Virus record (IMG/VR): IMGVR_UViG_2698536687_000007
Direction: 5' to 3' (one strand)
Length of the DNA: 25,676 nucleotides
Origin: a virus
Lineage: Duplodnaviria > Heunggongvirae > Uroviricota > Caudoviricetes
The notes beneath the pieces were generated by a model. That model was not told the DNA's origin. It worked only from the letters and a program-made list of their open reading frames with translations, and did not search any database. Each line of letters begins with the position of its first letter. The stretch's first letter is position 1. This document shows positions 1-25,676 of the stretch, piece after piece. A program made the translations under genes and the position numbers.

Positions 1-557
1 TTATGCAAGCCTCACAATATAGTTAAATGCGATGTTTTTGACGGTGTTTTCCGCGTTACCAGCAGCGTTAACGGTGATGGTGTGTCCATGTGAACCAATC
101 GCAACGGAGTGCGTATGAGCACCAATACCGACAGTATGTGCATGTGCGCCTGCGCTTGCAGCAGTGCCGGACAGCGAGTGGGTATGAGCACCATCTGATG
201 ATGTCTTCCCTGCATTACGAGTCTGGCCACTACCGCTTGTTGTGCTCATAATCCCCGCGCTTAGATTTGAAATCGCGGTATAACCATTAGGGAAAATGCT
301 CGTGTTCGTGCCACCAAATGCACCGGAACTCTTGTGTTGGTGCGCACCGGCACTATTTGCGGTCCCGCTAATACTATGGGTATGCGCCCCGGTGTTATTC
401 GTGGATTTGGTTCCGTAATCAAACGACGATGTGGTTTTCGTCCCCAAATCCGTACTGGATGCGCTGGCGCTGTGGGTGTGCGATTTAATGCCGTCCTGTT
501 CCTGAGATAATACGGCCCGACCACTGGCGGGCTTGCCCTTAATCGTCCAGCCACGCA
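1..557 (-). pseudogene. stf: Side tail fiber protein, C-terminal fragment (3' end of stf; 5' part missing)
   Basis: Minus ORF 1..585, stop codon at 1-3. Translation has repeated GAHTHS/GAHAHT motifs and ends ...[11 protein letters not shown], as in lambdoid side tail fibers. The first ~9 codons of the ORF (585-558) are the antisense of the terminase fragment, so the ORF start is not the native start. Confidence 0.7.
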
Positions 558-2782
<2,225 letters not shown>

Positions 2783-2802
<20 letters not shown>

Positions 2803-3112
2803 TCTCCCGCATATTGCCAGCATGGCTTTTAATGAGCCGCTGATGCTTGAACCCGCCTATGCGCGGGTTTTCTTTTGTGCGCTTGCAGGCCAGCTTGGGA
2901 TCAGCCGCCTGACGGATGCGGTGTCCGGCGACAGCCTGACTGCCCAGGAGGCACTCGCGACGCTGGCATTATCCGGTGATGATGACGGACCACGACAGGC
3001 CCGCAGTTATCAGGTCATGAACGGCATCGCCGTGCTGCCGGTGTCCGGCACGCTGGTCAGCCGGACGCGGGCGCTGCAGCCGTACTCGGGGATGACCGGT
3101 TACAACGGCATT
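2783..3112 (+). pseudogene. C: Head protease/scaffold gpC, N-terminal fragment (~110 aa) ending at an inversion junction
   Basis: GTG at 2783 in frame with ORF 2648..3130; translation (V)TAELRNLPHIASMAFNEPLMLEPAYARVFFCALAGQLG...PYSGMTGYNGI matches the lambda gpC N-terminus, then diverges (RRMPL-stop) at ~3113. Confidence 0.75.
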
Positions 3113-4595
3113 AGACGGATGCCCCTTTAATGGGGATCACCCGGAACAGCCCATGTTTTTTCGAGCGTTCATACACAATGGTCGGGTCAATCCCGCCAGT
3201 ATCCCAGCAGATACGGGATACCGACATTTCTGCACCATTCCGGCGGGTATAGGTTTTATTGATGGCCTCATCCACACGCAGCAGCGTCTGTTCATCGTCG
3301 TGGCGACCCATAATAATCTGCCGGTCAATCAGCCAGCTTTCCTCACCCGGCCCCCATCCCCATACGCGCATTTCGTAGCGGTCCAGCTGGGAGTCGATAC
3401 CGGCGGTCAGGTAAGCCACACGGTCAGGAACGGGCGCTGAATAATGCTCTTTCCGCTCCGCCATCACCTCAGCATCCGGACGTTCGCCGATTTTCGCTTC
3501 CCATGTCTCACCGAGCGTGGTGTTCACGAAGGTTTTACGTTTTCCCGTATCCCCTTTCGTCTTCATCCAGTCTTTGACAATCTGCACCCAGGTGGTGAAC
3601 GGGCTGTACGCCGTCCAGATGTGAAAGGTCACACTGTCCGGCGGCTCAATCTCTTCACCGGATGACGAAAACCAGAGAATGCCATCACGGGTCCAGATCC
3701 CGGTCTTTTCGCAGATATAACGGGCATCAGTAAAGTCCAGCTCCTGCTGGCGGATGACGCAGGCATTATGCTCGCAGAGATAAAACACGCTGGAGGGGTC
3801 ATCCGGCGTCCATTTGAGGCCAAACGGCGTCTCTTTGTCGCCAAATTTAAGATACTGCTCCTCCCCGCAGTGCGGGCAGGCAACATGAAAACGCATAAAA
3901 TGCAGGGATTCACTGGCTGCACGCTCAATCTGGCAGGTGCCTCTCACTTTGGGCGTGGAGCCACGGATGGACTTTGGCCAGACCGAGCCTTCAATACGTT
4001 TGTCGCCAAGGAACGTCGGAGAGCCTTCCTGTTCAATATCCTCATCAAAGGCAGCAAGTTCATCATAACCCGCCACATCCACCGACTTTTCACGGTAGTT
4101 TTTTGCCGCTTTACCGCCCAGGCACCAGAAGCCACGACCATTGGAAAAACGCTTCATAGTGAGCGTGTTATCCCGGTGCTTTTTGCCATACCACGGAGCC
4201 AGCGCCAGCAGCGACGGAATATCGCGGATGGTCGGCTCAACGTGGGTTTTCATAAAGTTCTCGGCATCACCATCCGTCGGCAACCAGATAAGGGTGTTGC
4301 GCTGCTTATGCTCTATAAAGTAGGCATAAACACCCAGCAGCATTTTGGAATAACCGACACGGGCAGACTTCACCACATTCACCTCACGGATGTAGTCGCT
4401 GCCCATCGCATTCATGATGGCCCGCTGAAAGGGCAGTGTTTCCCAGCGCCCTTCCTGGTATGCGGATTCTTTCGGGAGATAGTAATTAGCATCCGCCCAT
4501 TCAACGGCGGTCTGTGGCTCCGGCCTGAACAGTGAGCGAAGCCCGGCGCGGACAAAATGCCGCAGCCTGTTAACCTGACTGTTCGATATATTCAC
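3111..4595 (-). pseudogene. A: Terminase large subunit, N-terminal fragment (lambda gpA, about residues 1-494)
   Basis: Minus ORF, MNISNSQVNRLRHFVRAGLRSLFRPEPQTAVEWADANYYLPKE...RVIPIKGASV then stop; continuation of gpA ([11 protein letters not shown]...) is found inverted at 558. Confidence 0.9.
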
Positions 4596-5115
4596 TCAGC
4601 AACCCCGGTATCAGTTCATCCAGCGCGGCTGCTTTGTTCATGGCTTTGATGATATCCCGTTTCAGGAAATCAACATGTCGGTTTTCCAGTTCCGGAAAAC
4701 GCCGCTGCACCGACAGGGGGATCCCGTCGAGAATACTGGCAATTTCACCTGCGATCCGCGACAGCACGAAAGTACAGAATGCGGTTTCCACCACTTCAGC
4801 GGAGTCTCTGGCATTTTTCAGCTCCTGTGCGTCGGCCTGCGCACGCGTAAGTCGATGGCGTTCGTACTCAATAGTCCCTGGCTGGAGATCTGTCTCGCTG
4901 GCCTGCCGCAGTTCTTCAACTTCCCGGCGCAGCTTTTCGTTCTCAATTTCAGCATCCCTTTCGGCATACCATCTTATAACGGCGGCAGAGTCATAAAGCA
5001 CCTCATTACCCTTGCCACCGCCTCGCAGAACGGGCATTCCCTGTTCCTGCCAGTTCTGAATGGTACGGATACTCGCACCGAAAATGTCAGCCAGCTGCTT
5101 TTTGTTGACTTCCAT
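4570..5115 (-). CDS. nu1: Terminase small subunit Nu1 (181 aa)
   Basis: Minus ORF, MEVNKKQLADIFGASIRTIQNWQEQGMPVLRGGGKGNEVLYDSAAV..., lambda Nu1-like; 3' end overlaps the A fragment start as in lambda. Confidence 0.9.
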   Translation of the reverse strand: MEVNKKQLADIFGASIRTIQNWQEQGMPVLRGGGKGNEVLYDSAAVIRWYAERDAEIENEKLRREVEELRQASETDLQPGTIEYERHRLTRAQADAQELKNARDSAEVVETAFCTFVLSRIAGEIASILDGIPLSVQRRFPELENRHVDFLKRDIIKAMNKAAALDELIPGLLSEYIEQSG

Positions 5116-5330
5116 TGTTCATTCCACGGCCAAAAACAGAGAAAGGAAACGACAGAGGCCCAAAAGCTCGTTTTCAGCACCTGTCGTTTCCTTTCTTTTC
5201 AGGGGGTATTTTAAATAAAAACATTAAGTTACGACGAAGAAGAACGGAAATGCCTTAAACCGGAAAATTTTCATAAATAGCGAAAACCCGCGAGGTCGCC
5301 GCCCCGTAACCTGTCGGATCGCCGGAAAGG
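5116..5330. other. Lambda-type cos site: cosB (R-site repeats), cosN 12-bp cohesive-end sequence at 5293..5304, cosQ side to the right
   Basis: Reverse complement of 5281-5310 reads ...GACAGGTTACG|GGGCGGCGACCT|CGCGGGTTTTCG, i.e. the lambda cohesive-end 12-mer with lambda-like flanks (from memory). Repeated GAAAGGAAACGACAG elements at ~5141-5155 and inverted at ~5181-5196 resemble Nu1-binding R sites. Confidence 0.7.
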
Positions 5331-5503
5331 ACCCGCAAAATGATAATAATTATCATCTGCATGTCACAACGTGCATCTACGCCATCAAACCACGTCAAAT
5401 AATCAATTATGACGCAGGTATCATATTAATTGATCTGCATCAACTTAACGTAAAAACAACTTCAGACAATACAAATCAGCGACACTGAATACGGGGCAAC
5501 CTC

Positions 5504-5737
5504 ATGTCAACGAAGAACAGAACCCGCAGAACAACAACCCGCAACATCCGCTTTCCTAACCAAATGATTGAACAAATTAACATCGCTCTTGAGCAAAAAG
5601 GGTCCGGGAATTTCTCAGCCTGGGTCATTGAAGCCTGCCGCCGGAGACTGTGCTCAGAAAAAAGAGTTTCTTCTGAAGCAAACAAAGAAAAGAGTGACAT
5701 TACTGAATTGCTCAGAAAACAGGTCAGACCAGATTGA
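5504..5737 (+). CDS. ynfO: Small prophage protein, YnfO-like (77 aa)
   Basis: ORF 5504..5737, MSTKNRTRRTTTRNIRFPNQMIEQINIALEQKGSGNFSAW...; position after cos and before ydfO matches Qin gene order as recalled. Confidence 0.6.
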   Translation: MSTKNRTRRTTTRNIRFPNQMIEQINIALEQKGSGNFSAWVIEACRRRLCSEKRVSSEANKEKSDITELLRKQVRPD

Positions 5738-5794
5738 AGCAATTTAGATAATCGTGCAGACTACGCCCCCTCATATCACATGGAAGGTTTATCT

Positions 5795-6205
5795 ATGGAT
5801 CAGGTAGTCATTTTTAAACAAATATTTGATAAAGTTCGAAACGATTTAAACTATCAATGGTTTTATTCTGAGCTAAAACGTCACAATGTCTCACATTACA
5901 TTTACTATTTAGCCACAGAGAATGTTCATATTGTATTAAAAAATGATAATACAGTGTTATTAAAGGGCCTAAAAAACATTGTGTCTGTCAAATTTTCAAA
6001 GGATAGGCATCTTATAGAAACGACCTCTAATAAGCTGAAATCCAGAGAGATCACATTTCAGGAATACAGAAGAAACCTTGCTAAAGCAGGAGTTTTTCGG
6101 TGGGTTACAAATATCCACGAACAAAAAAGATATTACTATACCTTTGATAATTCATTACTATTTACTGAAAGCATCCAGAAAACTACACAGATCTTACCAC
6201 GCTAA
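5795..6205 (+). CDS. ydfO: DUF1398-family prophage protein, YdfO-like
   Basis: ORF 5780..6205; the second ATG at 5795 is preceded by GGAAGG (5782-5787), so the start is probably [24 protein letters not shown]... Confidence 0.7.
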
Positions 6206-6356
6206 ACCATAACGTCCGGCTTCTCTCACTCCTGAGCCGGACTGCATTGGTTTAATAAAAACCATCAACAATTGTGATTTAGATATTCGGAACCATTCAA
6301 ATATAACAAAACCCCGTAAAAACGAGGTTTATGGATAAATTTTATTATTGAATACA

Positions 6357-6530
6357 TCAGATTAAATTAATCTTGACATCATAGCTTTCAAGACCCGTCA
6401 TTTTTTCCCGTGCGGTAAACTGAATACTGGTAACTTCTTTCCCGGTCTTTTTCTTAAGTTCAATAATTTTTTTTGTTATATATTCAGAAATATCTGCTTC
6501 TGCTTTTGTTTTTAAGTTTTCAATATTCAT
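6357..6530 (-). CDS. gnsB: GnsB-like small protein (57 aa)
   Basis: Not in the ORF track (under 60 aa). Reverse-complement reading gives MNIENLKTKAEADISEYITKKIIELKKKTGKEVTSIQFTAREKMTGLESYDVKINLI-stop. Confidence 0.65.
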   Translation of the reverse strand: MNIENLKTKAEADISEYITKKIIELKKKTGKEVTSIQFTAREKMTGLESYDVKINLI

Positions 6531-6701
6531 CATTTCCTCTTTTAGTCTGTTATGACTTTCCAGTTACACAGTAAGTCGATTATATGGTGCAAACGTGTAA
6601 AAGATAAGATGAAACATCGCAATAATCAACATACGATAGTCTAAATTTTACACAAACAGACAAAGAGAATTTTCCTGAATTATCAATGCAATAGCATCAA
6701 A

Positions 6702-6932
6702 TCAACTCAAGAGCCTTATTGCTGCTTCCAGAATTTCTTCTGAAGTAACATGTCGATCCGCGGCTACATAAATGACTTTATGATCTCCGGTCAGAGATGG
6801 AAACCCTGCGGCCATTACAGTAAGGTGTGTTTTTTCGCCATTTGGATATTCACGCATGATGGTGTTAACTCCAGTCATCGCTGGCACTACCACTGCTGGT
6901 TCAGAGTTAAAAAAAACTATGATTTTTTTCAT
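6702..6932 (-). CDS. ynfN: Small prophage protein, YnfN-like (76 aa from internal start)
   Basis: Minus ORF 6702..6974; likely start MKKIIVFFNSEPAVVVPAMTGVNTIMREYPNGEK... at 6932. Confidence 0.55.
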   Translation of the reverse strand: MKKIIVFFNSEPAVVVPAMTGVNTIMREYPNGEKTHLTVMAAGFPSLTGDHKVIYVAADRHVTSEEILEAAIRLLS

Positions 6933-7203
6933 GATGTTACCGTAGTATGTGAGTATCCATCGAATAGACACCAAGCAAAAAAGCTCCCGAAGGAGCCTTC
7001 ATTTTCACTTTTTTAAATCCAACGACAGACGGCTGGCATTTAAGTATTGTGAAATATTATCAAATGTAATCATCATTGATTTACAAAAGATACATTTTGC
7101 CCCGAAAGGATTCATGTCAGAAACATCAAAAGATGATGTTCTATACTGGGAACCATGACAACACGGGCATCTAAAGTGAATATGGTTTGTAATATTGTCT
7201 ACC

Positions 7204-7416
7204 TCAAAGCGCCACTACATGAACAGCGGCAGGACCTTTAGGTCCGTTCTCAATACCAAATTCAACTTCCTGATTCTCAGTTAATGTTTTGAAATCGTTG
7301 CTCTGAATTGCTGAGAAATGGACAAACACATCTTTGCTGCCATCTTTCGGCGTGATGAAACCAAAACCTTTTTCAGGGTTAAACCATTTCACTAAACCAG
7401 TCATTTTGTTAGACAT
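7204..7416 (-). CDS. cspI: Cold shock protein, CspA family (CspI-like, 70 aa)
   Basis: [70 protein letters not shown]; RNP motifs KGFGFI and VFVHF. Confidence 0.9.
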
Positions 7417-7778
7417 AATTATTACCTTTTGAAGAAATTAGCCCTTGGGCAGAATGGTCCGAAAAAAAATATCAGAGAGAAAAACCAACAAGGAAATCTC
7501 AAGAGGTACAAATAATAAAATTATAACAATGACTGCTTCAGATAAATTTGTAACAAACCAGAACACCATTAACGCATGATTAACCACCCATAGCAAGGAT
7601 TACTTTTGTAAAGAAAAACACAGCAATGAAAGAATAGCTTTATTTATTAATAAAACGTGTCATTCTGATTAAGACCTTTTATCTTACCCTTAAGATTTCA
7701 GGAATTTTGGCTCATGGAAGAGTCCTTTTTATTTAAATTTTACATTCCGCGATGTAAATGTTCCGATTTAATATTACC

Positions 7779-8802
<1,024 letters not shown>

Positions 8803-8806
<4 letters not shown>

Positions 8807-9114
8807 AGATATTTATGATGAGGACGCTCGTGCTTATTGGCAGGATTTTCAATCTTAAAGGAGTACTGATGCTGCAGATAAGACTCAACTTTTTCTGACA
8901 ATTTTTCTGCTACTTCCAGGAAGACTTGCCGGACGCTCCTTCTGGCTGCTGCCTCATAAAACTCCAGCGCAGCTCCTTCAACACGGTCCATGGCGACATC
9001 CAGGTCAAAAATTTCACCGTCAAAGCGTTCTTTGTCCTGTAAGGCTACAGTTACCGTAACTTTATTCTCAAAATTACGGACTCCTTTCACAACCAGTTCA
9101 TAGTCTTGAGTCAT
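8803..9114 (-). CDS. ydfR: Prophage protein of unknown function, YdfR-like (103 aa)
   Basis: Minus ORF between holin and endolysin with ATGA overlap at 8803-8806; MTQDYELVVKGVRNFENKVTVTVALQDKERFDGE... Confidence 0.55.
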
Positions 9115-9118
9115 TGGA

Positions 9119-9334
9119 TTACTCTCCTCTCGCAGCCTTACGCCTGTCTTCTTTAATCTTGAAATAAAGATTTGTCAGATACGTCAGCAGGCCAAAAACC
9201 AGGCTACCCAGCACACCGATTGCAGCCCACTGTGACGGAGTTACTTTATCGAGTAACTGCAATGCCCAGAAACCAGCATTACCCGCCGATGTGCCATAGG
9301 CAACACCTGTTGTTAACTTATCCATTGATTTCAT
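9119..9334 (-). CDS. essQ: Class II holin (phage 21 S-type pinholin-like), dual-start motif
   Basis: Minus ORF 9119..9409; probable start [71 protein letters not shown] (71 aa) with the Met-Lys-Ser-Met dual-start arrangement and two TM segments. Confidence 0.75.
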
Positions 9335-9553
9335 ATCCTCACCCCGATGTACACGGATGGTGCAATATGTTTGAAAAGATCGGAGTCTACGGGGTAGTTT
9401 TGACAGCACACGTTGTTCTCAACGGCGCTAAAAAAACATACACATTAAAAATGTGGGTAATTATTTTGAAAGAAAGTCATATATAAAATAATAATACGAG
9501 AAATGTTTTCATATTTAGTGTACTGTATACGGCCATTTATACAGGAAAAGCCT

Positions 9554-9724
9554 ATGTCAGAACGTAAAAACTCAAAATCACGCCGTAATTATCTCGTTAA
9601 ATGTTCCTGCCCAAACTGCACCCAAGAGTCAGAACACAGTTTTTCAAGAGTACAAAAAGGTGCCCTTTTGATCTGCCCTCATTGCAACAAAGTATTCCAG
9701 ACAAATCTTAAAGCTGTAGCCTGA
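9554..9724 (+). CDS. ynfU: Small zinc-ribbon protein (56 aa), YnfU-like
   Basis: ORF 9503..9724; ATG at 9554 preceded by AGGAAAAG; MSERKNSKSRRNYLVKCSCPNCTQESEHSFSRVQKGALLICPHCNKVFQTNLKAVA has CxxC...CxxC. Name is from memory of small-protein annotations and is not certain. Confidence 0.45.
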   Translation: MSERKNSKSRRNYLVKCSCPNCTQESEHSFSRVQKGALLICPHCNKVFQTNLKAVA

Positions 9725-9780
9725 TTGATTTTATTAGTAACAAGTATTTTTTATATTTTAATAATATATTTAAAGCAGAT

Positions 9781-9806
9781 AATAAAAAACCCGCCTGAGC
9801 GGGTTT
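9781..9806 (-). terminator. Rho-independent terminator-like hairpin (AACCCGC-CTGA-GCGGGTT) with T-run on the minus strand
   Basis: Stem 9788-9794 / 9799-9805; on the minus strand it is followed by TTTTTTATT (complement of 9781-9789). Confidence 0.45.
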
Positions 9807-10087
9807 GAGATTGTGGTGCTTTTTGTGGGAGTCATCCACTTACGCACTTTGTTTTGCCATGCCAGCAGTTAGCTTCTGCTGTAAAACTATTCATGCAGCA
9901 AACCTGCACTTCACCACAATGGTTAGCATACTTTTCCTGATTAAGATTTTGCCAAATATGCTAGCCATTGTTTCATGTATTGGACCTCCTTACTTTTTAT
10001 TAAAGAGATCCAATATTCACTACTCTGTCCGTATCTCTACTCAGGCATCAGCCTTCTTCGTTATCGTATACAGACGAGCGATGAATT

Positions 10088-10303
10088 TTAATCAGTAATG
10101 ATGACATTTGCTGCTGCAGGACCTTTAGCACCACTCTCTATAGAGAAGGTAACCTTTTGACCTTCAAATAAGGTTCGATAATTATCATTCTGAATCGCAG
10201 AAAAATGCACAAACACATCTTTACTACCATCAACAGGAGAAATAAAGCCGAAACCTTTATCAGCGTTAAACCATTTTACTAAACCAGTCATTTTATTTGA
10301 CAT
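10088..10303 (-). CDS. cspB: Cold shock protein CspB-like (71 aa)
   Basis: [71 protein letters not shown]. Confidence 0.9.
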
Positions 10304-10603
10304 TCTACATTCCTTAACTTGAGCCTTTCGGCATAAATGGTTTGCATAACAGAAACGACTTCGTACTTAATTGGAGAGACTCAAAGAAGGAATAAGTGAA
10401 TAACACCTGAAATGAGAACTGCTTTAGTAAACTACTTCGTATATCGTCTGTTCTTCAAACCGACGCAATCATTAACGCATAGTTGAACATATGAAGCAAT
10501 GTTTATTTTAGACATCCAGCCATCTTCAACCCCATCAAAAAACTATAGCTTTCTTCAGGAACGTGTGTATAGTGCGCCAAGTTATCAGTATTAAGGAATT
10601 TTT

Positions 10604-10816
10604 TTGTCCCGTAAAATGACAGGAATTGTCAAAACCTTTGACGGCAAAAGCGGCAAGGGTCTTATCACCCCATCCGATGGTCGTATCGATGTCCAGCTTC
10701 ATGTTTCAGCGCTCAATCTCCGCGATGCAGAAGAAATTACCACCGGATTACGCGTGGAATTTTGCCGGATAAATGGTCTGCGTGGCCCTTCAGCTGCCAA
10801 TGTTTACCTTTCATGA
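10604..10816 (+). CDS. cspF: Cold shock protein family, CspF-like (70 aa), divergent from cspB
   Basis: [70 protein letters not shown]. Confidence 0.85.
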
Positions 10817-11107
10817 GCTATATTAAAGCTTTAATTTCAGGCCCCATCGGATCACACATGGAGAGTTTTTATGAATAACCCCGTCTGTCTTGATGACTGG
10901 TTGATTGGCTTTAAAAGCTTATGCTGTACTTTGGCCGTAATAGCTCTGCTAATAATATAATAAGCAGACTCATTGTGTTTAGGGACATTGTACTGGAAGA
11001 AAACATTTTAAACATCAGGCAAATAACCAAGTCACCAGCTAAATAATAAGTTAACAGACATGAGTCCCGGGATGAGATTCAACATTACCATTGCCCCATT
11101 TAAAGCA

Positions 11108-11140
11108 CAAAACCCGCTCATCAGCGGGTTTTCTACTTTT
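11108..11140. terminator. Terminator-like hairpin (AACCCGCT-CATC-AGCGGGTT) ~110 nt 3' of Q on the minus strand; candidate late-operon tR' or bidirectional terminator
   Basis: 8-bp stem 11111-11118 / 11123-11130 with T-rich flank on the plus strand and A-rich flank upstream. Confidence 0.4.
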
Positions 11141-11237
11141 TCTTAACGTCGGGTATACAAAGCCCATCGTTGAAAAAATTTTATCCATATTTTTTGAAAA
11201 ATGCAAACATCATGTCGCCATCTTCAGCAAAAATCAT

Positions 11238-11954
11238 TTATCTCGTCACCTTCCTCAATTGCGCTTCCGCGTATGCTTCTTCCTGCCAGCACTTTGTTAC
11301 CAGTTTACCAATGACGTCCGCATACCCCTTATACCACTGATAATCGGTCAGGTCTGGTACCAGCTTCTGGACATGACGTCGTGCCAGCGTGGTCGGTAAA
11401 CGACTAAACCGGTTTCCATTACAACGCCCACAAATCTTATATACCGGTACGCCATGAAACCGGGTTCTTTTTTCATCCAGAACAATCCCTTTACCCTTAC
11501 ACCCTCTGCACGCTGTGCTGGCTTCGCCCTTACCATGGCAATGCTGACATAGTTCCTTCACCCATTCTTCCTTGATTACAGATTCCCCGCGTCTGTAGTG
11601 TTTCACCACTTCGCGCAATACATTATAAAATCCCGTACCTGAACAATGCTCACAGCGAGCCTTACTTGCCGCAGACCTGGAGTAATCAGCAAAGGCAAAA
11701 CTCACGAGGTAAGGAATAATCTGTAACCGGATTTCTTCACTCAATTTGTTCAATGTCGGGTTATCCAGTGCCATCGCGTAATTTAGCAGGCCTTCAATCG
11801 CAAACTGAGGGTCCTGAACACCAACTTTTGCCAGAAATAAGGCCAACCCAAGTGGTGCTTTCGACTTCACCATCCCCTGCGCTGCCATTTCAACGCACAC
11901 AGCATAGAGGCCATCTTCACAAAAAATTTTACGCAGTTCTTCGATGTTCATCAT
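11238..11954 (-). CDS. quuQ: Late-gene antiterminator Q (238 aa)
   Basis: Minus ORF with cysteine-rich zinc-binding motifs (CEHCSGTG, CQHCHGKG, CRGCKGKG, CGRCNG) typical of lambdoid Q proteins; located upstream of the lysis cassette. Confidence 0.8.
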   Translation of the reverse strand: MMNIEELRKIFCEDGLYAVCVEMAAQGMVKSKAPLGLALFLAKVGVQDPQFAIEGLLNYAMALDNPTLNKLSEEIRLQIIPYLVSFAFADYSRSAASKARCEHCSGTGFYNVLREVVKHYRRGESVIKEEWVKELCQHCHGKGEASTACRGCKGKGIVLDEKRTRFHGVPVYKICGRCNGNRFSRLPTTLARRHVQKLVPDLTDYQWYKGYADVIGKLVTKCWQEEAYAEAQLRKVTR

Positions 11955-12069
11955 CAGAATCCTTCCGGATAATTAGCTCTCCCCTTTAAGGGACCATCCC
12001 TCTTATCCCTGCGCGCTACTTAAGTATTTTTGATTCTATTCCGGCACCGTCCAGAACTTCAAACGCGTT

Positions 12070-12102
12070 GAAAATAAAAACAAAAACCCGCCGAAGCGGG
12101 TT
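12070..12102 (-). terminator. Rho-independent terminator 3' of hokD (AACCCGC-CGAA-GCGGGTT plus T-run on minus strand)
   Basis: Stem 12085-12091 / 12096-12102; minus-strand T-run is the complement of the A-run 12070-12084. Confidence 0.55.
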
Positions 12103-12170
12103 AAGTGCGGGTGCGTTGAGGATGCCTGCCACATCAGAGGTGGCGAGGGATTTCTCCCCCGCCGGGTCTC

Positions 12171-12326
12171 TTACTCCTCAGGTTCGTAAGCTGTGAAGAC
12201 AGCGACCTCCGTCTGGCCGGTTCGGATTCGTACCTCGCAGAGGTCTTTCCTCGTTACCAGTGCCGTCACTATGACGGTTAAACAGATGACGATCAGGGCG
12301 ATTAACATCGCCTTTTGCTGCTTCAT
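12171..12326 (-). CDS. hokD: Hok-family small membrane toxin (51 aa)
   Basis: Not in the ORF track. Reverse-complement reading gives MKQQKAMLIALIVICLTVIVTALVTRKDLCEVRIRTGQTEVAVFTAYEPEE-stop, directly 3' of relE. Confidence 0.75.
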   Translation of the reverse strand: MKQQKAMLIALIVICLTVIVTALVTRKDLCEVRIRTGQTEVAVFTAYEPEE

Positions 12327-12397
12327 AGCCTGCTTCTCCTGTCAACGCAAAGCAGAAGTGTCACCTTCGGTGCGAAACAGAGATGTCATGCTTTGGT

Positions 12398-12685
12398 TCA
12401 GAGAATGCGTTTGACCGCCTCGCTATATACTTCCGAGCGTTCTCTTTTCCCAACAGAAATCACGAAAACGACAACTTTCTCGTCTATAACCTGGTATACA
12501 AGGCGATAGCCTGAAGACCGGAGCTTAATCTTGTAACAATCAGGCATACCACGGAGCTTGTTTGCTTCAATCCGGGGTGACTCAAGTACTTCAACCAGCT
12601 TCTTTTTCAACTGTTCACGTACCGTCGAGCCCAGCTTTCGCCATTCCTTTAGTGCCCGCTCGTCAAAATCCAGAAAATACGCCAT
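12398..12685 (-). CDS. relE: RelE mRNA-interferase toxin (95 aa)
   Basis: MAYFLDFDERALKEWRKLGSTVREQLKKKLVEVLESPRIEANKLRGMPDCYKIKLRSSGYRLVYQVIDEKVVVFVISVGKRERSEVYSEAVKRIL. Confidence 0.9.
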   Translation of the reverse strand: MAYFLDFDERALKEWRKLGSTVREQLKKKLVEVLESPRIEANKLRGMPDCYKIKLRSSGYRLVYQVIDEKVVVFVISVGKRERSEVYSEAVKRIL

Positions 12686-12924
12686 CAGAGTTCATCCAGC
12701 GTCACACGTACTGGCTTAGGATTACGAAGCCGTTCTTTCACTATCTCCACAAGTTCAGCATCTTCATCACTCAGGAGTGTCTGTTTGAACGGCAAGCGTT
12801 CATTGTCAGCGATATACTCGAGCATGAGACGAAGCGCTTCAGAAGGAGTTACACCCATTTTTTCAAGCGCGGCGTAAGAACGCGCTTTAAGTTCATCGTC
12901 AATACGCAGGTTAATGCTACCCAT
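12685..12924 (-). CDS. relB: RelB antitoxin (79 aa)
   Basis: MGSINLRIDDELKARSYAALEKMGVTPSEALRLMLEYIADNERLPFKQTLLSDEDAELVEIVKERLRNPKPVRVTLDEL; stop overlaps relE start (ATGA). Confidence 0.9.
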   Translation of the reverse strand: MGSINLRIDDELKARSYAALEKMGVTPSEALRLMLEYIADNERLPFKQTLLSDEDAELVEIVKERLRNPKPVRVTLDEL

Positions 12925-12935
12925 GTCTTACACCT

Positions 12936-12962
12936 CTTGTAATTACAAATGTCATTACAAGT
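12936..12962. promoter_or_regulatory. Candidate relBE operator/promoter region with repeated TTGTAAT/ATTACAA half-sites
   Basis: CTTGTAATTACAAATGTCATTACAAGT immediately 5' of relB on the minus strand; repeated TTGTAAT-type hexamers in inverted orientation. Confidence 0.45.
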
Positions 12963-13254
12963 ATCGCACTACAACATGCTTAGGGCAAGTCACGAAGGAA
13001 GTCAGAAAGTAGTCGTAAGAACGGTGATCACTGTCCGCTTTGTGCCAGGAGCAGCCATTGCTAAGTCCATCCTGTATTGTGCAGGTCAGCTCGTTTTTAA
13101 AGAGTCCGGCCATCATCTTACTGGTACAGACACCATATACTTTGTGACGGTCAGGCTACATATGCACAACTCAACTTATTCATCTATTTTTTGCTTTAGC
13201 ATGTCAGTGTTGCTTTCTCGTCGGCGGGTGAGCGGTGACCTGACCTGTCGATAA
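12949..13254 (+). CDS. Hypothetical protein (101 aa), YdfV-like by position and length; coding status uncertain
   Basis: ORF 12949..13254 between relB and flxA; starts inside the relB promoter region; no recognisable domain. Confidence 0.3.
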   Translation: MSLQVSHYNMLRASHEGSQKVVVRTVITVRFVPGAAIAKSILYCAGQLVFKESGHHLTGTDTIYFVTVRLHMHNSTYSSIFCFSMSVLLSRRRVSGDLTCR

Positions 13255-13406
13255 AGGAACGTAACACGTTTTATGCAACACCCGCATGCGGCAGAAAATT
13301 ATTGCCGAACGTTTACCCCTGTCAACAAGCTTTACTTTCTGAGGCGCGCCAGCCCGCGAGGAAAACAATCTGAACATCAAACAATTAATGACACAAGAAA
13401 TACGAT

Positions 13407-13433
13407 TAAAGATTTTTTTGTGCATGCCGATAG
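13407..13433 (+). promoter_or_regulatory. Sigma28 (FliA)-type promoter upstream of flxA
   Basis: TAAAGATT (13407-13414), 11-nt spacer, GCCGATAG (13426-13433), against the consensus TAAAGTTT-N11-GCCGATAA; about 25 nt 5' of the flxA start codon. Confidence 0.5.
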
Positions 13434-13456
13434 TGCTTTTTTAAAAGGAGAAATCT

Positions 13457-13789
13457 ATGTCTGTCACAATTCAGGGAAATACCTCAACCGTTATTTCAAA
13501 CAACTCCGCCCCGGAAGGAACATCAGAAATAGCCAAAATCACAAGACAAATTCAGGTGCTGACTGAAAAGCTTGGGAAAATCTCATCGGAAGAGGGGATG
13601 ACGACACAGCAGAAAAAAGAAATGGCTGCATTGGTACAGAAGCAAATTGAAAGCCTCTGGGCTCAACTGGAGCAGTTGTTAAGGCAGCAGGCAGAGAAAA
13701 AGAATGAAGACGCGACAGTTCAGCCTGATAAAAAAGAAGAGAAAAAAGACGATACAAATACCGCTGGCACCATTGATATTTACGTCTAA
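13457..13789 (+). CDS. flxA: FlxA-like protein (110 aa)
   Basis: MSVTIQGNTSTVISNNSAPEGTSEIAKITRQIQVLTEKLGKISSEEGMTTQQKKEMAALVQKQIESLWAQLEQLL...; RBS AAGGAG upstream. Confidence 0.85.
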   Translation: MSVTIQGNTSTVISNNSAPEGTSEIAKITRQIQVLTEKLGKISSEEGMTTQQKKEMAALVQKQIESLWAQLEQLLRQQAEKKNEDATVQPDKKEEKKDDTNTAGTIDIYV

Positions 13790-13803
13790 GTGACAGCCGT
13801 ATT

Positions 13804-13828
13804 GTGGCCCTCATCGGGCCACTTTTCG
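13804..13828 (+). terminator. Rho-independent terminator 3' of flxA
   Basis: GTGGCCC-TCATC-GGGCCAC hairpin (13804-13822) followed by TTTTCG. Confidence 0.5.
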
Positions 13829-14179
13829 CCATCAGCCTTTTCTTTAAAGACATATTATCTTTGTATCATTTCTGATAGTTAACATTACAAGATATAAGTA
13901 ATGGACGCACTCCCAATTAGTCTATTTAAATCGCCACGAGTTTAACTGACAACCCATGATCAATTATGAATTGCAACTATTTCTGTAGTCACTTTTGTGG
14001 GGACAGTCCACAAAACTGCCAACTTCCGCTTCTTGCTCTTAGCGGACATTAGCATAGGCTATTTACCATAACGCCTCATTACGCGCACCGCCCAGACTGA
14101 CTCAGCGCGTTTCTGGCATATCCCCGGTAAAACAAGTAACAAACCACCCGAAAATGAACACCAGAAACGCGACTTAAGA

Positions 14180-15620
14180 ATCTACCCTATGAATGGATAT
14201 GCACTCAACCGAATCGATCTTGGTTTCAATCTTTTTTATCGGGATCAGGCTTCTTTTTAGGTAACTTCGGGGGCTTAACTTGCTGATGACTTTGCGTTCG
14301 GCGCGTAAGCCAGGGATGGTCAGCTTTAGGTTTAACATAGTATTTTGAGCGTAAATCAATACGGGCATTATCCACTCGTTCATGGACACTCTTTTCATCA
14401 TCCAGTGGTATAGGCTCCGGGCCATCAACATACTTTTCCCAGCCCAGCGCTTTCCCGTCATACAGAACGTTAATTTCACCGTCAAAGTTCTCGCATACAG
14501 TAACAACCGAATGCCTAAGTCGATATCCCCGGCCCTCACTGCGTACCTGAAACGCACTGCTTTTGTACTGGAAAGTGAGATTTTTAGACAGAACGCGCTT
14601 CGCCTGTAGGCTGAAGATATAACCCAGTTCCTCTTCAGAATGGTGCACATCAAGATGAGCATTATCAGTAGTACGAGGCGACGTAGCGAACCGGTTGTTA
14701 TAGGCTTCAATAAAGGTCGGCAACCATGCATTTGCTGTTTCAATATCACTGATATTCTGAAGCCGCATTTCTTTGACCAGCCTGTCCTGTAGTGTCTGAT
14801 TGGCGCGCTCTACCCGCCCTTTTGCCTGCGGGCTGTTGGCATGGATTGGCTCGATGCCCAGTGTCTTTATCGCACGAGTGAACTGGGTCAGCTCACCTTC
14901 CCGCTCTGGGTTATTTACCCTGAATATACTGTGTCTATCAGAGTAGAGAGCGAGCGGTACGCCATGATCATTAAGGTAACCCCGGAGGGTTTCCATGTAA
15001 GCCCGGGTTGTTTCAGCAGGCACAAAACGCAACGCCATCAACGCACTGGTGGCATCATCAATGAAAACGATCAGTGTACATCTGGGGCCTCGATTTTCAA
15101 ACCAGTCATGAGGTGAGCCATCAATCTGGATCAGTTCACCGTAAGATGGTCGTCGCATGCGGCGTTGATATATACGGGCAATTTTACGACGGCGTTCACG
15201 CCATAACCCCTCTTCTATCATCCACTTTCTGAGAGTTTCAACGGATAAAGATAAACCGTGTATCTCGCGCAATTTTTCGCACGCAAACGTAGGTCCAAAA
15301 TCAGCGTAACGGCCTTTGAGGAGTGAAATTACTGTTGCTCTGAATTCAGTAGAAAAGGAATTATTAGGACGCTTTCCACGTCGGTGGGAAACCAGACCAG
15401 AAGGCCCTTCATTTCTATACCGTTGCACCAGACGTTTAACCTGCCGAATAGAAATGCCAATGCGTGCCGCAGCTTGTTCCTGAATAATCTGAAGTCGGTG
15501 GAGTTCCTTATGACTCATCGTAACAGTCTCTTTGATCATGAAAAATCCCCCAGAGAATTGTCTGGGGACATTTTAGAATGGTTCAAAGGGGACATTACAG
15601 CTTGGTGTTAACAATAGCCT
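14180..15620 (-). mobile_element. Insertion sequence carrying a single DDE transposase; ends not resolved
   Basis: One 437-aa transposase ORF (14226..15539) with no neighbouring phage homologs; I could not identify clean terminal inverted repeats by eye, so the boundaries are approximate. Confidence 0.4.
14226..15539 (-). CDS. DDE-type transposase (HTH plus integrase-core rve-like domain; ISNCY/IS481-like), 437 aa
   Basis: N-terminal HTH-like region (IGISIRQVKRLVQRY) and a central region with spaced acidic residues (LIQIDGSPHDWF..., ALYSDRHSIF..., AKGRVERANQTLQ) typical of DDE/rve transposases; lysine-rich C-terminus. Confidence 0.7.
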   Translation of the reverse strand: MIKETVTMSHKELHRLQIIQEQAAARIGISIRQVKRLVQRYRNEGPSGLVSHRRGKRPNNSFSTEFRATVISLLKGRYADFGPTFACEKLREIHGLSLSVETLRKWMIEEGLWRERRRKIARIYQRRMRRPSYGELIQIDGSPHDWFENRGPRCTLIVFIDDATSALMALRFVPAETTRAYMETLRGYLNDHGVPLALYSDRHSIFRVNNPEREGELTQFTRAIKTLGIEPIHANSPQAKGRVERANQTLQDRLVKEMRLQNISDIETANAWLPTFIEAYNNRFATSPRTTDNAHLDVHHSEEELGYIFSLQAKRVLSKNLTFQYKSSAFQVRSEGRGYRLRHSVVTVCENFDGEINVLYDGKALGWEKYVDGPEPIPLDDEKSVHERVDNARIDLRSKYYVKPKADHPWLTRRTQSHQQVKPPKLPKKKPDPDKKD

Positions 15621-15873
15621 GCTTCTCCGTGCCTTTCGGCACGTAAGAGGCTAACCTACATGTGTCTAGCATGAAATTGGCCTCAGATTAATGTTAAGCG
15701 TCTTGCAGGACGCGTAATGTTAACTGGGGCTTTTCTCTATCTGCCGTTGGTGTCCATGCCCGAGGCAGATAGCCTCAAGCACCCGCAGTCATTCTACTTA
15801 ACTAAGATTTCCCCGCAAACCGTTTTTGTCCAGCACAGTAAATATCCAACTAAACCAATGGAGTTCGCTGTAT

Positions 15874-16092
15874 TTACCGCCAGTATTCAATGCACATGAC
15901 CGCCATGAACACCCCTAAAAAAAGGGCATTTATATATCCAAATATTAATATCAAAACATCAACTTTTTCCATATACCTTGCTGTGAAGATGATGGGCATA
16001 CATGATGCGAACAACCAGAACGCAACAAACAAAAACTGCAATGCGTTTTTCATTATTCCTCCTACAATCAATGTGCAATTACATTTAAACAC
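15874..16092 (-). CDS. Hypothetical small membrane protein (two predicted TM helices)
   Basis: ORF 15874..16092; ...MKNALQFLFVAFWLFASCMPIIFTARYMEKVDVLILIFGYINALFLGVFMAVMCIEYWR; strongly hydrophobic; start uncertain. Confidence 0.3.
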   Translation of the reverse strand: MFKCNCTLIVGGIMKNALQFLFVAFWLFASCMPIIFTARYMEKVDVLILIFGYINALFLGVFMAVMCIEYWR

Positions 16093-17205
16093 ACCTCAAT
16101 TTGGCCGGACATATAAATATCTAAACCAGAAAAAATCACTTACATAGCGTTACAAACTCTTTAGTCTAAAGGTTCATCGTAAAACATTCCCCATACTTAT
16201 CAGTCCGTTCCGCGCCAGGTAGCTCATTGCCTTATCTGGCAACCTGTAATCAGGTTTCCGCTTTTTCAGTTGGCTGGTCGTTTAACCGACATAGTTAATC
16301 CATTAATCTAGTTGCCGGATGTTGGTGGATTTTCGCGTTTTAGTTGTTCATAAAAGTGCACAGCTTTAACCAGTTCTTCTGATGTAACTGGGACTGGTGA
16401 GGCAGTGAATAAGGCCTGAATTTGATAGTTCGGCCTGTCGTTACAATCCTCTTTTTTCGGTACATATTTCCAGTCACCAGACCACTACTTCCCCTGAAAG
16501 TCCGTAACGCCTTTTTTCACGTAGCGATATCGCCATGCCACTGGTTTTGCTTGCCCCGCCGTTTCATGCCCTTCCTGATAATTAATCTCGCTCATTCATC
16601 GCCCCACTCATCACAATATGCTTCGACCGGAGTTTTTCCCGCTTCATAGTCATCACGCTAGGATTCGACATCAGCAGCACTTCCACCGCGTAACTCACCA
16701 TAGTCCATTAATAGTTCATCCCGCTCTTCAAAACTGATGTTATATTTAGCTGAACAAAAATCAGCCACTTTGTTCTTCCTCATCGTCTTTTATTTCGTGG
16801 TATGAGTAATTGCAGTAGTTAAAGAAAATTTCTTATGCTCCGTCATGAATTTCCTCAGGTGTTGCGTCATCGTCCACTTCGAATACATCCTCAAAATCTC
16901 CACCAGCTATTCCCGTTTCAATAATAATTTTGAACTTTCGCATTTCACTACCGCCCTTTCGGGCGGCCTCCTGATGTTCTGAGGGTGCAGAAATCCATCC
17001 GGTTAAGGATTAAATTTTATTTACAGAACTGAATTTAATTATTCAGATATACGTATCTGTAGCCTTACGAATCTACTCACTGGATGCCTCTTTCATAAAA
17101 ATAATCCAGTGGGTTTTATCGTTTTTTCCCTGTTCGTTGACAGATAACAGGTTTTCTGTCTGTCAGTGCCAGAATCTGGCTTACCGGTATTTGCGTTTCA
17201 TTCCA

Positions 17206-17562
17206 TTAAAAAATCAGAACGCCGTGCGGCCTCAACACCCGAAAGGCTTCTTTAAATCTCTGTCGCGAATCATCACGCCAGGCATCTTTATTCAGCCGTC
17301 CATATTTCTTTCCCATCCAGGCGTTATCACCAACACTCTCAAGATGCGGAGGGTCTAATACAACCATCGAAAAAGATGCGTCTGCAAATGATAATGCACG
17401 AAAATCTGCGATAATGTCAGGGCTGATAATCAAGCGTCTCCCATTGCGTAATGTGTATCCTTCTTTTCTGATATCGCTGAATATCGCCCGTTCGTCAGAC
17501 TTATCGAACCAGAACATGCGGCTGCCACAGCACATATCAAGAATGGTTGCCGGTGCACTCAC
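17206..17562 (-). CDS. SAM-dependent methyltransferase-like protein, probably C-terminally truncated (118 aa)
   Basis: Motif-I-like LDMCCGSR and a DPPH motif (VVLDPPHL) resembling the DPPY/F motif IV of amino-methyltransferases; short for a methyltransferase and followed by ~1 kb without long ORFs. Confidence 0.4.
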   Translation of the reverse strand: MSAPATILDMCCGSRMFWFDKSDERAIFSDIRKEGYTLRNGRRLIISPDIIADFRALSFADASFSMVVLDPPHLESVGDNAWMGKKYGRLNKDAWRDDSRQRFKEAFRVLRPHGVLIF

Positions 17563-17981
17563 TGCGCCACGTCCTGAAAATTACCCTGATAGAAAGCCAG
17601 TATGCGCTGCATAACTTCGCTCTTCCGGCACTCGCGACAGATTATGTTTAGGCGACTGTCGTAGCGACGTATTTCTCCGTCAGGTGATGACCAGATAAGG
17701 TCCGGATCAACCACAGCAGGTTTCTTCACCTTTGCCCTCGAGAGTTTTTTGCGGGCGTTTTGCCAGTCCTTACGCGCCTGTTCAGAGGGGAATAACCCGT
17801 AGCCGGAGTTGTATACATCGCCACTGGCTACCAGCTCTCTGGCAAGAACGCTCATCAGATATCTAGTCGCACCTGTTTTAGCTTCCAGTTGCCGTAACGT
17901 CTCACGGCCGCTCTGGCGCACGAGTTCCACCACCTGCCATTTAATTTTTTCCCGCTCTTCTTGTGTAAAAACTTTTGCCAC
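17559..17981 (-). CDS. Hypothetical prophage protein (140 aa), translationally coupled to the methyltransferase-like ORF
   Basis: Minus ORF; ATGA overlap with downstream ORF at 17559-17562; basic, with a CRECRK motif; no family assignment. Confidence 0.4.
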   Translation of the reverse strand: MAKVFTQEEREKIKWQVVELVRQSGRETLRQLEAKTGATRYLMSVLARELVASGDVYNSGYGLFPSEQARKDWQNARKKLSRAKVKKPAVVDPDLIWSSPDGEIRRYDSRLNIICRECRKSEVMQRILAFYQGNFQDVAQ

Positions 17982-18021
17982 AAGTCCCCCTTAAAATTAC
18001 CTCATGACCTGAAATCAACAC

Positions 18022-19041
18022 TTATCCTCTGAAACCAGGCGGAATTTCTGTATCCGGTTCAGAAATATGATTAACACAACGCTGTACAGGTGAACGTCCC
18101 AGGCGGATGACCAGTTCGTCCCATTTTTCGCGGAGCTTTGACGGGCTCATGATGTTTTTTACCCAGAATGGATCTCGCTGAACCCGACCAAACATTTCGC
18201 AAATTTGTCTGTGGCTTCTGCCATCCAGCATCCGCATTGTGCGCACGTCATTGGCCCAGGCAGTCCAGTTAGGCTCTTTTGGTCGCATGATCTCGCCATC
18301 ATCACTGGCTGCCTGTTCGTAGAGACCCACGATCCGCCCCCAGATCCACTGCGCACACGCCAAATCCTCCCTGCTACCCCACTGGCGTTTTTTCGCACTA
18401 AACACAACCGCGTCGGAGTTCCGGGTTAAAAAATCCTGTTCAGTCGTCTGCGGGTCCGGTTGCGAAGCTTCCGGACGAAAAGTGTTTTTATTCTCTGTAG
18501 TAATCTCTGTTGTATTCTCTGTAAGATCATCAGGCCATTTTGACCCGATGACATTGGGTCGTTTTGAACCAATGGAGCGTTTCATTTTGACCTCTTCCAT
18601 CGTGTCATTTTGACCTGATGGAGCGGCGCATTTTGAACCGATGGATTCGCTCAATTTGCCACCATCTAAAAGCTCGCTCCCATAGTTGATCGTGTAGAAA
18701 TTGGTCATATCGCGCTTTGATTTATTGAGCTTTTCACAACGCAAAAGCCCCAGCGTTTTCAGACTTGCAAACGCGCGCTTTAACGTTGACTCTGACCAGA
18801 ATGGGAACTGTTCCAGCCATTGTTCCGTTGTGTTATAAATCCAGCGAACACCATCACATTCCATGCCGGAGTTGGTATCTCTCAACCAGTAGTGCAGTTG
18901 TTGCAAAACAATGGCTTCGTTTAAGCCAATTTTCATTGCCAGCTGCGTGTTTATAACCAGTGGGCGTTCAGCAAAAAGAAGGCTCATAATTCCATCCAGC
19001 TTTTTGTTGGTATTGCTGTCGATACGCAAGTTTGAAAGCAA
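18022..19041 (-). CDS. Phage replication initiator / replisome organizer (lambda O-like role), 339 aa
   Basis: Position downstream of the cro-like dicC; contains the internal iteron array at 18536-18672, encoding repeated SIGSK peptide motifs; start may be the internal Met at 18987. Confidence 0.65.
   Translation of the reverse strand: MLSNLRIDSNTNKKLDGIMSLLFAERPLVINTQLAMKIGLNEAIVLQQLHYWLRDTNSGMECDGVRWIYNTTEQWLEQFPFWSESTLKRAFASLKTLGLLRCEKLNKSKRDMTNFYTINYGSELLDGGKLSESIGSKCAAPSGQNDTMEEVKMKRSIGSKRPNVIGSKWPDDLTENTTEITTENKNTFRPEASQPDPQTTEQDFLTRNSDAVVFSAKKRQWGSREDLACAQWIWGRIVGLYEQAASDDGEIMRPKEPNWTAWANDVRTMRMLDGRSHRQICEMFGRVQRDPFWVKNIMSPSKLREKWDELVIRLGRSPVQRCVNHISEPDTEIPPGFRG
18536..18672. repeat. 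Iteron array (5-6 direct repeats, ~23-bp period, consensus ~CATTTTGA(A/C)C(N)GATGGAG), candidate replication origin inside the initiator gene
   Basis: Repeat starts at ~18536, 18560, 18583, 18606, 18629, 18652; flanked at 18491-18523 by three copies of (T/A)TCTCTGT(A/T) at 12-bp spacing. Confidence 0.6.
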
Positions 19042-19150
19042 TTGCTTTTTCTATAAGTTCGTCAGTTTCACGATCCACTACGGCAGGATCAGCAAAAAGC
19101 AGTCCGGACTCCACCACATCGCCATATTCTTTGTTTAACCCGGCGATCAT
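18968..19150 (-). CDS. Hypothetical small protein (about 60 aa) between the cro-like gene and the replication gene
   Basis: ORF 18968..19189; internal ATG at 19150 forms an ATGA overlap with the dicC stop; overlaps the annotated start of the replication ORF, so one of the starts is mis-assigned. Confidence 0.25.
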   Translation of the reverse strand: MIAGLNKEYGDVVESGLLFADPAVVDRETDELIEKAIAFKLAYRQQYQQKAGWNYEPSFC

Positions 19151-19338
19151 GCACGTGATGCTTTTTCCGTCAGTAATTTCACGATACAACCTGAAATCAT
19201 TAATCCGGATAGACGCATCGCGCGACCTTCGGGAACTAAATCCCCTTTCCAGCTATAAAGCGAAGCCAAACGAATACCTGCTGCTTGTGCAAGTTTTGTT
19301 TTTGAACCGAAATACAAAAGAGCGTCAGTTTTAAGCAT
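19147..19338 (-). CDS. dicC: Cro-like small HTH regulator, DicC/YdaS-like
   Basis: MLKTDALLYFGSKTKLAQAAGIRLASLYSWKGDLVPEGRAMRL...; divergent from dicA across an operator-containing intergenic region. Confidence 0.7.
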   Translation of the reverse strand: MLKTDALLYFGSKTKLAQAAGIRLASLYSWKGDLVPEGRAMRLSGLMISGCIVKLLTEKASRA

Positions 19339-19353
19339 TTAAAACACCTTTAT

Positions 19354-19420
19354 TGTTAGTCATAACTAACAAGATAGATGTTAACAAAAACATAGTCAAT
19401 ACGATTTAGCATTAGCTAAC
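19354..19420. promoter_or_regulatory. Divergent dicC/dicA promoter-operator region with palindromic operator-like sites
   Basis: Perfect 18-bp palindrome TGTTAGTCATAACTAACA at 19354-19371 and a related TTAGCATTAGCTAA element at 19406-19419. Confidence 0.55.
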
Positions 19421-19421
19421 T

Positions 19422-19829
19422 ATGGAAACAAAAAATTTAACTATCGGCGAACGCATCAGGTATCGTCGGAAAAACCTCAAACACACCCAAAGGTCTCTTG
19501 CTAAAGCCCTGAAAATCTCCCATGTGTCTGTATCACAATGGGAACGGGGTGATAGTGAACCTACAGGGAAGAACCTTTTTGCCCTCAGCAAAGTATTGCA
19601 ATGCTCACCAACATGGATTCTATTTGGCGATGAAGACAAGCAACCAACACCACCTGTTGAGAAGCCAGTTGCCTTATCCCCCAAAGAACTAGAGCTCCTT
19701 GAGCTGTTTAATGCACTGCCAGAATCAGAACAGGATACCCAGCTCGCCGAAATGCGAGCTCGAGTAAAAAACTTCAATAAACTCTTTGAAGAATTACTAA
19801 AAGCCCGTCAGCGGACAAATAAAAGATAA
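19422..19829 (+). CDS. dicA: HTH (XRE-family) repressor DicA (135 aa)
   Basis: METKNLTIGERIRYRRKNLKHTQRSLAKALKISHVSVSQWERGDSEPTGKNLFALSKVLQCSPTWILFGDEDK...; recognised as DicA from memory. Confidence 0.9.
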   Translation: METKNLTIGERIRYRRKNLKHTQRSLAKALKISHVSVSQWERGDSEPTGKNLFALSKVLQCSPTWILFGDEDKQPTPPVEKPVALSPKELELLELFNALPESEQDTQLAEMRARVKNFNKLFEELLKARQRTNKR

Positions 19830-19995
19830 CATCATCAATGAGTTATCTTTTACCACATCAATTATGTTAGCTATAGCATACAAAATCACTTGACCGATAT
19901 GTTAGTCATGGCTAATCTTGTTTGCATCAACACACCGCACGGTGTTCTCAGCAAACAGTTCCGCTACCCCAGCGTTAAGGGGAAATGAGGTCAGC

Positions 19996-20151
19996 ATGGA
20001 TACTATCGATCTTGGCAACAACGAATCTCTGGTGTACGGCGTGTTTCCAAACCAGGACGGCACGTTCACCGCAATGACGTATACCAAAAGCAAAACGTTT
20101 AAAACCGAAAATGGTGCCCGTCGCTGGCTGGAAAGAAACTCAGGTGAGTGA
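19996..20151 (+). CDS. ydfA: YdfA-like small protein (51 aa)
   Basis: Inside ORF 19918..20151; ATG at 19996 preceded by GAGG; MDTIDLGNNESLVYGVFPNQDGTFTAMTYTKSKTFKTENGARRWLERNSGE. Confidence 0.7.
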   Translation: MDTIDLGNNESLVYGVFPNQDGTFTAMTYTKSKTFKTENGARRWLERNSGE

Positions 20152-20152
20152 T

Positions 20153-20281
20153 ATGGATTTCGACACAATCATGGAAAAGGCTTACGAAGAATACTTCGAA
20201 GGCCTTGCCGAAGGCGAAGAAGCTCTCAGCTTCAGTGAGTTTAAACAGGCGCTTTCCAGTTCGGCAAAATCTAACGGCTGA
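20153..20281 (+). CDS. ydfB: YdfB-like small protein (42 aa)
   Basis: Not in the ORF track; read directly: MDFDTIMEKAYEEYFEGLAEGEEALSFSEFKQALSSSAKSNG-stop. Confidence 0.6.
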   Translation: MDFDTIMEKAYEEYFEGLAEGEEALSFSEFKQALSSSAKSNG

Positions 20282-20310
20282 TAAGCGAAACAGCACCGCG
20301 AGGAATCAGT

Positions 20311-20529
20311 ATGCAGAAACGAGAACCCGTCATCATCGCGCCAGACTATACCGATGATGAACTTTATGAGTGGATGCGCCAGAAAATTAATGCAGCGCAG
20401 GATCTGAAATGGGCTAATGAAGCCAGGGCTAAGCAGGCTGAAAATCTGTCCGCTCTGGAGCAGGATATCACCAATCTGGAAAAAGCAGCGGCATTAAGCA
20501 TTGCCAGAATGATTACATACCCGCGTTAG
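20311..20529 (+). CDS. ydfC: YdfC-like protein (72 aa)
   Basis: MQKREPVIIAPDYTDDELYEWMRQKINAAQDLKWANEARAKQAENLSALEQDITNLEKAAALSIARMITYPR. Confidence 0.8.
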   Translation: MQKREPVIIAPDYTDDELYEWMRQKINAAQDLKWANEARAKQAENLSALEQDITNLEKAAALSIARMITYPR

Positions 20530-20869
20530 TAGCTAATCAACAAAGCTAAGGTTAGTAATTAAGGAGTTCTCCACGGGTGAGGTGGAGTGCGTGCGCCGGA
20601 CACGGGTGCGCATCCGGAACTGACAGTTTACTGAAAGGATATTTCCCTGAAAAGTCAGACCATAACGCGAAAGCGCACGGCGAGGTAGCTGGTTCATAGA
20701 TAGCCTGTCGTTAAATTTTCGTCGACCGTGCGCTTCCGGTTGTGGCAACCCGCGAAATGGCGCGGCGGTAAGTATGGCGGGGTTATTCCTTCCCCGTTGA
20801 GGACACCGGGTTGTCAGGTTGACCATACGCTTAAGTGACAACCCCGCTGCAACGCCCTCTGTTATCAAT

Positions 20870-20927
20870 TTTCTGGTGACGTTTGGCGGTATCAGTTTTA
20901 CTCCGTGACTGCTCTGCCGCCCTTTTT
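20870..20927 (+). ncRNA. dicF: DicF small regulatory RNA (ftsZ-targeting sRNA) with its intrinsic terminator
   Basis: TTTCTGGTGACGTTTGGCGGTATCAGTTTTACTCCGTGACTGCTCTGCCGCCCTTTTT matches the DicF sequence as I recall it; GC stem plus T-run at the 3' end; sits between ydfC and dicB. Confidence 0.8.
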
Positions 20928-21096
20928 AAAGTGAATTTTGTGATGTGGTGAATGCGGCTGAGCGCACGCGGAACAGTTAAAACCAAAAACAGTGTTATGG
21001 GTGGATTCTCTGTATCCGGCGTTAATTGTTAACTGGTTAACGTCACCTGGAGGCACCAGGCACTGCATCACAAAATTCATTGTTGAGGACGCGATA

Positions 21097-21285
21097 ATGA
21101 AAACGTTATTACCAAACGTTAATACGTCTGAAGGTTGTTTTGAAATTGGTGTCACTATCAGTAACCCAGTATTTACTGAAGATGCCATTAACAAGAGAAA
21201 ACAAGAACGGGAGCTATTAAATAAAATATGCATTGTTTCAATGCTGGCTCGTTTACGTCTGATGCCAAAAGGATGTGCACAATGA
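21097..21285 (+). CDS. dicB: Cell-division inhibitor DicB (62 aa)
   Basis: ATG at 21097 inside ORF 20992..21285; MKTLLPNVNTSEGCFEIGVTISNPVFTEDAINKRKQERELLNKICIVSMLARLRLMPKGCAQ. Confidence 0.85.
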   Translation: MKTLLPNVNTSEGCFEIGVTISNPVFTEDAINKRKQERELLNKICIVSMLARLRLMPKGCAQ

Positions 21286-21473
21286 ATTCAGCATTTGTGC
21301 TTGTTCTGACAGTTTTTCTTGTTTCCGGAGAGCCAGTTGATATTGCAGTCAGTGTTCACAGGACAATGCAGGAGTGTATGACTGCAGCAACCGAACAGAA
21401 AATTCCCGGTAACTGTTACCCGGTCGATAAAGTTATTCACCAGGATAATATCGAAATCCCGGCAGGTCTTTAA
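21282..21473 (+). CDS. ydfD: YdfD-like small lysis-associated membrane protein (63 aa)
   Basis: ATG at 21282 overlapping the dicB stop (ATGA); MNSAFVLVLTVFLVSGEPVDIAVSVHRTMQECMTAATEQKIPGNCYPVDKVIHQDNIEIPAGL. Confidence 0.75.
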   Translation: MNSAFVLVLTVFLVSGEPVDIAVSVHRTMQECMTAATEQKIPGNCYPVDKVIHQDNIEIPAGL

Positions 21474-21565
21474 AACAGTTCCGTAATAAATATCCGGTTT
21501 CATTCTTATATGCCAGCAATGGCAGGGATTTGTTCATCCTTAAATCTGTCATGAGGTTAAAACAA

Positions 21566-24037
21566 ATGAGTAAAGTCTTTATTTGCGCCGCTATTCCTGA
21601 CGAACTGGCAACAAGGGAAGAAGGCGCTGTGGCTGTAGCCACAGCCATTGAAGCTGGCGACGAACGCCGTGCTCGAGCAAAATTTCACTGGCAATTCCTG
21701 GAACATTATCCGGCTGCTCAGGACTGCGCTTATAAATTTATTGTCTGCGAGGATAAACCTGGCATACCCCGCCCTGCCCTCGATTCATGGGATGCTGAAT
21801 ATATGCAGGAAAACCGCTGGGATGAGGAGTCTGCTTCTTTTGTCCCGGTTGAGACTGAATCCGATCCGATGAACGTCACTTTTGACAAGCTGGCCCCTGA
21901 AGTACAGAACGCTGTCATGGTTAAGTTCGACACATGTGAAAACATCACCGTTGATATGGTTATTAGCGCACAGGAATTGTTGCAGGAAGACATGGCAACA
22001 TTCGACGGACATATCGTTGAAGCGTTGATGAAAATGCCAGAAGTTAACGCCATGTATCCGGAGCTTAAGTTGCACGCCATTGGGTGGGTTAAGCATAAAT
22101 GTATTCCTGGTGCTAAATGGCCCGAAATTCAGGCAGAGATGCGCATCTGGAAAAAACGTCGCGAAGGTGAACGCAAGGAAACCGGAAAATACACGTCTGT
22201 TGTTGATCTCGCCCGCGCCAGAGCCAATCAACAGTACACTGAAAATTCAACAGGAAAAATCAGCCCGGTCATTGCTGCCATTCATCGCGAATACAAGCAG
22301 ACATGGAAAACACTGGATGACGAACTGGCCTACGCTCTCTGGCCTAGTGATGTGGATGCCGGAAACATTGACGGCAGCATCCATCGCTGGGCAAAAAAAG
22401 AAGTTATCGACAACGACCGCGAAGACTGGAAGCGTATCTCGGCATCAATGCGCAAACAGCCTGATGCCCTTCGCTACGACCGCCAAACTATTTTTGGCCT
22501 TGTCCGTGAGCGTCCGATCGACATTCACAAAGATCCCGTAGCACTGAACAAATATATCTGCGAATACCTGACGACAAAGGGCGTGTTTGAGAATGAAGAA
22601 ACAGACCTGGGCACTGTTGATGTTCTCCAGTCATCAGAAACACAAACTGATGCAGTGGAAACTGAGGTATCTGATATCCCAAAAAATGAAACCGCGCCGG
22701 AAGCTGAACCATCTGTAGAGCGTGAGGGGCCGTTCTATTTCCTCTTCGCAGATAAGGACGGAGAAAAATACGGTCGCGCAAACAAACTCTCTGGTCTGGA
22801 TAAGGCACTGGCTGCTGGCGCCACTGAAATCACAAAAGAAGAATATTTTGCCCGAAAAAATGGCACATACACGGGCTTACCGCAAAATGTAGATACCGCT
22901 GAAGATTCAGAACAACCAGAGCCGATAAAAGTTACCGCTGACGAAGTAAACAAAATTATGCAGGCAGCCAATATCAGCCAGCCTGACGCCGATAAGTTGC
23001 TTGCTGCATCACGTGGTGAATTTGTTGAAGGGATTAGTGACCCGAATGATCCGAAATGGGTTAAGGGGCTCCAGACCCGCGATTCTGTGAACCAGAACCA
23101 GCATGAATCGGAACGGAACTACCAAAAAGCGGAACAAAACAGTCCAAATGCGTTACAAAACGAGCCAGAAACGAAACAGCCTGAACCAGTAGCGCAACAG
23201 GAAGTGGAAAAAGTCTGCACCGCCTGCGGTCAGACCGGCGGCGGCAACTGCCCTGATTGTGGCGCGGTGATGGGCGACGCAACATACCAAGAAACATTCG
23301 ATGAAGAGTATCAGGTTGAAGTTCAGGAAGATGATCCGGAGGAAATGGAAGGCGCTGAACATCCACACAAGGAGAACACTGGCGGCAATCAGCATCACAA
23401 TAGCGATAATGAAACTGGCGAGACGGCAGATCACCCAATTAAGGTGAACGGTCATCACGAAATCACATCCACCAGCAGGACGTGTGACCATCTAATGATC
23501 GACCTTGAAACCATGGGAAAAAATCCTGATGCCCCGATCATCTCAATAGGTGCAATATTTTTCGATCCGCAAACCGGAGATATGGGACCGGAATTTAGTA
23601 AGACTATCGATCTGGAAACTGCTGGCGGAGTCATTGATCGGGACACCATTAAATGGTGGCTTAAGCAATCACGCGAAGCGCAATCTGCCATTATGACCGA
23701 TGAAATCCCGTTAGATGATGCACTGTTACAATTGCGAGAATTTATCGACGAAAACTCCGGTGAATTTTTTGTTCAGGTTTGGGGAAATGGAGCCAACTTC
23801 GACAACACGATTTTGCGCCGTTCATACGAACGGCAGGGGATCCCCTGCCCGTGGCGTTACTACAACGATCGCGATGTACGCACAATCGTTGAGCTGGGGA
23901 AAGCCATAGACTTCGATGCCAGAACGGCTATTCCATTCGAAGGTGAGCGCCATAATGCACTTGATGACGCCCGTTACCAGGCAAAATACGTTTCAGTTAT
24001 CTGGCAAAAACTGATCCCGAGTCAGGCTGATTCTTAA
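21566..24037 (+). CDS. ydfE: Large early-operon protein, YdfE-like N-terminus, with Cys4 zinc ribbon and C-terminal DEDDh (DnaQ-like) 3'-5' exonuclease domain
   Basis: ORF 21530..24037; probable start at 21566 (GAGG upstream; MSKVFICAAIPDELATREEG...). Zinc ribbon CTACGQ...CPDCG. C-terminal motifs MIDLETMG (exo I), GNGANFD (exo II), HNALDDA (exo III). Confidence 0.65.
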   Translation: MSKVFICAAIPDELATREEGAVAVATAIEAGDERRARAKFHWQFLEHYPAAQDCAYKFIVCEDKPGIPRPALDSWDAEYMQENRWDEESASFVPVETESDPMNVTFDKLAPEVQNAVMVKFDTCENITVDMVISAQELLQEDMATFDGHIVEALMKMPEVNAMYPELKLHAIGWVKHKCIPGAKWPEIQAEMRIWKKRREGERKETGKYTSVVDLARARANQQYTENSTGKISPVIAAIHREYKQTWKTLDDELAYALWPSDVDAGNIDGSIHRWAKKEVIDNDREDWKRISASMRKQPDALRYDRQTIFGLVRERPIDIHKDPVALNKYICEYLTTKGVFENEETDLGTVDVLQSSETQTDAVETEVSDIPKNETAPEAEPSVEREGPFYFLFADKDGEKYGRANKLSGLDKALAAGATEITKEEYFARKNGTYTGLPQNVDTAEDSEQPEPIKVTADEVNKIMQAANISQPDADKLLAASRGEFVEGISDPNDPKWVKGLQTRDSVNQNQHESERNYQKAEQNSPNALQNEPETKQPEPVAQQEVEKVCTACGQTGGGNCPDCGAVMGDATYQETFDEEYQVEVQEDDPEEMEGAEHPHKENTGGNQHHNSDNETGETADHPIKVNGHHEITSTSRTCDHLMIDLETMGKNPDAPIISIGAIFFDPQTGDMGPEFSKTIDLETAGGVIDRDTIKWWLKQSREAQSAIMTDEIPLDDALLQLREFIDENSGEFFVQVWGNGANFDNTILRRSYERQGIPCPWRYYNDRDVRTIVELGKAIDFDARTAIPFEGERHNALDDARYQAKYVSVIWQKLIPSQADS

Positions 24038-24109
24038 TGTTCAACTGTCGCCGGTTGTGACTGGTATTCTGCAACCGGCGCTCGTCTGATGTAAGAGATA
24101 AAGAAATCG

Positions 24110-24361
24110 ATGAGCGAAGTAATCATGATTGTCTCTCCCGGCAAATGGGTATCCGAAGAGCAGTTAATTGCGCTGAAAGGAATAAAAAAAGGTACGTTAA
24201 AAAAGGCCCGGGAAAAATCGTTTATGGAAGGAAGGGAATATAAGCATGTCGCTCATGACGGTATGCCATGGGATAACAGTCCATGCTTTTACAACCTGGA
24301 AGAAATTGATCGCTGGATTGAGCGCCAGGCATCAGCGAGACCAAGACGTCATCTTACTTGA
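24110..24361 (+). CDS. xis: Excisionase-like protein (83 aa)
   Basis: Small basic ORF immediately 5' of the integrase on the same strand; MSEVIMIVSPGKWVSEEQLIALKGIKKGTLKKAREKSFMEGREY...; assignment by position and general resemblance only. Confidence 0.5.
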   Translation: MSEVIMIVSPGKWVSEEQLIALKGIKKGTLKKAREKSFMEGREYKHVAHDGMPWDNSPCFYNLEEIDRWIERQASARPRRHLT

Positions 24362-24395
24362 CTAAAAGCCACACTAACTAATGAGAGAAGTTGAA

Positions 24396-25676
24396 ATGAA
24401 ATATCCGACAGGCGTGGAAAACCATGGAGGGAAATTACGTATCTGGTTTGTTTATAAAGACGTAAGAGTCAGGGAAAATCTGGGGGTTCCTGACACAGCA
24501 AAAAACAGGCGCGTTGCAGGTGAACTACGCTCCTCTGTTTGTTACGCAATAAAAACTGGTGTTTTCGACTATGCAAAACAGTTTCCCTCCTCACGCAATC
24601 TGGAAAAATTTGGTGAGGCCCGACAAGATTTAACCATAAAAGAACTGGCTGAAAAATTTCTGGCACTGAAAGAAACTGAAGTCGCCAAAACATCACTCAA
24701 CACATACCGTGCCGTCATCAAAAATATCCTGAGCATAATCGGTGAAAAAAATCTTGCCTCATCGATTAATAAAGAAAAATTACTGGAGGTTCGTAAAGAG
24801 TTACTGACTGGATACCAGATCCCCAAAAGTAACTATATTGTTACACAACCAGGGAGATCGGCTGTAACTGTAAATAATTACATGACAAATCTTAACGCCG
24901 TGTTCCAGTTTGGTGTTGATAACGGTTACCTGGCAGATAATCCGTTTAAGGGGATCTCGCCATTAAAGGAATCAAGAACCATTCCGGATCCTCTTTCGCG
25001 GGAAGAATTTATCCGTCTTATCGATGCGTGCAGAAATCAGCAAGCAAAAAATTTATGGTGTGTTTCTGTTTATACTGGAGTTCGCCCTGGTGAGCTGTGT
25101 GCACTTGGATGGGAGGACATAGATCTGAAAAATGGAACAATGATGATCAGGAGAAATTTAGCAAAAGACCGTTTCACGGTACCAAAAACACAGGCGGGAA
25201 CCAATCGGGTCATTCATCTTATTAAGCCAGCAATCGACGCTCTCCGGAGTCAGATGACATTAACGAGACTGAGCAAAGAGCATATCATTGATGTTCACCT
25301 CAGAGAGTATGGCAGAACAGAAAAACAAAAATGCACCTTTGTTTTTCAACCTGAAGTGTCAGCGAGAGTAAAAAATTATGGTGACCATTTTACCGTTGAC
25401 TCAATAAGGCAGATGTGGGACGCAGCAATAAAACGTGCCGGACTCCGCCATCGAAAATCATATCAGTCGAGACATACTTATGCCTGCTGGTCGCTGACAG
25501 CTGGTGCTAACCCGGCATTTATAGCAAACCAGATGGGCCATGCAGATGCGCAAATGGTATTTCAGGTATACGGAAAATGGATGTCTGAAAACAATAATGC
25601 ACAGGTAGCTTTGTTAAATACACAGTTAAGCGAGTTTGCCCCAACCATGCCCCATAACGAAGCAATGAAAAATTAA
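24396..25676 (+). CDS. int: Tyrosine site-specific integrase (phage integrase family)
   Basis: ORF 24381..25676; likely start MKYPTGVENHGGKLRIWFVY at 24396; C-terminal catalytic region with conserved Arg, His...Arg...His and Tyr (HRKSYQSRHTYACWSL...QVYGKW); stop codon is the last three bases of the window. Confidence 0.85.
   Translation: MKYPTGVENHGGKLRIWFVYKDVRVRENLGVPDTAKNRRVAGELRSSVCYAIKTGVFDYAKQFPSSRNLEKFGEARQDLTIKELAEKFLALKETEVAKTSLNTYRAVIKNILSIIGEKNLASSINKEKLLEVRKELLTGYQIPKSNYIVTQPGRSAVTVNNYMTNLNAVFQFGVDNGYLADNPFKGISPLKESRTIPDPLSREEFIRLIDACRNQQAKNLWCVSVYTGVRPGELCALGWEDIDLKNGTMMIRRNLAKDRFTVPKTQAGTNRVIHLIKPAIDALRSQMTLTRLSKEHIIDVHLREYGRTEKQKCTFVFQPEVSARVKNYGDHFTVDSIRQMWDAAIKRAGLRHRKSYQSRHTYACWSLTAGANPAFIANQMGHADAQMVFQVYGKWMSENNNAQVALLNTQLSEFAPTMPHNEAMKN

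Follow-up and report, generated by a model that had tools for sequence, protein, structure and literature searches.

A sequence-intact lambda-type cos site and Nu1 homologue beside a broken terminase, probably the passive remnant of a recently decayed Qin-family prophage of Escherichia coli

Why would a prophage that has lost most of its head and tail genes still carry what appears to be a complete lambda packaging site? The question is raised by a viral stretch of 25,676 nucleotides (IMGVR_UViG_2698536687_000007, analysed whole and called the window below), in which a sequence-only reading had noticed the lambda cohesive-end sequence, lambda-like flanks with R-site-like repeats and an intact Nu1 ORF next to a split gpA, and had proposed that a helper lambdoid phage of the same terminase specificity could package the element in trans. 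The window matches with 100% identity the chromosome of E. coli N61, isolated from bovine mastitis, in which the element is inserted between ydfJ and rspB, the locus of the K-12 cryptic prophage Qin, with cos lying between ynfO and nohA. Comparison of the N61 and MG1655 annotations gives the same gene order as in K-12 Qin: ydfJ', ynfT, ydfK, pinQ, tfaQ and stf', then nohA, ynfO, ydfO, gnsB, ynfN, cspI, rzpQ, rrrQ, essD, cspB and cspF, and lastly Q', rem', hokD, relEB, flxA, dicC', dicA, dicB, xis, int and rspB. In addition to int and xis, an O-like replication gene is intact; at the other end, tfaQ, pinQ, ydfK and attL lie just beyond the window edge, next to the stf' remnant. Matches at the Rfam gathering score were obtained for cspA-type thermoregulator leaders upstream of cspI and cspB (7177-7562 and 10072-10464, both on the minus strand), for the Sok antitoxin RNA at the hokD locus (15613-15784, minus strand) and for the DicF sRNA (20871-20922, plus strand); the two leaders, Sok and DicF are expected Qin features. 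We read the element as an allele of Qin, and its cos as an ordinary lambda-type site rather than as a new kind of element.

We analysed the cos region by aligning the minus strand of positions 4500-5620 with the joined ends of lambda (NC_001416). The 12-nt cohesive-end sequence, GGGCGGCGACCT, is present as an exact match at 5293-5304 on the minus strand, as had been claimed, and this is its sole exact copy in the window (0.00 expected from 100 shuffles). It belongs to a complete lambda-type cos (5139-5334, minus strand) in which the subsites follow the lambda order and spacing (Table 1). Identity is 100%, with no indel, from lambda bp 48487 through bp 53, which covers cosN and I2. The flanks and repeats noticed from the sequence also proved to be what they seemed, cosQ, cosN, I2, R2 and R1 being those of lambda and R3 differing by one substitution; R1 and R2 were independently recovered as a 26-nt inverted repeat. 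cosQ is the subsite at which packaging terminates (PMC4669245), while I2 is essential and the spacing between cosN and cosB is subject to a requirement (PMC4856287). The two changes in I1 are both common to PhiR42_1 and 2H10, and the best match to the IHF consensus, which by our own reading lies at lambda bp 79-91, is unaltered in the window. The earlier reading had named substitutions at the nicking positions or in the R sites as what would tell against a usable cos: the alignment revealed an unsubstituted cosN nicking site, and the sole R-site change, G54A in R3, leaves the critical positions 56, 58 and 59 unaltered.

Across positions 5116-5360 the window differs from lambda by 11 substitutions and one 1-bp indel (∼95% identity). 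The indel corresponds to lambda bp 138, and the base is absent also from DE3, Kati, Turner, mEp332, 2H10, PhiR42_1 and K-12 Qin. The lambda record NC_001416 has an extra G at this position, between R2 and R1, which is probably a base specific to the reference and not a lesion in the other phages. The 1-bp 'deletion' was considered as a lesion and dropped, since every other lambda-type phage examined, DE3 too, is without the base. A scan for promoters and terminators near cos returned matches at chance level only. By every sequence criterion applied, the cos is intact and a member of the lambda cos family.

Table 1. Features of the window, with their lambda or PhiR42_1 counterparts
Feature	Position in window	Strand	Counterpart and remarks
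cosQ (GGGTCCT), packaging-termination subsite	5328-5334	minus	identical to lambda bp 48473-48479, same spacing
cosN, 22-bp nicking site, partly symmetric	5288-5309	minus	all 22 bp as in lambda
I2 bent segment (lambda bp 18-50, critical bp 30-35 included)	5255-5287	minus	100% identical to lambda
cosB R3, TerS-binding site (CATTTCCGTTCTTCTT)	5237-5252	minus	15/16 positions as in lambda; G54A
I1 region, R3-R2 interval (IHF site)	5198-5236	minus	two changes from lambda, bp 73 and bp 102
cosB R2, inverted orientation	5182-5197	minus	as in lambda
cosB R1	5139-5154	minus	as in lambda
nohA / Nu1, terminase small subunit	4570-5115	minus	intact 181-aa ORF; annotated nohA in N61
gpA N-terminal fragment (aa 1-494)	3114-4595	minus	490/494 identical to lambda gpA; annotated pseudogene
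gpA C-terminal 147 aa	558-998, stop codon to 1001	plus	inverted block
W	998-1204	plus	inverted block
Portal B	1201-2802	plus	inverted block
C, first 110 aa	2783-3112	plus	inverted block
Side tail fibre gene (stf') C-terminal remnant	1-558	minus	directly abuts inverted block
Excisionase and integrase, intact	24110-25676	plus	attR end of the 28.3-kb element; 99.95% identical to PhiR42_1
Collinear segment	3112-11892		PhiR42_1 25691-16911; 99.97% identity
Collinear segment	11885-19212		PhiR42_1 15222-7894; 99.96% identity
Collinear segment	19210-25729 (past window end, in N61 locus L001)		PhiR42_1 7531-1013; 99.95% identity
Inverted block	558-3113		PhiR42_1 25690-28245; inverted relative to the rest of the element, 98.75% identity
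17.5-kb deletion	absent		PhiR42_1 28246-45749
1,688-bp deletion scar	11885-11892		PhiR42_1 15223-16910 absent; 8-bp alignment overlap at junction
362-bp deletion scar	19210-19212		3-bp alignment overlap

The genes next to cos are preserved unequally. The Nu1 ORF, whose ATG lies at 5115 (equivalent to lambda bp 191), is intact as had been stated, with its full 181 aa and a full-length match to Pfam Phage_Nu1 (PF07471, E=2e-101). It differs from lambda Nu1 by three conservative changes (K48R, A75T and L132I), none of which falls in residues 1-47, which include the recognition helix, or in the C-terminal gpA-binding end. With residues 1-47 as in lambda and the subsites described above, the cos is assigned lambda packaging specificity. 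The gpA gene, in turn, is split as described: its two pieces lie on opposite strands and are broken within the nuclease domain. The N-terminal fragment comprises the Pfam GpA_ATPase domain and the first 60% of the nuclease domain; the 294-position GpA_nuclease profile matches at 2-177 on this piece and at 195-286 on the C-terminal piece. With the break inside the GpA_nuclease domain, neither piece is expected to be a working endonuclease. The genes of the inverted block are backed by Pfam matches, and the only morphogenesis genes left are W, portal B, 110 aa of C, a tail-fibre fragment and tfa. Most head and tail genes are indeed absent, 17.5 kb being missing.

The state of the element can be read against that of a closely related phage. 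PhiR42_1 (PV340562.1) is a complete phage genome in GenBank, with ECOR13 as laboratory host; its status as a phage is that given by the GenBank record. It carries the whole Qin gene set together with complete Nu1, A, W, B, C, D, E and so on to J, stf and tfa, and is 100% identical to the window over 1.3 kb from ynfO through cos to Nu1. The three collinear segments (Table 1) contain 7 mismatches in ∼22.6 kb. The 1,688-bp deletion takes the C-terminus of rem, ydfU and the N-terminus of the antiterminator Q, rem and Q being annotated as pseudogenes, and the 362-bp deletion takes the C-terminus of the cro-like dicC and the N-terminus of cII; these two deletions abolish late-gene antitermination and damage the cro/cII region. 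From the overlap of the attachment cores, the prophage ends lie at positions 9393 and 37729 of the N61 locus L001, which gives an element of 28.3 kb, that is, a phage of ∼47.9 kb minus the three losses. The 48-kb PhiR42_1 record is written in prophage order and not in cos order. Its two ends (3-782 and 47888-48668) both match L001 9638-10418, in the ynfT region; the record seems to carry a terminal overlap of ∼780 bp, its true length being ∼47.9 kb. A truncated ISNCY-family transposase pseudogene (14496-15518, minus strand) lies within the prophage; since it is also found in PhiR42_1 (transposase, 12083-12880), it is older than the decay.

The rearrangement that splits gpA is rare. Of 5,426 complete E. 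coli genomes, N61 and LR-03 are the only two with the junction between gpA and C, while at least 80% of the window is matched by 225 genomes; among the matches listed, the match begins exactly at the junction (3112). The two junctions of the inverted block, 558/559 and 3112/3113, share a 2-bp TA. The block is less similar to PhiR42_1 than the remainder of the element (98.75% versus ∼99.96%), and it may come from a different phage lineage. A site-specific inversion of the Pin/Hin type, prompted by pinQ 3 kb away and by the TA common to both junctions, was considered as the cause of the split; it is unsupported, with no crossover core at the junctions, as a search for the crossover core AAACCNNGGTTT gave chance-level matches only and none at the junctions of the inverted block. 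Taken as a whole, the element looks like a wreck of very recent date that owes its defects to rearrangements rather than to point mutations. With ∼3 substitutions per 10 kb, fewer than 0.1 changes are expected in the 245-bp cos. The cos is intact because the decay is recent and point mutations are few, and under the null expectation a 245-bp cos would carry no mutation. The word 'retained' in the sequence-only reading, with its hint of selection, is not borne out by 7 substitutions in ∼22.6 kb relative to PhiR42_1.

Our preferred reading, to which we give a probability of about 0.8, is that the cos and the Nu1 homologue (nohA) belong to a Qin-family lambdoid prophage, the recent wreck of a PhiR42_1-type phage, and persist as a passive remnant. 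Four rearrangements would have made the element defective: the inversion that splits gpA, the 17.5-kb loss of head and tail genes, the 1.7-kb deletion that truncates Q and the 0.36-kb deletion in cro/cII. By itself the cos would be inert, without a nuclease-competent gpA, without proheads and without Q-driven late transcription; as Q is truncated, the late operon is not antiterminated.

A different reading holds that selection has preserved cos and nohA for some advantage to the host or to the phage community: they might, for instance, serve as a decoy by which incoming terminase is titrated or led astray, or as a reservoir module from which phages can be rescued. It draws on the survival of cos and a Nu1 homologue in both of the old K-12 wrecks, Qin and DLP12, and on the abundance of the site: any lambda-type cos match is found in 4,591 of 5,426 complete E. 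coli genomes (85%), with a median of two places per genome, and a lambda-type cos region covering at least 80% of the 245 bp is found in 3,971 of them. However, frequent lysogeny with lambda-like phages accounts for this prevalence, and since the whole element is ∼99.96% identical to PhiR42_1, the conservation of cos gives no signal of selection. The deletion of the nohA 3' end in K-12, where it is fused to stfQ, speaks against selection on the protein, and Nu1 itself is broken in other contigs. Of the 69 IMG/VR contigs that were informative, 52 carry both Nu1 and A intact and 8 an intact Nu1 beside a shortened A, and in several Nu1 is broken. The combination of intact cos and Nu1 with a damaged gpA is an ordinary stage in the decay of prophages, and we judge it quite unlikely that the N61 module was domesticated, whether as decoy or as reservoir.

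Could a helper nevertheless mobilize the element? In lambda, TerS dimers bind R3 and R2 over an IHF bend at I1 and TerL is thereby placed to nick cosN; terminase, still attached to the cosB end (Complex I), then docks on a prohead and translocates DNA from Nu1 towards A, up to a downstream cosQ-cosN that is encountered once the head is nearly full (PMC4669245, PMC4856287). A helper terminase packages repressed passive tandem prophages straight from the chromosome, cos to cos (PMC4669245); terminases of the cos type depend on a second cos, and tails cannot join where DNA protrudes (PMC6687093). The N61 Qin cos could probably be cut in trans by a helper terminase of lambda specificity. When a lambdoid phage of lambda specificity grows in the cell, its terminase would bind R3, R2 and R1 with IHF at I1, would next nick cosN and remain on the cosB end, and one-ended packaging would then start towards nohA, tfaQ, ydfJ and the flanking chromosome. 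Such a helper may even be resident, as N61 contains three places with A- or C-like sequence.

The geometry of the locus decides how far this packaging would lead. Packaging from cos runs towards lower window coordinates and attL lies 7.9 kb downstream of cos; past this distance it exits the prophage into ydfJ, ydfI, dcp, dgcZ, marRAB and the lsr operon. The chromosome downstream of cos (N61 2304130-2350000, locus L128, and L001 1-9400) carries dcp, dgcZ, IS3, marRAB/marC, the lsr autoinducer-2 operon and hipBA. No second cos (with at most one mismatch) was found within 63 kb downstream (17.3 + 45.9 kb scanned), and the idea of a packageable chromosomal segment defined by a second cos was dropped on this result. 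Without a downstream cosQ-cosN, packaging cannot terminate properly. The likelier outcome would be homologous recombination stimulated by the break at cos, feeding Qin DNA to the incoming phage; one-ended particles, abortive or trimmed, would be rare at most.

Transfer of the element as a satellite would require another route, in which the element, 28.3 kb long, would use its own Int and Xis to excise upon infection by a helper or its induction, would replicate and would be packaged as concatemers by helper terminase from cos to cos in helper capsids; its spread would resemble that of a natural cosmid or of a cos-type PICI. The intact int, xis and O-like replication gene and the intact cos of lambda specificity fit this route, and natural islands that carry cos are mobilized by lambda and phi80, as plasmids with a cloned cos are transduced (PMC6092414). 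Against it stand the gene content and the distribution of the element: no capsid-size or packaging-redirection genes are annotated, the element is a plain deleted copy of a full phage, its cro/cII region is damaged and its Q truncated, and the occurrence of the gpA junction in 2 of 5,426 genomes is unlike the pattern of a spreading element. Size argues against it as well, for one 28.3-kb unit amounts to 58% of the lambda chromosome and two to 117%, and no whole multiple fits. According to Feiss and co-workers, efficient terminal cos cleavage and stable particles are said to fall within ∼78-105% of the lambda length. The size limits of cosmids are consistent with such a packaging window. Cos-type PICIs fill the head with three units of ∼15 kb or use small capsids (PMC6092414). 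Satellites of the PICI kind measure ∼10-15 kb, with multiples or a small capsid fitting the helper, and the N61 element, at 28.3 kb, falls outside this range. Nor does it show hijacking functions: its cosB is lambda's own and all its genes are, by annotation, those of its parental PhiR42_1. Both parts of this scheme, excision with packaging in helper capsids and PICI-like spread, are very unlikely in our estimate. Efficient satellite-like transfer of the element as a unit is unlikely because the geometry is one-ended, there is no second cos, and 28.3 kb lies outside the length window. The earlier proposal of packaging in trans is thereby divided: a sequence-intact cos of lambda specificity is present and has precedents for use in trans, whereas packaging of the element itself is not supported, in view of the exit from the prophage after 7.9 kb, the lack of a second cos in 63 kb and the misfit of the 28.3-kb unit.

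The substitution in R3 deserved separate attention, G54 being conserved in lambda R3, R2 and R1 (CGTTTCC) and replaced in the window R3 (CATTTCC). Positions 56 and 59 of R3 matter for its recognition by TerS, and lambda with a change at 58 becomes dependent on IHF (Feiss et al., PMC4669245). IMG/VR was scanned for exact copies of the 77-nt cosN-I2-R3 sequence, G and A both being allowed at position 54. A54 was found in 30 of 120 contigs with an exact cos, and in 10 of the 17 A54 contigs that extend far enough downstream Nu1 measures 181 aa and gpA 641 aa; A54 is also present in K-12 Qin. Judging from this occurrence, G54A appears to be a common and tolerated natural polymorphism. That it disables TerS binding, alone or with the I1-flank changes at bp 73 and 102, and leaves a dead cos is the least likely of the readings considered: the base is conserved across the three lambda R sites yet altered in the window R3, but the identical allele stands in the deposited phage PhiR42_1 and in the ten IMG/VR contigs with full-length Nu1 and gpA, the adjoining bp 53 varies in phages 2H10 and PhiR70_1, the positions shown to matter are 56, 58 and 59, and R2 and R1 are perfect.

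Variation among lambda-like phages extends into cosN. PhiR70_1 (PV340577.1, locus L131, 526-537) has the cohesive-end variant GGGCGGAGACCT, with C to A at position 7, and C53T in R3, which shows natural variation of both cosN and R3. We also compared haplotypes across cosN (window 5288-5340) with K-12 Qin (L127), lambda, Turner, Kati and the IMG/VR loci L007-L126. All four combinations of left arm (lambda 48467/48471/48486) and right arm (bp 54/73/102/134) were observed; K-12 Qin combines a lambda-type cosQ side with a window-type cosB side, and Turner shows the reverse. Such a mosaic boundary at cosN is consistent with recombination concentrated at cos.

Under a further reading, which we hold to be unlikely, the dead Qin cos would act as a fixed directional entry for helper terminase, followed by one-ended packaging of the adjoining ∼40 kb of chromosome. 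If true, trimmed transducing particles carrying ydfJ, dcp, dgcZ, marRAB and the lsr operon would be formed well above background, a cryptic prophage would drive a cos counterpart of lateral transduction, and the locus would be a hot spot of recombination; the mosaic boundary exactly at cosN is consistent with this last part. Under the preferred reading of a passive remnant, the interest of the locus is chiefly negative: a very recent decay explains the intact cos, and the geometry speaks against satellite-like spread. A cryptic prophage of most laboratory and many wild E. coli strains nonetheless carries a sequence-perfect lambda packaging signal. This bears on the mosaicism of lambdoid phages, which may gain DNA from resident wrecks, on artefacts caused by cos ends in analyses of phage termini and, in principle, on rare helper-driven mobilization of nearby chromosomal genes such as marRAB.

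How, then, does the N61 cos compare with known systems? In common with the cos-type PICI EcCICFT073 and with cosmids, it places a cos on a non-autonomous element for which lambda or phi80 terminase acts in trans (PMC6092414, PMC9026076). Islands of the EcCICFT073 type have features of their own, namely a size of ∼15 kb, a distinct cosB, the redirecting protein Rpp, dedicated induction and replication, and packaging as multimers; the N61 element, in contrast, is a phage reduced by deletions to 28.3 kb, has the cosB of lambda and lacks the PICI adaptations. One-ended particles of lambda docL reportedly (in the classical literature) arise from a chromosomal cos that is cut and used for packaging. 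In passive tandem prophages, too, chromosomal cos is cut and used by terminase in trans (PMC4669245). In these cases either two cos sites are separated by one genome length or a full prophage defective in excision is induced, whereas the N61 element has a single cos with no second one within 63 kb. Lambda and PhiR42_1 have the same subsite order, spacing and sequence, PhiR42_1 being 100% identical across cos-Nu1; in the N61 element, however, the partner genes (nuclease-competent gpA, proheads and Q) are missing or broken, and therefore its cos cannot act without a helper.

That cryptic lambdoid prophages such as DLP12 and Qin keep cos and a Nu1 homologue is already known, nohA and nohD standing for 'Nu one homologue'. 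The cos-nohD (nohB) region of DLP12 likewise belongs to a defective lambdoid prophage, with a lambda-type cos, a Nu1 homologue and a truncated gpA. Experiments have shown that the cos and nu1 of DLP12 work when brought into lambda by recombination, the junctions being clustered at cos (PMC3945230). DLP12 is nevertheless another prophage at another integration site, and function has been shown for it, whereas the N61 Qin cos is known from its sequence. K-12 Qin shares with the N61 element the ydfJ/rspB locus and the flanking genes, and their cosN and cosB/Nu1 do not differ between lambda bp 1 and about bp 719, G54A being common to both. The K-12 allele differs in its lambda-type cosQ arm, in the deleted 3' end of nohA with its fusion to stfQ, in having no gpA remnant and in its disrupted intQ. 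The N61 allele, in contrast, combines a full nohA, gpA 1-494, the inverted A'-W-B-C' block and intact int and xis with other deletions.

Follow-up and report, generated by a model that had tools for sequence, protein, structure and literature searches.

The two overlapping minus-strand genes described here, which lie in a 25,676-nucleotide stretch of DNA (the whole of which is called the window below), very probably lie at the end of the early-right (replication) operon of Qin/Kim, a defective lambdoid prophage; there an intact counterpart of lambda ren is followed by a dead methyltransferase gene. The locus itself is ordinary; it has been annotated before and is part of a well-known cryptic prophage. 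A sequence search with the first 25 kb of the window returned Escherichia coli N61 at 100% identity, the 1.2-kb region that holds the DUF977 gene occurs at 100% identity in many complete E. coli genomes, those of ATCC 8739 and W among them, and the window is identical to the Qin/Kim cryptic prophage of N61 and of hundreds of further genomes. Because Qin/Kim marker genes are found around the ORF pair (dicA, dicC, ydfA-D, dicB, the DicF RNA, relBE, hokD, flxA, cspB/F/I, rrrQ and nohA), the locus can be assigned to this cryptic lambdoid prophage. Its early operon runs from dicC through a ydaT-like gene, the gene for an O-like initiator and a DUF977 (Ren-like) gene to the small methyltransferase gene, and decay is visible on both sides of the pair: a deletion in this Qin copy fuses dicC to the ydaT-like gene, the next two genes after the methyltransferase have become pseudogenes, beyond which lies an ISNCY element, and several structural genes of the prophage are partial. 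A promoter scan gave 5 sites against 4.8 expected, i.e. the chance level, and the terminator-like matches are weak. The features to which the text refers are as follows.

18022-18987, minus strand: O-like replication initiator / replisome organiser, 321 aa from the RefSeq start (WP_000054512.1), PHROG 391
17985-17992, minus strand: Shine-Dalgarno-like AAGGGGGA, 4 nt 5' of the DUF977 GTG, read from the sequence
17559-17981, minus strand: intact DUF977 / Ren-like gene, 140 aa (WP_001151262.1), from GTG at 17981-17979 to TGA at 17561-17559
17570-17575, minus strand: weakened Shine-Dalgarno AGGACG of the methyltransferase, within the end of the DUF977 gene, from the comparison of junctions
17562-17560, minus strand: GTG start of the downstream (methyltransferase) gene, read from the sequence
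17561-17559, minus strand: TGA stop of the upstream (DUF977) gene, read from the sequence
17073-17562, minus strand: whole methyltransferase pseudogene, 162 aa if its two lesions are repaired, colinear with the intact 162-aa relative P0002
17206-17562, minus strand: 118-aa ORF (WP_001310834.1), the N-terminal three quarters of the methyltransferase, with motif I, D30, DPPH 70-73, helix D and most of strand 5
17206-17208, minus strand: premature stop TAA at codon 119, where relatives have AAA for a family-invariant Lys
17122-17127, minus strand: run of six A (five in intact alleles), a +1 frameshift leading to a second stop at 17116-17118, from the comparison of alleles

The gene pair and its junction

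Both minus-strand ORFs that a preliminary description of this DNA had proposed, of 140 and 118 aa, are present at exactly the coordinates it gave. So is the 4-nt overlap at 17559-17562; the sequence assigned to that overlap has to be corrected, however, as the coding strand reads GTGA and not ATGA, GTG being the start codon of both ORFs. Neither ORF owes its existence to chance. The upstream product matches Pfam DUF977 (PF06163) over profile positions 1-134 of 134 with E 5.1e-29 and 101.5 bits against a gathering cut-off of 22.1 bits, and the downstream fragment matches PHROG 954 over positions 52-165 of 229 with E 6.7e-58. An overlap of this kind, with a Shine-Dalgarno sequence placed inside the upstream gene, is the arrangement to be expected of a translationally coupled pair, as which the two genes may be regarded from their sequence. 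The GTGA junction is conserved at the homologous loci L004, L005, L006 and L007, and intact methyltransferase alleles likewise start with GTG. Seven nucleotides upstream of that GTG the window carries AGGACG, where intact alleles have AGGAGG.

A family of minimal class I methyltransferases

To which kind of enzyme does the 118-aa ORF belong? RefSeq names WP_001310834.1 a "class I SAM-dependent methyltransferase" and treats it as an ordinary CDS in most genomes, and the two SAM-methyltransferase-like motifs previously pointed out in it, LDMCCGSR and VVLDPPH, are indeed there. The residues LDMCCGS, D30 and DPPH 70-73, all retained in the window ORF, are invariant in the family and are those of the class I SAM fold, namely the glycine-rich loop of motif I, an acidic residue following strand 2, and motif IV where strand 4 ends. 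The Pfam profile Methyltransf_11 recognizes the ORF just above threshold (21.6 bits against a cut-off of 21.2 bits). Stronger matches come from PADLOC, a set of defence-system profiles in which the methyltransferase models are REBASE-derived and named "Type II methyltransferase" or "orphan methyltransferase": PDLC03288 'MTase_II' is matched with E 4.5e-45 and PDLC03730 'oMTase' with E 2.8e-33, the former over positions 3-122 of 169 by the window ORF vs positions 3-163 by intact P0002, so that the ORF falls short of full length.

The family is large: it has 6651 homologues at E<=1e-10, it spans at least 1279 clusters at 50% identity, and by tblastn it extends to phages of Streptococcus, Vibrio, Acinetobacter, Listeria, Gordonia and other hosts. 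Full-length enterobacterial members (E. coli, Salmonella, Klebsiella) have 155-167 aa, and some reach 248 aa by a C-terminal extension. Examples of intact alleles from E. coli prophages are WP_001275735.1 (157 aa) and WP_001275732.1 (164 aa). The window copy is 77-87% identical to intact E. coli members and 71% identical to AXH43497.1 of Erwinia phage vB_EhrS_49, and it has in common with intact members D9, G13, D30, R32 and DPPH as well as the GTGA-coupled GTG start.

The earlier proposal that this is a truncated phage orphan methyltransferase thus stands, whereas the affinity to the Dam family suggested along with it does not. Even at E up to 1 there was no match to the Pfam profiles for Dam, MethyltransfD12 or N6_Mtase; because Pfam finds only the generic Methyltransf_11/25 in the ORF, it is not a Dam-family protein. 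Intact relatives behave in the same way, with no match to the Dam profiles, and among 60 family members Methyltransf_11 was found in 50 and N6_N4_Mtase, weakly, in 11. What the family does share with enzymes such as T4 Dam, with MethyltransfD12 (PF02086) and with phage Dam (PF05869) is that it is orphan, phage-borne and SAM-dependent, has a DPPx motif and has a presumed anti-restriction role. It differs from the phage Dam type in that motif I precedes DPPH, in having no target-recognition domain and in being far smaller.

A DPPH motif that follows strand 4 is characteristic of methyltransferases acting on exocyclic amino groups. Going by its motifs, the intact family is one of minimal class I SAM-dependent amino-methyltransferases with DPPH as the catalytic motif. 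Searches of PDB sequences with an intact methyltransferase, with the DUF977 protein and with two family profiles found nothing specific, the best generic match being PH0226 (E 8.5e-5), and a fold search with the methyltransferase found generic class I methyltransferases only, among them RNA and small-molecule enzymes. Solved structures counted among the closest known systems are amino-methyltransferases of the Trm11, TrmN, RsmC and RsmD type and M.TaqI. Since the fold search stops at generic enzymes, DNA as the substrate rests on the annotation-derived profiles and on the DPPH motif; the phage context also speaks for it. The intact enzymes most likely serve to evade host restriction by methylating phage DNA, at N6 of adenine or N4 of cytosine, at an early stage of infection. 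Our literature search found no experimental study of this small methyltransferase family, whether of DNA methylation by it or of the Qin methyltransferase.

Two lesions and continued decay

The abrupt end of the ORF after 118 aa, remarked upon before, is caused by the TAA at 17208-17206, compared with 155-167 aa in full-length relatives. As to the possibility that the product is a full-length member of some other family, it is refuted by homology that runs on past the stop once a frameshift of 1 nt is allowed. Beyond the TAA the same frame still aligns with the relatives (…LIF*WNETQIPVSQILALTDRKPVICQRTGKK), and after the one-base shift the alignment continues to the end (…NDKTHWIIFMKEASSE*). 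The shift falls after codon 146: where the window reads GGGAAAAAACGAT, removal of one A (GGGAAAAACGAT) restores GKNDKTHW, as in the intact allele of L005. Changing the TAA to a sense codon and removing that one A yields a 162-aa product ending in ...KNDKTHWIIFMKEASSE*. Because repair of the two lesions gives 162 aa colinear with P0002, the pseudogene can be taken to span 17073-17562. With disabling lesions and homology that continues beyond them, the methyltransferase gene is, on the evidence of its sequence, a pseudogene.

How much of the enzyme does the stop remove? An AF2 model of intact P0002 (pLDDT 93.9 on a diverse alignment; a model from an earlier shallow alignment of 75-93% identity had pLDDT 63 and was discarded) predicts a reduced Rossmann fold that has just three helices and in which strand 5 occupies residues 110-121, helix E 127-131, strand 6 140-144 and strand 7 150-156. 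According to this model, ending at residue 118 would cost the protein the last part of strand 5, helix E and strands 6-7, and the complete seven-stranded sheet could not form. The codon hit by the stop is that of K119, one of only 13 invariant positions in an alignment of 60 sequences (40-60% identity), and the truncation also removes the invariant P138. Within the part that remains, six of the 66 columns invariant in 40 intact relatives are changed (C39R, D40N, P58S, F69L, R76S and G102R), F69L adjoining the catalytic DPPH; when intact sequences were left out one at a time, such violations averaged 0.375 and never exceeded 2. The 118-aa fragment should, by these indications, be inactive.

A sister Qin allele in strain 13E0767, 98.8% identical, has the same stop and the same frameshift, and its copy is labelled 'frameshifted; internal stop' by PGAP. 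Because this allele has both lesions yet keeps R76 and L99, substitutions went on in the window lineage after inactivation. Codon changes on that lineage, 15 synonymous and 16 non-synonymous, mix the time before and after inactivation, while pairwise dN/dS among other alleles is 0.11-0.37; the codon changes lend modest support to relaxed constraint on the window lineage. The gene has also been lost independently elsewhere, through a stop at W95 in the O157:H7 SS52 copy, through a deletion that left a remnant of ~57 residues in phage HannyBb, and in phage Tritos, where it is absent.

A counterpart of lambda ren

The 140-aa protein had been thought to have no assignable family. This did not survive profile searches, for besides DUF977 it belongs to PHROG 142, 'Ren-like exclusion protein' (E 1.6e-47), which also contains lambda Ren (NP_040633.1, from NC_001416; E 1.6e-41) and whose profile spans both proteins almost end to end. 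RefSeq calls WP_001151262.1 "DUF977 family protein", and phage records use 'LygF' or 'Ren-like exclusion protein'. The window protein is 87-96% identical to LygF/DUF977 proteins of Rac-type and other E. coli and Shigella lambdoid phages and is, by homology, a typical and intact member of its family. That family has a narrow distribution, with 869 members among 5.8 billion proteins, essentially from E. coli, Shigella and Salmonella, which are close relatives, and its accessible homologues are ~90% identical.

Direct similarity to Ren (96 aa vs 140 aa for the window protein) is limited to 20-23 residues that carry a common C-terminal motif, N-x-x-x-x-E-C-R-x-S-x-x-M-x-R-x-L-A-x-Y. BLASTP aligned NIICRECRKSEVMQRILAFY of the window protein with NLVFKECRQSAAMKRVLAVY of Ren (E 2e-6), and hhalign confirmed this C-terminal segment alone. 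Lambda Ren does not reach Pfam DUF977, nor did a tblastn search that started from the DUF977 protein recover it at E<=1e-3. Because tblastn missed Ren, and BLASTP and hhalign pick up only the C-terminal motif, the link to Ren rests mainly on PHROG membership and on position. The positions do correspond. Lambda has the order O-P-ren and the window an O-like gene followed by DUF977, so that in each pR-type operon the gene in question comes first after the replication gene(s), and lambda ren, lying directly after the replication genes, also overlaps its upstream neighbour, P, by 4 nt. Lambda Ren differs in having no methyltransferase neighbour. At the level of position and PHROG membership, the two criteria by which we compare them, the DUF977 gene is the counterpart of lambda ren.

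A PHROG named 'DNA binding protein' is matched by residues 1-82 of the 140-aa protein, and lambda Ren gives weak matches to MarR/Crp-type HTH models and to a MarR-family regulator PHROG. The DUF977 product is probably a winged-helix-type DNA-binding early protein. In classical genetics the role of Ren is resistance to Rex exclusion, and by analogy DUF977 may have an anti-exclusion function. In the literature searched there was no experimental function for DUF977 or LygF, DUF977 being mentioned by name only and LygF leading mostly to work on fish lysozymes and to gene names of the Salmonella sdf region. The link to Ren offers a testable hypothesis (anti-Rex / anti-exclusion) for a common prophage gene.

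Alternative readings

Could the 118-aa product nevertheless be functional and kept by selection, perhaps for binding SAM, for regulation or as a dominant-negative partner of another methyltransferase? Hundreds of E. coli genomes (~380 complete ones) carry an identical allele, which PGAP in most cases annotates as a normal CDS; the ORF retains motif I, D30 and DPPH, and its start still overlaps the stop of the upstream gene. So wide a distribution, however, also fits inheritance of an old cryptic prophage, and selection for a short product is difficult to reconcile with a second lesion downstream, six invariant residues hit, a weakened Shine-Dalgarno sequence, the loss of helix E, strands 6-7 and the invariant K119 and P138, neighbouring genes that are also decaying, and independent loss of the gene in three further lineages. 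We regard a functional short product as most improbable. A different proposal concerns the intact enzymes, in which the winged-helix DUF977 protein might provide DNA recognition for a tiny methyltransferase, the two making up a two-component enzyme; this would explain the conserved coupling. The methyltransferase does have only ~160 aa and no extra domain, and replication modules of two kinds are followed by the pair with its GTGA junction: an intact pair follows a single O-like gene in E. coli prophage E01 and a YdaU, YdaV (DnaC-like) and DUF1627 module in strain 2014C-3599, L005 and L006 being the loci of these intact neighbour pairs with GTGA junctions. The distribution of the two families tells against it. 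The methyltransferase occurs in phages of many genera and DUF977 hardly outside E. coli and its close relatives; in O157:H7 it is an unrelated gene of PHROG 614 to which the methyltransferase is GTGA-coupled; the 1.2-kb DUF977 region was matched in 4213 of 5426 E. coli genomes but the methyltransferase segment in only 901; and both lambda Ren and the DUF977 protein of Tritos do without a methyltransferase. On these grounds an obligate partnership was rejected, and we hold a two-component enzyme to be highly improbable. Because the methyltransferase is far commoner than DUF977, has another partner in O157:H7 and is matched in so many fewer E. coli genomes, the pairing is best understood as that of two neighbours sharing an early operon rather than as an obligate two-component enzyme.

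The substrate of the family leaves somewhat more room for other views. Its members might be RNA (tRNA/rRNA m2G or m6A) or protein-glutamine amino-methyltransferases that serve host takeover, with the Qin copy as a dead member. Among solved structures that have a (D/N)PPx motif, the closest are Trm11, TrmN, RsmC, HemK and an m4,4C rRNA synthase, and PGAP names one intact allele 'TRM11 family methyltransferase'. Set against these are the REBASE-derived PADLOC profiles for Type II and orphan DNA methyltransferases, which match over the whole length (E 2.4e-71), the Pfam N6_N4_Mtase matches in 11 of the 60 members, and a place among the early genes, where anti-restriction methyltransferases of phages typically lie. 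A non-DNA substrate thus seems unlikely to us. It is quite unlikely, too, that the intact DPPH enzymes of ~155 aa have an unconventional activity, such as non-specific action on DNA, an RNA target or dependence on the upstream gene, with their repeated decay reflecting a cost to the host. Methylation of phage DNA by the intact enzymes remains our preferred reading.

A possible course of expression and its consequences

Once repression by DicA is lifted, the rightward operon would be transcribed and the DUF977 protein made from its own strong Shine-Dalgarno sequence, to act as a small DNA-binding early protein that, if the analogy with Ren holds, possibly counters exclusion. Ribosomes that end at the TGA could then reinitiate at the overlapping GTG. 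From the window allele this would yield at most the incomplete 118-aa fragment, which should be inactive, while in intact relatives the resulting enzyme of 155-165 aa would most likely methylate phage DNA and so allow escape from restriction.

Since the fragment should be inactive, the Qin prophage should add no methylation to the methylome of its host. Surveys of methylomes or of defence and anti-defence genes should not count WP_001310834.1 as an active orphan methyltransferase, because it is doubly disabled, although it looks normal in RefSeq in hundreds of genomes. The locus also illustrates the stepwise decay of the accessory early genes of Qin.

A replication module with a single O-like gene

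The O-like protein matches PHROG 391, 'replication initiation O-like', with E 1.3e-91, and between its gene (18022-18987) and the DUF977 gene there is no DnaC/P-like gene. The preliminary description was right about the absence of a helicase-loader gene after the O-like gene but not in calling this unusual, as the same module is found elsewhere: the order of a YdaT/cII-like gene, a single O-like gene and DUF977 recurs in the deposited phages HannyBb and Tritos and in the apparently intact E. coli prophage E01. Because these three share the single-gene module, doing without a separate P/DnaC gene is a property of this type of module, and nothing suggests that a loader gene was lost at this locus. 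DUF977 was considered as a substitute for the helicase loader and rejected, since it coexists with the DnaC-like YdaV in L005. The two halves of the O-like protein match PHROGs described as "DnaD-like helicase loader / replisome organiser", and a weak resemblance to the C-terminal end of DnaT is seen in its last 20 residues (E 0.006).

Degradation of the early-right operon

Downstream and upstream of the methyltransferase pseudogene, two stretches of the window are concerned:
16174-16943 (-), two pseudogenes downstream of the methyltransferase (RefSeq annotation)
18968-19338 (-), dicC (the cro analogue) and a ydaT-like gene, both partial and adjoining (comparison with ATCC 8739)

The dicC/ydaT-like region measures 371 bp in the window strain versus 736 bp in ATCC 8739, so a deletion of ~365 bp fused the two genes; this fusion is a further sign of decay in the early-right operon. 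In the downstream stretch, RefSeq marks both genes as pseudogenes. One belongs to the DUF7167 family and is interrupted by an internal stop; the other, a hypothetical gene, is frameshifted and likewise carries an internal stop. The context of the Qin dicB operon is confirmed by a match to the DicF antisense sRNA:
20871-20922 (+), DicF (Rfam RF00039, 76.7 bits)

Fate of the methyltransferase gene in other elements

Two further loci bear lesions in the methyltransferase gene:
L007 (E. coli O157:H7 SS52), 4003-4476, stop at W95
L009 (phage HannyBb), 3920-4153, deletion leaving ~57 N-terminal residues

The inactivations in O157:H7 SS52 and HannyBb are independent events, and the gene seems to have been lost repeatedly among E. 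coli lambdoid elements. The protein database search also returned a subgroup of the family of ~248 aa, comprising the homologues P0008 and P0076 and about 30 others from Leclercia, Klebsiella, Citrobacter and Enterobacter, the alignment of which reveals a conserved C-terminal extension of ~90 aa (…ELESLLLVD…HHQRRL.HHINRMWLEKMPVP…).

The 1.2-kb region that holds the DUF977 gene is found at 100% identity in NZ_CP026085.1 (2306645-2307845), a 4.83-Mb genome labelled E. coli DH5alpha. Because this region is not known from the Qin prophage of K-12, its occurrence in that genome would point to mislabelling of the strain.

C-terminus of the O-like protein

The end of the O-like replication initiator shows weak similarity to other replication proteins:
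18022-18081 (-), last 20 residues of the O-like protein (…ISEPDTEIPPGFRG; NCBIfam and PHROG matches)

These residues bear a weak resemblance to the C-terminal end of DnaT, the primosomal protein (NCBIfam E 0.006), and to the ends of several PHROGs of phage replication proteins. They could constitute a short motif for docking to the host replisome in a replication module made up of a single gene.

A sok RNA match

A second Rfam match lies directly upstream of a partial ISNCY transposase:
15613-15784 (-), sok antitoxin RNA (RF01794, full-length, 104 bits)

Since it is distant from the annotated hokD (~12171-12326), it may represent a second hok/sok locus, possibly one disrupted by the IS element.

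What the first reader, a model, noticed from the sequence alone, without database searches (positions are those of the whole stretch)
18487..18672. Iteron array inside the replication initiator gene: candidate prophage origin
Five to six direct repeats with a regular ~23-bp period (CATTTTGACCCGATG..., TTTTGAACCAATGGAG..., CATTTTGACCTGATGGAG..., CATTTTGAACCGATGGA...) lie within the initiator ORF, next to three copies of TCTCTGT at 12-bp spacing. This mirrors lambda, where ori iterons lie within gene O. At the protein level the repeats encode a repeated SIGSK linker. An origin that is still functional in a structurally defective prophage would allow in situ replication on induction.
Basis: partly seen in the sequence, partly recalled or inferred. 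Interest (0 to 1): 0.55.

Follow-up and report, generated by a model that had tools for sequence, protein, structure and literature searches.

The report
Phage replication origin inside initiator gene
The repeats are real and are very probably the replication origin of a Qin-type E. coli prophage, built like the origins of phage lambda and of staphylococcal RepA_N plasmids; the finding is sound, but its kind is well known.

Summary
There are six 23-bp units (five strong, one degenerate) at 18531-18669, followed by three 12-bp units at 18487-18522. This is the strongest periodic signal in the window.

The units fall in all three codon phases. Their third-codon positions are far more conserved than those of the flanking coding sequence. 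The constraint therefore acts on the DNA, not on a 'SIGSK' protein repeat.

The host ORF (18022-18987, minus strand; 'hypothetical protein' in RefSeq) has three parts:
- an N-terminal winged-helix domain whose best fold matches are RepA_N plasmid initiators;
- a disordered linker encoded by exactly these repeats;
- a C-terminal domain 34% identical to lambda O.

In 84 homologous loci from Proteobacteria to Firmicutes, 55 have at least four repeats at 21-25 bp immediately after the N-domain. Control segments give 0-1. The repeat cores differ by lineage, but the 12-mer (T/A)ACAGAGAnTAC is conserved.

The proven pSK41 origin has the same layout: four 23-bp Rep boxes (GTCAAAAGGACAC) followed by short AT-rich repeats.

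Verdict: this is the phage origin, a new member of a known kind. Firing was not tested. The prophage is damaged, no helicase loader is encoded, and DicA lacks an SOS-cleavable domain.

The parts
18022..18987 (-). Initiator gene (321 aa). It is 100% identical to the protein annotated 'DNA replication protein O' in Escherichia phage PhiR42_1 and lies where WP_000054512.1 'hypothetical protein' is annotated in ATCC 8739, whose DNA matches the window at 100% across this region.
   Evidence: ORF list. PHROG 391 'replication initiation O-like', E 1e-91. No Pfam family. RefSeq and phage-record annotation.
18673..18987 (-). Coding sequence of the N-terminal winged-helix DNA-binding domain (about aa 1-105), with a RepA_N/DnaD-like fold.
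18531..18669 (-). Iteron array of six contiguous 23-bp units. The 10-nt cores lie at 18661-18652 (degenerate), 18638-18629, 18615-18606, 18592-18583, 18569-18560 and 18545-18536. The family consensus is aTcCATcAGGTCAAAATGacccG, semi-palindromic around an A-tract.
   Evidence: The units occupy three codon phases. Third-codon identity in the cores is 0.82 against 0.565 in the N-domain coding sequence.
18487..18522 (-). Three 12-bp repeats, ACAGAGAATACA / ACAGAGATTACT / ACAGAGAATAAA, in one of the lowest-GC stretches of the gene (30%). This is the candidate DNA-unwinding / helicase-entry element.
   Evidence: The family consensus is (T/A)ACAGAGAnTAC, from 146 units in 47 distinct arrays. In 14 of the 47 arrays the copies lie in more than one reading frame. 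Third-codon identity is 0.96.
18100..18450 (-). Coding sequence of the helical C-terminal domain (about aa 180-296), homologous to the lambda O C-terminal domain.
   Evidence: BLASTP against lambda O: 34% identity, E 1e-26. tblastn hits to many lambda/Stx phage O genes over aa 170-294. Full-length AF2 model, low confidence.
18025..18087 (-). C-terminal tail ...VNHISEPDTEIPPGFRG, which resembles the extreme C-terminus of the host primosomal protein DnaT.
   Evidence: NCBIfam DnaT model, last 20 positions. PDB DnaT chains 2ru8, 6aep and 9zbt. Similar tails occur on homologues with other C-domains. These are weak short matches (E about 0.01), and the function is inferred only.
19371..19399 (-). 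Promoter-like site upstream of dicC (TTGACT-17-TATCTT), the likely early promoter that transcribes through the initiator gene and the origin.
   Evidence: Consensus scan, and its position relative to dicA/dicC. Function is inferred.
19422..19829 (+). dicA repressor gene (135 aa, HTH only), expected to keep the initiator operon off.
   Evidence: RefSeq annotation. Pfam HTH_3 and no peptidase S24 domain.
19210..19211 (.). Junction of a 365-bp deletion relative to ATCC 8739 and other RefSeq genomes. It removes the 3' end of dicC and most of ydaT, directly upstream of the initiator.
   Evidence: Pairwise alignment. All listed RefSeq matches are split into two pieces.

Best explanation
The segment 18487-18669 is the replication origin of a Qin-type lambdoid prophage. 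It is embedded in the part of the initiator gene that encodes a disordered linker.

Inferred mechanism:
1. Dimers of the initiator's N-terminal winged-helix domain bind the six semi-palindromic 23-bp iterons. The core is GGTCAAAATGAC, with an A-tract at its centre, spaced about two helical turns apart. Binding bends the DNA and builds an oligomeric complex.
2. This complex, helped by transcription from the dicC promoter through the gene, melts the adjacent AT-rich block of three 12-mers (ACAGAGAnTAC).
3. The lambda-O-type C-terminal domain, possibly with the DnaT-like tail, brings in the host DnaB helicase. No P- or DnaC-like loader is encoded next to the gene.

Shown here: the anatomy, the DNA-level constraint, the co-inheritance of the repeats with the N-domain, and the fold and domain relationships. 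Inferred: binding, melting, helicase recruitment, and whether this copy still fires.
For: 1. The repeat array is real and is the strongest periodicity in the window.

2. The constraint is on the DNA.
- The units lie in three codon phases.
- Among nine collinear enterobacterial genes, third-codon identity is 0.82 in the iteron cores and 0.96 in the 12-mers, against 0.565 in the N-domain coding sequence (permutation p < 1e-4).
- In the 12-mers a third-position T is kept in 134 of 146 units while the neighbouring second-position base varies. In 14 of 47 arrays the copies lie in different reading frames.

3. The repeats belong to the N-domain.
- 55 of 84 homologous loci have at least four repeats at 21-25 bp spacing directly after the N-domain, and 50 of 84 have at least three AGAGA 12-mers.
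- Four control segments of the same loci give 0-1 of 84. The loci include Enterobacterales, Pseudomonas, Campylobacterales, Desulfuromonas, Bacillus, Staphylococcus and Limosilactobacillus.
- The cores change by lineage (GGTCAAAATG, GGACAAATTGTCC, GGGCAATTTGC, GTGCAAATTCGC, and others), but the period and position do not.
- A Shigella phage with the same C-domain but a different N-domain carries different repeats (period 15/30) at the junction.

4. The protein is an initiator.
- PHROG 391, E 1e-91.
- The C-domain is homologous to lambda O.
- The N-domain fold is closest to RepA_N initiators.
- The linker (aa 102-175) is predicted disordered and coincides with the repeats.

5. Two characterised origins, read here with the same tools, have the same layout.
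- Lambda O has four dyad iterons at 20-24 bp spacing followed by an A-rich stretch.
- pSK41 repA has Rep boxes GAAATGTCAAAAGGACACGTCTA x3.8 at period 23, followed by short AT-rich repeats.
- For pSK41 the boxes are the Rep-NTD binding sites inside rep, and the linker they encode is dispensable (PMC5703833).
- RepA_N iterons are described as semi-palindromes converging on a poly-A tract (PMC7145576).

6. The module sits in whole phage genomes that have no other replication gene: PhiR42_1, Klebsiella and Hafnia phages, and a 43.7-kb circular phage genome assembled as a separate replicon.
Against: - There is no experimental evidence for binding, melting or replication of this sequence. I found no paper that contains these repeat sequences in this context.
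- About a third of the homologous loci, mostly Neobacillus/Bacillus, did not show the pattern with my simple detector.
- The N-domain has no detectable sequence similarity to Pfam RepA_N or to the pSK41 NTD. That link rests on a predicted structure and on the form of the sites.
- No helicase loader is encoded, and replication of O-only lambdoid phages is stated to be 'not yet understood' (PMC12315714).
- In this particular window the upstream dicC-ydaT region carries a 365-bp deletion, which could affect expression of the initiator.
- The full-length AF2 model is of low confidence (pLDDT 54).
Confidence: 0.85

Rival explanations
1. The origin sequence is retained but does not fire in this damaged prophage. 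Its present effect, if any, would be as a decoy or incompatibility element: the iterons, and any initiator made, would interfere with replication of incoming or co-resident phages that use the same iterons. This is comparable to lambda ori-mediated inhibition or to lactococcal 'phage-encoded resistance'.
For: - The prophage is structurally damaged. An inversion splits the terminase gene, and there are 1.69-kb and 365-bp deletions.
- DicA is intact and lacks a cleavage domain, so the operon is probably silent.
- The same 201-bp origin segment is present in 1890 of 5426 complete E. coli genomes, with up to 4 copies per genome, so cross-talk between elements is possible.
- Plasmid-borne lambda ori iterons are reported to inhibit rep-lambda phages (PMC3349717, abstract seen).
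Against: - The initiator ORF and the origin are 100% identical to those of apparently complete relatives, so nothing in the origin itself is defective.
- A single chromosomal copy is a weak titrator.
- This reading concerns present-day use and does not contradict the element being an origin.
Confidence: 0.15
2. The repeats are a protein-level repeat, a flexible (S/V)IGSK and TExT linker motif selected for protein function, and the DNA periodicity is a by-product.
For: Three units translate to (S/V)IGSK, and the three 12-mers translate in frame to TENT/TEIT/TENK.
Against: - The period of 23 is not a multiple of 3, and the six units are read in three phases as unrelated peptides.
- Third-codon positions are more conserved than in the folded N-domain.
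- In 14 of 47 arrays the 12-mers shift frame yet keep ACAGAGA. For example, Bacillus phage HD29phi reads the middle copy as T-Q-R-L.
- The linker is predicted disordered.
- The equivalent pSK41 linker is dispensable at protein level (PMC5703833).
Confidence: 0.03
3. The array is a chance or neutral slippage duplication with no function.
For: Tandem duplications arise easily. One unit (18652-18661) is degenerate.
Against: - Shuffles never approach the observed periodicity.
- The same position, period and order are found in 55 of 84 homologues from different phyla, against 0-1 of 84 in controls.
- There is strong conservation at synonymous sites.
Confidence: 0.01
4. The repeats are binding sites for a different protein, such as the DicA/DicC operators, a terminase pac site, or a site for the neighbouring DUF977/Ren-like protein, rather than for the initiator.
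For: Repeated sites inside genes can serve packaging or regulation. No binding data exist.
Against: - The motif occurs nowhere else in the window, including the dicA-dicC intergenic region.
- The repeats follow the N-domain into Staphylococcus, Bacillus and Pseudomonas phages that lack DicA/DicC/DUF977 neighbours.
- They are replaced when the N-domain is replaced.
- Their form matches proven RepA_N Rep boxes.
Confidence: 0.02

Closest known systems
Phage lambda ori-lambda within gene O (O/P replication module)
   Same: - The origin lies inside the initiator gene, in the segment between the DNA-binding and C-terminal domains.
- It has 4-6 dyad-symmetric iterons with an A-tract at roughly two-turn spacing (lambda: 20, 24, 23 bp; here: 23, 23, 23, 23, 24), followed in the direction of the gene by an A/purine-rich stretch.
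- The C-terminal domain is homologous (34% identity, E 1e-26).
- The genomic position is the same: downstream of the cro/cII-position genes and upstream of a Ren-like gene.
   Different: - The N-terminal domain is unrelated: no Pfam Phage_rep_O, and hhalign probability 0.1%.
- The iteron sequence is different.
- The low-GC block is organised as three conserved 12-mers.
- There is no P gene or any other loader/helicase gene.
- A DnaT-like C-terminal tail is present.
RepA_N plasmid replicons (pSK41 and pTZ2162 RepA of Staphylococcus aureus)
   Same: - The origin is embedded centrally in the rep gene and encodes a linker (PMC5703833).
- The iterons are semi-palindromes converging on an A-tract (PMC7145576).
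- pSK41 Rep boxes have the same 23-bp period and a near-identical core (GTCAAAAGGACAC against GTCAAAATGACAC). They are followed by short AT-rich direct repeats in the same orientation.
   Different: - No sequence-level membership: there is no PF06970 hit and no hhalign signal.
- The C-domain is lambda-O-type, not the DnaD-like, DnaG-binding CTD of pSK41.
- The element is a lambdoid prophage of a Gram-negative host, not a Gram-positive plasmid.
- The second repeat is ACAGAGAnTAC x3 rather than TGATACTGATTTTAT.
O-only ('solo initiator') lambdoid phages such as LLS (Genome Res 2025, PMC12315714)
   Same: The replication module consists of a single O-homologue with no helicase or loader. Here the same is seen in the window, ATCC 8739, PhiR42_1, Klebsiella phage vB_VIPKPNMC05, Hafnia phage yong2 and the AH02 circular phage.
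   Different: That paper reports the gene content (34 of 314 phages) and says replication of this type is not yet understood. I did not test whether LLS carries this N-domain or these repeats.
PLE RepA of Vibrio cholerae (a RepA_N-type initiator in a Gram-negative satellite)
   Same: It is a RepA_N-like NTD in a mobile element of a gamma-proteobacterium that binds semi-palindromic iterons with a poly-A centre. A V. cholerae NTD structure (4ro3) is among the fold hits.
   Different: According to the paper, the PLE origin lies in a non-coding region, not inside repA, and PLE needs a helper phage. I did not confirm that 4ro3 is PLE RepA.
Iteron plasmids with Rep_3 initiators (F, R6K, RK2, pPS10) and their DUE 13-mers
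   Same: The general logic is the same: direct repeats bound by a winged-helix Rep, next to an AT-rich unwinding element made of short repeats. One strand of that element can be bound by Rep (PMC4081077, abstract seen).
   Different: There is no Rep_3 Pfam match. The origin is inside the gene rather than beside it. No DnaA box lies in or next to the array.

Membership tests
Lambda-type O initiator / ori-lambda | N-terminal origin-binding domain of the Phage_rep_O family (PF04492) | tested here: not met
   Lambda O scores 123 bits on PF04492. The window protein has no Pfam hit. hhalign of the N-domain alignment against the lambda O N-terminus gives probability 0.1%.
Lambda-type O initiator / ori-lambda | C-terminal domain homologous to the lambda O C-domain (the P-interacting half) | tested here: met
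   BLASTP aa 147-294 against O aa 135-270: 34% identity, E 1e-26. tblastn hits to lambda, Stx and other O genes.
Lambda-type O initiator / ori-lambda | Four or more dyad-symmetric iterons inside the gene, followed by an AT-rich region | tested here: met
   Six units at 23-24 bp spacing, three of them with 73% dyad symmetry. The next 40 bp are 30% GC. The lambda layout was read directly for comparison.
Lambda-type O initiator / ori-lambda | Partner helicase-loader gene (P, or DnaC/DnaB-like) immediately downstream | tested here: not met
   The downstream genes are DUF977/Ren-like and a methyltransferase. The same holds in PhiR42_1.
Lambda-type O initiator / ori-lambda | Initiator binds the iterons and the segment supports replication | not testable with these tools
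   Needs EMSA or footprinting and a replication assay.
RepA_N replicons (pSK41 type) | Match to Pfam RepA_N (PF06970) | tested here: not met
   PF06970 was not among the hits for any of six N-domains at E up to 10. hhalign against the pSK41 NTD gives probability 0.1%.
RepA_N replicons (pSK41 type) | N-terminal winged-helix fold of the RepA_N/DnaD-NTD type | tested here: met
   [not shown]
RepA_N replicons (pSK41 type) | Origin located centrally within the rep gene, encoding a linker between the NTD and CTD | tested here: met
   The repeats occupy gene nt 319-501 (aa 107-167). That segment has pLDDT below 35 in the full-length model. The pSK41 layout is described in PMC5703833.
RepA_N replicons (pSK41 type) | [quoted passage not shown] | tested here: met
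   The consensus is aTcCATcAGGTCAAAATGacccG. Relatives show full dyads such as GGTCAAATTGACC and GGACAAATTGTCC. pSK41 boxes have period 23 and core TGTCAAAAGGACA. The criterion is taken from PMC7145576.
RepA_N replicons (pSK41 type) | DnaD-like C-terminal domain that binds host DnaG primase | not tested
   The C-domain here is homologous to lambda O. No comparison with the pSK41 CTD was made, and binding cannot be tested here.
Rep_3 iteron plasmids | Rep_3 (PF01051) initiator with iterons beside the gene and DnaA boxes | tested here: not met
   No Pfam hit. The iterons are inside the gene. The only DnaA-box consensus near the gene is at 17962-17970, at chance frequency.

The most novel reading that the evidence does not exclude
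The module (RepA_N-like N-domain, 23-bp iterons and three ACAGAGAnTAC 12-mers) is a phylum-spanning origin cassette that recombines with different C-terminal recruitment domains. Under this reading:
- the 12-mers are not just an easily melted stretch. They are a specific element, kept from Firmicutes to Proteobacteria, that is read after melting as single-stranded DNA by the initiator or marks the helicase entry site;
- in enterobacterial 'O-only' phages the host helicase is recruited without any phage loader, through the lambda-O-type C-domain plus a tail that mimics the C-terminus of DnaT.

This would give a concrete, testable model for how loader-less lambdoid phages replicate.
Probability: 0.3. 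Interest if true: 0.6.

Novelty: new member of a known kind. Interest (0 to 1): 0.4.

Why it matters
This origin type is common but essentially unannotated. The 201-bp segment is present in 1890 of 5426 complete E. coli genomes, and the listed rows label it mostly 'hypothetical protein'. The initiator has no Pfam family.

Recognising it has three uses:
- It gives a precise origin coordinate for Qin-type and related prophages. That is useful for interpreting read-depth peaks, escape replication and prophage-driven amplification.
- It links a large group of Gram-negative prophage initiators, by fold and by site architecture, to RepA_N plasmid initiators, which one paper describes as rare among Gram-negative bacteria (PMC7145576).
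- It supplies a defined cis element for studying O-only lambdoid phages, whose replication was recently called not yet understood (PMC12315714).

The kind of element itself, an origin made of iterons inside the initiator gene, is textbook.

Tried and rejected
- Pfam and NCBIfam scans of the initiator gave no family, apart from a 20-residue DnaT-tail match.
- Sequence searches of the PDB with the protein and with two N-domain profiles gave nothing usable.
- The first AF2 run, on the full-length protein with 11 close sequences, was too poor for a fold search (pLDDT 54). A second run on the N-domain with 41 diverse sequences worked.
- The viral-contig scan returned 80 near-identical E. coli loci and added no diversity. 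The genome-contig scan supplied the diversity instead.
- Profile-profile comparison of the N-domain with the lambda O N-terminus and with the pSK41 NTD found no sequence similarity.
- Literature searches for the repeat sequences, for a description of a Qin-type origin, and for the source paper of PhiR42_1 found nothing relevant. I therefore cannot say whether PhiR42_1 forms plaques.
- Papers on DnaT did not say what its extreme C-terminal tail does.
- I guessed that ORFs 2376-2651 and 2648-3130 were IS1 insA/insB. They have no Pfam match and lie on the strand opposite the portal gene or its flank, so I dropped that idea.
- I considered and rejected a protein-level repeat, chance or slippage, and operator or pac-site readings (see the rival explanations).
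Full report
**Context.** The window is a Qin-type (dicA/dicC) lambdoid prophage of E. coli. It is nearly collinear with the prophage of ATCC 8739. In window orientation the gene order is: terminase/portal, lysis genes, csp genes, relBE, hokD/sok, ISNCY remnant, methyltransferase, DUF977, the ORF of interest, (ydaT), dicC, dicA, ydfABC, DicF, dicB, exonuclease, xis, int. The ORF of interest is 18022-18987 on the minus strand (321 aa). It lies where ATCC 8739, whose DNA matches the window at 100% here, annotates WP_000054512.1 'hypothetical protein', and it is 100% identical to the protein annotated 'DNA replication protein O' in Escherichia phage PhiR42_1.

**Observation.** Tandem Repeats Finder reports a period-23 array and a period-12 array at the stated place, and the repeat finder gives the individual units.
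- On the coding strand there are five strong cores, G(G/T)TCAAAA(T/C)G, spaced 23, 23, 23 and 24 bp. One further degenerate copy lies 23 bp upstream.
- These are followed by ACAGAGAATACA, ACAGAGATTACT and ACAGAGAATAAA.
- The core motif occurs nowhere else in the 25.7-kb window.
- An unbiased scan of exact 6-mer self-matches for every lag from 10 to 40 puts its maximum at this locus: 12 at lag 23, against a shuffle maximum of 5.

**DNA element or protein repeat?** The evidence points to the DNA.
- Because 23 is not a multiple of 3, the six units are read in codon phases 2,1,0,2,1,1. They encode DGGKLS, IGSKCA, SGQNDT, EEVKMK, IGSKRP and IGSKWP. 'SIGSK' is therefore a by-product of three units sharing a phase.
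- Among nine collinear enterobacterial genes (73-100% N-domain identity), third-codon positions are 0.565 identical in the N-domain coding sequence. They are 0.82 identical in the iteron cores and 0.96 in the 12-mers (permutation p < 1e-4).
- The 12-mers are in frame here (TENT/TEIT/TENK). However, over 146 units from 47 distinct arrays the consensus is (T/A)ACAGAGAnTAC. The third-position T is kept in 134 of 146 units while the adjacent second-position base varies freely. In 14 of 47 arrays the copies lie in more than one reading frame.

**The protein.**
- Pfam and NCBIfam have no family for it. PHROGs matches it end to end to phrog_391 'replication initiation O-like' (E 1e-91).
- Residues 147-294 align with lambda O residues 135-270 (34% identity, E 1e-26). 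The N-terminal 105 residues are unrelated to the lambda O origin-binding domain.
- That N-domain recurs in phages of Klebsiella, Hafnia, Pseudomonas, Staphylococcus and Bacillus (46-75% identity in alignment A1), joined to different C-domains.
- An AlphaFold2 model of the N-domain built from 41 diverse sequences is confident (pLDDT 88.7) and has a winged-helix fold.
- The low-confidence full-length model still shows the domain plan: N-domain at aa 11-101, an unstructured stretch at aa 102-175, and a helical C-domain at aa 180-296. The unstructured stretch is the one encoded by the repeats (gene nt 319-501).

**Comparative test.** A scan of one genome per species gave 80 loci encoding N-domain homologues (47-100% identity) from Enterobacterales, Pseudomonas, Campylobacterales, Desulfuromonas, Thiothrix, Bacillaceae, Staphylococcus, Limosilactobacillus and others.
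- With five phage loci added, 84 of the 85 loci were long enough to score. Of these, 55 have at least four repeats at 21-25 bp spacing in the 230 bp directly after the N-domain. 50 of 84 have at least three xAGAGA units at 11-13 bp spacing.
- The same detector finds 0-1 of 84 in the N-domain coding sequence and in segments 700 bp upstream, 700 bp downstream and 1100 bp downstream.
- The iteron cores differ by lineage, and in many lineages they are clear dyads: GGTCAAATTGACC, GGACAAATTGTCC, GGGCAATTTGC(C/A)C, GTGCAAATTCGC, CCCAAGTTGGG. The period, the position and the following 12-mers stay the same.
- A Shigella phage whose initiator shares the window's C-domain but has a different N-domain carries different repeats (period 15/30) at the domain junction and no ACAGAGA units.
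- The repeats are therefore inherited with the N-domain, as expected of its binding sites.

**Comparison with proven origins, read with the same tools.**
- In lambda O the four iterons (TCCCTCAAAACGAGGGA type) start 20, 24 and 23 bp apart. They are followed in the direction of the gene by an A/purine-rich stretch. The BLASTP alignment with the window protein begins over the last iteron.
- In pSK41 repA, TRF finds GAAATGTCAAAAGGACACGTCTA x3.8 at period 23, followed by TGATACTGATTTTAT repeats.
- These Rep boxes are the binding sites of the Rep NTD and lie centrally in rep. The linker they encode can be deleted from the protein (PMC5703833). RepA_N iterons are described as semi-palindromes converging on a poly-A tract (PMC7145576).
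- The window's units have the same period and a core that differs from pSK41's by one base in thirteen (GTCAAAATGACAC against GTCAAAAGGACAC).

**Mechanism (inferred).**
1. N-domain dimers occupy the 23-bp units.
2. The resulting bent, oligomeric complex destabilises the adjacent 30%-GC block of three 12-mers.
3. Transcription from the dicC promoter-like site at 19371-19399 runs through the origin, as pR transcription does in lambda.
4. The C-domain recruits the host helicase.

How the helicase is recruited is open.
- No P-, DnaC- or DnaB-like gene follows the initiator here, in ATCC 8739, in PhiR42_1, in the Klebsiella and Hafnia phages, or in a 43.7-kb circular phage genome assembled as a separate replicon.
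- Such O-only modules were recently counted (34 of 314 lambdoid phages) and their replication was called not yet understood (PMC12315714).
- The protein ends in ...SEPDTEIPPGFRG, which resembles the last residues of the host DnaT. Related tails (..VPAGFRS..IPAGFRG) close homologues that have other C-domains.
- I found no statement of what that tail does in DnaT, so any role in recruitment is speculation.

**Does this copy still work?** The origin and the initiator are intact and identical to those of many genomes, but the prophage is damaged.
- Relative to ATCC 8739 there is a 365-bp deletion that removes the end of dicC and most of ydaT, just upstream of the initiator.
- There is a 1.69-kb deletion near 11.9 kb.
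- An inversion splits the large terminase gene.
- DicA is intact and is an HTH-only protein without a peptidase S24 domain. SOS-induced autocleavage is therefore not expected, and the read-depth test should use DicA depletion instead.
- In situ replication is possible but untested. I put it at roughly 0.5-0.6.

**Rivals.**
- A protein-level repeat, chance or slippage, and sites for another protein are each contradicted by the frame, conservation and co-inheritance data.
- A decoy or incompatibility role in a silent prophage remains possible. It is compatible with the element being an origin. The same 201-bp segment occurs in 35% of complete E. coli genomes, with up to four copies per genome.

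**Classification.**
- It works like both lambda ori/O and RepA_N replicons.
- It fails sequence-level membership of Phage_rep_O and of Pfam RepA_N.
- It meets the architectural criteria of both, and the fold criterion of RepA_N.
- I file it as a new member of the known kind 'iteron origin embedded in the initiator gene'. It combines a RepA_N-like binding module with a lambda-O-type C-domain.
- The conserved ACAGAGAnTAC triplet and the loader-less arrangement are the parts that could prove new.

Noticed in passing
window 18025-18087 (- strand): The initiator ends in VNHISEPDTEIPPGFRG, which matches the extreme C-terminus of E. coli DnaT (PDB 2ru8, 6aep, 9zbt; NCBIfam DnaT positions 160-179). 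Homologues with unrelated C-domains end in ..DYSVPAGFRS, ..DYSQIPAGFRG or ..SSVPAGFRNG. This may be a host-protein tail mimic in initiators that lack a loader. The matches are short and weak (E about 0.01).
   Followed up: partly
L007 1992-2765 (Bacillus phage vB_BthS-HD29phi): The homologous initiator of this Bacillus phage ends in ...EEQDDLPF, which resembles the acidic C-terminal tip of bacterial SSB as I recall it (DDDIPF). This would be another possible hub-protein tail mimic.
   Followed up: no
window 19210/19211: There is a clean 365-bp deletion relative to ATCC 8739 and the other listed RefSeq genomes. It removes the 3' third of dicC and the 5' two-thirds of ydaT, and the flanks share the trinucleotide TAG. 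No listed complete genome carries it as a single piece.
   Followed up: partly
window 558-3111 versus 3112-4595: An apparent inversion of about 2.55 kb. Window 558-2324 and 3112-11892 both start at the same ATCC 8739 coordinate (L170 about 25035) but run in opposite directions. The large terminase gene is cut to 494 aa (3111-4595, minus strand), and the portal gene (1201-2802) is on the plus strand. The prophage is therefore defective for packaging.
   Followed up: partly
window about 11885-11892: A 1.69-kb deletion relative to ATCC 8739 (L170 14568-16255), covering rem, a hypothetical gene and the 5' part of ydfU.
   Followed up: no
L008 1839-2780 (Shigella phage VIT_AJPSC): This initiator has the same C-domain as the window protein but a different N-domain (MSTKLTGYVWDG...). 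It has its own repeats, CCGTCAAAATCTGAC, at period 15/30 at the domain junction. This is a clear example of the N-domain and origin being exchanged as one cassette.
   Followed up: partly
E. coli complete genomes; L171: The 201-bp origin segment is found in 1890 of 5426 complete E. coli genomes, with up to 4 copies per genome, and the listed rows mostly label it 'hypothetical protein'. A 43.7-kb 'plasmid' of strain AH02 (NZ_CP081704.1) is a circular lambdoid phage genome with an integrase, and its only replication gene is a homologue of this initiator.
   Followed up: partly
protein database hits P0001, P0002, P0004: 448-aa proteins carry a YdaT domain (PF06254) and then a sequence 99-100% identical to the initiator. 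One of them was seen on 56 contigs. They look like ydaT-initiator read-through or fusion calls. The two genes overlap by 20 nt in ATCC 8739.
   Followed up: no
window 20871-20922 (+), 15613-15784 (-), 7177-7562 (-), 10072-10464 (-): Rfam gathering-threshold hits: DicF sRNA, the sok antitoxin RNA of hokD, and two cspA-type thermoregulator leaders. All are expected for a Qin-type prophage.
   Followed up: no
L130, L132, L135, L136, L139, L145, L146, L150, L153, L157, L159, L162, L167, L168 (mostly Neobacillus/Bacillus): These N-domain homologues showed neither the 21-25-bp repeats nor the AGAGA 12-mers after the N-domain with my detector. Their origin may lie elsewhere or have a different form.
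   Followed up: no
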